Source of the DNA: Alphaproteobacteria bacterium | GTDB lineage: Bacteria > Pseudomonadota > Alphaproteobacteria > SP197 | Assembly (NCBI GenBank): GCA_964291415.2 | Contig: OZ219920.1 | Coordinates: forward strand, 736,001-800,000 | DNA: 64,000 nt | Direction of reading: 5' to 3' | In this document: one piece after another, positions 1 to 64,000 of the stretch | Numbering within the stretch: the first letter of the stretch is position 1 | Layout of the letters: each line of letters opens with the position of its first letter | Notes under the pieces: model-generated | Told to the model about the DNA's origin: nothing | What the model saw: only the letters and a program-made list of their open reading frames with translations | Databases searched by the model: none | Program-made: the position numbers and the translations under genes

Positions 1-1
1 G

Positions 2-706
2 ATCGACGGGTGGCGCCAGCGCAAGTCGTTCAGCTACAAGCCCTCCGACACCCTGATCAAGCCGCAGCATGCCCTCGAGGTTCTCAACCGGCGTATCTCC
101 GGCAGGGATGATGTCTACATCACCACCGAAGTCGGCCAGCACCAGATGTGGGCGGCCCAGTTCCTGCACTTCGAGAAGCCGAATCACTGGATGACCTCGG
201 GCGGACTCGGCACCATGGGCTACGGGCTGCCGGCGGCGCTCGGCGTCCAGATTGCCCACCCCGACGCCCTTGTCATCGATGTGGCGGGCGAGGCGTCGGT
301 GCTCATGAACATGCAGGAGATGTCGACGCTGGCGCAGTACCGCTTGCCGGTCAAGGCGTTCATTCTCAACAACAGATGGATGGGGATGGTGCGTCAGTGG
401 CAGGAGTTCTTCTTTGGCGGACGCTACTCCGAGAGCTACATGGATTCTCTGCCGGACTTCGTGAAACTCGCCGAGGCCTATGGTGCTGTCGGTCTGCGGG
501 CCACAACGCCGGACGAACTCGACGATGTTGTCGACGAGATGATCGCCACGCCCAGCGCGGTGATCGCCGACATCGTCGTCGACCCGGACGAAAACGTCTA
601 TCCGATGATCCCGGCCGGCGCCGCCCACAATCAGGTCACCATGAGTCCCGATGAGGAAGTGGTGCTCGATCAGGTCCACAAGGAAGAAGGCATGGTCCTG
701 GTCTAG
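2..706 (+). CDS. ilvB: Acetolactate synthase large subunit, 5'-truncated by the window edge
   Basis: Frame is open from base 2 (…ITTEVGQHQMWAAQF…); TSGGLGTMGYGLPAA and TPP-binding GEASVLMN…NN motifs; followed by ilvN and ilvC. Confidence 0.95.
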   Translation: MDGWRQRKSFSYKPSDTLIKPQHALEVLNRRISGRDDVYITTEVGQHQMWAAQFLHFEKPNHWMTSGGLGTMGYGLPAALGVQIAHPDALVIDVAGEASVLMNMQEMSTLAQYRLPVKAFILNNRWMGMVRQWQEFFFGGRYSESYMDSLPDFVKLAEAYGAVGLRATTPDELDDVVDEMIATPSAVIADIVVDPDENVYPMIPAGAAHNQVTMSPDEEVVLDQVHKEEGMVLV

Positions 707-717
707 GGTCCGAACGC

Positions 718-1242
718 ATGCCTGCCGCCGAGAAGAAGACCGTTTCCACACGGAAAGCGACGATTGCCGTCCTGGTCGACAATGAACCGGGTGTGCTGGC
801 GCGCGTCGTCGGGCTGTTTTCCGGGCGTGGCTACAACATCGATTCGCTGACCGTCAACGAGGTCGACGAGGCCGCCGGGCTGTCGCGCATCACCATCGTC
901 ACCAGCGGAACCGAAATGGTGATTGCCCAGATCATGGCGCAGCTGCAGCGCATCGTGCCGGTGCACAGGGTCTGCGATCTCGTGACGCAAGGCCTGCACG
1001 TCGAACGCGAGCTGGCTCTCGTGAAGGTGGCGAGCAGTGGCGACAAGCGTGTCGAAGCCCTGCGGATCGCCGACATCTTCCGCGCCAGGGTTGTCGACAG
1101 CACCATCGGATCGTTCGTGTTCGAGATCACCGGATCGCTCGACAAGATCTCGGCATTTGTCGATCTCATGCGCCCGCTGGGGCTGGTCGACGTCTCCCGC
1201 ACCGGCGTCGCCGCCATTTCCCGCGGTCCCGATCCGATCTGA
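718..1242 (+). CDS. ilvN: Acetolactate synthase small regulatory subunit
   Basis: ACT domain [27 protein letters not shown]; ERELALVKV; SRTG. Confidence 0.95.
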
Positions 1243-1268
1243 AATCACCACCTGTCCGGAGCATTGCC

Positions 1269-2288
1269 ATGCGCGTCTATTACGATCACGACGCTGATCT
1301 CAACCTCATCAAGGCCAGCAAGGTCGCGATCATTGGCTATGGAAGCCAGGGGCACGCCCATGCGCTGAATCTGAGGGACAGTGGCGCGAAGGACCTGGCG
1401 ATCGGGTTGAGACCGGGTTCGGCAAGCGCCCCCAAGGCCGAGGCCGAGGGACTCCGGGTCATGGGCACCGCCGAGGCGGCCAAGTGGGCCGACTTTGTCA
1501 TGGTTGTCACTCCCGACGAGGGACAGCGACGCCTCTACAACGAGGACCTCGCCCCCAACCTTCGTGACGGCGCGACCCTTGCCTTTGCCCATGGGCTCAA
1601 CATTCACTTCAATCTCATCGAGCCCCGTGCCGATCTCAACGTGATCATGGTTGCGCCCAAGGGCCCCGGGCACACGGTGCGTGGCGAGTATGCAAGGGGA
1701 GCGGGCGTCCCCTGCCTGCTGGCGGTGGCCCAGGATCCCGGCAGCCTTTCCCACGAGACCGGTCTGAGCTATGCCTGCGCCATTGGCGGCGGGCGGGCAG
1801 GCGTCATCGAAACCACGTTCCGGGAGGAATGCGAGACCGATCTCTTCGGCGAACAGGTGGTGTTGTGCGGTGGCCTGACGGCTCTCATCATGGCCGCCTA
1901 CGAGACCCTGGTCGATGCCGGCTACGCCCCCGAAATGGCCTATTTCGAGACCCTCCACGAGGTGAAACTCATCGTCGATCTGATCTACGAGGGCGGTATC
2001 GCAAACATGCGCTATTCGGTGTCCAACACGGCCGAGTACGGCGACTACACCCGCGGTCCCCGCGTCATCGATGACGAGACGAGGCTGAGGATGAAGACGA
2101 TCCTCGCAGAGATCCAGGCGGGTCGCTTCGCCAGGGACTGGATGCTGGAGAACGAGGTCGGGCAGACGAGTTTCAAGGCGATGCGCCGCCGCGCCGCCGA
2201 ACATCCCATCGAGGAGGTCGGCGAGAGGCTCCGTGCCATGATGCCGTGGATCTCCGAGGATCGCCTCGTGGACAAGTCACGAAACTGA
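1269..2288 (+). CDS. ilvC: Ketol-acid reductoisomerase
   Basis: [48 protein letters not shown]. Confidence 0.97.
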
Positions 2289-2337
2289 CTCGCCTTTGTC
2301 CGATTGCATTCGAATGTGCGGGGCAATCATGATATGA

Positions 2338-3477
<1,140 letters not shown>

Positions 3478-3511
3478 CGGTGGTTCCGCAGTGAGAGGTG
3501 GTGACTGACGC

Positions 3512-4372
3512 ATGCTGAAGCTTGTCCTGCTCACCCGCCAGACCACCCAACGCTTCGCACTGCCCTTTTTCGTCGTCGCCGCCCTCGCCTTCATTCTCAT
3601 GAGCCGCACGGACAATCCCTGGGTCATCGACGCCCGCACGCGCACCCTTGACGTGCTCGCCCCTGTCATCGATGTGGCCTCCCGCCCGGTGTCGGCGGTC
3701 AACGCGGCGGTGGATTCAGTCAACAACTGGCTTGCCGTTGCGGCCGAGAACGAGAAACTGCGCCGCGAGAATGCACGCCTGATGCACTGGCAGGCGGCGG
3801 CGCGCCAGTTGCTCGCCGAGAATCGCGAGTTCCGCGCACTTCTTTCCAGTGTCGCCGAACCTCGCGCGGCCTTTGTCACGGCCCGCATCATCGGTCATTC
3901 CAGCGGTACGTTCGTCAGGACGGCGGTCCTCAATGCCGGAAGCCGTGACGGTGTCAGGGTAGGGCAGGCGGTGGTCGCAACCCATGGTCTCGTGGGCAGG
4001 ATCACGGAGACGGCACGGCACAGCAGCAGGGTTCTGCTGCTGACCGATCTCAACAGCCGTATCCCGGTTGTCTTCGAATCCAGTCGCAAGCCGGCCATCG
4101 TCAGCGGTGACAATTCGCGCGTCCTGTCGCTGTTGTTCACCGAGTTGGCAGGCACCATCGATTCCGGCGAGCGACTCGTGACATCGGGCGAGGGCGGGAT
4201 GCTGCCTCCCGGGATCCCGGTGGGAATTGTCACCGGTTCACAAGGCGGTCTTCCCCGGGTGACGCCCTTCGTCGACCCTGCCCGCATCGAGCACGTGCGC
4301 GTCCTCGACTACACGCTGCCCGGTCTCATGCAGACAACACGCGAGGCCGGCATGCTGGAACCGCTGTGGTAA
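3512..4372 (+). CDS. mreC: Rod shape-determining protein MreC
   Basis: N-terminal TM segment, coiled coil (ENEKLRRENARL), GLVGRI, VLLLTDLNSRIPV, TSG.GG..PPGIPVG; synteny. Confidence 0.92.
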   Translation: MLKLVLLTRQTTQRFALPFFVVAALAFILMSRTDNPWVIDARTRTLDVLAPVIDVASRPVSAVNAAVDSVNNWLAVAAENEKLRRENARLMHWQAAARQLLAENREFRALLSSVAEPRAAFVTARIIGHSSGTFVRTAVLNAGSRDGVRVGQAVVATHGLVGRITETARHSSRVLLLTDLNSRIPVVFESSRKPAIVSGDNSRVLSLLFTELAGTIDSGERLVTSGEGGMLPPGIPVGIVTGSQGGLPRVTPFVDPARIEHVRVLDYTLPGLMQTTREAGMLEPLW

Positions 4373-4905
4373 TCGAGGGCTGGGGCGCAAGCCTGAAGCG
4401 CCGGGCGGTATCGTTCCTGCCCCTGGTGTCGGGCGTTGCTCTCGTGCTCGTGACCGCGACGCCGCTCTATTTCGGCCATGTCGGCGATGTCGCCCCGCGC
4501 TTCGGAGTGACCGCCGTCATCTTCTGGACTGTCTACCGCCCCGATCTCTTCGGCTACGCCTCCGCCTTCTGTCTCGGAATCGTTGCGGATCTCATGACCG
4601 GGCTTCCGCTCGGCATCACGGCGCTCGTCCTTGTCATGGTCCGTTACGGTGTCTTCACGCGCCGCCGCTACTTCCTGCGCAAGTCCTTCCACATCGTCTG
4701 GGCCGAGTATGCGCTCGTGGTCATTGCCGCGGTGGTCATCGACTGGATGCTGGCGGCTCTCTATCTGTGGTCCTATCCCGGACTGCTGGTCCATGTGTTC
4801 CAGGTCCTGTTGACCGTGGCCCTGTTCCCGGCAGTCTACTGGCTCCTCGCGCGGTGTCAGGATCTGGTCTCCCTTGCCGGACGGGAGGCTGCCGGCTCGG
4901 GCTGA
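4366..4905 (+). CDS. mreD: Rod shape-determining protein MreD
   Basis: Polytopic membrane protein with FWTVYRPD and GIVADLMTGLPLG, between mreC and mrdA. Confidence 0.88.
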   Translation: MVIEGWGASLKRRAVSFLPLVSGVALVLVTATPLYFGHVGDVAPRFGVTAVIFWTVYRPDLFGYASAFCLGIVADLMTGLPLGITALVLVMVRYGVFTRRRYFLRKSFHIVWAEYALVVIAAVVIDWMLAALYLWSYPGLLVHVFQVLLTVALFPAVYWLLARCQDLVSLAGREAAGSG

Positions 4906-4906
4906 C

Positions 4907-6766
4907 ATGCGGGAGGACTTCGAGCAGCGAACTCTGGTGAACCGGCGCTCGGTCGTCCTCTTCGGCGTGAAGGGATTGCTGGTGGCCGCGGTGGCCGGGC
5001 GCCTCTACGAGTTCCAGGTTGTCGATGCGGCGCGCTACCAGCGCCTGTCCAATGACAACCGCATCAGCATCCGCCTGCTGCCGCCCCGCCGCGGACTGAT
5101 TGTCGACCGGTTTGGCAAGGGCCTGGCGGTCAACCGGCCCACCTATCAGCTGATCATGACTCCCGAGCAGACCGGCGACGTCGAGATTACCCTCGAGCGC
5201 ATTGCCGCGCTCATCGATCTTGATGACGGCACCATCGCGAAGGTGCTGCGCAAGATCGGTGTCCAGGAGGGATTCATCCCCGTCACCGTGCGCCAGAACC
5301 TGTCCTGGCGGGAGGTGGCGCGCATCGAGGTGAACCTGCCGGTGCTGCCGGGCATCGTCATCGAGACGGTCCCGCATCGCCACTATCCCTTTGCCGGCCT
5401 CGTGGCCCACGTCTCGGGTTATGTCGGTGAAGTGTCGCAATCCGAACTCGAGGGCGACAAGGTGCTGAGATTCCCCGGTTTCCGCACCGGCAAGACGGGA
5501 ATAGAGAAGGTCTACGAGCACCAGTTGCGGGGAACGCCGGGCACGCGCCAGGTCGAGGTCAATGCAGTGGGACGCGTCATCCGGGAGATCGAACGCCGCG
5601 AGGACGATCCCGGTTCGGACATCCGCCTCACGATCGACATGGCGCTCCAGGAGTTCGCCGTACGCAGAATGAAGAACCAGACGGGGTCCGTGGTCGTTCT
5701 TGACGCTCTCAACGGCGATGTGCTGACCCTGGCATCGGTCCCGAGTTTCGATCCCAATGTGTTCAACTTCGGACTGACCGGGGATGCCTGGCAGGCCCTG
5801 CTCAACGATCCTCGCTCGCCCTTGCTCAACAAGCCCGTTGCCGGCCAGTATCCCCCGGCCTCGACGTTCAAGATGATGGTGGCGCTGGCGGCGCTGGAAG
5901 CCGGAGCCGTGACCCCTGCGACAACCATGCACTGTTCCGGCAGCTTCACCCTGGGTGACCGGACTTTCCGATGCTGGCGGCATTGGGGCCATGGAGAGGT
6001 CAGTCTCATCGATGCCCTGAAGGCGTCGTGCGACGTGTACTTCTACGAGGTGGCCCATCTCGTCGGAGTGGACCGGATTGCCGCCATGGCCCGGCGTTTC
6101 GGCCTTGGCGAAACGACGGGGATCGAGCTCACCGGGGAACGGGCCGGGCTGGTTCCCACCGCGGCCTGGAAACGGGCGGTCCATGGCGAGCCGTGGTACG
6201 GCGGCGACACGATCAATGTCGGGATCGGGCAGGGCGATGTCCTCACCACACCCCTCCAGCTCGCTGTCATGACGGCCCGTCTCGCCAACGGGCACTTTCG
6301 GGTGACGCCGCGCCTGGTGCGTCGCTCCACCGGGGCCGAGGTGCCCGGATTCGACGCCCTTGATGTCGACGAGGCTCACTTGCAGGCCGTGCGCCAGGGC
6401 ATGGTTGACGTGGTCAACAACGCCGACGGGGGGACGGCCTACACTGCGAGGATCCAGGACGAGGGCATGGAGATGGCCGGCAAGACCGGCACCTCCCAGG
6501 TGCGGCGTCTCAGGAAGGCCGAACGGGAAGGTCGGTTGAGTGAGGAGGACATACCCTGGGCTGAACGGGACCACGGTCTCTTCATCGGCTATGCCCCGCT
6601 TGACGAACCCCGTTATGTCGCCGCTGCGATTGTCGATCACGGCGGGGCCGGGTCCAGATCGGCGGCACCGGTGGTGCGTGACGTGTTGCGTGAGGCGCAG
6701 AGGCGGCAGTCGATCCGCTGGAACACCGGCGACGACCCATCCGGCCAGGCGGAAGGGACCGCGTGA
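4907..6766 (+). CDS. mrdA: Penicillin-binding protein 2
   Basis: SxxK (STFK), SxD (SCDVYFY) and KTG (GKTGTSQ) motifs; N-terminal TM segment; ATG at 4907. Confidence 0.95.
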   Translation: MREDFEQRTLVNRRSVVLFGVKGLLVAAVAGRLYEFQVVDAARYQRLSNDNRISIRLLPPRRGLIVDRFGKGLAVNRPTYQLIMTPEQTGDVEITLERIAALIDLDDGTIAKVLRKIGVQEGFIPVTVRQNLSWREVARIEVNLPVLPGIVIETVPHRHYPFAGLVAHVSGYVGEVSQSELEGDKVLRFPGFRTGKTGIEKVYEHQLRGTPGTRQVEVNAVGRVIREIERREDDPGSDIRLTIDMALQEFAVRRMKNQTGSVVVLDALNGDVLTLASVPSFDPNVFNFGLTGDAWQALLNDPRSPLLNKPVAGQYPPASTFKMMVALAALEAGAVTPATTMHCSGSFTLGDRTFRCWRHWGHGEVSLIDALKASCDVYFYEVAHLVGVDRIAAMARRFGLGETTGIELTGERAGLVPTAAWKRAVHGEPWYGGDTINVGIGQGDVLTTPLQLAVMTARLANGHFRVTPRLVRRSTGAEVPGFDALDVDEAHLQAVRQGMVDVVNNADGGTAYTARIQDEGMEMAGKTGTSQVRRLRKAEREGRLSEEDIPWAERDHGLFIGYAPLDEPRYVAAAIVDHGGAGSRSAAPVVRDVLREAQRRQSIRWNTGDDPSGQAEGTA

Positions 6767-7932
6767 TGGTGGCGTTGACGACCCATCCCCTTGCCACCGG
6801 CACCCGTCTCATTGGCGGCAAGCTCGTCAACATGGCCTGGGGCCTGCTCTTCCTGCTGGTTCTGGTCGCCGGCTTCGGGTTCCTGATGCTCTATTCGGCG
6901 GCAGGAGGAGACTGGAGACCATGGGCGCTGCCCCAGATCATGCGGTTCGGAGCAGGCGTGGCCCTCTTTCTTGTCATCGCCATGATCAACATCCGTCACG
7001 TGCATCGCTGGGCCTACGTGATCTACGCCGGAGCGCTGGCCCTGCTTCTCGCCATGGAGATACCGGGAGTCAGCGGCGTCGGCGTACATCGCTGGATCCA
7101 GGTCACGCTCGGTGGCATGAAGTTCCAGTTCCAGCCATCGGAACTCATGAAGTTTGCCGTGATCCTGGCGCTTGCCCGCTACTATCACGGTCTGGCGCTC
7201 AACGTTGCCCGGCGCTGGACCAGCCTGCCGGTTCCGCTGATCCTCATCCTCTTGCCCTCTGTCCTGGTGGTCCGCCAGCCGGACCTCGGGACCGGTCTCC
7301 TGATGGTTGCGGGCGGCATCCTGCTGATGTTCCTGGCGGGCGTCCGCAAGCGCTGGTTCATCGCCGGATTCTCGGCCGTGCTCGGTATGGCGCCGGTGGT
7401 CTGGTATGTGCTCCTGCCCTATCAGAGGGACCGTGTGCTGACGTTCCTCAATCCGAATCTCGATCCCCTGGGCGCGGGTTACCACATCCAGCAGTCGAAA
7501 ATCGCTCTCGGCTCGGGGGCCGTGTGGGGCAAGGGACTGTTCAACGGCACCCAGAGCCAGCTCAATTTCCTGCCCGAAAAGCACACAGACTTCATCTTCA
7601 CCATGCTCGCCGAGGAGTTGGGGCTTGTCGGTGCGCTCGGTCTCATCCTTCTCTACTGTTTCATCGTGCTCTACGGGGTCAGCGTCGCTTCCAGAAGCAG
7701 CAGCCAGTTCGGCAGATTGCTGGCTCTTGGAATTGTGTCGACCTTCTTCCTCTACGTCTTCTCCAACATCGCCATGGTGACCGGACTGATTCCCGTCGTC
7801 GGCCTGCCCCTGCCCCTGATGTCGTTTGGCGGCACGGCGATGCTGACCCTGATGATGGCCTTCGGACTGCTCGCCAGCGTCCACGTGCATCGCGACACGG
7901 AAGTCCCCCGCCACACCACAGGTCTCATCTGA
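6763..7932 (+). CDS. rodA: Rod shape-determining SEDS protein RodA
   Basis: QPSELMK, QPDLGT, LPEKHTDFIF, LPLMSFGG. Confidence 0.95.
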   Translation: MMVALTTHPLATGTRLIGGKLVNMAWGLLFLLVLVAGFGFLMLYSAAGGDWRPWALPQIMRFGAGVALFLVIAMINIRHVHRWAYVIYAGALALLLAMEIPGVSGVGVHRWIQVTLGGMKFQFQPSELMKFAVILALARYYHGLALNVARRWTSLPVPLILILLPSVLVVRQPDLGTGLLMVAGGILLMFLAGVRKRWFIAGFSAVLGMAPVVWYVLLPYQRDRVLTFLNPNLDPLGAGYHIQQSKIALGSGAVWGKGLFNGTQSQLNFLPEKHTDFIFTMLAEELGLVGALGLILLYCFIVLYGVSVASRSSSQFGRLLALGIVSTFFLYVFSNIAMVTGLIPVVGLPLPLMSFGGTAMLTLMMAFGLLASVHVHRDTEVPRHTTGLI

Positions 7933-8059
7933 CGACCCTGAACCCCGAAGATTGAGTGTGGACAGGAAGCGGGTTGCGGCTGCTTCCCTTGCATGCGGCA
8001 CGATCATCCACGCCGCAGTCGGATAGGTGCATGTGCCCGGTACATCCGTCCCCGCAGCG

Positions 8060-8485
8060 CTATTCCCAGGGATCGTAGCTGCCGAAGTTCCAGAGATTGC
8101 CCTCGGGATCGCGGCAGGAGTAGAGGCGCCCGCCGTGGTCCTGATCCTCCGGTGCCATGACCACCCGCGCCCCGGCGGCGACGGCGCGGGCATGGTGCGC
8201 GTCGACGTCGTCCACGATCACGTAGGCGCTCTTGGAGACAGGGCTGTCGGCCGTTTCCAGCGGTTTCTGAAGCGCGCCGAATTCGTCGTCGCGGGCCGAA
8301 CCCAGCATGATCATCCCGTTGCCGAAGACGAGCTGGGCATGGGCGATCGTCCCGTCCTCACCGGGTACGACGAGGTGCCTCTCGAATCCGAATGCCTCAC
8401 ACAGCCATGCGACGGCGGCCGGAGCGTCCCGGTAGCGCAGCGACGGAACGATGGTGGCCGTAGTGTTCTTCGCGAGGTTCGCCAT
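8060..8485 (-). CDS. VOC family (glyoxalase/bleomycin resistance) protein
   Basis: PSLRYRDAPAA, HAQLVFGNGMIMLGS, DVDAHHARAVAAGA, RDPEGNLWNFG; purine-rich RBS before the ATG at 8485. Confidence 0.88.
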   Translation of the reverse strand: MANLAKNTTATIVPSLRYRDAPAAVAWLCEAFGFERHLVVPGEDGTIAHAQLVFGNGMIMLGSARDDEFGALQKPLETADSPVSKSAYVIVDDVDAHHARAVAAGARVVMAPEDQDHGGRLYSCRDPEGNLWNFGSYDPWE

Positions 8486-8758
8486 CGACGCATCCCCTCT
8501 TCCATGACAGTCGCGCGCCGGCGATCTTGCCGTCTCTTCCAGGGTCTGGCAACGCATCGGCGCGGGCGCCACAATCGGCTCCGTACGCGGAGGAAAGGGA
8601 AGGTGAATTCCGGCTCCAGCGACCCCTGCTTCTGCCAGCTGATCGTCGAACAGCCGCCGCTGTCTCGCCGCGACGGCGGTGGGGGCTGTTTCCTCACTGG
8701 GGACCGCTGAAAGCGTGCGCACGGCCAATCTTGAAGGACGTTGAGTCGCCTCGGGCGT

Positions 8759-8842
8759 CTAGAGCGAGCCGAGCAACAACAGCACAGTCAGAATCACGAC
8801 CGGGATGGCAAAGGCGAGCACGACATGGTCGACAGGGCGCAT
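8759..8842 (-). CDS. Possible 27-aa hydrophobic small protein or leader peptide (MRPVDHVVLAFAIPVVILTVLLLLGSL)
   Basis: ATG..TAG ORF below the ORF-track cutoff, with an uninterrupted hydrophobic stretch of about 20 residues; weak RBS. Confidence 0.4.
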   Translation of the reverse strand: MRPVDHVVLAFAIPVVILTVLLLLGSL

Positions 8843-8982
8843 GGTTCATGTCTGGCGGCGCGAGCGTCTCACGTCAATCGCCGTTCAGGCGAGATGGCGC
8901 TCCGATTGGCGGCAGGGCCGATTTGCGCGATCTCAACAATGCGTCGTGTGACCCACGGATCATTGTGTGCATTGGCGGAAAA

Positions 8983-9058
<76 letters not shown>

Positions 9059-9158
9059 GCCAAGGCGATGCAGTCTATATCAGGGGAGTTGCTCGCCTGT
9101 CGAGATGAAAGGTCTCGCATATCGGGTTACAAGAATACGGCGAAGGCGGAGTCGGCCC

Positions 9159-10238
9159 ATGACACGCGAACCGCAACGGGCTCTGGGTGCTATCTGGTAC
9201 ACCGATCGCGGACTCTTCATGGAAGAGCGCAGGAAGATCTTCGGTCACACCTGGCAACTCGTCTGCCATCAGTCCGAATTGCCCCGCCCCGGAGACTATG
9301 TCGCCCGGCAGGCGATCATGGCCATTCGCCATCCGTCGGGGACGGTGAAGGCCTTTCACAACGTCTGCCGGCATCGGGGTCACGAGCTCCTGGCCGGCAA
9401 GGGCAACAGGAGGCTCATCACCTGTCCCTATCACGGCTGGTGCTACGACCTCGACGGTGGTCTGAAAAGTGCCCCCGGAAGCGATGACGTTCCGCACTTC
9501 GATGCCGGCTCCATCCGCTTGGGCGAGGTTCGCTGCGAGGTGTTCTGCGGCTTCGTTTTCGTCAATCCCGACCGGGAGGCGCTTCCCATGGCGCACTGGT
9601 ACCCCGGCGTCGAGGAGGAAATGCGCGACCTTGTGCCCTTCATCGACAACCTCCGGCTCGTGGACGAGGTGGTCGTCGAGGAGGCGTGCAACTGGAAGGT
9701 CTCGGTGGAGAACTACAACGAGTGCTACCACTGCAAGCTGCGCCATCCGACGCTCTCGAACGGCGTCCTCGATCCCGAGAGCTACGACATCCGGCCGCAA
9801 GGCTATTGCCTCCGGCACACGACCACCGCGGCGCAGTCCGATGCCATGACCTACGGCATCGATGTCTCGGACGAAGGCGCGTCCTCCTACAGTTCCTGGT
9901 ACCTGTGGCCGACCTGTTCATTCCAGGTCTACCCTGGACGCCTTCTCAACACGTTCCACTGGGAGGCGGCAAACCACGCCACGGTGACGGTGCGGCGCGG
10001 CTGGTACGTCCGGAATGGCGAGAGCGACGCCACGGCCCGCCAGCTGGCGCGCCTCGATCGGGAAACCACGCTGGCAGAAGACATCGACATCGTGGAATCG
10101 GTTCAGCGTGGCCTTGAAAGCGGCCACTACGAACCGGGTCCGCTCGTCGTCAATCCCCGGGGCGGCGTGATGAGCGAGCACTCGATCGCCACCCTCCAGC
10201 GCTGGGTGCGCGACGCCCTCGAGACTCCGGCGGCGTGA
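9159..10238 (+). CDS. Rieske non-heme iron oxygenase alpha subunit (CntA/choline monooxygenase-like)
   Basis: Rieske motif CRHRG…CPYHGW, NWKVSVENYNECYHC…HP, ED..IVESVQRGL; GGAG before the ATG at 9159. Confidence 0.88.
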   Translation: MTREPQRALGAIWYTDRGLFMEERRKIFGHTWQLVCHQSELPRPGDYVARQAIMAIRHPSGTVKAFHNVCRHRGHELLAGKGNRRLITCPYHGWCYDLDGGLKSAPGSDDVPHFDAGSIRLGEVRCEVFCGFVFVNPDREALPMAHWYPGVEEEMRDLVPFIDNLRLVDEVVVEEACNWKVSVENYNECYHCKLRHPTLSNGVLDPESYDIRPQGYCLRHTTTAAQSDAMTYGIDVSDEGASSYSSWYLWPTCSFQVYPGRLLNTFHWEAANHATVTVRRGWYVRNGESDATARQLARLDRETTLAEDIDIVESVQRGLESGHYEPGPLVVNPRGGVMSEHSIATLQRWVRDALETPAA

Positions 10239-10358
10239 TCCTCGCCTGGCCGGGTTCGGCCGGTCCGCATCAACTGCCCTTGAAGGTGAGCCGGTGCGGC
10301 CGTCGACACGTTGGTTTGGGGTGAGTTCGGGAGCGGCAAGGCGCCGCGTTCACGGGTC

Positions 10359-12017
10359 TCAGCGCTGGTGCGTTTCCCACTCGGGGTGGATCCACACCGG
10401 GGCGTCGGAAGGTTCCGGTGGGGGACGTCCGAGAATCATGTCGCTGGCCTTTTCCGCGATCATGATGACGGGGGCATTGAGGTTGCCCGAGACGATGTCC
10501 GGCATGACCGAGGCGTCCACCACCCTCAGGCCCTCGACGCCGTGGACCTTCAGTTCCGGATCGACGACGCTCCCCATGGCGCAGGTGCAGGAGGGGTGGT
10601 AGCTCGATTCGCACGTGTCGCGGATCCATGCTTCGAGTTCGGCATCCGTCTGCCTGTCGTCACCGGGCCAGATCTCCTGGCCGCGGTAGCGCTCGAAGGC
10701 CTTCGCGGCCAGGATCTCCCGGGTCAGGCGGACAGCATCGATGAGGCCTCGCACGTCCTCGGGTTCCTTGAGGTAGTTGAAGAGGATTTCGGGCGCCTGG
10801 CGCGGATCGGCGCTGCGGATCCTGACATGTCCTCGAGAGAGCGGCCGCATGATGTCGACCATGGCCTGGAAACCATGAATGCGGTTCACGTTGAAGGCGT
10901 CGTAGGTCATGGCCATCGGCAGGAAATGATACTGGATGTCGGGGTGTTCGATGCCGGCGCGGCTGCGGATGAATCCACCCGATTCCATGTGATTGGACGT
11001 TGCCGGCCCTGACTTGCTGAGGAACCACTCGAGGCCGACCTTCAGCTTGCCAAGGGGTGTCAGGTGGCGCAGCAGACTGACCGGCTCCCTGCATTCGTGC
11101 TGGACAAAGACCTCGAGGTGGTCCTGAAGGTTCTCACCCACGTCCGCCAGGTCGACGTGCGCCGTGATGCCGACATCGGCGAGACGGTCGGCGTGGCCGA
11201 TGCCCGAGAGCTGCAGGATCTGGGGCGAGTTGATGGCGCCGCCCGCGAGAATGACCTCGCGCGTGGCGCGAACCTTCAGGACCTCGTTGCGGTGAACATA
11301 CTCGACGCCGATCGCCTGCCCGTTCTCGATGAGAATGCGGGTCACGAGCGCCCGGGTGGCAAGCGAGAGATTGGGCCGGCGAAGCGCCGGCCTCAGGTAT
11401 GCCGTCGCCGTGCTCCAGCGCCGGCCGTTGCGGGTCGTGCGGTCCATGGCCCCGATGCCCTCCTGGCGGAAGCCGTTGAGGTCGGAACTCTCGGCATAAC
11501 CCTGCTCCACGGCCGCCGCCGTGAAGGCCTGGTGCAGCGGGTTGCTCCCGAGGCGGCCGGAGGTGACATGGAGAGGCCCGTCTCCGCCGTGGTAGTCGTC
11601 GCTCCCCTTCTCGTGGGTTTCGGCCCGCCGGAAATAGGGCAGGACGTCGCGATAGGACCAGCCGCGGCAGCCGCGCTGCGCCCACTTGTCATAGTCGAGG
11701 GCATGGCCGCGAATGTAGACCATGCCGTTGATCGAACTCGATCCGCCGAGCACACGGCCCCTGGGGCAGTGGATCACCCTGCCATTGAGCCAGGGTTCCG
11801 GTTCGGTGTGATAGAACCAGTTGAAACGATCGTCGCGCAACGGCCAGGCGAAGGCCGTCGGCATGTGGATCATCCAGCTGAAGAGGCCGCGGTCCGCCGG
11901 TCCGGCCTCGAGCACCAGCACCCGGTTCGCGGGATCGGCGGAGAGCCTGTTCGCCAGGGTCGAGCCGGCTGATCCGGAACCGACGATGACGAACTCGGTG
12001 TCGTGATCGAAAGTCAT
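10359..12017 (-). CDS. betA: Choline dehydrogenase (GMC oxidoreductase)
   Basis: GSGSAG, RGRVLGGSSSINGMVYIRG, VGENLQDHLE, YHPSCTC, GNLNAPVIMIAEK. Confidence 0.88.
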   Translation of the reverse strand: MTFDHDTEFVIVGSGSAGSTLANRLSADPANRVLVLEAGPADRGLFSWMIHMPTAFAWPLRDDRFNWFYHTEPEPWLNGRVIHCPRGRVLGGSSSINGMVYIRGHALDYDKWAQRGCRGWSYRDVLPYFRRAETHEKGSDDYHGGDGPLHVTSGRLGSNPLHQAFTAAAVEQGYAESSDLNGFRQEGIGAMDRTTRNGRRWSTATAYLRPALRRPNLSLATRALVTRILIENGQAIGVEYVHRNEVLKVRATREVILAGGAINSPQILQLSGIGHADRLADVGITAHVDLADVGENLQDHLEVFVQHECREPVSLLRHLTPLGKLKVGLEWFLSKSGPATSNHMESGGFIRSRAGIEHPDIQYHFLPMAMTYDAFNVNRIHGFQAMVDIMRPLSRGHVRIRSADPRQAPEILFNYLKEPEDVRGLIDAVRLTREILAAKAFERYRGQEIWPGDDRQTDAELEAWIRDTCESSYHPSCTCAMGSVVDPELKVHGVEGLRVVDASVMPDIVSGNLNAPVIMIAEKASDMILGRPPPEPSDAPVWIHPEWETHQR

Positions 12018-12093
12018 GGACGACTCCGGGGACCGGAATGAAGGGAGCCGCGGCATCCACCGCGGCTCCCGTCGGATCATCCGGATGGTACGC

Positions 12094-14053
<1,960 letters not shown>

Positions 14054-14100
14054 GTTGCAACCTCCTGTATGAATATGATTCCTTGCTGGGTTCAAGCGTA

Positions 14101-14127
14101 TTGGCACTCACCTGGGGAGAGTGCCAA
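14101..14127. promoter_or_regulatory. CIRCE element (HrcA operator) upstream of groESL copy 1
   Basis: TTGGCACTC-N9-GAGTGCCAA. Confidence 0.95.
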
Positions 14128-14132
14128 CAGTG

Positions 14133-14160
14133 ATGTAGGAGTCAGACCGGCGAGTTCAAG
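14133..14160 (-). promoter_or_regulatory. Putative RpoH (sigma32)-type promoter of groESL copy 1
   Basis: Minus strand CTTGAA-N15-CCTACAT directly upstream of CIRCE; resembles the alphaproteobacterial RpoH consensus. Confidence 0.6.
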
Positions 14161-14204
14161 GGGCAAAGCGCCGGCGGGCAAAATAAATTGCCGAGGCCGC
14201 GCCT

Positions 14205-15452
14205 TCAGGTGGCGGAGCGTCTGGTGACGGCGAGAGCGCGGCGGTCGAGTTCTCCTTCGATGTCGGCCAGGTCCACACCGGCGCGGACTGCTGCGACGAG
14301 GGCAAAGAAGATGACATCGGCCGCCTCGTGGATGACGTCGGCCCGTGTTCCGGCCGCGGCCAGTTCCCCGGCTTCCTCGAGGAGCTTGGCCTCGAGGACT
14401 GCCGGCTCGCTGAAGAGCCGGGCCGTGTAGGAGCCGGCGGGCGCGTCCGCCAGGCGTCCGGCGAGAACGCGGGCAAGGGCCGGAAGACCCGCGTCGTCCC
14501 CCCAGCAGGTATGGGTTCCGAGGTGACAGAAACCGCTGCCCGCCTGGTGCACGGTGAACTTCAGGGCGTCGCGGTCACAGTCGGGATCGATCCTCAGCAG
14601 TTCCTGGGTGGCGCCCGACGTCTCGCCCTTGATCCAGAGACCCCGCGTGCGCGAATGGTAGACACCCGCCTTCCGGTCGACGGCGGCCCGCAGGCTCTCG
14701 GCATCCGACCACGCCAATCCCAGGGCCCGCTGGTGCTCGTCAACCACGACGGTCGGCCACAGGCCATCCGGCCGGTCGCTCACCAGCGGCGCGGCAATGG
14801 CATCGGCCAGGTGAAGGGCGCCCGAATAGAGCGCCATCCCAACCTGGGCGTCGATCCCGGCTCGATCGGCCGTGGCGATTTCCAGGGGGTCGGTGAACCC
14901 GCCTGCCACCGTCAGGCGGGCATCGCCCGCCGCTCCGGCGAGGGCAAGGGCGCGGTCGAGATCGGTTCCTTCCATCCTCCCCTCGCGCTCGACGAAGGTG
15001 ACGAGAAAGCCGCCGGCAAGGTCGTGGAGTCTTGCCATCCCGGCCTCCACGGTCTCGCCGCTTCGCGTCGTCCAGCCGTGGGTGACCACCTCGTCATGCA
15101 GCGCATCGAGGGCAACGATGACCCGCCGGCGCGGCAGCTGCGAAAGAATCTCCGGCGTGGCGGCAGTCCCGAGAATGATCCTGCGGGCGCCGGCATCGAG
15201 CCAGTGCCGCGCCGTGTCGACGTCCCGGATACCGCCTCCGACACGGCAGGGAGCCATGCGCACGAGCTCCTCGATGAGAGCCCGGTTGTGGCCGGTGCCG
15301 CGGGCGGCGTCGAGGTCGATGACGGCGATCTCGCCGGCCAGACGGAAGCGCTCGGCGATGGGCCGGGGATCGCCGGCCTCGATGCGGAGCTCCCTGCCGC
15401 CGACGAGCTGCACGGCCTGGCCGTTCGACAGGTCTATCGACGGGACGATCAT
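14205..15452 (-). CDS. hisA/hisIE: Trifunctional fusion: HisA-like isomerase barrel + HisI PR-AMP cyclohydrolase + HisE PR-ATP pyrophosphatase
   Basis: HisA part IVPSIDL, VIDLDAA, GGGIR, VALD; HisI part YHSRTR, WIKGETSG, DCDRDAL, FCH.GT.TCW; HisE part SYTARL, KLLEEAGE, EAAD; single open frame. Confidence 0.88.
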   Translation of the reverse strand: MIVPSIDLSNGQAVQLVGGRELRIEAGDPRPIAERFRLAGEIAVIDLDAARGTGHNRALIEELVRMAPCRVGGGIRDVDTARHWLDAGARRIILGTAATPEILSQLPRRRVIVALDALHDEVVTHGWTTRSGETVEAGMARLHDLAGGFLVTFVEREGRMEGTDLDRALALAGAAGDARLTVAGGFTDPLEIATADRAGIDAQVGMALYSGALHLADAIAAPLVSDRPDGLWPTVVVDEHQRALGLAWSDAESLRAAVDRKAGVYHSRTRGLWIKGETSGATQELLRIDPDCDRDALKFTVHQAGSGFCHLGTHTCWGDDAGLPALARVLAGRLADAPAGSYTARLFSEPAVLEAKLLEEAGELAAAGTRADVIHEAADVIFFALVAAVRAGVDLADIEGELDRRALAVTRRSAT

Positions 15453-16231
15453 GTGTGTGATCCCCGGGTGTGTCCGGGGACCGGCCGTGTCGGAATGCCC
15501 GCCCCTGCCATGGCCTGCTTGACGTCACCCACCGTGTAGTCGGAATCGTGGAAGATGGAGGCGGCCAGCACCGCATCGGCACCGTGACGCAGAGCCTCCA
15601 CGAGGTGGGCAGGCGAGTCGGCACCACCGGAGGCGATGACCGGAACCGGCACCGCAGCGGCCACGGCGGCGATGAGCCTGGTCTCGTAGCCGGAACGGGT
15701 GCCGTCACGATCCCAGCTGGTCAGGAGGATTTCGCCGGCGCCGTGTTCGACCGCCCGGACGGCCCAGTGAATGGCATCAAGACCCGTGCGCGTCCGGCCC
15801 GACAGCGTGACGACTTCCCAGCTCGCGCCGTTGGCGGCGGCATCGACGGCCACCACGGTGCACTGGCGGCCGAACCTTCCGGCAATCTCGCCCAGGAGTT
15901 CCGGTCTCGAAACAGCGGCGGTGTTGGCCGCGACCTTGTCCGCGCCGGCCTCGAGCAGGGCTCCGGCGTCGTCGAGCGACCTCACGCCGCCGCCCACGGT
16001 CAGCGGAATGCCCAGAGACTGGCGCACCGCCGCCACGGCATCACGGGCATTGTGGCGGCCTTCCGGCGTTGCCGACACGTCCAGCATGACGATTTCGTCG
16101 GCACCCTGGCGTTCGTAGGCCCTGGCCAGTTCCACGGGATCGCCGGCGTCCCTCAACCCCTGGAAGCGGACGCCCTTGACGACGCGTCCGGCGTCGACAT
16201 CGAGACAGGGAATGACCCGTGCGGTCAGCAC
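15449..16231 (-). CDS. hisF: Imidazole glycerol phosphate synthase cyclase subunit
   Basis: RVIPCLDV, GRVVKG, PLTVGGG, GEILLTS.DRDG, IASGG, LAASIFH. Confidence 0.95.
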   Translation of the reverse strand: MLTARVIPCLDVDAGRVVKGVRFQGLRDAGDPVELARAYERQGADEIVMLDVSATPEGRHNARDAVAAVRQSLGIPLTVGGGVRSLDDAGALLEAGADKVAANTAAVSRPELLGEIAGRFGRQCTVVAVDAAANGASWEVVTLSGRTRTGLDAIHWAVRAVEHGAGEILLTSWDRDGTRSGYETRLIAAVAAAVPVPVIASGGADSPAHLVEALRHGADAVLAASIFHDSDYTVGDVKQAMAGAGIPTRPVPGHTRGSHT

Positions 16232-16830
16232 GGCGTGGCCAGCCAGCGGCGGATCAGTGCTTCACCCCAGCAACCGGACAGTTCCGGATGAAACTGGCAG
16301 GCGACAAGGGCATCGCGCTCGAGTGCGGCAACGAAGGGTCCGCCATGGTCCGCCATGGCGGCACACCAGCCGCGAGGCGCGCTTTCGAGACGATAGGAGT
16401 TGGCAAAGTAGGCATGGCCGGCGACGAGTGTCCTGCAACCGTTTCCGGGCGCCAGGCTGTTCCAGCCGAACTGGGGAACCCGCACCCCTTCCGGAAACCG
16501 CGTCACGGCGTCATCGATGAGGCCGAGACCGGCGGCCCCCGGAGATTCCTCGCTGGACCGGCACAGCAGCTGGAATCCGACGCAGATGGCGAGAAGCGGT
16601 TTCCCGCTGTCGATGTGTTCCCTCAGGGCGTCGGCGGTACCGGCGCCGCGGAGCGTATCCATGGCCGCGCCAAAGGTTCCCACGCCAGGCAGCACGACAT
16701 GGGTGGCAGCCCGGATCTCGTCAGGTGAGCGGCCGGTGCGGGGCAGGCCGCCGGCACGCCTGAGCGCGGCCAGGACCGAGGCCAGGTTGGCTGTTCCGGT
16801 ACGGCAGACGACGACGTCCGGCACGGTCAC
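16225..16830 (-). CDS. hisH: Imidazole glycerol phosphate synthase glutaminase subunit
   Basis: LPGVG, ICVGFQLL, QFHPELS catalytic triad. Confidence 0.93.
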   Translation of the reverse strand: MTVPDVVVCRTGTANLASVLAALRRAGGLPRTGRSPDEIRAATHVVLPGVGTFGAAMDTLRGAGTADALREHIDSGKPLLAICVGFQLLCRSSEESPGAAGLGLIDDAVTRFPEGVRVPQFGWNSLAPGNGCRTLVAGHAYFANSYRLESAPRGWCAAMADHGGPFVAALERDALVACQFHPELSGCWGEALIRRWLATPC

Positions 16831-17414
16831 AGACGACCCTTCGTGCTCGGGATCTCGTCGTGGCCGTCGAGGGCGACCGCGTGGCGCAAGGCGACGGCGA
16901 CCGCCTTGAAGGCGGCTTCGGCGCGGTGATGGTCGTTGATTCCGCGCAGCACGTCGACATGAAGCGTGAGTTGCCCGGCCATGGCGAAACTCGAGAGAAC
17001 GTGGGGGATCATCTCGGCTGCCGTGTCGCCGATGCGCTCGCGTCGGAGACCCAGCTCGACATGCGCAAAGGGACGCCCGGAAAGATCGATCACCGCCCGC
17101 GCCACGGCTTCGTCGAGCGGCACATGGGCATCGGCGAAGCGGCGGATGCCGCGCTTGTCCCCCAGGGCTTCGTCGACCGCCGCACCGAGTGCCAGGGCAC
17201 AGTCTTCCGCCGTGTGATGATCGTCGACGTCCAGGTCACCCTCGGCGTGAAGCGCCACATCCATGCGGCTGTGCCGCGTCAGGGAGTCGAGGAGGTGGTC
17301 GAGAAAGCGCAGGCCGGTGACGACGTCGCTCTTGCCGGTGCCGTCAAGATTGACGGTGACCGTCACGGCGGTTTCGCGGGTCGAGCGGCTGACTGTCGCA
17401 ACGCGTTCCATCAT
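16827..17414 (-). CDS. hisB: Imidazoleglycerol-phosphate dehydratase
   Basis: GDLDVDDHHTAED, NDHHRAEAAFKA, PSTKG. Confidence 0.95.
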   Translation of the reverse strand: MMERVATVSRSTRETAVTVTVNLDGTGKSDVVTGLRFLDHLLDSLTRHSRMDVALHAEGDLDVDDHHTAEDCALALGAAVDEALGDKRGIRRFADAHVPLDEAVARAVIDLSGRPFAHVELGLRRERIGDTAAEMIPHVLSSFAMAGQLTLHVDVLRGINDHHRAEAAFKAVAVALRHAVALDGHDEIPSTKGRL

Positions 17415-17444
17415 GGTTCTCCCGTGCCCCGATGACCCGTGGCC

Positions 17445-18323
17445 TCATGCCACGATGTTGCTGATGGGGCTGACGACAATGTCGGTGCCGCCCATTGCCT
17501 TGATGCGCGGAATGATACGCGCCAGCCTGTCGCGAGGCACAGCCGCCTTGACGGCGTAGCCGCTGTTTCCGTGAAGCGGCGAGATGGTGGGTTCGCGCAT
17601 CGAGGGCAGGCAGGCAACGACCGGCTCGAGGTGATCGGCTGTGACGTTCACTTCGACCATCACCCTCCGTCGGGCATCGATGACCGACCGGATCATCATC
17701 GCAAAACTCGAGATGGCGTCGCGCTTGCCCGCATCGTCAAGGGCTGCCGGATGCGCGAACAGGCGCGTCGACGAGGTCAGGATGGAGGCGACAATCTCCA
17801 GTCCGTTGGCGCGCAGTGTGGCCCCCGTTGCCGAGTTGTCGACAATGCAGTCGGCATCCTCCGGCGGGAACACCTCGGTGGCTCCGTAAGAGCGCACAAA
17901 CGTCGCTTCGAGAGATGCCTCGGCAATCCACGAGCGTGTCAGGCGCTCGTATTCGCTCGCCACCATGAGGTGACGGTCGGGCAACCGGCCTCTGTCCAGG
18001 ATCCTTGTCGGCGCCGCGGCAACGAGTTCGACCGGATCGAGACCGGTATCAACGAGCTCGACGAGGTCAGCCTCCTTCTCGATCACCCAGTCGCGCCCGG
18101 CAAACCCGATGTCCCGGCTGCCGATGTGGAGCATCTCGACGATGTTCTGTGGCTTGAGAAGCTTGGCATCGAAATCAGGCAGCGAAATCGCCGGCCGGTA
18201 GTCGCGGGCGCTGGTGACGCGCCCCGAGCGGACGTGAATGCCGGCATCCTCGAGGAGGGCATGGACATTGTCCTGCATGCGGCCCTTGGGGAGACCGAGG
18301 CGGATGATGGGGGCGGCCGTCAT
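17445..18323 (-). CDS. hisG: ATP phosphoribosyltransferase, long form with C-terminal regulatory domain
   Basis: RLGLPKGR, DIGFAGRDW, GATE, IVD..ATGATLRANGL, C-terminal LPSMREPTISPL…GGTDIVV. Confidence 0.93.
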   Translation of the reverse strand: MTAAPIIRLGLPKGRMQDNVHALLEDAGIHVRSGRVTSARDYRPAISLPDFDAKLLKPQNIVEMLHIGSRDIGFAGRDWVIEKEADLVELVDTGLDPVELVAAAPTRILDRGRLPDRHLMVASEYERLTRSWIAEASLEATFVRSYGATEVFPPEDADCIVDNSATGATLRANGLEIVASILTSSTRLFAHPAALDDAGKRDAISSFAMMIRSVIDARRRVMVEVNVTADHLEPVVACLPSMREPTISPLHGNSGYAVKAAVPRDRLARIIPRIKAMGGTDIVVSPISNIVA

Positions 18324-18599
18324 GGTCGATGAGGCATGTGAGGGGGCAGGAAGTCGCCGGAAAGTCAGCGATCGAAGCGCCAAAGTCAACCGCAGGCTGG
18401 CGATCCGGCAGACGCGGCGTCTCCGGTTGTGCGTCGGCTCGGGGTCTGGAGTAGACTTCGCCGCCGTTTGCGGAAAGGGAGTGCCGGTCATGACCGTCTG
18501 GGGATCCGATCATGTGAACTTCGTTCACGCGTGCAGGCGCTTTGAGCGCACGCCGGGAGAAGTCCGGCGCCATCCGGTCCGCGAGGTCGGGGGGTCGAG

Positions 18600-19685
18600 A
18601 TGAAGATCGATGGAGTTGCCTGGCGGTCGATCCAGGTCGCGGACGATGCGAGGACGGTCATCATCATCGACCAGACCTGTCTGCCGCACCGGTTCGTGAC
18701 GACAACGCTCACCTCTCTCGAGGATGCGGCGCATGCGATTCGTGCCATGCAGGTGCGGGGAGCGCCGCTGATCGGCGCCACCGCCGCCTACGGCATGGCG
18801 CTGGCGATGCGGCAGGATGCGTCGGACAAGGCCATGAACGATGCGGCCCGGACCCTCCTCGCCACCCGGCCGACGGCGGTCAACCTGCGATGGGCCGTCG
18901 AACGCGTTCTCGCCCGACTGACCCCGCTTGACCGGAGTGCCCGCGAGGACGAGGCCTACGCTCTCGCGGCGGAGATCTGTGACGAGGATGCGGCGATCTG
19001 CGAGGCGATCGGCGAGCACGGACTGGCGATCCTGAAGGACCATCACGAGGAAACCGGCCAGCCGGTCCAGGTCATGACCCACTGCAATGCCGGTTGGTTG
19101 GCGACTGTCGACTGGGGTACCGCCCTGGCGCCGGTCTACAAGGCTCATGATGCCGGTGTTCCGGTCCATGTCTGGGTCTCCGAGACGCGTCCGAGGAACC
19201 AGGGAGCGTCGCTGACGGCCTGGGAGCTGGCGCGTCACGGAGTGCCGCACACGCTTGTTGTCGACAACGCCGCCGGACATCTCATGCGCACCGGCCGGGT
19301 CGACATGACCATCACCGGAGCCGACCGTGTCACCGCCTCGGGCGATGTCTGCAACAAGATCGGAACCTATCTCAAGGCGCTGGCGGCACACCGGCACGGT
19401 CTGCCGTTTTATGCCGCACTGCCGTCACCGACCATCGACTGGCGTCTCATGGACGGCGATGCCATACCCATCGAGGAACGAGGCGGCGGCGAGGTGACCA
19501 CAGTGACCGGCTGTGCCGCGGACGGGACCGTCGGGCCGGTCGCGATTGCGCCCGAAACGACGATGCCGGAGAACCCGGCCTTCGACGTCACGCCGGCCGA
19601 ACTCGTGACCGGGCTGATTACCGAGCGGGGCCTGTGCGATGCCAGTGCCGGATCCCTTGCCGGCCTGTTCGCCGATCAGGCCTGA
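18600..19685 (+). CDS. mtnA: S-methyl-5-thioribose-1-phosphate isomerase
   Basis: MQVRGAPLIG, RPTAVNL, THCNAGWLA, ETRPRNQG, NKIGTY, NPAFDVTP. Confidence 0.93.
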   Translation: MKIDGVAWRSIQVADDARTVIIIDQTCLPHRFVTTTLTSLEDAAHAIRAMQVRGAPLIGATAAYGMALAMRQDASDKAMNDAARTLLATRPTAVNLRWAVERVLARLTPLDRSAREDEAYALAAEICDEDAAICEAIGEHGLAILKDHHEETGQPVQVMTHCNAGWLATVDWGTALAPVYKAHDAGVPVHVWVSETRPRNQGASLTAWELARHGVPHTLVVDNAAGHLMRTGRVDMTITGADRVTASGDVCNKIGTYLKALAAHRHGLPFYAALPSPTIDWRLMDGDAIPIEERGGGEVTTVTGCAADGTVGPVAIAPETTMPENPAFDVTPAELVTGLITERGLCDASAGSLAGLFADQA

Positions 19686-19737
19686 CTGCTCCGCCGTCAC
19701 CACCGGTCGCGGAGATGTCCATCATCGGGAGAATGTC

Positions 19738-20139
19738 ATGAGTGAGATGTACGAGAAGGGCCTGGCCAACCGGCGCGAAGTCCTCGGAGCCGACTACGTC
19801 GACAGGGCGATCAACGGAGCCGACCGGTTCAACGCCGGCTTCCAGAATCTGCTGACCACCTATTGCTGGGGGGAGATCTGGAGCGGAGAAGGTCTCGACC
19901 GTCGCCAACGCAGTCTCAACAACCTGTGCATGACGGCGGCTTCCGGACGCATGCACGAGTTCGAGTTGCACTTCAGGGGCGCGCTGCGCAACGGTGTCAC
20001 CCTGGCGGCGTTGCGTGACACGCTGATGCAGATCGCCGTCTACTGCGGCATGCCGGCCGGAGTCGAGAGCTTCCGCATCGCCCGCAGTGTGTTTGCCGAA
20101 CTGGGCATTGATCCGGAGACGGACGACAGCCTTGGCTGA
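19738..20139 (+). CDS. Carboxymuconolactone decarboxylase (CMD) family protein
   Basis: GLANRREVLGADYV, YCWGEIW, HFRGALRNG, AVYCGMPA. Confidence 0.85.
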   Translation: MSEMYEKGLANRREVLGADYVDRAINGADRFNAGFQNLLTTYCWGEIWSGEGLDRRQRSLNNLCMTAASGRMHEFELHFRGALRNGVTLAALRDTLMQIAVYCGMPAGVESFRIARSVFAELGIDPETDDSLG

Positions 20140-21463
20140 GCCGCTCCTTCCGGCTGCAGGTCCGCGCATCCTGCGTCTGGCGAGCCTGTCGCCGGCAGAG
20201 CGCGATGCTCTCATGATTCGCCGGGCGCCCGACATGGCGCATCACGTGGAGCGGGCGAGGCCCATCGTCGAGGCGGTGCGCGGCGAGGGTGACCGGGCCC
20301 TGGTGAGGTTTGCGGAGCAATTCGACGGCGTTCGCATGTCGCGGGAACAGCTGAAAGTGGCGCCGCAGGATTTCGCCAGGGCACGCCAGAGCGTGCCGGA
20401 CGAGGTGGTTGACGCCCTCTCCATGGCGGCGGACCACATCCGTCTTGTTCACGAAAGGCAGCGTCCCCCAACCCTCGACATGGTCGAGGTCCGGCCCGGT
20501 GTCATGGCCGGAGACCGTCATGTGCCGATCGATTCCGTCGCCTGCTACGTGCCCCGCGGCAAGGGCGCATTCCCGTCCGTTGCCCTGATGACGACCATTC
20601 CGGCGGTCGTCGCCGGAGTGAAGAAGGTGGTGATCGTGACGCCGCCGGGACCCGGTGGTCAGTGCGATCCGGCTACCCTGGTGGCGGCCCGTCTGGCCGG
20701 TGTGGAAGAGGTCTGCCTTGCCGGGGGTGCGCAGGCGGTCGCCGCCGTCGCCTTCGGCACCGAAACCGTGCCGCGTTGCGTGCGCATCGTCGGACCCGGC
20801 TCACCGTGGGTCGGTGCCGCCATGACGTTGTGCGCGGACTTCATCGAGCCCGGACCGCCCGCCGGGCCGTCGGAGGCCGTGGTGTTCGCCGACGACACCG
20901 CGGATGTCGCGCGCGTGGCCCTCGATCTTCTCATCGAGGCGGAACACGGCGATGATTCGACCGTGTTTCTGGTCACCTGGAACGACGAGTTCGCCGAATC
21001 AGTGGCCGATGCCATCTCCGGACACCTCGAGAACCTGTCACCGGAGCGCCGGCACTACGCCGGCGCTGCGCTGGGCACCAACGGCGGCCTTGTCATTGCC
21101 GGCGATGCCGGGGACGCGCTTGATTTTGTCAATGCCTTCGCACCCGAACACCTGCAGATTGCCAGCCGCCGGCCCCGTGCATGGCTCGACGCCATCAGCA
21201 ATGCCGGCGAGATCCTGTTGGGTCAGGAAGCGCCGTTCTCCATGGCGAACTACATGATCGGCGTCAACGCGGTGCTGCCCACCGGCGGCAAGGCGGCGAG
21301 CCGGTCCGCCCTCGGGGTCGTGGACTTCCTCAAGCGCCAGTCCATCGCGGAGCTGACTCCTGCCGGTCACGACATCCTCGCATCCGCCACCCGTATCCTC
21401 GCGGACTACGAGGGATTTGACGCCCATGCCCTGGCGATCACGGCGCGCCGGCATCCGTCCTGA
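20132..21463 (+). CDS. hisD: Histidinol dehydrogenase family protein (divergent paralog type)
   Basis: CYVPRGKGAFPS, GGAQAVAA.AFGT, AGPSE, APEHL, LPTGG, EGFDAHA; TTG start at 20132 is inferred. Confidence 0.8.
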   Translation: MAEPLLPAAGPRILRLASLSPAERDALMIRRAPDMAHHVERARPIVEAVRGEGDRALVRFAEQFDGVRMSREQLKVAPQDFARARQSVPDEVVDALSMAADHIRLVHERQRPPTLDMVEVRPGVMAGDRHVPIDSVACYVPRGKGAFPSVALMTTIPAVVAGVKKVVIVTPPGPGGQCDPATLVAARLAGVEEVCLAGGAQAVAAVAFGTETVPRCVRIVGPGSPWVGAAMTLCADFIEPGPPAGPSEAVVFADDTADVARVALDLLIEAEHGDDSTVFLVTWNDEFAESVADAISGHLENLSPERRHYAGAALGTNGGLVIAGDAGDALDFVNAFAPEHLQIASRRPRAWLDAISNAGEILLGQEAPFSMANYMIGVNAVLPTGGKAASRSALGVVDFLKRQSIAELTPAGHDILASATRILADYEGFDAHALAITARRHPS

Positions 21464-21691
21464 CGTGTGAAGGGCCAGGCGCGGGAATCGTTGCGCAAGG
21501 GGCGTCAGTGATGGGACGAAGGACCGTGCCTGGGGCGTGGCGGCGCCAGACCGCCCTCTGGGGATAAAACCACCAAACCGCCATACGGCCACCAAGTGCT
21601 CATGATAATATTCGGACCGAGAGTGATCAGTGGGAATGTCCGGAGCGCGCCGGGTTCGGTCAGGGCTCGGCCGGGGCGATGGGGAGCAATC

Positions 21692-22566
21692 ATGAGCAAG
21701 ACTTCTGGAATGTTGTTGGCCGGCGCAGTGGCGCTTCTTCTGGCGGCGTGCGGAACACCGGCATCGATTGACCGCGTTGATGGAATGGCCACCGCGGATG
21801 ACCCGTTTCTCCAGCAACTTCACGCCGGCTATGTTGATCTCGCGCGCAAGGAAGCGGCGTACTACGACTGGGTCGATGCCGCGACATTTCGCGACCGGGC
21901 AGAGATGGTGGCTGAGGGTGTTGCCGTTGAGCCGTGGGATCCCACCGGCTGGAACATCGACTCGGCGGAGCAGATGGACCTTCTCGTCAACGAACGGGCG
22001 AACCTGATGGCGGAGCTGGCGGCAGGAGACAGGGTTGAGCGTCCGGAGGCTGCCGCCCGCGCGCAGACAAGCTTCGACTGCTGGATCGAGGAGGTCGAGG
22101 AAGGGCCGGTCCATCCGGCCCGATCGCAGCTCACCAGGAGACCCAGATAGCGTCATGCCGCGACTCCTTCTACGCGGCCATGGAAGAACTCTTGTACGTC
22201 GAGCCAGAGCCCGAACCCGTGCCTGAGCCCGAACCGCAAACGGAGTTTGTCGTCTACTTCGCCTGGAACAGCCCGGACCTCTCGGACACTGCCATGGGAT
22301 TTCTCGGTGAGGTTCTCGAGGAGGCCGTGCGCCAGCAGCCGTCGAGCATCGTGATTTCCGGGCACACGGACACTTCGGGAAGCAACGACTTCAACCTGGG
22401 TCTCTCCCGGGAGCGTGTCGAGGCGGTCGCGGCCTACATGACGGCAGCGGGAATCGATCCCTCGATCCTCGTTCTCGAATGGCATGGCGAGGCCTTGCCG
22501 GTGGTCGATACCGGCGATGACGTGCGCAATCCGAGCAATCGGCGTGTCGAAGTCTCGTTCGAGTGA
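21692..22566 (+). pseudogene. OmpA-family lipoprotein split by one frameshift at about 22110-22125
   Basis: Lipobox LAAC; FDCW..EVEE continues in another frame as HQETQIASCRDSF; (EP)n linker; OmpA C-terminal domain VYFAW, GHTD.SGS..FN..LS.ER, NRRVE. Confidence 0.8.
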
Positions 22567-22576
22567 GGAGAAGGCG

Positions 22577-22933
22577 ATGACCGACGAATCCCGTCGCATC
22601 GTCCGGCGCGGTGACGACACCTCGCGGTTTGTGCCCTATGACCGTTACGGCGAGGCCATTCCCGGGCTGTCGTGGATCAGCATGAGCCTTGATCCGGAGA
22701 CCGGGTGTGGATCCTATCTGCTGCGTCTCGAACCGGGCTACTCGTCACTGCCTCATGAACACGTCGACTATGAGGATTTCTTCGTGGTCGACGGCGAGCT
22801 CGTCGATGATGACGGCAGCGTCTTTCGCCAGGGGGATTTCGTGTCGTTCAGACCGGGAACGATTCATTCGTCCACCACCCGCACCGGTTGCACGCTTGCC
22901 GTCTTCCTGCGCACGGCCAACCGCCTGATCTGA
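22577..22933 (+). CDS. Cupin-domain protein (ChrR-like)
   Basis: HEH..YEDFFVVDG, GDFV.F.PGT.HS; GAGGAG RBS. Confidence 0.8.
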   Translation: MTDESRRIVRRGDDTSRFVPYDRYGEAIPGLSWISMSLDPETGCGSYLLRLEPGYSSLPHEHVDYEDFFVVDGELVDDDGSVFRQGDFVSFRPGTIHSSTTRTGCTLAVFLRTANRLI

Positions 22934-23095
22934 CTGTCCGGGGCGCAGACCCGCCTCGGCTGGTCGCCAGGGCGACCGTTCGACGCAAAGGGCGGGAACC
23001 GCGTCCCTGTCTGAGAACACGTGCGCCGGCGGGTTTCCTCCGGACATCGGTGCCGAACTCGCCACCGCGCGAACGTGCGGAGTCCCCAGACAATG

Positions 23096-23127
23096 AAAAG
23101 GGGGCCGTGGCATGGCCACGGCCCCCC
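23096..23127 (-). terminator. Intrinsic terminator after groL copy 2
   Basis: 12-bp stem GGGGGCCGTGGC/GCCACGGCCCCC, 3-nt loop, TTTT on the minus strand. Confidence 0.75.
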
Positions 23128-23155
23128 TTGTCGGAGGGTGACTGGCAAGCGGGGC

Positions 23156-25155
<2,000 letters not shown>

Positions 25156-25204
25156 GAGCTCTCTTCCTCTTCGTGAGCAGGCGGCAGGTGCCCGCCGTGA
25201 TGTG

Positions 25205-25231
25205 TTGGCACTCACCGGCGGCGAGTGCCAA
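25205..25231. promoter_or_regulatory. CIRCE element upstream of groESL copy 2
   Basis: TTGGCACTC-N9-GAGTGCCAA; palindrome extends by TGTG/CACA (25201-25235); TTGACA on the minus strand at 25256-25261. Confidence 0.95.
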
Positions 25232-25587
25232 CACACATGGTGTCGCGTTCGCCCCTGTCAAGACCGTTTCGTGTGACCGGGCTTTCAGGGAGTCGACGCC
25301 TTTGCCTGCGAGCGCGTCGCCGGGAGACCTGACGGCAGCGAACGGCATCGGCTTTGACCCATGCGCCGGATGACGCCGCAGCAACGCAGGTCAGTCTGCC
25401 GGAGATGGGTCGGGGCCCGCCTCCATGGCCGCTCACGGGCAAGGAGAAGAGGGAAACACCAGACCTCCATGACAGCCGGATCGACCTCGCCGGGACGGGA
25501 CAGGCTCGTTGTTTTCGAGGTGACACAGGCGCCGGGATGTGTGTTATAAGGATCTGCGGTGAACTGTTGAGGAGGCACCAAGGCGCC

Positions 25588-26526
25588 ATGGCCGTGACAG
25601 ACAGTGCCCGGACTGTGTCCTATGGGGACAGCCAGCGGACCTCCCTGATCTTCCGTGTGAACGCGCTGTTCCTGCGTCACGAGTGGATCAGGGGCTACAC
25701 CCTGCTATCGCCGACGTTGCTGGTGATGGTGATGCTGATGTGCCTGCCAGTGTTCATGCTGGTGACCTACAGCTTCTGGACCCAGAACTATCTGGACATC
25801 GACAGGACGTTTACGCTGGCCAACTACGAGGCCTTCTTCCAGAAACCGATCTATGTCGCCCTGATCATGAAGTCGGTCAGGATGTCGCTCTTCTGCACCT
25901 TCGCGACCATCATCCTCGCCTACCCGATGGCCTACTTCATCGCCTTCAAGGTCAAGAGCAACAAGCTGGTCTGGCTCATTCTCATCACCGTGCCGTTCTG
26001 GACGAGCTACCTGCTTCGCGTCTTCGCCTGGAAGGTCATTCTCGGGTACAACGGTGTCGTCAACTCGGGACTCATCAGCGTCGGGCTGATCGGCGAGCCC
26101 CTGCAGTTCCTGCTCTACAATCCGACGGCGGTGGTGCTGACCCTGGCGCACGCCTGGGCCGCCTTCGCCATTCTTCCCATCTACGTGTCGCTGGAGAAGA
26201 TCGACAGATCCTACCTTGAAGCGGCCACCGACCTGGGCGACACCCCCTCGGAGCGCTTCTGGCGGGTGACCTGGCCGCTGTCGCTTCCCGGCGTCATCGC
26301 GGCAGGCCTTCTGGTCTTCATTCCGACCGTTGCCGATTACGTGACACCGCGCCTTGTGGGCGGCACGACAGGCATCATGATCGGCAACATCATCCAGTCG
26401 CAGTTCGGCAAGGCCAACAACTGGCCGCTGGGCGCGGCGCTGTCCGTGATTGTCATGCTGATGATCGCCTTCCTGGTGGTTGTCTTCATTGTCACGACGA
26501 CCCGCGGAAGGGCGCGATCCGCATGA
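25588..26526 (+). CDS. Polyamine-type ABC transporter permease (PotB-like)
   Basis: PFWTSYLLR..AW, EAATDLG EAA motif, ANNWPLGAALS. Confidence 0.88.
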   Translation: MAVTDSARTVSYGDSQRTSLIFRVNALFLRHEWIRGYTLLSPTLLVMVMLMCLPVFMLVTYSFWTQNYLDIDRTFTLANYEAFFQKPIYVALIMKSVRMSLFCTFATIILAYPMAYFIAFKVKSNKLVWLILITVPFWTSYLLRVFAWKVILGYNGVVNSGLISVGLIGEPLQFLLYNPTAVVLTLAHAWAAFAILPIYVSLEKIDRSYLEAATDLGDTPSERFWRVTWPLSLPGVIAAGLLVFIPTVADYVTPRLVGGTTGIMIGNIIQSQFGKANNWPLGAALSVIVMLMIAFLVVVFIVTTTRGRARSA

Positions 26527-27428
26527 CCGACACGACTGCCCAGGGGAGTCTGACGGCCCAAAAGGCCGCGGAGGACCAGCGCGGCGAGGAAGCGCCGCAG
26601 TATTTTGCCTCCAAGCACGAGGGACATCACTGGACCGCCGAGGCGCCGATGTTCCTCTACGCGGTCTGGTATCTGGCCTTCCTCTATATCCCGGTGCTGT
26701 TCCTGCCGCTGTTTTCATTCAACGACTCCATCTATGTCGCCTTCCCGCTCAAGGGCTTCTCCCTCGAGTGGTATGGCGACATGGTGAGTACCCAGCAGTT
26801 GCTCGAGGCCCTCGCCAACAGTGTCAAGGTGGGTGGCGCCGTGGCGGTCCTCTCGACGATCCTGGGATTGTTCGCTGCCAAGGCGATGACGCGCTACGTG
26901 ATGCCCGGCAAGGGAGCCGTCACGGCCTTCATCATGCTGCCGCTTGTCGTGCCGGGCATCATTCTCGGCATCTCCCTCCTGGTGATCACCAACATGGTGG
27001 GAATGCCACTCTCGCTCTACACCATTGGCCTCGCCCACACGCTGATCAGCGTGCCGTTTGCCACGCTGGTGCTGATGTCCCGCCTCGAGGGTTTCGACAA
27101 GAACCTCGAGGAGGCCTCGCTCGACCTTGGCGAGGGTCCGTTCCGGACATTTTTCCGGGTGACCCTGCCGCTTGCCTGGCCGGGCATCCTGGCGAGTCTG
27201 CTTCTCACCTTCACGATCTCCTTCGATGAGTTCATCCTCGCCTTCTTCCTGGCGGGCAACGAAGCGACCCTGCCGGTCTACATCTGGAGTCAGTTGCGCT
27301 TTCCGAGCAGATTGCCGATGGTGCTGGCCCTTGGCGCCACCATCCTGATCTTCTCGTTCTTCATCGTGACTGTCGCCGAGGTGTTGCGCAGGCGCGGTGT
27401 CGGCCCGCAGTCTGGATCGGCGATCTGA
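26523..27428 (+). CDS. Polyamine-type ABC transporter permease (PotC-like)
   Basis: FSFNDS, EEASLDLG, FTISFDEF, TLPVYIWS. Confidence 0.88.
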   Translation: MTDTTAQGSLTAQKAAEDQRGEEAPQYFASKHEGHHWTAEAPMFLYAVWYLAFLYIPVLFLPLFSFNDSIYVAFPLKGFSLEWYGDMVSTQQLLEALANSVKVGGAVAVLSTILGLFAAKAMTRYVMPGKGAVTAFIMLPLVVPGIILGISLLVITNMVGMPLSLYTIGLAHTLISVPFATLVLMSRLEGFDKNLEEASLDLGEGPFRTFFRVTLPLAWPGILASLLLTFTISFDEFILAFFLAGNEATLPVYIWSQLRFPSRLPMVLALGATILIFSFFIVTVAEVLRRRGVGPQSGSAI

Positions 27429-27479
27429 CCGGAGTGACCCGGCACATCTTCAACCTTGCAATCTTGACGGACAGGGCTC

Positions 27480-28577
27480 ATGGCACGTGACGACTACATC
27501 TCGATGAGAAACACGTCGAAGCACTTCGGCAGCGTCAGGGCTGTCGACGATGTGACCTTCGACATCGGCGAGGGAGAGTTCTTTTCCCTTCTCGGCGCCT
27601 CCGGGTGCGGCAAGACGACGCTGCTGCGGATGCTGGCGGGTTTCGAGCAGCCCACCCTGGGCAATATCTTCCTCGATGGCCAGCCGCAGGCCGGGGTGCC
27701 GCCACACCATCGTCCGGTCAACATGGTGTTCCAGAACTACGCCATCTTTCCGCATCTCAACGTCAACCGGAACATCGCCTACGGCATGCGCAAGTCGGGC
27801 CTCTCCAAGGCGGAGGTTGACCGGCGGGTGGACGAGATGCTCGACCTCATCAAGCTGCCCGGCTACGGCGCCCGGGGCGCTCACCAGCTGTCCGGCGGCC
27901 AGCGCCAGCGTGTCGCCCTGGCACGCGCCCTCATCAAGAAACCCAAGGTGCTGCTGCTTGACGAGCCGCTTGGCGCCCTTGACAAGAAACTGCGCGAGCA
28001 GATGCAGCTCGAGTTGCGGGCCCTGCAGCGCGATGTCGGCATCACCTTCGTGTTCGTGACCCACGATCAGGAAGAGGCCATGACGATGTCCGACCGTATT
28101 GCGGTCATGTCGCTCGGCAAGGTTCTGCAGATCGATTCACCGGCCCGGCTCTACGAGGTGCCGAAGGTGAAGGAGGTGGCGGACTTCATTGGCACGGTCA
28201 ACCTCTTCGAAGGCGACATCAGGGGCCGGGAGGGTGATGGCACCATCGTTGAGGCAGAGGGTCTGGGGACCGTCCGCTCGACGGCCTCCGGCGCCGAGGC
28301 GCCTTCGGCCGGACCGATCACCGTCGCCATTCGCCCCGAGAAGTTCCAGCTGACCTTCTCTGAACCGGAGGCAACCAGGAACATGGTGACCGGCACCATG
28401 CAGGCGGCGGCCTATCTCGGTGACCGCAGTCATTACTATGTCACCGTTGATGGGCGCGAGACGCCGATCGCCGTCGCTGCCCAGAATGCCCAGCGTCAGC
28501 TCTCGGTCGTGGGCCAGCACCATGAACGTGTCTGGCTGACCTGGAACGACGATTCGGCCCTGTTGCTGACAGCCTGA
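27480..28577 (+). CDS. Polyamine-type ABC transporter ATP-binding protein (PotA-like)
   Basis: GASGCGKTT, LSGGQRQR, LLLDEP, VTHDQEEA, C-terminal TOBE-like region. Confidence 0.92.
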   Translation: MARDDYISMRNTSKHFGSVRAVDDVTFDIGEGEFFSLLGASGCGKTTLLRMLAGFEQPTLGNIFLDGQPQAGVPPHHRPVNMVFQNYAIFPHLNVNRNIAYGMRKSGLSKAEVDRRVDEMLDLIKLPGYGARGAHQLSGGQRQRVALARALIKKPKVLLLDEPLGALDKKLREQMQLELRALQRDVGITFVFVTHDQEEAMTMSDRIAVMSLGKVLQIDSPARLYEVPKVKEVADFIGTVNLFEGDIRGREGDGTIVEAEGLGTVRSTASGAEAPSAGPITVAIRPEKFQLTFSEPEATRNMVTGTMQAAAYLGDRSHYYVTVDGRETPIAVAAQNAQRQLSVVGQHHERVWLTWNDDSALLLTA

Positions 28578-28618
28578 AGCACCGCAGCCCTCGCCTGCGG
28601 GCGAGTCTGTGGGGAGCG

Positions 28619-29800
28619 ATGCGTTACAGCGCCACGATTGCGCGCCTCGAGAACGAGGGATCGCGGGCCTGGGACCTGCATGCCCGCGCCCAGGAGGAGC
28701 GGCGTCGCGGACGCGATGTCATCCTGCTGAGCATCGGTGATCCCGACTTTCCCACGCCGCCCGGCATTGTCGATGCCCTGGTGAAGAGTGTCTCGGAGGG
28801 CGACACCCACTATGGGGAGGTGGACGGCGCCAGGGAGCTGAGGCGCGCCATTGCCGAACGACACGCACGCGACACCGGAACGAATGTCACCTGGGAGAAT
28901 GTCACCGTGACCCCCGGCGCCCAGGGTGCGCTCTTCGGAGCCATCATGTGCCTCGCCCAGGCGGGTGACGAAGTGGTGGTGCCGCAGCCCTGCTACGTGA
29001 CCTACGACTCCGTCGTGCAGGCCAGCGGCGCCACGCTCGTCAGCGTTCCCCTGCGACCCGACCGGGCGTTTCATCTGGATGCCGACGATGTTGCGGCGGC
29101 CGTCACCCCGAAAACACGCGTGGTCATGATCAACACGCCGCACAATCCGACGGGAGCCGCCCTTGGACCGGACGAGCTCGAAGGACTGGCGCATCTCTGC
29201 CGGTCCCATGACCTGTGGCTTGTCAGCGACGAGGTCTACAGCCGGACTCTCTTCGATGGCCGCCGGCATGTCTCTCCCCGCAGCCTTCCTGGCATGGAGT
29301 CGCGCTGTGTCGTCATTGACAGCCTCTCCAAGTCCCACGCGATGACCGGATGGCGTATCGGCTGGACGGTGGCTCCTGTGGAGTTTGCCCGGCACATGTA
29401 CAATCTGGCTCTGGCGATCCACTACGGTCTGCCGACATTCATCCAGGCGGCGGCCATCGAAGCGGTTCGCGGGGACTACCACGAGGTGGCGGAGATGACG
29501 CGGCGCTACCAGACGCGTCTCGATCTGTTGTGCGATTGCCTGGCCCCCTGCGGCAACCTTGCCGTCGTCAGGCCCCAGGGCGCCTGTTTCATGATGATCG
29601 ACGTGCGCGCCACGGGTCTCTCGTCCATGGACTTTTCCTGGAGGTTGCTCGAGGAGGCCGGGGTCGCCGTTCTGGCATGCGACGGCTTCGGCAGCACCGG
29701 CGCCGGTTTTGTCAGACTGTCTCTGACGGCGTCCGACGAGGATCTTCGCAGCGCCGGAGAGCGCATTGCCGGTTTCGCCGCCACATTGCCCGGCGGCTGA
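28619..29800 (+). CDS. PLP-dependent class I/II aminotransferase (AruH arginine:pyruvate transaminase-like)
   Basis: AWDLH, LSIGDPDF, NTPHNPTG, SDEVY, SLSKSHAMTGWRIG. Confidence 0.85.
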   Translation: MRYSATIARLENEGSRAWDLHARAQEERRRGRDVILLSIGDPDFPTPPGIVDALVKSVSEGDTHYGEVDGARELRRAIAERHARDTGTNVTWENVTVTPGAQGALFGAIMCLAQAGDEVVVPQPCYVTYDSVVQASGATLVSVPLRPDRAFHLDADDVAAAVTPKTRVVMINTPHNPTGAALGPDELEGLAHLCRSHDLWLVSDEVYSRTLFDGRRHVSPRSLPGMESRCVVIDSLSKSHAMTGWRIGWTVAPVEFARHMYNLALAIHYGLPTFIQAAAIEAVRGDYHEVAEMTRRYQTRLDLLCDCLAPCGNLAVVRPQGACFMMIDVRATGLSSMDFSWRLLEEAGVAVLACDGFGSTGAGFVRLSLTASDEDLRSAGERIAGFAATLPGG

Positions 29801-29809
29801 GGTCAGGGG

Positions 29810-30355
29810 ATGGCGACAAAGGTGCGGTACCGGCTGCGGCATGCGCTTCCGTTGCTGGCCTTCGCTGCCCTGGCCGTGTCGCTGGCGATCGGTCTCGGGC
29901 GCGACCCCTCCCACGTGCCATCCGCTCTCATCGGCGATCCGGTACCCGAGATCGTCCTGCCGGCCGTCGAGAACCACGGACCGTCGTTCACGTCGAAGGA
30001 CTTCCAGGGCAAGGCCACGCTGGTCAACGTCTTTGCTTCCTGGTGCGCGAGCTGCCTTGACGAGCATCCCCTGCTGATGGAGATTTCTGCCAGCGGCGCG
30101 GCGCGAATCTTCGGTCTTGCCTACAAGGACGATTCCGCGGCGGCGTCCGCGTGGCTGGATCGTCTCGGCAATCCCTACGCCGCCACTGCTGCCGACGTCG
30201 ATGGCAGGGCAGGCGTGGAATGGGGTGTCAGGGGCGTGCCTGAGACCTTCGTCGTGGATGCCGGCGGCATCATCGTCTACAAGCATGTCGGACCACTCAC
30301 ACGGGATATCTGGCGCCGCGACATGCTGCCCGTGATCACAGGAGCCGGATCGTGA
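29810..30355 (+). CDS. dsbE: DsbE/CcmG-family thiol:disulfide interchange protein
   Basis: PSALIG.PVP, NVFASWCASC..EHP, YKD, GVPETF. Confidence 0.85.
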   Translation: MATKVRYRLRHALPLLAFAALAVSLAIGLGRDPSHVPSALIGDPVPEIVLPAVENHGPSFTSKDFQGKATLVNVFASWCASCLDEHPLLMEISASGAARIFGLAYKDDSAAASAWLDRLGNPYAATAADVDGRAGVEWGVRGVPETFVVDAGGIIVYKHVGPLTRDIWRRDMLPVITGAGS

Positions 30356-30906
30356 CCACATCGCTGCGAAAAATCGCCTGGTGCATCCCTGTGTTCCTGT
30401 TCTGCCTCGCCGTCGGGGTGAAGCCGGCTGCGGCCCTCGATGCTCTGGCCTGGCTCGATCCCCCGTTTCCGGCCCCCGAGACCCCCTACCTGGTCGAGGG
30501 CGGGGGAACCGGGACCCTTGCCGATCACAGGGGCAAGGCCATCGTGCTCAACTTCTGGGCGACATGGTGCCCTCCCTGCATCGAGGAAATGCCCTCGCTC
30601 GATCGCCTCGCCGCGCGTCATGCCGGCAGCCACCTCGCCGTCATCACCATGGCCGCGGACCGGGCGAGCGAGGAGAAGATCAAGGCCTTCCATGACGAAC
30701 ACGAACTTCGTCACCTGACGATCCAGCGTGATCCGGACTTGAAGCTGGCGCGTTCCATGCGGCTCTTTGGCCTGCCGACGACCTTTCTCATCGATCACCG
30801 GGGCGATGTCGTGGCGCAGCTGGTCGGCGAGGCGCAATGGGACGGGGATGAGGCCCTGGCCGTGATCATGCCCCTCGTGGAAGCCGCGGCGGCCGATGCG
30901 CCCTGA
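30352..30906 (+). CDS. TlpA-family disulfide reductase
   Basis: LNFWATWCPPCIEEMPSL, LPTTFLID. Confidence 0.88.
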   Translation: MTTSLRKIAWCIPVFLFCLAVGVKPAAALDALAWLDPPFPAPETPYLVEGGGTGTLADHRGKAIVLNFWATWCPPCIEEMPSLDRLAARHAGSHLAVITMAADRASEEKIKAFHDEHELRHLTIQRDPDLKLARSMRLFGLPTTFLIDHRGDVVAQLVGEAQWDGDEALAVIMPLVEAAAADAP

Positions 30907-31637
30907 TGGAGATCCACGGGGTTGAACTGGGGGTCGCGCTCGTCGCCGGCATCGTGTCGTTCCTTTCACCCTGTGTTCTTCCCCTGGTGCCGGCCTACGT
31001 CTCCTACGTGGCCGGCGTCACCGTCGATGACCTGGCGCGCCAGGACGGCCGAAGGCCGGCGATTCTGGTGGCCAGCCTCCTGTTCGTGCTCGGTTTCTCG
31101 ACGGTGTTCGTGCTGTTCGGTGCCAGTGCGACCGCTGCCGGGGCCTTTGTCCTGCGCCACAGTCTCCTGCTTGTCGATATCGCGGGCATCGTCGTCATCG
31201 TCTTTGGCCTGGTGATGATGGGTGTGCTGCGCCTGCCGGTCCTGCAGCGCGATTTCAGGTTCCATCCGGCCCTGGGAAGGGGCAGGGCAGGGGCGGCCTA
31301 TGTTCTCGGTGTTGCCTTCGGATTCGGCTGGACCCCGTGTATCGGACCGGTTCTCGGGAGCATCCTCGCCATCGCCGCAACCAAGGCGACGATCGCCGGC
31401 GGCGTCTCGCTGCTGGCCGTCTACGCCCTCGGGCTGGGGCTGCCGTTTCTTGGCGCCGCCCTCTTCACCGGCGTCCTGCTGCGTCACCTGGGAGGACTGG
31501 GCCGGATCGGCCATCGCCTGCAGATCATCGCCGGCGCCGCTCTCGTCGCCATGGGCGTTGCCATGCTGGCGGGCTGGGTGTCGGCCATGGCCTGGTGGCT
31601 GCTGGAGACATTCCCCTTTCTGGCCGGGATCGGCTGA
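30906..31637 (+). CDS. ccdA: Cytochrome c biogenesis/thiol-redox membrane protein CcdA
   Basis: SFLSPCVLPLVP and GWTPCIGP motifs; about six TM segments. Confidence 0.9.
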   Translation: MEIHGVELGVALVAGIVSFLSPCVLPLVPAYVSYVAGVTVDDLARQDGRRPAILVASLLFVLGFSTVFVLFGASATAAGAFVLRHSLLLVDIAGIVVIVFGLVMMGVLRLPVLQRDFRFHPALGRGRAGAAYVLGVAFGFGWTPCIGPVLGSILAIAATKATIAGGVSLLAVYALGLGLPFLGAALFTGVLLRHLGGLGRIGHRLQIIAGAALVAMGVAMLAGWVSAMAWWLLETFPFLAGIG

Positions 31638-31639
31638 CC

Positions 31640-32008
31640 ATGGTGTCGACGGAGTATGATGCCTACTACGCCGTCATCCGCCGGATTCCAAAAGGAAGGG
31701 TCATGACCTACGGAGATGTCGCGCGGGCCGCCGGACTTGCGGGCCGCGCCCGCCGGGTCGGCTATGCGCTTGCCTGCTGCGGCGATCCCTTTCTGCCCTG
31801 GTGGCGGGTGATCAACGCACGGGGCCAGGCAAGCCGCAGCAACGGCCGATCCATCGGCGCCGACGAACAGGAACATCGCCTGAGACGCGAAGGCATCGCG
31901 ATCGATGAGTCGGGCACCATCGACCTCGCCCGGTACCGTTTCGTCGTCGACCCCGACGAGACCGAAGGCCCTTGTCCGCAGAGGCGTGGTCCGAACGGCG
32001 CCCGGTGA
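31640..32008 (+). CDS. Alkyltransferase-like (ATL/YbaZ, MGMT-family) DNA repair protein
   Basis: IPKGRVMTYGDVA, ARRVG, PWWRV (Trp in place of the catalytic Cys). Confidence 0.88.
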   Translation: MVSTEYDAYYAVIRRIPKGRVMTYGDVARAAGLAGRARRVGYALACCGDPFLPWWRVINARGQASRSNGRSIGADEQEHRLRREGIAIDESGTIDLARYRFVVDPDETEGPCPQRRGPNGAR

Positions 32009-33264
32009 GGAGACGCACCTGCGCGAGCTCTATCCGATGCCCGGCCGCCACTGCGCAGTGTCCCGAGATGGGCGTCGATGCGATCCGTGACCTGCCTTCG
32101 TTGCGGCAGGTTTTTCTTCTCCCGTTGCCAGACGTCGTGGAAACGCTCCGCCGTCTGCCTGGCGGTGTCGAGCACCGGTGTTGCAGCAAGACCGGCCTTG
32201 CCCGCAAGGAAGGAGAGTTCATCAGGCGTGTAACCGTCAAAGCGTCTTGTTCTTGCGAACCTGAGCGCAGCTTCCTCGTCCTCGATGTAGGGAATGGTCG
32301 AGACCAGATCATAGGCCGGCGCCAGAGCGGGCGTTCGTTTGTCCGGATAGACCAGCGACCAGTTCTTCAGATGCATGTCGGCGTTGCCGGTCAACGTGCA
32401 GAAGGTCAAACGCCTGATGAATTCCTCGACGTCAACCTCGCCTGCCTCCGCTCCAAGCACGGTCGCAATGTTGCGGTAGCTCGCGGCCCGGTACTTGTTC
32501 TCGGGGTAGACACCGAAGACCTGCGCGAAGTCTTCCGTGTGAACCGGGTGTCCCGCTTCACGGTCAAATCGCCTGACCGCCAGCGCCGGTCCCGGGAGAT
32601 CCCCGATTCCTTCCGGCAGGTTCGTGATCTCGTCAACATCGATGAGCTGAATCTCCGGGACATCGATGCCGACCAGACGCGCCAGGGTCATGAGCGCGTA
32701 CTCATTTTCAGGCATGCCTTCGAATCGCAGGGAGGGCAGTTTGACGATCCATGAACCGCCCACGCCGGACGCCGGTATCGTCAGGCCCTTGCCAGCTTCA
32801 TCGTCGTGGACTGCCGAGAACTTCAGCTGGATGCCAGCGAGTGAGAAGCGCAGCGCCCTATTGCGCCTCCGGGCGTCGGGAGCGCTCTCGTTCGCCATGG
32901 CGGGCGGCCATTCTTCGCCGCTTGCCTGCTCGACAGTCACTGCGCCAGAGAGGTCGTGTCCCAGGGCCCAGAGCAAATGGAACTCGCGCTCCTGATTGAC
33001 CCCGGCAAGACGGGCGAGGTACTGCCGCAGGTAGCCTTCGGGCAGCAGGTTCGAAAGGAAGGGCAACAGGCGCTTCTGCGTGACTGCAAACCCGGTAATC
33101 AGTTGTCTGTACTCGTCCTGGAAGCACAGCCCGAGCGTTGGCCGGTTCTCGTCGGCGATGTAGTCGTCCGTGAAGCTGAAAAGAGTGCGGTCGCCGCCGA
33201 CATGAGTCAGCGTACCGATCGTTTCGCCATGGAGATTGACATTGAGGACAGAGACGTCAGCCAT
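31762..33264 (-). CDS. hipA: HipA-family Ser/Thr kinase toxin, with C-terminal read-through antisense to the ATL gene
   Basis: Couple_hipA N-terminus (NLLPEG.LR), SLAGIQLK, ENEY, RFDR, EDFAQ, GNADMHLKNWS, APAYDL. Confidence 0.88.
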   Translation of the reverse strand: MADVSVLNVNLHGETIGTLTHVGGDRTLFSFTDDYIADENRPTLGLCFQDEYRQLITGFAVTQKRLLPFLSNLLPEGYLRQYLARLAGVNQEREFHLLWALGHDLSGAVTVEQASGEEWPPAMANESAPDARRRNRALRFSLAGIQLKFSAVHDDEAGKGLTIPASGVGGSWIVKLPSLRFEGMPENEYALMTLARLVGIDVPEIQLIDVDEITNLPEGIGDLPGPALAVRRFDREAGHPVHTEDFAQVFGVYPENKYRAASYRNIATVLGAEAGEVDVEEFIRRLTFCTLTGNADMHLKNWSLVYPDKRTPALAPAYDLVSTIPYIEDEEAALRFARTRRFDGYTPDELSFLAGKAGLAATPVLDTARQTAERFHDVWQREKKNLPQRRQVTDRIDAHLGTLRSGGRASDRARAGASPHRAPFGPRLCGQGPSVSSGSTTKRYRARSMVPDSSIAMPSRLRRCSCSSAPMDRPLLRLAWPRALITRHQGRKGSPQQASA

Positions 33265-33916
33265 CTCTGTCAACATCCAGACGATAAGCCGGTTTCGGCA
33301 GCGGTGGTGGCGGCGGAACGGCGTCCCGCAGCCGCTCGCGCAGGTCCTGCAGGGCGCTCGCCGCCTTTCGTAGTGCCTGCAGTTGCTCTGACGGAACTCC
33401 CGCTGCCTCGCGGATTGCCCTTGATTGTTCGGCGTGCCGCTCACCTGCTCCGGTCAGGTGCGTGCTGGTCCGTTGCAACTTGCGGACGAGCTTGCCCGTA
33501 TCCCTCACTGCCTTCAGTTCCTTGTCGACGTTGCCCAGATCTCTCAAAATCCGGATGCTCTCTTGGATCTCCTTCAGTTCGACCAGATCGGGATAAGCGA
33601 AGCGGAGCTCCCTGACGACATCCAGGGTACGGTTGAAATCCCTTGCTGCCCGTGTCGCGACGACGGGCGGGGCCGTGCTGCGCACGATACCGTCGACTGC
33701 AGGCACCGCCTTGCGCGGGATCAGCCGCAGGTCGAGGTCGAGCGCGCGCGCCAGTTCAACCAGACTCGACAGGCGGATGTCAGCGCCGCCATTTTCGATC
33801 TTGGAGACGTGACTTTGCGGTACGCCCGTGCGCCTGCCCAGGGCCTGCTGACTGAGTCCCTTGGCGACTCGCGCGCTCTTGAGCGCGTCGATGATGTTCT
33901 GCGTTGCGTAGATCAT
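33257..33916 (-). CDS. XRE-family HTH antitoxin (HipB-like) with a long C-terminal region
   Basis: LKSARVAKGLSQQALG…QSHVSKIENG…LARAL; stop codon overlaps the hipA start (ATGGCTGA). Confidence 0.82.
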   Translation of the reverse strand: MIYATQNIIDALKSARVAKGLSQQALGRRTGVPQSHVSKIENGGADIRLSSLVELARALDLDLRLIPRKAVPAVDGIVRSTAPPVVATRAARDFNRTLDVVRELRFAYPDLVELKEIQESIRILRDLGNVDKELKAVRDTGKLVRKLQRTSTHLTGAGERHAEQSRAIREAAGVPSEQLQALRKAASALQDLRERLRDAVPPPPPLPKPAYRLDVDRDG

Positions 33917-33979
33917 TCATATATATCTACATATTTGACGCCCGATACAATATAGTAATATAGATATCTGTCAATGACA
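33917..33979 (-). promoter_or_regulatory. AT-rich promoter/operator of the hipBA-like operon
   Basis: Minus strand TTGACA-N16-TATTGT; inverted repeat ATATCTA (33923-33929)/TAGATAT (33961-33967). Confidence 0.55.
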
Positions 33980-34226
33980 CGATCTGCCTTCGCATTGTTC
34001 TGACAGTGCGCGGCGTTGCGATAACTCGGTCCCCGGTGTTTCTTCTCCGGATCGACGGTTTGGTCTGGCCGACAGGCCTTCCCGGGGATATCCCGGATCC
34101 AACGGAAACGGGTGGGTGTCGCCGGCGACTCACGTTTGAGCCAGACGATGGTCGACGGGCGCTGCCGGTGACAGAGGAACGTGTACCGGTTTCGGCGTGG
34201 GACCGGCCTGAAGGAGAGAGGACAGC

Positions 34227-34901
34227 ATGATGAGCGAACATCCCGTCATTCCGCTGCCCGGTTATCGGGAGCGCTCGGAGGACGAGATGATACGGCGGGC
34301 GCGCGAGTTCCGCGCGGAACTGAAACGGCGGCGCACGGTGCGGCATTTCTCGAGCCGTCCGGTGGCGCGGGAAATCATCGACGAGTGCCTGGGGACTGCG
34401 ACGACGGCGCCGAGCGGCGCCAACCTTCAGCCGTGGCATTTCGTCGTCATCGGCGATGCGGAAACGAAGCGGCGGATACGCCGGGCCGCCGAAGAGGAAG
34501 AGCGCCGTTTCTACCACCAACGGGCGCCGCAGGAATGGCTGGACGCGCTGGCGCCGCTTGGCACCGACGAGAACAAGCCGTTCCTCGAGACCGCCCCCTG
34601 GCTGATCGCCGTGTTCTCCCAGAAGCACGGCCGCCTGGCCGACGGCCGCAAGGTCAAGCACTACTATCCGATGGAATCGGTCGGGCTCGCGACCGGAATG
34701 CTGATTGCGGCGCTGCACGTGGCCGGGCTTGCGACCCTGACCCATACCCCGAGCCCCATGGCGTTCCTGAACGAGATCCTGGGACGTCCGCCATCGGTCG
34801 AGCGGCCCTTCCTGCTGCTGGTGACGGGCTATCCGGCCGAAAACGCGACGGTGCCCGATATCGCCCGAAAGCCGCTCGGCGAGGTGGTGAGCTACGTCTG
34901 A
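34227..34901 (+). CDS. Iodotyrosine deiodinase-like flavoprotein (nitroreductase superfamily)
   Basis: [17 protein letters not shown], lid AEEEE..FY…W..L..LGT…KPFL, KHYY..ES, THTP, ERP, VPD..RK. Confidence 0.82.
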
Positions 34902-34969
34902 AGAGGGGGAGGGGCCTCGGAGCAGCCAGTGTCGAACCGCTTCATCTCCCGCCCTGCAACCTCCATCTC

Positions 34970-35090
34970 AACCACCGTCCCAAGGCATGGATGCTCGACG
35001 GCCTGTGGACAGCCGTCACCGGCACCCTCCGGACCCTCCAGCCCCGGAAACGCCGGACCGGGCTTGTTGCCGCCGGCCATGAGCCAGGCG
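34970..35090 (+). mobile_element. Possible decayed IS630-family transposase C-terminal remnant
   Basis: Reads DGLWTAVTGTLRTLQP…VAAGHEP, resembling the IS630 C-terminal pattern D.LW.AI…L..F.P…AAGY.P as recalled. Confidence 0.35.
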
Positions 35091-35151
35091 GTTGCCGTAT
35101 CGACGATCACAGGGCGCGGTGAACGTTCAGCAGCGGGCCATGCGGGCGGGG

Positions 35152-36318
35152 TTACTGCAGCCGCGCGACTTCCTTCCAGTTGCCGTCTTCAATCACCGAG
35201 AGGATGGTGACGTCCACGCCCTGGTGGTCGTCGGCCGCAAAGGAGACGTGGTTGTCCATGAGCGGATCGTAGTAGTCGAGGCTCTCGACCGCCGCGAGGA
35301 AGCTCTCCACGCTGAGATCCCGGCCCGCCTTTTCCAGCGCCCGCGTGAAGCTGGTCGCACCGACATGGCCCAGCAGCGCACCGGTGCCGGGGAAGTCCCC
35401 GGTCGCCTCCATGTGGCTCGCGATGAAGGCCGCCGGCGCCTCCTCGTCGGCCCGTGCCGCGAGGTCGGCCCACACGCCGGTGGCGTACAGCCCCTCGGTC
35501 ACGCCCTCAGGCACCTTGGCGATCACGGTGTGGAACGAGCCGGACGTGCCGATCATCTTCAGGTGCGCGAGGCCGAGTTTCTTCGCCGTCGCCATCACCG
35601 TGATGACCTGGCGCACGCTCAGCGCCAGGGCGATCAGTTCGCACTCCTCGGCGGCGAGCTTCTGCAGCGAGCCCACGAAATCCGCCTCGTCGAGCTTGTG
35701 AGAGGTTTCGGCGACATAAGAGAGCGCCGGGTTGGCTTGCGCCTCGTCGACGGCGGCCTCCTTCATCTCCTTGCCGAAGTCCGAGGGAATGTACATGCCG
35801 CAGACTCTCGTGATTCCAAGCGTCCGGGTCAGATAGTCGGTCGCGAGCCGCATCTGTTCATAGTACGAACTGGAAACCGAGAAGCGCAGGCGAATCGGCT
35901 CGTCCAGCATGTGTCTCGAGGCACTGAGCGGCGTGAGATTGGGAATGTTCTTCGGCTCCATCAGATTGAAGCCGGCGATGTTCATCGGCGTGCCCAGCGA
36001 GAGCAGCATGGCGAACACGCCGTCGCGATTGATGAGCTTGTTGTAGCCCTGAATGGCCTTCGGCATCTGGTAGGCGTGGTCCTCGACGATGAACCTTATG
36101 GTCCGGCCGTGAACGCCGCCGGCCGCGTTGACGGCATCAAAATGCCGCTGGGCGGCCTCGACCGCCGGCGCACCGAAGGCGGAGAACGGTCCGGAGAGAT
36201 CGTTGACGGAGCCGATGATGACCTCGTCGTCGCTGACGCCCTGTTCGGCGAGCGCCGGAGTTCCGGCCAACGCCACCAGGGTGAGGATGATGCGTGGAAG
36301 TTTCGAGAGGTGTTTCAT
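35152..36318 (-). CDS. Branched-chain amino acid-type ABC substrate-binding protein
   Basis: Signal peptide; QGVSDDEVIIG..DLSGP, NAAGGVHGR.I…VED. Confidence 0.88.
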   Translation of the reverse strand: MKHLSKLPRIILTLVALAGTPALAEQGVSDDEVIIGSVNDLSGPFSAFGAPAVEAAQRHFDAVNAAGGVHGRTIRFIVEDHAYQMPKAIQGYNKLINRDGVFAMLLSLGTPMNIAGFNLMEPKNIPNLTPLSASRHMLDEPIRLRFSVSSSYYEQMRLATDYLTRTLGITRVCGMYIPSDFGKEMKEAAVDEAQANPALSYVAETSHKLDEADFVGSLQKLAAEECELIALALSVRQVITVMATAKKLGLAHLKMIGTSGSFHTVIAKVPEGVTEGLYATGVWADLAARADEEAPAAFIASHMEATGDFPGTGALLGHVGATSFTRALEKAGRDLSVESFLAAVESLDYYDPLMDNHVSFAADDHQGVDVTILSVIEDGNWKEVARLQ

Positions 36319-36333
36319 GACGTCGTTCCCTTT

Positions 36334-38202
36334 TCACCTGTACATGTCTTCAATCAATGCCTCGTGGTTCCTCTCCACGAAGCTGCGCCGAAGCTTCATG
36401 GTGGGGGTCATCTCGTCGTCGGTCGCCGTCAGCTGCCGGTCGATCAGGCGGAAGGCTTTCACCTGCTCGACCGGGCTGAAGCGGGCGTTTGCTTCCATGA
36501 CTTCAGCGGCGATCAGATCCTGCACCGGGCCCGCGGCGCAAAGCGAGGCGAAATCGGAGAATGGCACGCGCCTCTCCTGGGCAAAGGCCTCCACGGCCTC
36601 GTGATCGATCATCACGAGCGCGGTGAGGTATCTGCGGCGGTCGCCGATGACGATGGCATCGGAGATATAGGGAGAACATTTCATCTGGTTCTCGAGTGCG
36701 GCAGGCGCAATGTTCTTTCCGCCGGCCGTGATGATGATATCCCGCGCCCGCCCGGTGATCCAGACGAACCCGTCGTCGTCGATTCGACCGAGATCGCCGG
36801 TGTAGAGCCAGCCGTCGCGGATCGTTTTCGCCGTGCCTTGCGGATCGTTCCAGTAGCCCTGAAAGACCAGAGGACCCTTCGCGAGAATCTCCCCGTCGGC
36901 GGCAGTCGCAAGCTCGACGCCCGGCGCCGGCAGGCCGACGGAGCCGGTCTTGTTGCGCCCGGGCCGATTGACCGAAAGGACGCCAGAACTCTCCGTCTGG
37001 CCGTAGCCCTCCACCATGACGAGGCCGATCGCCCAGTACCAGCGCACCAGGTCGGGCGCGATGGGCGCGGCGCCGGTGCTGATGTGACGTGCGCGGTCGA
37101 GGCCGATCATGCGCCTCAGGTTCGCGAGCACGAGGACATCCCAGAGCCTGAAGCGCGCCTCCAGCTCGAGCGGGACCCGGCGCCCTTCCATCAGGTGGTC
37201 TGCGCGCGCCATGCCGCACGCGAGTGCGCGCGCGAAGGCCCAGCGTCCCAGCGGGCCCGCCTCCGCGGCGAGCATCGAGACGCGCGCGTGGACTTTCTCC
37301 CACACCCTGGGCACCGCCGTGAAGGAGGCGGGCGAGACTTCCCGCATGTTGTCGAAGACCGTCTCCATGCTCTCGGCGAAGTTCACCACCGATTTCGCGG
37401 CGAGTGGCGTGAAGACCGAGATGAGCCGCTCCAGCACGTGGCAGAGCGGCAGGAAGCAGATCTGCTCGTCGCCCTCGTTCACCGGCACCGCCTGGAGCAC
37501 GGAAGAGGCGGAAAACATGATGTTCTCGTGGGAGATCATCGCACCCTTGGGCTCTCCCGTGGTGCCGGAGGTGTAGATCAGGATCGCGGTGTCGTCAGGG
37601 CGCGATTCCGCCACAGCGCGCGCGAAGCGCTCGGGTTCCCGTTCGTGTGCGGCGCGGCCGCTCTCATAGAGCGCATCGAGAAAGACGACCCGGTCGTCTG
37701 CGAACTCGTGGAGACCGTCGCGGTCGAGCACCACGCACATCTCAAGGCCCGGAACCCGGTCGCGGATCTCCAGCACCTTGTCGAGCTGCTCGTCGTTCTC
37801 CACGATGACGAATCTGCTGCCCGCATGGCGCAGCAGGAACTCGACCTGTGCGGCGCTGTCGGTGGGATAGATGCCGGTGACGATCCCGCCGACGCACTGG
37901 ATGCCAAGATCGGCGTAGATCCACTCCTTCCTGTCTTCGGAGAGGATGGCCACGACGTCGCCCCGATTCAGTCCCAGCTGGACCAGCCCCATGCCGATGG
38001 CCCGGGCAGCGTCGTGAAAGTCCGCCCACGAGTGGCTGCGCCAGATGCCGTGCACCTTCTCGCGATGGGCCGTGCGCGCGCCCATCTCGCGGCAGCGGGC
38101 GAGGAAGAGTTTTGGCAGGGTGTCGCAGCCGTCAATCAGGCAGGGTCTCAGGGAGAGACTCGTGTCCACCACGTGTTTCCGGCGCTCCGGCATCTCACCC
38201 AT
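36334..38202 (-). CDS. AMP-dependent long-chain acyl-CoA synthetase
   Basis: IYTSGTTGEPKG, FLPLCH..ER, EGYGQTE, TGDLG, GGKNIAP, TPTMKL. Confidence 0.9.
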   Translation of the reverse strand: MGEMPERRKHVVDTSLSLRPCLIDGCDTLPKLFLARCREMGARTAHREKVHGIWRSHSWADFHDAARAIGMGLVQLGLNRGDVVAILSEDRKEWIYADLGIQCVGGIVTGIYPTDSAAQVEFLLRHAGSRFVIVENDEQLDKVLEIRDRVPGLEMCVVLDRDGLHEFADDRVVFLDALYESGRAAHEREPERFARAVAESRPDDTAILIYTSGTTGEPKGAMISHENIMFSASSVLQAVPVNEGDEQICFLPLCHVLERLISVFTPLAAKSVVNFAESMETVFDNMREVSPASFTAVPRVWEKVHARVSMLAAEAGPLGRWAFARALACGMARADHLMEGRRVPLELEARFRLWDVLVLANLRRMIGLDRARHISTGAAPIAPDLVRWYWAIGLVMVEGYGQTESSGVLSVNRPGRNKTGSVGLPAPGVELATAADGEILAKGPLVFQGYWNDPQGTAKTIRDGWLYTGDLGRIDDDGFVWITGRARDIIITAGGKNIAPAALENQMKCSPYISDAIVIGDRRRYLTALVMIDHEAVEAFAQERRVPFSDFASLCAAGPVQDLIAAEVMEANARFSPVEQVKAFRLIDRQLTATDDEMTPTMKLRRSFVERNHEALIEDMYR

Positions 38203-38208
38203 CCTGCG

Positions 38209-38979
38209 CTATCCCCAGGTCTTGCGGCGCTTCCAGCGCCGCTCTCCCCGCAGACCGCGCTGTTCGGCACCGAGGTAGAACTCCTGGATATCCGCGCTCT
38301 GCCGCAGGCGCTCGGCGGGGCCTTCCATCACGATGCGCCCGAGTTCCATGACGTAGCCGTCATCGGCGATATCCAGCGCCACCCTGGCATTCTGCTCCAC
38401 GAGCAGCATGGTGACGCCACGCTCGGCGTTGAGGCGACGGAGGATGGCGAAGATGTCGGTCACCAGCAGCGGCGAAAGACCAAGCGAGGGCTCGTCCAGC
38501 AACATGACCCTCGGCCCGGCCATCAGCCCGCGTGCAATCGCCAGCATCTGCTGCTGTCCGCCCGAGAGGGTGCCGGCGGTCTGGCGCAGCCGCTGCTTCA
38601 GAATGGGGAAGTAGGAGAAGACCATCTCGCGGTCCTCGTCCACGTCGCGGTCTCTGCGGGTGTAGGCACCCATGGCGAGATTCTCGTCCACGGTGAGCAG
38701 TGGGAAGATCTCCCGCCCCTCGGGCACGTGCACGACTCCCTTGCGTACAATCCGGTCGGGATCGCGGCCGGCGATGGTGTCGCCGGCCAGAAGGATGTCG
38801 CCCTTCGCCGGGTCCATGACGCCGGAGACGGTCTTCAGAAGCGTGGTCTTGCCCGCCCCGTTCGCGCCGAGCACCGTGACGATCCTGCCCTCGGGCACGT
38901 CGAGGCTCACGCCGCGGATCGCCATGACCGGGCCGTAGAAGCACTCGAGGTTGCGGATCTGGAGCAGCGTCCGGGTCAC
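38209..38979 (-). CDS. ABC ATP-binding protein (LivF-like)
   Basis: GANGAGKTT, LSGGQQQM, LDEPSLGL, VEQN. Confidence 0.92.
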   Translation of the reverse strand: MTRTLLQIRNLECFYGPVMAIRGVSLDVPEGRIVTVLGANGAGKTTLLKTVSGVMDPAKGDILLAGDTIAGRDPDRIVRKGVVHVPEGREIFPLLTVDENLAMGAYTRRDRDVDEDREMVFSYFPILKQRLRQTAGTLSGGQQQMLAIARGLMAGPRVMLLDEPSLGLSPLLVTDIFAILRRLNAERGVTMLLVEQNARVALDIADDGYVMELGRIVMEGPAERLRQSADIQEFYLGAEQRGLRGERRWKRRKTWG

Positions 38980-39749
38980 CGTGCCGTGGCCTCCCTCCCG
39001 AGATAGGCCTCGATCACCCTGGGATGAGACTGCACTTGCGCCGGCGTGCCGATCGCCATCACGCGTCCGTCGTCGAGCGCCAGAACCCGGTCCGAGACTG
39101 CCGAGACGAGCCCCATGTCGTGCTCCACCATGACGACGGTGACGCCCATCCGGGCGCGAATGTCCTTGATGCGGAACTGCATGTCCCTGGACTCCTCGGC
39201 GGAGAGTCCGGAAGCGGGCTCGTCCAGGAGCAGCATCCGGGGCTCGACGGCGAGCGCCCGGCCGACTTCCACCATCTTGCGAACGCCATAGGGGAGCCCG
39301 GCGATGATCCTGTCGCGGTGGGGCTGGAGGTCGAGGAAGTCGATCATCCGTTCGACCGCAGCCCTGTGGGCGATCTCCTCGCGCCTGACCCCGGGCGTAA
39401 AGAGGATCTGCTCGGGGATGGAGGCGCGCCGGCGTGTGTGGCGACCGATGAGCAGGTTCTGCAGCACGCTCGAGTGCTCGAAAAGTTCGATGTTCTGGAA
39501 GGTGCGCGCGATGCCGAGGCCGGCAATCCCCGAGGACGCGCGGCGGAGCAGGCTTTCACCCGCGAAGCGCAGATCCCCCTCGTCCGGCTCGTGGAAGCGG
39601 GAGATCAGGTTGAAGAGAGTCGACTTGCCGGCTCCGTTGGGCCCGACGATGGCGAAGATCTCGCCGGGCTCAACCGTGAACGAGACCCGCTCCAGCGCCG
39701 TGACGCCGCCGAAGTGTACCGTGACGCCATCCACCTCCAGCAGGCTCAC
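38976..39749 (-). CDS. ABC ATP-binding protein (LivG-like)
   Basis: GPNGAGKST, ARTFQN, LPYG, LLDEP, VEHDM, VIEAYLG; GTG start at 39749. Confidence 0.9.
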   Translation of the reverse strand: MSLLEVDGVTVHFGGVTALERVSFTVEPGEIFAIVGPNGAGKSTLFNLISRFHEPDEGDLRFAGESLLRRASSGIAGLGIARTFQNIELFEHSSVLQNLLIGRHTRRRASIPEQILFTPGVRREEIAHRAAVERMIDFLDLQPHRDRIIAGLPYGVRKMVEVGRALAVEPRMLLLDEPASGLSAEESRDMQFRIKDIRARMGVTVVMVEHDMGLVSAVSDRVLALDDGRVMAIGTPAQVQSHPRVIEAYLGREATAR

Positions 39750-40844
39750 CGCATCCGCTCCGTCTTCAGATAGCTCTTCTGCCGGCGGAACATGTCGCGG
39801 CGACAGAAAGGAAAGAGTTCGGCATAGACCCTCCACTTCTCAATGCGGCCATGGATACCGCGCGGCTCGAACAGGATGAAGAGAATGAGAATTGTCATGA
39901 ACACTCCGGTCTCGATCCCGGGAATCACGATGTTGCTGCCGAAAGCCGCCTGAGCCCCGTCGCGCGCGATGTTGATCGCCTGCGGGATGCTCACCAGCAC
40001 GAGCGCCCCCCAGTAGGCGCCCTGTATCGAACCGAGACCGCCGATCACGATCATCACCAGAAGCTGGATCGAGATGATGACAGTGAAGACCTCGTGGTTG
40101 AAGGTGTAGATGAAGTGTCCCATCAGAGCGCCGGCCCAGCCTGTGACCATGCAGGAGAGGCCGAAGGCGCAAGCCTTGGTCCTGGCCACGTTCACCCCCA
40201 TCGCCTGTGCCGAGATCTCGGAATCGCGGATCGCCAAGAAAGCCCGTCCCAGCGGCGTGCGCAGGACATTGCAGTAGCCAAGGGTGACGACCAGCGCCAC
40301 CGCAAGGCAGAGCCAATAGAAGAGATCGGGCGAGCCATAGCGGTCCACCTCGGCGCCCGCGATGGTGATGTCGGGCGCAACCAGTCCGATCACCCCGCCG
40401 GTCCAGGGCTCGGCGAGCACAATGATGTCCTCGGTCAGCATGGAAAGAGCGAGTGTCGCGATGGCGAGATAGATGCCGTGCAGCCTGAGAGCAGGAACTG
40501 CGATGAGGACGCCCGGCGAGCCCGGTGATCGCGCCCGCAGCCAGGAAGGAGACGACGAAGGGGAGGCCCATCCGCTCCATCAGGATTGCGTGGGCATAGC
40601 AGCCCACCGCGAGGAACGCCGCGTGGCCGAGGCTTGCCTGTCCGGCATGGCCTGTCAGCACCATGAGTCCCATGCCGGCGATGGCCCAGATCAGGACATT
40701 GGTGGCTTCGCCCAGGAGAAAGTCGTCCAGCAGCAGCGGCAGCGCTGCCGCGAGAGCCACCAGAACCGCATAGCGGAGCGCGCGCCTGACATCCGGAACG
40801 AGGCGGACGTCCTGGACGTAGCTGGTCTTGAGGGCGGTGCGCAT
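39746..40844 (-). pseudogene. ABC permease (LivM-like) with a 1-nt insertion at about 40512-40514
   Basis: N-half (LTGHAGQASLGHAAF) and C-half (GRAFLAIRDSE, GGLGS) are in different frames; removing one base joins …LAG-VLIAVPALRLHGIYLAIATL. Confidence 0.82.
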
Positions 40845-41719
40845 CAGACCTTCTTGGCGTGAGCCTGGGCGAAAAGGCCGCGCGGCCGGATGAGAAGCAC
40901 GAGGATCAGCATCGCGTAGGGCGCGATCTGGGAGTAGCCCGAGGCGACGTAGCGGGCGGCGAAGGGCTCGATCAGTCCGACGATCAGGCCGCCCGCGAGC
41001 GCTCCCGGCAGCGAGCCGAAGCCGCCGATCACCGCGGCGGCGAAAGCCTTGATGCCGAGCAGCCCCGTGTTGGGATCGATCGAGCCCTTCGAGGCGAAGA
41101 GGATCCCCGCCACTGCCGCGATCGCGCCTGCCAACGCCCAGGCGAGCCCGTGGATCCGCCTCACCGGGATGCCCATGTAGTAGGCCGCGAGCTGGTTCTG
41201 GCTCGATGCCTGCATGGCGATGCCGAGTCTGGTGCGGCTGAAGAATGCGAAGAGAAGGCCGGTGAGTACGAGGGTCACGGCGATGACCGCGAGCTCGTCC
41301 AGACCCAGCACCAGGGTGCCGAAGCGCTGGTTGACGCCCGCGATCGGGCTTTCCAGCGTCAGCGGGTCGTGACCCCAGATGAGGCCGGCGGCGATGCGCA
41401 GCAGGAAGCCGAAGGCGATCGTCAGGATCACCACGGCAATCTGGGACTGGCCGAAGACCTGTCGCAGGACGGTGCGCTCCAGCAGCCAGCCGAGCACGGC
41501 CATGGCGGTGATCGCGCCGATGCAGGCGACCCAGAACGGCAGGCCCAGGTGCGATCCGTTGGTGAGGCCGAGTGCCACGAAGGCGCCGAACATCATCAGG
41601 TCGCCCTGAGCAAAATTGACCTGTTCGGTAGCCTTGTAGATGAGCGCGAAGCCCAGAGCGATCAGGCCATAGACGCAGCCGTTGGCGAGACCGCTGACGA
41701 TGAGCTGCAGTATCTCCAA
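40844..41719 (-). CDS. ABC permease (LivH-like)
   Basis: SGLANGCVYGLIALG, VNFAQG, RTRLGIAM, AAVIGGFGS. Confidence 0.9.
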   Translation of the reverse strand: MEILQLIVSGLANGCVYGLIALGFALIYKATEQVNFAQGDLMMFGAFVALGLTNGSHLGLPFWVACIGAITAMAVLGWLLERTVLRQVFGQSQIAVVILTIAFGFLLRIAAGLIWGHDPLTLESPIAGVNQRFGTLVLGLDELAVIAVTLVLTGLLFAFFSRTRLGIAMQASSQNQLAAYYMGIPVRRIHGLAWALAGAIAAVAGILFASKGSIDPNTGLLGIKAFAAAVIGGFGSLPGALAGGLIVGLIEPFAARYVASGYSQIAPYAMLILVLLIRPRGLFAQAHAKKV

Positions 41720-41957
41720 TGTCCCGCTCCCTTGGGCGGCGCCTCCTGGATACGGCCCGACGAGTCTTGGGTACCGGGGCGGGATGTCAACACCCGTCTC
41801 CGCGCCAAGCGCGCCGGCTCGCGGCGATGATCGGCCTCGATCCCGTTGTCATCGTTGCGCGAAAGGCCGCAAGCGGTACCTGTTGACCCGGTTCCCAAGG
41901 AATCTCTCGACCGTCCGTGTCGTGCACCGGTTGCCGCCCGCCGGGCAGGGACGCCAG

Positions 41958-42029
41958 AAAAAAAGGGGCCTTTTCAAGGCCCCTTCATGAAAAAACAGGA
42001 CGGAAGGGGCTCATGGAACCCCTTCCGTC
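41958..42029 (-). terminator. Two tandem intrinsic terminators after the peptide SBP gene
   Basis: Stem GACGGAAGGGG/CCCCTTCCGTC followed 3 nt later by T6, then stem GGGGCCTT/AAGGCCCC followed by T7, on the minus strand. Confidence 0.75.
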
Positions 42030-42044
42030 TGACATGTCGGTGCT

Positions 42045-43691
42045 TCAGGATTCCATCGCCTCGATCGCCAGTTCCTCGGCGAAAATGTAGGTGGTGGGAT
42101 GCATCCCGTAGCCCTTTACCCGTGAATTCTGGACGTTGTAGACGCCACGCCACACCGGCTGAACGATCGGTCCGTCCTCCTGCATGATCGTCTGCAGCTT
42201 GGCCATGACCTCGCGCCGTTCGTCGACGTCGAGGATACCCTCGGCCTCGGTGAGGAGCGCGTCGAACTCCGGATTGGCATAGTGGCTCTCGTTCCAGGGC
42301 ACTCCGGTCCGGTAGGCCAGTCCGAGCACCATGAAGCCCAGTGGACGGTGGGTCCATGAGGTGAAGCCGAAGGGAACCTTGTCCCAGACATCCCAGAACT
42401 GGTCGGACGGCATGAGGTTGATGGCGACGTTGATGTTCGCATCCTTCCACTGCTCGACCATGGTCTGGACCGCCAGGAGCTCCCATGCCGGGTCCTTCTT
42501 GCAGGCGATCTCGAGATCGAGACCATCGGCATGTCCGGCTTCGGCGAGCAGTTCCTTGGCCGCGGCCACATCCCGTCCCATCCACGCCAGTTCGGCATAC
42601 TCGGGATGAATGGACGAGACGTGGTGATGCTCGGCGGGAGACCCCACGCCGCGGTGAGCCGCCTCGAGAACCGACGGCGTGTCGACGGCAAGGCGCAACG
42701 CCGTGCGGACCCGGGGATCGTCGAACGGCGCCATGTCGACCTGGCCGCGAACCACTGCCGTCTGGGCCGTGGTCCGGGTATTGACCTGGATATCCGCCAT
42801 GGCCTTGTAGGCGTCGAGCTGAACGACGTCGCCGCCGTCAACGGCGTCGACCTGACCCGACGCGATGGCGCCGATGGCTGCCGACGGATCGTCGCCGAGG
42901 TCGATGAACTCGAGACGATCGAGGTAGGGGCCCTCGCGATGCCACGTCGCATTGCCGGCATTCTCGAGGATCGAGACCTCGCCGACCACGTGCTCGACAA
43001 GCTTGAACGCGCCGGTCCCGTTGGAGCCCACACCAAAGACCCCGTCTTCCGAAGGATCGATGATGAGAAGCGGATAGTGGAACAGGTGTTCCGGGATGGC
43101 GATGTTCTTGGCGCGCGTGTTGAGGCGGACGGTATGATCGTCCACGACCTCGACGGCGTCGTCGCGCCACATCATGCTGCCCTCATCGTTCATCATGTAG
43201 CCCTTCATGAGGCCGAGAACCGATGAGCCGGTTTCCGGGTCGAGAACCCGGCGCAGGTTCCACGCGGCATCCTCGGCCGTGAAGGCCCGGCCACTGTGCC
43301 ACATGATGCCTGGACGTATCCTGAGATCCCAGGTCAGGAGATCTTCCGACGCTTCCCAGCCCTCGAGAAGGTCGGGACGGGTCACATTGTCGGAGCCGGT
43401 GCGGGTGAGATAGCCGCAGACCTGGCGGGCGATGTTCGAGTCGATGACCCAGGAGAACGTATGCGGATTGTTGACGGTGTAGACACGCATGCCGAGGCGC
43501 ATGGTGCCGCCCGAGGGTTTGTCCTGAGCGACGGCGCGGGGCGCGAAGTCCTCGCCGCTGATGAGGCCCGCCGCCGCGTAGGCTGTCGAGGCGGACACAC
43601 CCAGCAGGGCCGAGTAGCGCACGAATTCCCGGCGCTCGAGCCGTCCTTCTGCAAGCTGCTCCTGCAGCTTGCTGTAGTAGGGGTGTACCAT
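42045..43691 (-). CDS. Peptide/nickel-type (family 5) ABC substrate-binding protein with a Tat signal
   Basis: ERREFV Tat-like motif; GTGAFKL, PFDDPRVR, VPWNESHY.NPEFD. Confidence 0.88.
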   Translation of the reverse strand: MVHPYYSKLQEQLAEGRLERREFVRYSALLGVSASTAYAAAGLISGEDFAPRAVAQDKPSGGTMRLGMRVYTVNNPHTFSWVIDSNIARQVCGYLTRTGSDNVTRPDLLEGWEASEDLLTWDLRIRPGIMWHSGRAFTAEDAAWNLRRVLDPETGSSVLGLMKGYMMNDEGSMMWRDDAVEVVDDHTVRLNTRAKNIAIPEHLFHYPLLIIDPSEDGVFGVGSNGTGAFKLVEHVVGEVSILENAGNATWHREGPYLDRLEFIDLGDDPSAAIGAIASGQVDAVDGGDVVQLDAYKAMADIQVNTRTTAQTAVVRGQVDMAPFDDPRVRTALRLAVDTPSVLEAAHRGVGSPAEHHHVSSIHPEYAELAWMGRDVAAAKELLAEAGHADGLDLEIACKKDPAWELLAVQTMVEQWKDANINVAINLMPSDQFWDVWDKVPFGFTSWTHRPLGFMVLGLAYRTGVPWNESHYANPEFDALLTEAEGILDVDERREVMAKLQTIMQEDGPIVQPVWRGVYNVQNSRVKGYGMHPTTYIFAEELAIEAMES

Positions 43692-43873
43692 GATGGTCGA
43701 TCCTTCCCTGTGATTGATCCATTGGCGCTCCGGCATATTGCCGGAGTCGTTGCATGGACCCATAGTTTTTGTGTTGCCCCGTCATGTCAACCCAAAACCC
43801 TTGCAAGCGGAGCACGTGATGGTGAATGGTGCCGCGTCGGTAGTCCTGTGACGGCTCAGGGAGGAGAGGTGGC

Positions 43874-44944
43874 GTGACGATGGGACTCCCGGCCATTGTT
43901 CTCTGGGCTGCGGTGACCGGATTCTCGCTGTGGCTTGTGGTGGAGGGCCGTGCGCTCATCCTCCCCTTCGTCGTCGCTGTCGTCCTGTGGTATCTCATCG
44001 CCACGTTGAGACAGGTCTACGCCCGTGTGCGGGGCGCGCCCGGGTGGCTGACTCTCCTTCTCGCCGTTGCCACGGTGGTCGCCCTCGTCGCCGTGCTGGT
44101 CGAACTGACGCTCGCCAATGTCAACGCCGTGGTGGATGCGGCGCCCTTCTACCAGGCCAATCTCGTGCAGCACTTTGGCAACGCCGCCGCCTTCTTCGGC
44201 GTTGCCGAACTGCCGACCATCGGCGAAATCCGCAATCGCGTCGATCTGGCCGGTCTCGTGACGTCCCTTGCTTCCGGCATGGCAACGTTCGTCGGCAATG
44301 TCGGCATCGTCCTTGTCTACCTCGCCTTCCTGCTGGTGGAACAGGGACACGCTGGCTCCAAGCTCGACGCGCTGCTCGGCGGCAATGCCGGCAGAATCGC
44401 CCGCGTGCGCCAGGTCATCTCCAGGATCAACGCCGATATCCGCACCTACCTGTGGGTCAAGACCCTGCTGTCCGTCGTCACCGGCGCCCTCTCGTGGATC
44501 GTCATGAAGGCTGTCGGGGTGGATCTGGCGGAGTTCTGGGCTGTGCTGATCTTCTTCCTGAACTTCATTCCGACCATCGGCTCGATTCTCGGGATCGTGT
44601 TTCCGGCCCTGCTGACCCTGGCGCAGTTCGCCGAACCCCTGGCGCCCTTCGTCATGGTGACCGCCCTGCTGGGAGTCACGCAGATCGTCACGGGCAATGT
44701 CATCGAGCCCCGGATGATGGGGCGCACGCTCAAGCTCAGTCCGCTGGTGATCCTCCTGTCGCTGGCCCTGTGGGGCAGCCTGTGGGGCGTCATCGGCATG
44801 TTCCTCAGTGTGCCGATCACGGTCATCGCCCTCATCGTCTTTGCCCAGTTCCGGCAGACGCGTCCGATCGCTATCCTGCTGTCCGACGATGGCAACATCG
44901 CCCACCTCGATGACGACAATGGCGAAGGGGGACATCCGGAATGA
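43874..44944 (+). CDS. AI-2E family transporter
   Basis: Polytopic; LNFIPTIGS, GNVIEPRMMG, LSPL..LLSL..WG.LWG..GMFLSVP. Confidence 0.88.
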   Translation: MTMGLPAIVLWAAVTGFSLWLVVEGRALILPFVVAVVLWYLIATLRQVYARVRGAPGWLTLLLAVATVVALVAVLVELTLANVNAVVDAAPFYQANLVQHFGNAAAFFGVAELPTIGEIRNRVDLAGLVTSLASGMATFVGNVGIVLVYLAFLLVEQGHAGSKLDALLGGNAGRIARVRQVISRINADIRTYLWVKTLLSVVTGALSWIVMKAVGVDLAEFWAVLIFFLNFIPTIGSILGIVFPALLTLAQFAEPLAPFVMVTALLGVTQIVTGNVIEPRMMGRTLKLSPLVILLSLALWGSLWGVIGMFLSVPITVIALIVFAQFRQTRPIAILLSDDGNIAHLDDDNGEGGHPE

Positions 44945-45603
44945 GTCGCAAGAATGCGGGCCTTGCCGACGATCTCTACGACTACATGGTGCGAACCACC
45001 GTACGTGACGACGACATCCTGCGCCGCCTGCGCGAGGAGACCCTGGAGACAGGCTGGGGCATGATGCAGATTGCGCCGGACCAGGGGCAGTTCATGGCCC
45101 TCCTGACGCGCCTGACGGGGGCCCGTCGGGCACTGGAGGTCGGTGTCTTCACCGGTTACAGCAGCCTTTGTGTCGCGCGGGCCCTGGGGGAGGGAGGGTC
45201 GCTCGTCGCTCTCGATGTCAGCGAGGAATGGACAGCGATCGCCCGCCGCTACTGGGCCGAGGCGGGTGTGGCGGACCGCATTGACCTGCGACTGGCGCCG
45301 GCCGTGGAGAGCCTCGAAAGACTGGTTGAAGAAGGCCAGGCGGGGTCATTCGACATCGCCTTCATCGATGCCGACAAGGAGAACTACGACACCTACTACG
45401 AGCGTGCCCTTGTCCTCGTTCGCCCGGGGGGACTGATCCTCATCGACAATGTCCTGTGGGGCGGCGCCGTGATCGATGACAGCGATCAGTCAGCGGACAC
45501 CCGTGCAATTCGCGCCATCAACGAAAAGGTGGGCGGCGACGATCGGGTCGACATGGCCATGGTGCCGACGGGAGACGGCCTCACCATCGCCAGGAAGCGC
45601 TGA
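44941..45603 (+). CDS. Class I SAM-dependent O-methyltransferase (caffeoyl-CoA type)
   Basis: LEVGVFTGYS, FIDADK, DNVLW.G, GDGLT. Confidence 0.9.
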   Translation: MSRKNAGLADDLYDYMVRTTVRDDDILRRLREETLETGWGMMQIAPDQGQFMALLTRLTGARRALEVGVFTGYSSLCVARALGEGGSLVALDVSEEWTAIARRYWAEAGVADRIDLRLAPAVESLERLVEEGQAGSFDIAFIDADKENYDTYYERALVLVRPGGLILIDNVLWGGAVIDDSDQSADTRAIRAINEKVGGDDRVDMAMVPTGDGLTIARKR

Positions 45604-45651
45604 AACGGGGACGTGAGGCGGCAATCGCGTGATGATCCGTCCCGGCGCCGG

Positions 45652-46653
45652 TCAGGCATAGGGCAGCGCAGTCCCCACACCGAGTTGTTCGGCCTTGGCG
45701 AGCATGGCCCAGGCGAGTGCGATGTCGGAGGTCGAGAGACCCCGGTGCCAGAAGAGTATTCTCTCGCTGTCGCTTTCCCTGCCGCCCGTGAGTCCGGCGC
45801 AGATGGCGCCGATCTCGGCGTGGATGGTGTCGGCGGTGATGCGGCCTGAGTCGACATGGCGGCGCAGACAGCCGAAGGGGCCAACCAGACACTGCTGCCA
45901 GTGATCGACGACAATCTTGTCCATGACGTCGGCAAGGTCATCCTCGACGGCGCTGATGGTGCCGTAGGGGATGACAAGCGCTCCCGGCTCCACCCATGCG
46001 GTCTTCAGGAGAGGCTGCGGCGTGTCAAGCCGGGAGGCCTCCACCAGGATATCGGCGCCCTCGAGGCAGCTTTGCCAGTCCTCGGTGACGATGACGGGCT
46101 TGCCGAGATCCCGGGTCAGCCGCTCGCCGAAGGCTTCGCGGCTCTCCGGCCGCCTCGAGTGCACGCGGATCTCCGCAAAGTCGAACAGGTGATCGAGCAG
46201 GCGGACGTTCCAGTAGGAACTCCCCCTGGCGCCGATATGACCCAGCCTGCGCGGGTTTGAACGGGCCAGATACTTGGCGCCGAGCGCCGTCAGGGCGCCG
46301 GTGCGCATGTCCGTGATCGCCGTGCCGTCGACGAGCGCCCGCGGCATGCCGGTCCTGGCATCGAACAGGTTGACGAGGGCCATTTCCGAGGGCAGTCCCT
46401 TGCGGTAGTTGTCGATGTAGTCGCCAACCACCTTCACGCCGGCAATGCCGATGGGCGCAATGTAGCCGCGCAGCACGTTGAAGTGGCCGCGGAAGGACTC
46501 GTCTGCCACGAGATGCATGCGTGGCTCGATGACGGTTTCGCCGCGCCCCTGTGCCGCCAGGCTGTCCTCGATGGCATCGAGAATCTCGCCGGGAGTCATC
46601 TCCAGCGCGGCGACATCGGCACCGTTGAGGTAGCTGATTTCAATACGTGGCAC
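45652..46653 (-). CDS. Ornithine cyclodeaminase/mu-crystallin family protein
   Basis: GVKVV, ITDMRTGA, GHIGARG, GRESD.ERI. Confidence 0.85.
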   Translation of the reverse strand: MPRIEISYLNGADVAALEMTPGEILDAIEDSLAAQGRGETVIEPRMHLVADESFRGHFNVLRGYIAPIGIAGVKVVGDYIDNYRKGLPSEMALVNLFDARTGMPRALVDGTAITDMRTGALTALGAKYLARSNPRRLGHIGARGSSYWNVRLLDHLFDFAEIRVHSRRPESREAFGERLTRDLGKPVIVTEDWQSCLEGADILVEASRLDTPQPLLKTAWVEPGALVIPYGTISAVEDDLADVMDKIVVDHWQQCLVGPFGCLRRHVDSGRITADTIHAEIGAICAGLTGGRESDSERILFWHRGLSTSDIALAWAMLAKAEQLGVGTALPYA

Positions 46654-47929
46654 GGTTCACTCTCCCGGTGTCCGGTTGAAGCAGGATCATGGCTGCATTC
46701 TCGAGGGCGGTCACGAGTTCGTCGCTGACCACTCCGTCGGCCTCGATGCCGTTGCCTGTCTGAAACGCCTTGACGGAGGCCCTCGTCATGGGTCCGGCAA
46801 TGTTGTCGACAGCTCCGTCGAGATAGCCCAGCAACACGAGGTAGCGCTGGGCCGCGACGACAGGAGCGCCCAGCGCCCCGGGAAGAGGCAGGCGAATGTG
46901 CGTCTCCTCCGTCGGCGTTCCCGGGAGGTTGCTCGCGCGCAGACTGGCGCGGCGATGTTCCCTCCAATCCAGGACGCTCGCCAGGCTGTCCATGAGTTCC
47001 CGCGCCACCCTGCGGGCGTCTCTGTCATCGCCACGGGCGGCCGCCACCAGCCAGGCATAGGCCTCGACCGGATTTCGTTCGATGCCCGTGCCATTGGCAA
47101 GGCAGGTAGCGAAGCTGATCTGGCCGAAGGCATGGCCGGACCGTGCCGCGGCTTCATAGGCAGCGGCGGCGCCCGCCAGGTCAACCGGTGTGCCGCGGCC
47201 GTACTGGAGCATGATGCCGAGATTGTTCTGGGCAACCGCCAGCCCCTTGTCGGCGGCCCGGCGATAGAGGGCGACGGCCCTTTCCGGGTCACGCGCAACG
47301 CCCAGTCCCAGTTCATACATGTGGGCAAGGTTGTTGTCGGCTTGCGCGAGTCCGGCCGCGGACGCCTGGTGGTACCAGGCGAGGGCCCGTTCGAGGCTGG
47401 CCCTGTTGCCGGTGTCGGCCGCGGAGAGTCGAGCCAGGCTATACTGTGCCTCCGGCAGGCCCTGGCGGGCAGCACGATGATACCAGTGGATGGCGAGATT
47501 GGGTTGCGGAGCACCATCGACGCCCCGCTCGTAGAGGCTTGCGAGGCTTTGCTGGGCGCGTGGAAAATCAAGGTTGGCGGCGCGCGAGAGAAGATCGACG
47601 GCCGCGGTCGTATCCGGAGACTCCGCCTTGAGCATATGATGGGAGAGAGCGACCAGCGCCACGGGCAAATTCCGGTGTGCCGCCTCGCTGTACCAGCCAA
47701 TGGCGCTCTCGATGTCGACGGCGCCGAGGAGTCCCGATTCATGAAGCCGGGCGAGGTAGTACTGCACGTCGACATCACCGTTGGCCGCACTCTCAACCCA
47801 GGCAGCGTGTGCATCCGCATAGCGCCGTTCTTCGACGGCCTGCCAGCCGGCAAGGAAACCGGAGTCCTCCGGCCAGGCGGGCACAGTCATGACCAGGACT
47901 GCTGCAAGAACGAGGCGGCTGATCGTCAT
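46640..47929 (-). CDS. Secreted Sel1-like repeat protein with a C-terminal peptidoglycan-binding domain
   Basis: Signal peptide; repeated AQ..L..LY..G.G…A..WY..AA units; C-terminal QRYL..LGY..G.VD.I.GP.TR.SVK.FQ…ADG. Confidence 0.85.
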   Translation of the reverse strand: MTISRLVLAAVLVMTVPAWPEDSGFLAGWQAVEERRYADAHAAWVESAANGDVDVQYYLARLHESGLLGAVDIESAIGWYSEAAHRNLPVALVALSHHMLKAESPDTTAAVDLLSRAANLDFPRAQQSLASLYERGVDGAPQPNLAIHWYHRAARQGLPEAQYSLARLSAADTGNRASLERALAWYHQASAAGLAQADNNLAHMYELGLGVARDPERAVALYRRAADKGLAVAQNNLGIMLQYGRGTPVDLAGAAAAYEAAARSGHAFGQISFATCLANGTGIERNPVEAYAWLVAAARGDDRDARRVARELMDSLASVLDWREHRRASLRASNLPGTPTEETHIRLPLPGALGAPVVAAQRYLVLLGYLDGAVDNIAGPMTRASVKAFQTGNGIEADGVVSDELVTALENAAMILLQPDTGRVNRATY

Positions 47930-47952
47930 GGCCCGAGTATAGGCGCCGCACC

Positions 47953-48567
47953 GTGCTGATCGAACCCGGAAGGTTTGCCCGCACCTGGTGGCAAGCCACG
48001 GAAACACTGTGCCGTCGCGATCCCCGTCTCGGCGCTGTCATCGAACGCTACCCCGGCGAACGTCTTGAACCGCATGGCGATCTCTTCCGTTCCCTGATGC
48101 GCGCCATTGTCGGGCAGCAGATCTCCGTCATCGCCTCCGAGCGGATCTGGGATCGGCTGACCCGGAACCTCGCGGCCGTCACGCCCCGGGACGTCGCCCG
48201 GGTGGATGCCGCCACCATGCGGGGCTGCGGCCTCACCAACAACAAGGCCCGCAGCATTGCCACTGCCGCCAGTGTAATGGCCACTTGGGAGGGCACCCCG
48301 TCGGAGTCGGGGGAGATCCGACAGCAATTGCTGGCCCTCAGGGGAGTCGGTCCCTGGACCGTCGACATGGTCCTGATCTTCGCAGCGGGCGACCTTGATG
48401 TCCTGCCGGTGGCAGACATCGGCCTGCAGCGGGCCGTGGCCGCCGTCTACGGCTGCCCGCGCTCGCCGGATGCGGTGAGATCCCGCGCAACGGCCTGGCA
48501 TCCATGGCGTACCGTGGCAACCTGGTATCTCTGGCGCGATCTCGATCCTCTCCCGGTCGCCTATTGA
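47953..48567 (+). CDS. DNA-3-methyladenine glycosylase (AlkA/HhH-GPD family)
   Basis: IVGQQIS, L.GVGPWT, LPVADIG, PWRTVA.WYLWR. Confidence 0.88.
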   Translation: MLIEPGRFARTWWQATETLCRRDPRLGAVIERYPGERLEPHGDLFRSLMRAIVGQQISVIASERIWDRLTRNLAAVTPRDVARVDAATMRGCGLTNNKARSIATAASVMATWEGTPSESGEIRQQLLALRGVGPWTVDMVLIFAAGDLDVLPVADIGLQRAVAAVYGCPRSPDAVRSRATAWHPWRTVATWYLWRDLDPLPVAY

Positions 48568-48632
48568 ACGACGGTGGATTGCCGGTTGACCAGCAAGCAT
48601 CATGACCGCACGGAACCGGGGGGAGATTCGGC

Positions 48633-49433
48633 ATGACGAGGCACGTCGCGATTGTGACCGGCTCGGCAACGGGGATTGGACGCGCCATCGCCCTGGGTCT
48701 GGCGGCGCGGGGCTGGGGCCTGGTGCTCAACTACACGACCAGCGAACGCGAGATGGCCGAAACCGAGGCGGCATGCCGCGAGGCCGGGGGCGATACCGTC
48801 ATCGTCAGGGGCGATGTGGCAGAGGACGCTCTGTGCCGCGAGCTCGTGCGGGCGGCCGCATGCCGCTGGAACCGCCTTGACGGCCTGGTCAGCAATGCCG
48901 GCGTGACCAAGTTCGTGGAGGCCGGAGATCTCGACGGCCTGGATCACGGCGACTTCGAGCGCATCCTCCGGGTCAACCTGGTCGCCTGCTGGCAGCTGGC
49001 GCGGGCCTCGGCGGACCTGATGCGCGGCACGGGCTCAGGCTCGATCGTCGCCATCTCGTCGCTGTCCGCCTTCACGGGGGCTGGAAGCAGCGCCGCCTAT
49101 GCCGCCTCCAAGGCGGCGCTCAACACCCTCGTGCTCTCCCTTGCCCGTGTCCTGGCGCCCGAGATCCGGGTCAATGCCCTGTGCCCTGGCTACGTCGATA
49201 CCCGCTGGTCGCGGCGGCGCATCGGAGAGGAACGCTACGCCGAATTCAGGGACAGCCTGAATGCGACCCTGCCCCTGAAGAAGATGGTCAACGCGGACGA
49301 CGTCGCCGACGCCGCCATATGGCTCCTGGCGGCGGCGCGCGCCGTCACCGGACAGGCCATCATCGTGGATGCCGGAGAGCACCTGCTGACCGGCCCCAAC
49401 GTGATGAGCGCGCCGTCCTCCGGTGATGTCTGA
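48633..49433 (+). CDS. Short-chain dehydrogenase/reductase
   Basis: TGSATGIG, SNAG, YAASK, VNALCPG. Confidence 0.9.
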   Translation: MTRHVAIVTGSATGIGRAIALGLAARGWGLVLNYTTSEREMAETEAACREAGGDTVIVRGDVAEDALCRELVRAAACRWNRLDGLVSNAGVTKFVEAGDLDGLDHGDFERILRVNLVACWQLARASADLMRGTGSGSIVAISSLSAFTGAGSSAAYAASKAALNTLVLSLARVLAPEIRVNALCPGYVDTRWSRRRIGEERYAEFRDSLNATLPLKKMVNADDVADAAIWLLAAARAVTGQAIIVDAGEHLLTGPNVMSAPSSGDV

Positions 49434-49541
49434 CCGGCCCGGCAATCGGCATCCGGACTGGAGATTCATGACATGGACAATGCCCGCGGAGGCGGCATCC
49501 GGAATGTTCCCGACATTCCTGACGCTGCGTCTGCCGGGCCA

Positions 49542-50987
49542 TCAGTCCGGATAGGCGCCCGGTTTGGAGGACCAGATCATGTAGGCCTCCCGCTGATCGT
49601 CGATGCCGATCTCATCGGTGATCTCGTTCCACTCTGCGGCCGCATGATCGAGAGCGGTGCGTGCATCCCGACCCGACAGCGCCGCCACGATGGCACGGGT
49701 CAGGGATTCCTCGTAGGCGAAGGTGCCGATGATCGAGAGATCGAAGAGGCCGGTCTCCGCCGCCTCTTCGAGTGCGGCAAGGTAATCTCCGGCCGCCGGC
49801 CACAGCGCCTCGTATTCGTCGCTGTTGAAGTGGGAGGTGCGGAAGGGATCGCGCAGTGCGAACGGCAGCGTGACCCGGGCAACGCTGACCTCCCGGCTGT
49901 TGAGCCACTGCGCAAAGAGGTAGGCGAGCTCCTTGTTCCTTGAATTCGACGACACGCACAGTGCGTACCCGGCAGCAAGTTCGGGATGCCCGCCAGGTGG
50001 CAGCGCATAGCCGACATTGCCGGCAATGGTCGTTTCGGGAAGCCAGGAGAGTTCCTCCGCATCGGCGCCGTATCCCGCCGACCAGCGGCCGGGCGGCGGC
50101 CACCAGATCTGCATCGCGAGCTCTCCGGCCAGCCAGGCATTGAGAACCTCGATGGGACCCCAGCCGGCCGCTCCGGGGGGCATGTTGTCGAGCTGGCGCA
50201 CCATGTCCTCGAGAACGGCGACAGCGATGTCGCTGTTGATCTGCGCGTCCATGGTTTCCGGATCGAAGAATCGCCCGCCGGCGGTTCTCAGCCGCATCTC
50301 GTAGAGGTAGTGCACGAGGCCCGGCGAGAGGATCAGTGCCGATCCATAGAGATCACCGTCTCCGGAGTCGGTAAAGAACTTCGAGATGTCGTAGAACTCG
50401 TCCCACGTCGTCGGAGGCGCCAGGTCGTACCCATAGGCGTCGCGGAAGGCCGCCCGGTTCGCCTTGTCGCCAAAGAGATCGGTCCGGTAGTAGAGCAGGA
50501 AGACGTCGCCGTCATCGGGCAGACCATAGATCTGGTCGCCGTAGGTGATCTGGTTGTTGCGGTACGCCGGCGCGATGTCGTCAAGCTCGTCGCGATAGCC
50601 GTAACTGTCGACGTAGGAGTCGAGGGGTTCGAGCACTCCGGCCCTGACCATGTCGGGCATCCAGGCCGGAACGACGCTGAGCATGTCGTAGGCCCCGGTC
50701 CCGGCGCGGTGTTCGGCGAGGGTCCTGGTGAAGAGCTCGTTGATCGGGATCTCGACGACATTGATCTTGACCCCGGTCAGTTGCTCCCAGACCGGGCCCG
50801 AGTGAATGAGAGGATCAAGGGCCTGAGGACCTGCCTCCCAGGTGATGTTGAGAGTTTCACCGGCATACTGCCTGGCCGCCTCGACCGCCCGGTCCGCCGC
50901 ATTCTCGGCTACAGCGGTTCCGGTTGCTGCCGCGAGGGCAAGGCCAAAAGCGACTCCCTGCAGGCCTCGGCTTCCCGGTACTGTCAT
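49542..50987 (-). CDS. Sugar-type (family 1) ABC substrate-binding protein
   Basis: Signal peptide; YGLPDDGD..LYYRTDL, PPTTWDEF, KELAYLFAQW. Confidence 0.82.
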   Translation of the reverse strand: MTVPGSRGLQGVAFGLALAAATGTAVAENAADRAVEAARQYAGETLNITWEAGPQALDPLIHSGPVWEQLTGVKINVVEIPINELFTRTLAEHRAGTGAYDMLSVVPAWMPDMVRAGVLEPLDSYVDSYGYRDELDDIAPAYRNNQITYGDQIYGLPDDGDVFLLYYRTDLFGDKANRAAFRDAYGYDLAPPTTWDEFYDISKFFTDSGDGDLYGSALILSPGLVHYLYEMRLRTAGGRFFDPETMDAQINSDIAVAVLEDMVRQLDNMPPGAAGWGPIEVLNAWLAGELAMQIWWPPPGRWSAGYGADAEELSWLPETTIAGNVGYALPPGGHPELAAGYALCVSSNSRNKELAYLFAQWLNSREVSVARVTLPFALRDPFRTSHFNSDEYEALWPAAGDYLAALEEAAETGLFDLSIIGTFAYEESLTRAIVAALSGRDARTALDHAAAEWNEITDEIGIDDQREAYMIWSSKPGAYPD

Positions 50988-51174
50988 GTTGTTCGCCTCC
51001 TCGACTGACGCACATTCAGCCCTGCGTTCCGGGCAGGAATGTGTCGGCGAGTTCAGTCATCGAACCGCACCACGCAGAACGAGAGGAGGCGCCTCCAGGT
51101 CCCGCGGCGTGTCGCGGCCCATGATCTGCGTCCCGGTTCCGGCAACGTCGGATCGCAGCATGGCCGGGCCGGCG

Positions 51175-52338
51175 TCAACACGTTCCCGAGTGGCCCGTCA
51201 GCCCGGTTCCGTCGCGGGTCTCGCGGACGACATGATCGACGACGGCACGGAAGGCGTCCATGTGATCCATTCCCTCCAGTCGGCACAGCCGCCAGAGATC
51301 GACCTGGCGGTCGGCGCTGTTGCCTTCGTCGATGATGGCGGTGGCCCGGCGGACCTCGTCTTCGCAGTCGAGGGCACGGGCGTCATCAGAGATATCGTCG
51401 ATGAGAGCGCGGGTCGCGTCGGCGATGTCCAGCCGGCCCTGGGCGGCCTCGATGTCGCCGAAGAAGGCCAGCACTCCGTAGCGCTGGGCAATCCAGCGAT
51501 TCTCGGAGATGATTTCGGTCAGCGGTTCGGCGGGAAGCGTTCCCTCGCGGGTCTGTCGCAGCAGACGCCGCACGAGGGATGCGTAGAGTGCGGCGATGGT
51601 GACGGCATCCTCGATCCGCGTGCACACATCGCAGATGCGCATCTCGATGGTCGGATAGGCATGGGAAGGGCGGATGTCCCACCACAGCTCGCTGCCGTCG
51701 CTGATGAAGCCCATGTTCCGGTATTCGTCGAGGAGGTTCTCGTAGTCCTCGTCCGACCACAGCGGGGCGGGAATGCCGACGCGTGGCAGGCCGCTGAAGA
51801 GGGCGAGGCGCCAGGAGCGGAATCCTGTCTCGTGGCCTTCGCTGAAAGGCGAGGAGGCGGACAACGCATGGAAGATGGGGAGATAGCGGCGCATTGCCGT
51901 CATCACGCTGATGCGCTCGTCGGCATTGCCAAACCCGGCATGGATGTGCATGCCTCCGACCAGCAGGCGGTTGAGCAGGACCTGGAGCGTGCCCGAAATT
52001 GTCCTGTAGCGGTCTTTCGGCGTCACCTCCGTGCGCGACCACTCCGCGAAGGGATGGGTGGACGAGGCCATGACCGCCGCCCCGTACCGTTCGGCTGTGT
52101 CGACGACCACGCGCCGTGTTTCCTTCAGCGCCTGGCGCAGTTCCGCCACGGATCCGCAGACCTTCGTGTTGGTCTCGATCTGCGTGCGCAGGGCCTCGCG
52201 CACCACGCGGTGCGGCCCTGCCGCTTCCTCGCAGTCAGCGAAGATGGCAGGGTCGGGATCGGCGAGCACGTCCCGCGTTCCGGGATCGACGAGAAAGAAC
52301 TCCTCCTCGATCCCGAGAGTGATGCCGGGTTCGGTCAT
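51175..52338 (-). CDS. Carboxylate-amine ligase (YbdK/GCS2 family)
   Basis: TLGIEEEF, GMHIH, ALSASSPF, LWWDIRPS..YPTIEMRICD, ENRW.A.RYG. Confidence 0.9.
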   Translation of the reverse strand: MTEPGITLGIEEEFFLVDPGTRDVLADPDPAIFADCEEAAGPHRVVREALRTQIETNTKVCGSVAELRQALKETRRVVVDTAERYGAAVMASSTHPFAEWSRTEVTPKDRYRTISGTLQVLLNRLLVGGMHIHAGFGNADERISVMTAMRRYLPIFHALSASSPFSEGHETGFRSWRLALFSGLPRVGIPAPLWSDEDYENLLDEYRNMGFISDGSELWWDIRPSHAYPTIEMRICDVCTRIEDAVTIAALYASLVRRLLRQTREGTLPAEPLTEIISENRWIAQRYGVLAFFGDIEAAQGRLDIADATRALIDDISDDARALDCEDEVRRATAIIDEGNSADRQVDLWRLCRLEGMDHMDAFRAVVDHVVRETRDGTGLTGHSGTC

Positions 52339-53005
52339 GCATCAAGCTCCCTTGAGACCATGGTCAATCATGACAACTGTCGCCGGCCGATGCCAACCCG
52401 GGCCATGCACATCGAGTTTCGGGTGCCTGCATCGGTCAGGGCAGAGATCATTCGCCCCGACTGCAAGCCGCATCGTGTGCGGTGATGTCGCGTCATCCCG
52501 GACTCGTATCGAACACCGGCACGACGTTCCCCTTCGTGGTGTCAACCCGATCTTGCCCCTGGAATCTGCGTCATGTCCGGCGGCGGACATGGGTCCACGT
52601 CCAGGTTGTTGTCATCGACGTGTCGGGAAAGCCTGAACGGTTCGACGGGAACCTCAAAGGCAGGCGGGGCTCACCTCCCCACGCCAAGGCTTGCAACAGC
52701 ACGGTGACCCGCAGGTCTCCATCCGCCAAGACCGGCATTGAACGGATGGATGACACGGAGCATGCCATCACACAGATGACGCCAATCGCGGGCTCTTGCA
52801 CTGAAGGGCAGAACCGACCTCATGTTCCCGTTCGCCCTCGGCGGCGTCGGCAAGCCGCGATATCGAGATCAGCTGGCCGCGAATGGCATGAGCAGTTGCT
52901 TGACGTTCCCCCGAGAACGGATGAACCTGATTTGGCTGGAACCGGGACAACCGGCTCGACTCCAGGAAGGAGACATCAATTTCGAAGTAGGGGGAGGAAT
53001 CAATC

Positions 53006-54133
53006 GTGGACAAGTCCAGACTTCGGGATCTGATTTACGCGTCGCGCACCGATCGTCGCGCCTTCAACCGCCATCTTGCTTCGCTGGGTCTGGCGTGTGT
53101 CGCCGTGCCGCTGGCGCCACGAATGGTCCGAGCCGCCGGTGACATGACCTATTTCACGTGGGCCGGCTACGAGATTCCCGAACTGCATCCTGCCTATGTC
53201 GAAGAGTACGGCGGATCACCGGAGGTCGCCTTCTTCGCCGACGAGGAAGAGGCCCTGATCAAGCTGCGGCAAGGTTACAATGCCGACGTCGTTCATCCCT
53301 GCAACACCGTCGTTCAGCGTTGGTATGAGGCCGGTGTCATCAAGCAACTCGACACGTCGCGATTGCAGTACTGGGACAACCTCATTCCAGCATTGCGGGA
53401 CGTGCCTGGGACGACTGCGGATGGCAAGCCGATCTTTGTGGCGAATGACTGGGGCAGCCACTCGATCGCCTATCGCACCGACGTGATCGATCCGGACTAC
53501 GCCAGGGAGAAATCCTGGGAATTGTTGCTCGATGAAAACTATGCCGGGCGTCTGTCGATGTGGGACTCGGTGGACGCGGCTGTCGCTTTCGCCGCCATGA
53601 TCCTCGGGGTCCGGGACACAACCAGCGTCACCGACGACCAGGTCGCGCAGATGAAGGATGTTCTGTTGCGTCAAAAGGCATTGTTGCGCTCCTATTGGTC
53701 GGTCGAGACCGACGGCGAGGCCATGATGTCGTCCGGTGAAGTCGTCGCCTCGTATTTCTGGAGCGGGCCAATCCTGAGGCTCCAGAATGCCGGCATTCCC
53801 GTGGAGTACATGCTTGATCCGAAAGGCGGCATCATTTCGTGGGCCTGCGGGCTCGTCATGGCCGCAAACGGCGGCGGCGACGAAGAGGCGGCCTACGACT
53901 TCATCAATGCCTGGAACTCGCCCGAAGCCGGCAAGTTCCTCATTGAGGTCTACGGCTACGGCCACGCGAACCTGCTGACCTACGACATCGTCGATCCGTC
54001 GATTCTCGATGCCATGGGGCTCGGCGGCGACATCGCCGGGTACCTTTCGGACTCGCTTCCATGGCAGTCGTGGCCACCCGAAGCGCTGCAGCGCTACGTC
54101 ACCATGTACGATGAGGTGAAGCTGGCCGAGTGA
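53006..54133 (+). CDS. PotD/PotF-like polyamine substrate-binding protein with a Tat-like signal
   Basis: DRRAF signal; YFTWAGY, LDTSRL..W, PKGG..SW.CG, AYDFINAW. Confidence 0.82.
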   Translation: MDKSRLRDLIYASRTDRRAFNRHLASLGLACVAVPLAPRMVRAAGDMTYFTWAGYEIPELHPAYVEEYGGSPEVAFFADEEEALIKLRQGYNADVVHPCNTVVQRWYEAGVIKQLDTSRLQYWDNLIPALRDVPGTTADGKPIFVANDWGSHSIAYRTDVIDPDYAREKSWELLLDENYAGRLSMWDSVDAAVAFAAMILGVRDTTSVTDDQVAQMKDVLLRQKALLRSYWSVETDGEAMMSSGEVVASYFWSGPILRLQNAGIPVEYMLDPKGGIISWACGLVMAANGGGDEEAAYDFINAWNSPEAGKFLIEVYGYGHANLLTYDIVDPSILDAMGLGGDIAGYLSDSLPWQSWPPEALQRYVTMYDEVKLAE

Positions 54134-54218
54134 GCGCCGGAACCGGCAGTTCTGGCGTTGGTTGGCCCGATTGCGATCTTGCGGCTGAACCGGATCTGAT
54201 CGTTCGCGAAAGGAATCG

Positions 54219-56414
54219 ATGACGACAACAAGACCGATGATGTGTCGCTTCTGCGACAACGGTTGCGGCGTCTTGATTGAGCTCGAGAACGGGCGCCCGG
54301 TGAAGGTTCGCGGTGATCGCGACAACCCGGCATACGCAGGCTTCTGCTGCATCAAGGGACAGCAGGTGCCCGACCAGTGGAATCACCCGGGGCGCCTGCT
54401 GCACAGTCAAAGGCGCATGGCCGACGGGACGTATCGTCCGATCCCGCTTTGCGATGCGGTCGAGGAGATCAGCGAGCGACTGAGCGACATCGTGGCGAAG
54501 CACGGGCCACGATCGGTTGCGCTCTACAGAGGCACCTACAGTGTCGTCAATCCCGCGACGGTGCCGGTTGCCCTTGCCTTCATGGAGGCAATCGGATCGC
54601 CCCTGGTTTTCGACACGAATTCGATCGATCAACCGGGCAAGGCCGTTGCCCAGGCCCTCCACGGAACCTGGCTGGCACCTCCGCCGGCGTTCGAAACGCG
54701 GGATGTCGCCCTCTTGATCGGCGCCAACCCGCTGGTCTCCTATCAGATGGGTCTGCCGCTGGCGAACCCGGGACGCGAACTGACGGCCGCCATCGCTCGC
54801 GGAATGCGCCTTATCGTCATCGACCCACGGCGGACCGAGACTGCCCGACGTGCACGCCTGCACCTGCAGTGCCGGCCCGGCCACGACCTGGTTCTGGTCG
54901 CGGCAATGCTCAACGTCATCTTCCGCGAGAACCTGTTCGACGGGGAGTTCGTCAAGGAGAACGTGACGGGCCTCGAAGCGCTCCGGACCTCCGTGGCGCC
55001 ATTCGAACCCGACCTTGTCGGCGAGCGCGCAGGCGTTCCGGTCGCCGACCTGTTGGAGGCAGCGCGGATCTTTGCCGCGGGACGCGGCGTTGCGACCGCC
55101 GGTACGGCCCCGAGTTTCAACGGCGAGGGCACGCTCTTCGAGTACCTGCTCCTGGCGCTCAACACGGTCTGCGGACAGTGGAGTCGCGTGGGAGATGCCG
55201 TGACGCATACCGGGACCCTGACGCCCGCCTTTCCCGCCATCGCACAGGCGTCCGCGCCACACCGTGGCTACGGCTATGATCCGCAGCTCCGGGTGCGCGA
55301 TATCGCCAACTGCGACGGCGGCCTCCAGGTGTCGGCACTGGCCGAGGAGATCCTGCTTGAAGGCAACGGGCAGATTCGTGCGCTCGTGAGCGTTGCCGGC
55401 AACCCTGCCGTGACCATTCCCGATCAGGTCCTGAACGTGCGGGCGCTCGAGTCGCTCGATCTGCTGGTACAGATCGACATCAAGTTCTCGGCAACGGCCC
55501 GCCTCGCAGACTACGTGATCGCGCCGAAACTCCCTGTCGAGATGGCAGGCATGACCCTGTCCCAGGAGCTCACCAGTTTCTATGCGCCCGGCATGGGCTA
55601 CAAGGACGCCTACGCGCAGTACACGCCGCCCATCGTCGAGCCGCCCGAGGGGTCGGATGTTGTCGAGGACTGGGAATTCTTCTATGTCCTGGCGCAGCAC
55701 ATGGGGCTGCGACTCGCGATCGAACCGGCAGCCGCTCCGGGGACGTCTGTCAACGGCGGCAAGGTCGACCTCGACATGGAGTCTCGACCGAGTACCGACG
55801 AAGTCTTCGAGATCCTGACGCGTGATGCGCGAGTGCCGCTGGAAGAGGTCAGGAAACATCCCCACGGCGCCATCTTCCGTGACGAGTCACTGGTCGTCGA
55901 AGGACGCGAGCCGGGCTGGGCCGAGCGTCTCGACGTTGGCAACCCGGAGATGCTTGGCGATCTTGCGGAGGCGGCCGACGATTTCGAGAACGCCCGGCAC
56001 ACCGAAGCGCAGGAACTCCGCCCCTATCGCCTGATCAACGGGCGCCTGATACACGCCTACAACACGAACGGTCAGGACCTCGAGGGGCTGCGGCGCAAGT
56101 GGCCCTACAATCCGGCGTTCATGCATCCCGACGACCTCGATCGCGAAGCCCTCTGCGCGGGGGATACGGTTGAGATTCGTTCCAAGCACGGCTCGATCCG
56201 GGGCATCGTCCAGCCTGACCCCGACCTTCGGATCGGCGTCGTCTCCATGGCGCCAACATACGGTGGCCTCCCCGGCGAGCAGGACGAACAGGTCCACGAG
56301 CGGGGAACGAACTCCGGTCGTCTGCTACGTGTCGACGACGGTGTCGATCGCTACACGGGCCAGCCAAGGATGGGGAACATTCCTGTCAGCGTGCGAGCCT
56401 GGGTCAAGAACTGA
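54219..56414 (+). CDS. Molybdopterin-dependent oxidoreductase (DMSO reductase superfamily) with an N-terminal Fe-S motif
   Basis: CRFCDNGC…CIKG, IGANP, VIDPRRTETA, GNP, MHPDD…GD.VEIRS.HG. Confidence 0.88.
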   Translation: MTTTRPMMCRFCDNGCGVLIELENGRPVKVRGDRDNPAYAGFCCIKGQQVPDQWNHPGRLLHSQRRMADGTYRPIPLCDAVEEISERLSDIVAKHGPRSVALYRGTYSVVNPATVPVALAFMEAIGSPLVFDTNSIDQPGKAVAQALHGTWLAPPPAFETRDVALLIGANPLVSYQMGLPLANPGRELTAAIARGMRLIVIDPRRTETARRARLHLQCRPGHDLVLVAAMLNVIFRENLFDGEFVKENVTGLEALRTSVAPFEPDLVGERAGVPVADLLEAARIFAAGRGVATAGTAPSFNGEGTLFEYLLLALNTVCGQWSRVGDAVTHTGTLTPAFPAIAQASAPHRGYGYDPQLRVRDIANCDGGLQVSALAEEILLEGNGQIRALVSVAGNPAVTIPDQVLNVRALESLDLLVQIDIKFSATARLADYVIAPKLPVEMAGMTLSQELTSFYAPGMGYKDAYAQYTPPIVEPPEGSDVVEDWEFFYVLAQHMGLRLAIEPAAAPGTSVNGGKVDLDMESRPSTDEVFEILTRDARVPLEEVRKHPHGAIFRDESLVVEGREPGWAERLDVGNPEMLGDLAEAADDFENARHTEAQELRPYRLINGRLIHAYNTNGQDLEGLRRKWPYNPAFMHPDDLDREALCAGDTVEIRSKHGSIRGIVQPDPDLRIGVVSMAPTYGGLPGEQDEQVHERGTNSGRLLRVDDGVDRYTGQPRMGNIPVSVRAWVKN

Positions 56415-56658
56415 CCCGGAGTCGTGACGGTTGGTACAATCTCCTGCAAGGGGTGGAGACTGATGCCTCTGCTCTCAATCGGACATCCTCGCGTCTCACC
56501 CGGTATCGTGTCGCGCGGACTGGCTCCATGCCGGCTTCAGGCTGTCGCGTCGCGGCAGCGGGACAACCTGAACCACTGCGAAGAACAGGGATTCGACGAT
56601 GTCCTGTCGCGTGCGCCGCAGCAACGACGGACAGCACGCCCGGTCGCGCGCCTTGGCC

Positions 56659-57570
56659 TTACGGCGTCCTTCTTGCTCCGAAGGCGCCGATGTAGCCGGT
56701 GGTGTCGAAGACGCCCCAGGCCTCCTCGTGCGCCGGCCCGTGGAAGGCTCCGGAGAGGTGGTCGGTCCCGGCGACGCCCGCGGCGAAGCGGCCGCCGGCA
56801 AGCGCCATGCCGGTCCAGTCGCCGATGGTGTGGCCGGCCACGTCGATGCCGACATCGACCCGCGGCTGCGAGAGATCGGCGATGGTCACCGTCGCCGTGC
56901 CCATGAGCCGCTCGAAGGTCCCCGTCGGGCTCGCCTCGGCGATGCCTCGCCACGTCGCGCTCCCCGTGCCGGCGGGGTTCGTGCCCGTGGCGTCGCCCGC
57001 CACGTAGGCCCGGGCCAGGGAGAAGCCGCCGGTGTACGCCGTCCCCTCGATCGTCGCCGCCAGCGGGCCTTCGCCCAGCGCCAGCACCGCGAAGCCGTGA
57101 TCGCCCCAGAACCCCCAGCTCGTCACCTCCGGAGAGGCGCTGAGGACCTCGAGGCTCTCCCGCGTCGTCGCCGTGGCGAACCCGCCACGCGTGCCGAGGC
57201 TCGCCTCGATCGTCTCGGGGCCCATGGCGCCCGAGGCGGAGGCGTCGAACAGGTCCGCCACCGTGGTCGCCGTGCCGTCCGCCGCAACGCAGCGGCCGCC
57301 GGCGCAGGTGACGCCCTCGACGCTGGAGTCCTCGATCGCCGCCCCGCCCTCGGCCATCAGGGACGCGTGCGTGCGCGAGCCGGTCATCAGCAGCGTGTCG
57401 GCACGCTCGAGCACGCCGCCGAGGCGGGCCACGTCCTCGTTGGCCGAGCCCGACAGACCCGACCCCGCGCCCGGCTCGCCGGGCGAGGAGGAGCCCCCGC
57501 CGCCGCCGCAGGCGGCGAGGGCCACGGCCGCGGCCACCACGGCCGCGGTCATCACTGTCCTGGAGTTCAT
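56659..57570 (-). CDS. Surface lipoprotein with a TbpB/HupA-like C-terminal beta-barrel
   Basis: Lipobox LAAC, Gly/Ser linker, ATWRG, LSGAFHGPAHEEAWGVF…YIGAFGARR; start could be 57579 or 57591. Confidence 0.75.
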   Translation of the reverse strand: MNSRTVMTAAVVAAAVALAACGGGGGSSSPGEPGAGSGLSGSANEDVARLGGVLERADTLLMTGSRTHASLMAEGGAAIEDSSVEGVTCAGGRCVAADGTATTVADLFDASASGAMGPETIEASLGTRGGFATATTRESLEVLSASPEVTSWGFWGDHGFAVLALGEGPLAATIEGTAYTGGFSLARAYVAGDATGTNPAGTGSATWRGIAEASPTGTFERLMGTATVTIADLSQPRVDVGIDVAGHTIGDWTGMALAGGRFAAGVAGTDHLSGAFHGPAHEEAWGVFDTTGYIGAFGARRTP

Positions 57571-57608
57571 CGCAAGCATCCCTCTTGTCACGTTGGATCC
57601 GCGCCGGC

Positions 57609-60600
57609 TCAGAAGCGCAGACGCACGTCAAGCCTGAGCAGGTGCTCGGTCCCGGCGCCCTCGCGGCGCTCGCCCGCAAACTCGACATGCAGGCGCTCCG
57701 CCTCGAAGCGCGTCCCCAGCCGCAGCCGCCGGCTGTCGCCGCCGGCCACGCCGGTCTCCGCAAACGGCGTCAGCAACCCGTAGGGCGTCACGCCCAGGCC
57801 GTAGCCGATGCGCGCGTCCAGCGCCATGGCGCCGCCACCCGACGCCTCGCCCACCGTCGGCAGCTCGGCGCCCCACAGCGCCTCGGCGGCGCCCGTGCCG
57901 GCCCCCCAGTGCGGGCTCAGCATCAGCGACAGGCCGCGGCCCTGGGCTCCCGGACCGACACGCGCCGTCACGCTCACGCCGCGCTCCTCGGCGCCCTCCT
58001 CGGAGTGCGCCGCCAGCCAGCGGCCCCGCGCCTCCACATGGAACCGCGGCGCCGTGTAGCGCACGCCGCCCACGGTCTCCAGGCCGCTCCCGGCCAGACC
58101 GTCGCCGCCGTCGCGCCGCGCCGCCGCCTCGACGAAGGGCACCAGCGCCGTGTCGCCGTCCAGCGCAATGCGCCGCGACGCCTCCAGGCCCGTGCGCAGG
58201 CGCCAGCTGTCCGCCGTCAGGCCGTCCACATAGTCCGGGCCGTCGTCGGTCTCCAGGCGCGCCAGGCTGGCGTCCGCCCGCACCGCAAGGTCGAGGCCGG
58301 CCAGGGCCGGAAGCGCATGGCGCAGTCCCGCCGAGCCCATCCACATCACAAGGTCGCTGGTCTCGGCCTCGCCGCCCTCCAGGCGGTGCCGCGCCTCGCC
58401 GCGGCCGGCGCCCAGAACGCCGTGCAGTTCCAGGTCCTCCGACAGCGTCCACCGCCCGTAGGGGTAGAGCGCCGTCAGATCGGTCTCCAGGCGGCCCTCG
58501 CCGGAGCCCGCCGCGCCGTCGAAGCGGTAGTCCGCCTCGCCCGTGCCGTGGCTCACCGCCAGACCCGCCACCCACGGTCCCGACCGGGCGTCGATGCCCA
58601 GCCAGCCCGTGCGCAGCTCGCCCTCGTAGCGCATCCCTTCCGGGCGCCCCGCGAAGGTCCCGAGATCGCCGCGGCCCCACACCGCCCACAGCGGTGCATC
58701 CGAACCCTCGGCCTCACCCAGCGTCAGCGAGAACGCGCTCGCCTGCATGAGCTCTTCGGCCTCGACGCTCCGGCTGCGCACCGAAGCGCAGACCTCGCCG
58801 GCGTCCGTCTGCCCGAGGCGGCCCGGAACGTCGGGCACACACCTCCGCCCCACATCCGCAGGACCCGCCCCGGACACCCCGAACGGCACCGTCTCGCCGG
58901 CCAGCGTCAGACCGCTCGCCGGCACCGAGGCCGCAAACCGCGCCGCGATGTTGTCGAGCGCGCTCGACAGCGCCCGCCGCGCCACCGCCGCCAGCGTGCG
59001 CCGCACCGAACGCTTCACCAGCGCCGTGCGGGCGTCCGCCACCGTCACCTGGAACGTCAGGATCGCCGCATCCGTGTCCGCCAGGTTGGCGTCCGCGTCG
59101 TCCGCCCGCCAGGTGAAGACCCACTCTCCCTGCGACGCCGGCGTCCCCGACAGCGTCCGCGATCGCCGCGTCGATGTCGAGACCCGCCAGGCCCGCGGGA
59201 TCCGAGGTCAGGGCGTAGCTCAGCTCGCCGTTGCCCCCCGTCGCCGCCGGCAGCTCCGCAGGCTCCATCGCCTCGCCAACCGTCAGCACCAGGGATGCCA
59301 TCGGCGCCCCGAAGACCGGCGCCGTGTCGTCGTCGACCGGCTCCGTCGGCTCCGTCGGTCCCGTGTCACCGCCGGGCGAGACGTCGGGTGGAGGCCGGAG
59401 TCACCTTCAAGGCCTCGAAGCCCGCCGCCACGTTGCCCGCGATGTCCTGGATCGGGTCGTCGCTACGTCCGGATCGGAGTTCCGGTAGGTCCAGGTTCAC
59501 GCGCTGGCCGTCCGTCACCGTCCGGCCCAGCGTCAGCACCACCGTCCGGCCGGCCACCTCGACTTTGCTCACGATCGTGTGGATGTTGGTTACGGTCCCA
59601 TCGGAGTGGATGTCGTCCACGCTGACGGTGAACCTGGACGGCTCAGGCGCTGGCGTGCGGGACGGGTGCAGATACTCGTCGTAGACGAGCGTCAGCACCT
59701 TCCCCTGCACGCTGGCGCTGCGCAGCTCCGGCGCCTTCGCGTCGGACGTGAGGTTGTCGACCTCCTCGCCGTCGAGGTCTGGCGCCTCGTTGAGTTTCGC
59801 GTGGGTGTCCCGGATCGGGAATCGTGTCCTTCGTGTAGCTCACCGTGACCGCCTCGTCCTTGTCGACCGCCGAGTCCAGGGTCAGCACGACCGCGCTGCC
59901 GGTCACGTCGACGCCTGACGGTCGAGCGTATTCGTCCCCGCCGCCGTCACCGTGAAGTCCGTGGTCGCCGGCACGGAGTTCTGGTCCAGCGGCTCGTCGT
60001 AGAGCAGCGCCAGCGTCGTCGAGTGCACCACGGCGTCCTCCAGCACCGGCGGCTCGCCCGTGACGTTGTCGACCGCCTGGTCCGTGAAGCTCTCCACCGG
60101 ACCCCCCGTGCCGTCGGCAAGCCGGATCGGCTTTTCCGCGTCCGAGGTGTAGCTCACCGTGACCGTCTCGCCCTCGCCGACCGCCGAGGCCAGGGTCAGT
60201 TCCACCGTGCTGCCGCTCACGTCGACATCGGTGACGGAGAGCGAGTTGCCCGCTGCCGTCACCGCGAAGTCAGCCGGGGCTGGCTCGGAATCCTCGTCCA
60301 GCGCCTCGTCGAAGGTCAGTGTCAGCACCTGGCCGTCCACCGAAGCGGTCGCGAGTAACGGGCCGCACGCATACGCCGTCGTGCCGACGATCTCCGTCGA
60401 CACCGACGCCCCTTCGCCGTCGGTCGCTGTTACCGTGACCACCGTCTCGAACGTGCCGCCCGGGCCCGCTGGCCGCTGCGCCAGCGCGCATAGGTCGGCC
60501 ACGGATTTGATCGCGAAGGCCGCCTTCCTCAGGTGGGGGTAGTAACCCATCTGCTTGACCACGTCGGCGGGCTCCGCCGTGGCCGTGACGAGCAGCTGGT

Positions 60601-62709
60601 TGGCGGTGGGAGTGGGGTTGGGGGTTTCGGGGGTGGGAACGACAATCCCGGGGTTGCTGGTGATGTCCGGGTCGCTGAAGACCATGTCCATGAACACGAG
60701 AGTGCCCGGGGCGCGTTACGCATCAGATTGGTCTCGTCCACCATGACGGTCGGCCGGTGGTTGGACGTGTTCACCGTCACCGAAAAGTTCCTGAAGAAGG
60801 CCGTCGTCAGGTTGGCGCCCGGGCGGTGGCTCACGGTGACCGTGTCGCCGGCCCACGCCGCCTCCGGCAGCGTGAGCGTCACCGGCGTGGTCAGCACGTT
60901 GCCCAAAGTCGAGCCCGAGCCCACCTCAATCGTGCTCGGCGTCAGCGCCTGCCCGTTCACCGTGACCGTGTACTCGGAACTCTGCAGGCCGGACGGACTG
61001 AAGCTGGTGGAACTTTCACTTCTGTAGGACAGCGTCAGCGTCGTCCCGTCCAGTGTTGCGGACCCAAGCTGCGGGCACGTCGGCACGTTGCCGTTGCCTG
61101 AATAAGTGGTCAGGCGAAAATTCCGCGTGATCGACGCCGTCGCGCCGTAGGGGTCGGTCGCCGTCAGCGTGGCGGTGACCGTGGGATCCCCCTTGTTCCC
61201 GCGCGGAAGGATCAGCGGCTCGAGGTTCGCCAGCTGGCAGGGGGACTTGGCCATGTACCGAAGATACCTGTCAGTGACGTCGGAATTGTCGCTGTCGTCA
61301 ATGAACCCACCGTCAGTGTGCGCGTCGTCGCGGCTCAGGCTCAGCGAGAACGTCAGCGCGTCGCCGTCGGGGTCGCTGAACCACGACCTGTCGGCTTTCA
61401 GCGAGACCAGCTCCCCGCTCGGCGCGTCGACGCTTGCATCCCGCCGGATGTTCGGGAGGTTCTCGTGGAAGACGGGCGCATTGTTGTTCGCCCTCACATC
61501 CACCGCCACGTTGGTGAAGGAGGCCGTCTCGTTGCCGACGAGGTCCTGGATCGGACCGAACCTGAGGCCCGTCTGGCGCGCGAGCGACTTGTCATACTCC
61601 ACCGTGACGGACGTGGGGTTGGCCGGCACCGCTGAGGCCAGCGTCAGCGTGACGCTGCTGCCTGCAACCTCGGCGCGGTCGACCGTCACGCTGGACCGTA
61701 CCCCCCCGGGCTCCTGCACCCGAACCGAGAAGGCCAGGGTGGCCGGAACCGATCTCGGGTCCAGCTGCTCGTCGAAGTTCAGGCGAAGCCGCTTGGGCTC
61801 GGCTGTGACCAGGCGCGCGTTCGAAAGGGACGGAGCCGTACTGTCCTCCGTGCCGTTCACGCGGATCTTCATGGCAAGGGGGTTTGATCGCCATGCACCT
61901 GGGTCGGCTATGTCCTGGAATTGAACATCGTCGGCCACGCCCCACCCGGACTTCCCTCCCGAATCCTCGGTGTTGCTACGCGTAGTTTCGACAATGCCGC
62001 CTCCGGCAACGGTCACCCAGTACTCGGTATTGGGGTTCAGCGTCGTGCCGGCGGGCGCGGTGAACGCGAGATTGCGCATGTCGTACGCCGATGGATGGTT
62101 CAGGGTAGCGACCACTGTGGGCGTGGTGCTGCCGGGCAGTCCTGTGACCACTTGCACGGTCGTGGAAACACCCGGTCCCGACGCTGTGAATCTAATCTCG
62201 ATACTGCTGAGGTGGATGCTGACGCTACCGGTCGTGAACCCCTGCGCTCCTCTCCAACTCCCGGTATCTAAGATCGTATGGCCGGCCTGCCCGATATTGC
62301 TCACCAGCACGTCGGCGGACGCCGGCGCGGCCGTGGCGAGCGCTGCCGTCACGGTCACCAGCATCGCTGCTGCCCGCCCGGCAAAGGCGAGCGCGGGACG
62401 GAACGAGCGGGGACGCGCCGCTGGCCCGGAGCAGGCCCGGAAGGGTTCGGCGGACACGAGGCGGCCGACAAGGCCGGACAGGTGCGAAAGGAAGGGGGAG
62501 GCAGGTCCCGCCCTGAGGCGGAACGGCAGGCTCAGCGCGCGGGCAGGGCCATTCGAGGTGCGGGCATGCCGCTCCCGCCGGCGGGTCTCGTTGCGGCCGA
62601 CGGCGTCAAGCCACGCGCCGGACTGAGGAAACACGGGGCGCGCTCGGCGCCTGATTTTGCCACCAGAACCGCATTCGCGAACCGGGTTTTCGACTCGATG
62701 TGAAGTCAC
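57609..62709 (-). pseudogene. Large adhesin/autotransporter-like outer-membrane protein (about 1,700 aa) interrupted by five frameshifts
   Basis: Six consecutive in-style fragments: signal AAPASA/D, LVSNIGQ…QGFTTG domain, SwmB-like repeats (LTLTFDE.LD..S.P…F.V…V.GS.V.LTL…V.VSY), cadherin/Ig-like domains (FSDPDGD, RTLSGTP), and a beta-barrel ending VRLRF. Confidence 0.8.
59833..60229. repeat. Nucleotide-level tandem duplication of SwmB-like repeat units (period about 313 bp)
   Basis: gtgtagctcaccgtgaccg…gaccgccgag.ccagggtcag…gctgccg.tcacgtcgac at about 59834-59912 and 60147-60226. Confidence 0.7.
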
Positions 62710-62854
62710 TGACCCATCTCCCTCTCAGACAGTCCCACCGCCGGCCGCAACGCCGGGAACCGCTTCGGCGTCCTGGCCGCACAACCGCGGCTCGCAGACC
62801 CCGAAATCGTCCGATTCGACGCTATACGGGAATCTCAAGTCCCGAAAAGTCCTA

Positions 62855-63161
62855 CAAAAATGCAGGTATTGAGGGTCTGATAGGGGGGCAGAGAGGGCGA
62901 CCGCAGAAGGGGTCGTGCCCGCGCCGCGCCAGGGCAGGGCGTCCACGACCAGCTGTCCATGGCAAGCGAAAGTGCAACACGTCAGGCGGCATCAATTCCG
63001 ACTGAAAATTGCGCACTTTCGGTGATCGAGAATCTCTCACTGTGGCTCGGTGCGAGGCGCCGGCGGCAGGGCAACGAAGGACCGGCCCGGCTCGGGAAAG
63101 GACGGGCAAAGGCCATCCGGTGTCGTCAGGGACGGTATCCCTTCAAAAACGCAGGTATCGA
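62855..63161. repeat. 18-bp imperfect direct repeat upstream of the autotransporter
   Basis: CAAAAATGCAGGTATTGA (62855-62872) and CAAAAACGCAGGTATCGA (63144-63161), 16/18 identical. Confidence 0.6.
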
Positions 63162-63371
63162 CCTGAACGGCACACAAGAAATCTGGCGCGAGAGGCGCCC
63201 GATTCAGGCCGGCCGCTCAACTGTCGGCTGGCTGGGCACCGAAAGACCGGCAACAGGGAGGCCTTGCGGTGCGTGGCGCTTCATGCGTGTGACGCTACCG
63301 GCGACGTCCCGGTGTCGGACGGTCGCCAACCCGCGCTGCATGCGGATTCTCGCTCAACGTGGATGTCATGG

Positions 63372-63680
63372 GGCCGGGTTCGAAAGCGGATGGCGTCGAT
63401 GATCGCGGCCATCGGGGAAGGCCGTTGCGTACGGGACATGCTTTGCGAGCGGGGCGCCTGCCAGGACGAGACCGCTGAGCGCCCCCGCGACATCGCCATC
63501 GTCTGTCGCCGCATGGTCTGGCGCGTCGCCGGGGCGGCCGGCGCCATCCAGGGGCTGATCGGGCGCGTCGTCGTCACACCCGGCACGTGGCGCTTCACGG
63601 CGTCATCCTCGAAGGGGCCGGGACGAGAGCGAGCGACACACCGCGGAACGGAATGTCGGTCCCGGTGGCGGCGAGAGCCC
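63372..63680 (+). pseudogene. Decayed C-terminal remnant of a large serine recombinase
   Basis: RVRKRMASMIAAIGEG.CVRDM…CQDE..ER…DIAIVCRRMV…AAGAIQGLIGRVVVTPG, then after a frameshift ALHG.ILE…DTPRNGMSVPVAA; resembles alphaproteobacterial recombinase tails as recalled. Confidence 0.5.
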
Positions 63681-64000
63681 TCTTCGATCCCTGTCGAGCG
63701 CGTTCCGAGTGGCGTGCGAGCAGGGCATCCCATCGGGATGGACGACGATGCAGGATCCCTGGACCGGTTGCGGGTTCGGCCGTGGCGCCGACGGTCCGTT
63801 GCGGCGCTTGACGGGTGGCGTCGCCGGCGGATCATGGGACGGCGAGACGGGGAGTGCGGGTGATGTACCAGACGAACACCAGGGTCGATGCGGTCCAGGC
63901 GCCGCCGATACCGGAGGCCTGGACATGGGTCGAGGGCGTGGAACTGGCGGAGCCTCTGATCGATGTCTGCCAGGCGGTCCCGGCATCTCCTCCGCCTGAC

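Follow-up and report, generated by a model that had tools for sequence, protein, structure and literature searches.

Surface Lipoproteins and the Proteins That Handle Them

The cargo lipoproteins of the Slam (type 11) secretion pathway were found mainly by searching beside Slam or TonB-receptor genes in Proteobacteria. Hemophilin and NHBA belong to this cargo, and a poly-Gly tether directly after the lipidated Cys is typical of neisserial surface lipoproteins. Outer-membrane barrels can also hold or thread a lipoprotein themselves, as in LptD–LptE and in the assembly of RcsF with OmpA/C/F via BAM.

According to the parts of Hooda et al. 2017 (PMC5449769) drawn on here, TbpB, LbpB, fHbp and HpuA are Slam-dependent, and for TbpB and LbpB of Neisseria it is established that Slam acts on cargo encoded at an unlinked site; RcsF is cited there as well. 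A cargo census was published in Microb Genom in 2025 (PMC12282271). The portions of these two cargo surveys drawn on here make no mention of an autotransporter (AT) as a neighbor of cargo; the supplementary predicted-cargo lists of PMC12282271 may include the family described below. A literature search found no paper joining DUF560 with sponge, and none of the titles listed on sponge symbionts, autotransporters and metagenome-assembled genomes (MAGs) concerns such a pair.

The locus considered here lies in a window of 64,000 nucleotides (the whole stretch of DNA analyzed) from an alphaproteobacterial MAG. It joins the gene of a type Va AT adhesin to that of a lipoprotein resembling Slam cargo. 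The likely explanation is that the lipoprotein is exported to the cell surface by Slam and co-transcribed with the AT adhesin, the two forming a surface cassette present in several copies. The locus has the following features:

60529..62724, minus strand: 5′ piece of the AT pseudogene (ORF; NF041539 E 3.6e-23; PF13753 E 4.6e-17)
59366..60715, minus strand: passenger fragments with SWM repeats (PF13753 E 8e-25 and 1.4e-13; TIGR02059; GC3 frame trace)
59164..59493, minus strand: passenger fragment in another frame (tblastn to residues 876-983 of the C1 paralog, PKD/He_PIG region, 63% identity)
59162..59162, minus strand: single inserted T causing a frameshift (three-way alignment with both paralogs)
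57609..59162, minus strand: 3′ piece of the AT pseudogene (PF03797; tblastn, 98% protein identity to the intact C1 paralog)
57571..57608, minus strand: 38-nt spacer from the AT stop codon to the lipoprotein ATG (sequence; promoter/terminator scan)
56659..57570, minus strand: intact lipoprotein gene (303-aa ORF from the ATG at 57570; family alignment, AF2 model, Foldseek)
56639..59357, minus strand: 2.7-kb block holding the He_PIG end, linker, barrel, spacer and lipoprotein gene (blastn; per-segment mismatches)

The Lipoprotein Resembles Slam Cargo

The lipoprotein gene is intact; an alternative GTG start at 57591 would give 310 aa. Its signal peptide contains the lipobox LAAC (AVALAAC, residues 15-21) of a signal peptidase II (SPII) substrate and is followed by a Gly/Ser tether, GGGGGSSS, a β-rich handle with two conserved Cys residues and a C-terminal, 8-stranded TbpB-like barrel that ends in GAFGARRTP (GAFGARR motif). 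L18, A20 and C21 are invariant in an alignment of 32 homologs, and the lipobox and Gly tether are invariant across the family alignment. There are at least 256 homologs, and none of the 120 listed has a precomputed Pfam domain.

Of five AF2 models only the best is confident (pLDDT 80.5, and >90 over most of residues 150-300), the four others scoring 46-53. Foldseek matched it to the TbpB C-lobe (5kkx), hemophilin (7re4), fHbp (2w81), LbpB and NHBA (6cuj), with E values of 6e-6 to 4e-4, prob 1.00 and TM scores of 0.35-0.50. The protein is thus predicted to have the handle-plus-barrel fold of TbpB, fHbp and hemophilin. The first-pass annotation had recognized the lipobox, tether and TbpB-type barrel, as well as a start on the same strand within 40 nt of the barrel stop, and these observations stand, the measured gap being 38 nt.

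With its SPII lipobox, Gly-rich tether and predicted handle and 8-stranded barrel, the lipoprotein is similar to the established cargo TbpB, LbpB, fHbp and HpuA. It differs from them in lacking a significant match to the Pfam family TbpB_B_D (PF01298), which reaches only E 0.1 (13.6 bits, cut-off 26) and covers only the last 36 residues; NCBIfam gave no match of note. Unlike known cargo, the family is also unannotated, comes from sponge-named MAGs labelled with several phyla, and has a type Va AT, not Slam or a TonB-dependent receptor, as its usual neighbor.

A Decayed Autotransporter

The AT gene of the window is a pseudogene. The 5′ piece starts with a probable signal peptide (...MLVTVTAALATAAPASA), followed by a choice-of-anchor R domain, SWM/Big_5 repeats and a cadherin-like stretch, and ends in a frameshift within 60529-60715. 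The SWM fragments that follow are two stop-to-stop pieces in the same frame (59903-60715 and 59366-59839); three in-frame stop codons at 59840-59905 break them up. With GC3 and a tblastn comparison to the intact paralog of contig C1 as guides, the frame runs from 62724-60529 to 60715-59903, across the three stops to 59839-59366, then to 59493-59164 and finally to 59162-57609. The gene had been annotated as one giant adhesin, but at least three net frameshifts and the three in-frame stops divide the stretch 57609-62709 into five or more reading-frame pieces, and signal peptide, passenger, linker and barrel are not joined in one polypeptide.

Assembly errors were considered as the source of the frameshifts. 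The inserted T at 59162 lies outside any homopolymer (minus-strand context GCGA[T]CGCGG), and both forms are present in contigs of run X1, which may be the source sample: contigs worth 22 of the 42.3 depth lack the T and the rest have it. The other breaks are not pinned to single bases. Rfam gave nothing on 56300-64000 at E up to 0.1. Of the ORFs that precede the AT, the two longest (63284-64000, minus strand; 63009-63860, plus strand) gave no Pfam match.

The 3′ piece contains, in order, the end of a He_PIG-like domain, a pore helix, a ~80-aa Cys linker, a 12-strand type Va barrel and a ~110-aa C-terminal segment. As the annotation had it, the β-domain ends at 57609; it is encoded on the minus strand, with the stop codon at 57609-57611 after the terminal residues RLRF. 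The minus-strand ORF 57609..59207 matches PF03797 (Autotransporter beta-domain) at E 4.3e-11 (43.5 bits, cut-off 26), and the C1 copy does so at E 2.3e-11. Residues 4-369 of the β-domain model align by VIA-align to complete 12-stranded translocators with Z scores of 20-23 (22.9 for EspP, 22.2 for NalP, 21.4 for Hbp and 21.3 for AIDA-I) and rmsd 3.0-3.4 over 255-268 residues.

The family thus shares PF03797, a repeat-rich passenger (SWM, PKD and He_PIG repeats), a terminal aromatic residue and a superimposable pore helix and 12 strands with classical type Va ATs (NalP, EspP, Hbp, AIDA-I, BrkA, EstA). It departs from them in two segments, both conserved in the family: the ~80-aa Cys-containing insertion between the pore helix and strand 1, and the ~110 residues past the 12 modelled strands, for which AF2 places four to five more strands at pLDDT 31-65. 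A further difference is the TbpB-fold lipoprotein gene downstream of it, and the window copy is a pseudogene. Searching PDB sequences with a profile of the β-domain gave 0 matches at E up to 1, and Pfam found nothing at E up to 10 in its last 110 and 163 aa. The barrel had been called expanded. This is only partly so: residues 4-369 model as a complete 12-strand translocator, and the extension, with its low-pLDDT strands, may belong to the barrel as further strands, form a large loop whose strands are mis-assigned, or be a domain of its own.

A Conserved but Not Obligate Pair

This genome has the pair intact on contig C1 and, elsewhere on C4, a third copy in more advanced decay; two of its three AT copies are decaying. 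The reading frame of the C1 AT stays open for at least 1499 aa, with a K319L-like PKD match (Pfam) at residues 845-927; as far as the contig reaches it is one polypeptide, its N-terminus lying off the contig end. The MAG has 9% contamination, and the three copies might be alleles of different strains; for two of them this was rejected, as they are 178 kb apart on one contig. Six more distant barrels of the AT family are present in the genome, and in none is a lipobox ORF next downstream (0/6).

The short spacer contains a GAGGGA ribosome-binding motif, and the spacer region is identical to that of the C1 paralog (0 mismatches in 41 nt). Because a scan found no promoter-like or terminator-like site between the two genes, they are probably co-transcribed. 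The sole promoter-like site found in the scan is on the plus strand, at 56411-56440, and has nothing to do with the pair. Four public runs were aligned to the locus, all as short Logan contigs from mixed paralogs, from which transcripts, starts and levels are not readable. Run X3, an RNA library of a sponge metagenome, has contigs over parts of the barrel and lipoprotein genes at 90-99% likeness, only a weak hint of expression since DNA can occur in RNA libraries; runs X2 and X5 hold fragments of the locus only (a small share).

Adjacency in homologous loci had been set as a test of the original proposal, and it is conserved. In 30 of the 45 homologous loci with a full-length lipoprotein gene, the same barrel is the immediate upstream neighbor. 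Measured by a start-codon heuristic, the gap is −1 to 152 nt at 26 of these loci and 411-685 nt at the other four; counted by protein, 33 of 48 full-length lipoproteins (32 genomes) adjoin a close barrel. The lipoprotein is found with 29 of the 30 barrels scoring at least 700 bits, a count that is inflated and was not used as evidence, since those barrels largely built the search profile. A dedicated module had been envisaged, but the link is not obligate: 15 of the 48 lipoproteins have no close barrel and sit beside transposases, integrases or housekeeping genes. Of the 62 close barrels, 27 share the architecture but lack the lipoprotein, with no lipobox ORF next downstream in the 20 of these inspected. 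The MAGs that hold the lipoprotein family are mostly sponge-associated by name and are labelled in their record titles as Thermodesulfobacteriota, Nitrospinota, Gammaproteobacteria and Alphaproteobacteria, with one Candidatus Synechococcus spongiarum record.

The adjacency might be functionally meaningless, the lipoprotein simply hitch-hiking in a duplicated, gene-converted and horizontally transferred 2.7-kb block, with the two proteins independent and the lipoprotein still exported by Slam. When window positions 56000-63500 were compared with the genome by blastn, the block showed 98.2-98.8% nucleotide identity among the three paralogous loci, versus only ~77-87% for the passengers upstream of it. 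Many genomes carry several copies of the pair, and pairs at 50-65% identity are found in MAGs labelled with different phyla, suggesting transfer as a unit; the occurrence of both halves alone and the decay of two of the three copies in this genome point the same way. Against this, the order and close spacing are kept even where both partners have fallen to ~48-55% protein identity. The pair persists in reversed order at one locus (L033), and two others (L050, L051) have a Slam gene directly after it, which is more than inert linkage usually preserves. Mere hitch-hiking is considered rather unlikely.

How the Lipoprotein Reaches the Surface

No Slam or TonB-dependent receptor is encoded in the window, as the first-pass annotation had noted. 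The premise that Slam is missing fell with a search of the whole genome, which found a single, intact Slam of 454 aa at C1:1162697-1164058, with a signal peptide, a terminal F and matches to PF04575 (DUF560) at E 1.6e-24 and 4.2e-24. A cargo gene unlinked to its Slam has precedent in the part of PMC5449769 drawn on here.

Slam scored over the cut-off in all 32 other genomes that hold the lipoprotein family, although this is not specific proof: the genomes were chosen for holding the family, related ones are not independent, and most are sponge-associated by label or name, a group that may be rich in Slam and cargo for unrelated reasons. Among 201 genomes sampled from the same class, 25 have Slam and five have the lipoprotein family, all five being Slam-positive; none of 14 control genomes has Slam. 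The two genes are rarely close, Slam lying within 6 kb of the lipoprotein at only 4 of 58 loci. Relatives of the Slam of this genome (61% identity) are found within 6 kb of family members at L061 and L062, and in one genome of the class (G045) a family match lies right beside Slam.

The original proposal was that the enlarged β-domain itself may export or anchor the lipoprotein, making the pair a Slam-free, two-gene type V variant. Such a pair would be like LptD–LptE or the threading of RcsF through OmpA in that the genes of an outer-membrane barrel and a lipoprotein could act together. The tight, conserved spacing, the order of barrel then lipoprotein, the rarity of adjacent Slam genes and the conserved extra length of the β-domain relative to solved 12-strand translocators, ~110 aa plus the 80-aa insertion past the pore helix, all speak for it. 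Beyond the conserved adjacency, other observations speak against the proposal. Slam is present in this genome and in all 32 others with the family; the predicted fold is of the kind recognized by Slam and is not that of LptE or RcsF; and, unlike in those systems, the partners also occur alone. The same long β-domain is found without the lipoprotein in the 27 close barrels and in the six distant barrels of this genome, model residues 4-369 already constitute a complete translocator, and the window copy combines a broken AT gene with an intact lipoprotein ORF. Prediction of a complex between β-domain residues 1-479 and mature lipoprotein residues 21-303 gave ipSAE 0.00 in both runs, made without controls, and weighs neither way. 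Export through the AT barrel is unlikely, and a Slam-free type V variant is accorded a low probability.

Very unlikely is a periplasmic lipoprotein dedicated to the assembly, anchoring or quality control of the AT: it would be the operon partner of an outer-membrane protein whose extra segments, going by the model, would be periplasmic if the barrel has 12 strands, but its fold matches surface-displayed Slam cargo, Slam co-occurs with it in 32/32 other genomes, its poly-Gly tether after the lipidated Cys is of the neisserial surface type, and the greater part of the wider barrel family has no such partner.

Export by a Slam encoded elsewhere in the genome is most likely, as judged from the lipobox, the cargo-like predicted fold and the co-occurrence. 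The lipoprotein would be synthesized with an SPII signal, receive its lipid at Cys21, travel to the outer membrane and be flipped to the surface by the single Slam encoded in trans on C1, without passing through the AT barrel. Together with the type Va AT adhesin it would make up a two-gene surface cassette, multi-copy within genomes and common to sponge-associated bacteria labelled with several phyla. In the window the adhesin half has decayed to a pseudogene and the lipoprotein half is intact; the intact pair is on C1.

A Possible Joint Surface Structure

Slam export alone does not account for the close and conserved association with one particular clade of barrels. The AT and the lipoprotein may cooperate at the surface, for example during contact with the host, where the lipoprotein might bind a ligand as partner of the adhesin. 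A bolder scheme, possible but doubtful, is that of one surface organelle fed by two secretion routes: the type Va barrel would display the adhesin, Slam in trans would flip the lipoprotein, and the latter would dock on the Cys linker or the 110-aa extension of the AT. The 2.7-kb block would then be a recombination anchor by which silent passenger cassettes are swapped into the expressed copy, providing surface variation in the sponge host.

The pair represents an unannotated, cargo-like family tied to AT adhesin genes, with Slam unlinked in most of the genomes that hold it. Cargo searches confined to Slam neighborhoods miss whole families, and the absence of a nearby Slam does not mean that another exporter is at work. 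If the two proteins do cooperate, they would provide a first example of a single surface structure supplied by both type 5 and type 11 secretion, and a candidate host-contact module of sponge symbionts.

Organization of the Locus

The locus is encoded on the minus strand, in a window whose G+C content is 63–73%. An ORF listing, a GC3 frame trace and Pfam scans resolve the region from 62724 to 56659 (minus strand) into six coding pieces, which include an autotransporter (AT) β-domain and a lipoprotein gene:

Features of the locus (window positions)
Upstream of the β-domain piece, minus strand: passenger pieces with a choice-of-anchor R domain (NF041539, E 3.6e-23) and SWM repeats (PF13753, E 5e-17 to 8e-25)
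57609–59207, minus strand: AT β-domain (PF03797, E 4.3e-11, 43.5 bits against a cut-off of 26), the last coding piece but one
57609–57611, minus strand: TGA stop that follows the β-domain C-terminus ...LRLDVRLRF
Between 57609 and 57570, minus strand: 38-nt spacer with a GAGGGA motif
57570–56659, minus strand: lipoprotein ORF of 303 aa, starting at ATG 57570 (alternative GTG at 57591)

The pieces upstream of the β-domain are the passenger of a repeat adhesin. A consensus scan of the spacer found no promoter-like or terminator-like sites, and the AT and lipoprotein genes are therefore likely to be co-transcribed. A segment of about 366 nt (63110–63478), which precedes the AT reading frame by some 400–770 nt, is kept at 88% at the other two loci of the genome (C4:977504–977869 and the end of contig C5, 44817–44978) and had no match in Rfam or Pfam; it possibly serves as a leader or in regulation. 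The C5 contig end is probably the continuation of the C1 copy.

An AT Pseudogene and Its Paralogs

Searches of the window's own genome (4.44 Mb in five contigs, with marker genes indicating 9% contamination) located the locus in three copies: the window, C4:970463–977869 and C1:1236540–1242011. Only the C1 copy has a single open AT frame, of at least 1499 aa, which runs off the contig end. It contains eight SWM repeats, a K319L-like PKD domain and Big_5, and a separate scan of the C-terminal 480 aa brings out PF03797 (E 2.3e-11). The C1 lipoprotein gene is intact and 99% identical to that of the window. When the C1 protein is compared with the window by tblastn, the homology passes through several frames:

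Segments of C1 AT homology in the window
62073–60712, minus strand: frame 2
60361–59399, minus strand: frame 1
59493–59164, minus strand: frame 2
59162–57615, minus strand: frame 3

There are also three in-frame stops at 59840–59905 (minus strand), and the last frame shift results from one extra T at 59162 that both paralogs lack; its surroundings, GCGA[T]CGCGG, are not homopolymeric. With these frame changes, stops and insertion, the giant adhesin described by the first-pass annotation is a pseudogene in the window, and the lipoprotein gene after it is intact. Logan contigs of the public sequencing run X1, which holds 80% of the words of the stretch and may be the source sample, contain both forms at 59162, with the base absent in 22 of 42.3 depth. 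The C4 copy is also broken, with an AT in two pieces (809 and 627 aa) and a lipoprotein gene that has lost the equivalent of window 56990–57510; two of the three copies are pseudogenes. Elsewhere in the window, two long open frames of 601 and 567 aa overlap by 67 nt on the same strand (10362–13797, minus strand) and represent two separate genes or a further gene with a frameshift.

A 2.7-kb block (window 56639–59357, C1:1236540–1239251, C4:970463–972658), running from the last part of the He_PIG region through linker, barrel and spacer to the lipoprotein gene, is 98.2–98.8% identical among the copies, whereas their passengers are only about 77–87% identical. Between window and C1, the barrel has 8 mismatches in 1434 positions, the spacer none in 41 and the lipoprotein gene 3 in 912. 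A near-identical 3′ block beside divergent passengers looks like gene conversion or cassette-style variation.

Predicted Structure of the β-Domain

A β-domain model built on an alignment of 26 β-domains, 50–72% identical to that of the window, has a mean pLDDT of 66.5 and consists of a helix (residues 6–39), a poorly modelled linker of about 80 aa, twelve strands (120–365) and four or five further strands (410–477) at pLDDT 31–65. By Foldseek and VIA-align, residues 4–369 fit onto complete translocators: EspP (Z 22.9, rmsd 3.2, 268 residues aligned), NalP (Z 22.2), Hbp (Z 21.4), AIDA-I (Z 21.3) and EstA (Z 20.7). The insertion that separates the pore helix from the first barrel strand (residues 40–119, window about 58692–58931, pLDDT 31–54) has no counterpart in solved translocators; it includes one nearly invariant Cys, and a second in the window copy. 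The last 110 residues had no Pfam match, and the whole β-domain profile found nothing among PDB sequences. The proposal of an expanded barrel thus holds only in part: the β-domain is longer than classical AT domains and its barrel may be wider; modelled residues 4–369 already match complete translocators. The full-length architecture is also present in many barrels without a lipoprotein.

The Lipoprotein Family

The window lipoprotein begins with MNSRTVMTAAVVAAAVALAAC-GGGGGSSS. A word-seeded search yielded at least 256 homologs of 260–410 aa; none of the 120 listed had a precomputed Pfam domain, and the few that carry a name are listed as "hypothetical protein" from MAGs. Across 32 aligned homologs, the lipobox Leu, Ala and Cys, two handle cysteines and a C-terminal FHGP..E..GVFDT...GAFGA.R are invariant or nearly so. 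Pfam TbpB_B_D gives only a hint on the window protein (E 0.1). An AlphaFold model from the 32-homolog alignment has a mean pLDDT of 80.5, above 90 over most of residues 150–300; the remaining four models were poor (46–53). The top PDB matches by Foldseek are the TbpB C-lobe (5kkx), hemophilin (7re4), fHbp (2w81 and others), LbpB, Actinobacillus TbpB and the NHBA C-domain (6cuj), with E values of 6e-6 to 4e-4, probability 1.00 and TM scores of 0.35–0.50, so the TbpB-type structure initially assigned to this protein is correct at the level of the fold. Directly downstream of the C1 lipoprotein gene is a piece of another TbpB-like lipoprotein (C1:1236199–1236375), 59% identical over residues 187–245, and a more distant family member is found at C4:136712–137500.

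Conservation of the Pair

A pattern scan with one genome per species gave 58 loci with a lipoprotein relative, nearly all from MAGs, several with names suggestive of sponges (Candidatus Poriferihabitaceae, Candidatus Synechococcus spongiarum). Their taxonomic labels are Thermodesulfobacteriota, Nitrospinota, Alpha-, Gamma- and "Delta"-proteobacteria, Gemmatimonadetes, Binatota and Tectimicrobiota. In tblastn searches with the window β-domain, 30 of the 58 had a homolog (48–70% identical) immediately upstream in the same orientation; among the 45 with a complete lipobox-bearing ORF, the figure is 30 of 45. Gap lengths, estimated with a start-codon heuristic, run from −1 to 152 nt in 26 pairs and from 411 to 685 nt in four (L017, L019, L045 and L060), with all other pairs below 155 nt. 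Among the 15 loci lacking an upstream barrel, two offer less than 1.4 kb of sequence upstream, the AT of L033 is located downstream, and L032 retains remnants of a He_PIG passenger fused upstream but has no barrel. The rest adjoin transposases, integrases, a porin or housekeeping genes and hold mostly more distant homologs (34–48% identical).

For the reverse view, 32 of the genomes were searched with both profiles and the coordinates paired. A close barrel adjoins 33 of 48 full-length lipoproteins, and a lipoprotein lies beside 35 of 62 close barrels (at least 543 bits): 29 of 30 at 700 bits or more, a circular figure as this tier largely built the profile, and 6 of 32 at 540–700 bits. In the DNA downstream of 20 of the 27 lipoprotein-less barrels, no barrel was followed by a lipobox ORF; what came next was, among other things, further ATs arrayed in tandem, a sigma-factor-like gene or a Slam fragment. 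The window's genome has nine wider-family barrels, and only the three close ones are followed by a lipoprotein or its remnant. A MAG labelled Thermodesulfobacteriota has a tandem array of seven close AT genes with a lipoprotein after only one (G001:C1:4388188–4413802), and genome G019 has 12 close barrels and one lipoprotein. The adjacency is therefore real and conserved in one clade, but with 27 of 62 close barrels and 15 of 48 lipoproteins unpaired, it is obligate for neither partner.

Slam and the Probable Export of the Lipoprotein

The first-pass annotation noted that Slam, the outer-membrane exporter of surface lipoproteins, is missing from the window. There is indeed none there, but the same genome has exactly one PF04575 match (C1:1163189–1164058, E 1.6e-24), in an ORF of 454 aa (C1:1162697–1164058) whose product has a signal peptide and a helical N-terminal part and ends in ...RFVQQF. 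It is 73 kb from the C1 AT–lipoprotein pair and has no cargo gene beside it. In the fetched locus (L001, C1:1159018–1166289), it stands alone. Judged from the translations, a large ORF that appears recombinase-like and remnants that appear reverse-transcriptase-like, the latter upstream and sharing one open frame with it, lie on one side, and an apparently unrelated ORF lies downstream. The genome's one TonB-dependent receptor (C4:1001501–1002859) is far outside the window.

Slam exceeded the cut-off in all 32 other genomes with the lipoprotein family (the AT pair being present in 21 and absent from 11), which were chosen for holding the family, share a habitat by name and include related genomes that are not independent. 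It was found in 25 of 201 same-class genomes (27 at E up to 0.001) and in 0 of 14 controls. Five of the 201 have the lipoprotein family; all five are Slam-positive, and the two genes adjoin in one. Only four of the 58 loci have Slam at most 6 kb from the lipoprotein: after the barrel–lipoprotein pair in L050 and L051, and in L061 and L062 as a protein 61% identical to that of the window's genome. In L095 (G001:C1:3151654–3154454), a close AT barrel is directly followed by a C-terminal Slam fragment (PF04575 positions 200–288) rather than a lipoprotein. Slam is known to act on Neisseria TbpB and LbpB encoded elsewhere (PMC5449769), and marine T11SS genes seldom adjoin those of their cargo (PMC12282271).

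The simplest account is that the lipoprotein would be a Slam-exported surface protein, co-transcribed with a type Va adhesin. The two genes may stay together because their products cooperate at the cell surface, an attractive idea, or, as a serious alternative, by hitch-hiking in a gene-converted, transferable 3′ block. Export of the lipoprotein by the AT barrel, as originally proposed, is unlikely, since the cognate exporter is present in this and every tested genome with the family, some of the lipoproteins have no AT, identical long barrels also occur with no lipoprotein, and the model already contains a helix-filled 12-strand translocator.

The AT, the lipoprotein and Slam are components of known kinds. 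A conserved AT–cargo operon is not mentioned in the literature searched or in the portions covered of the cargo surveys PMC5449769 and PMC12282271.
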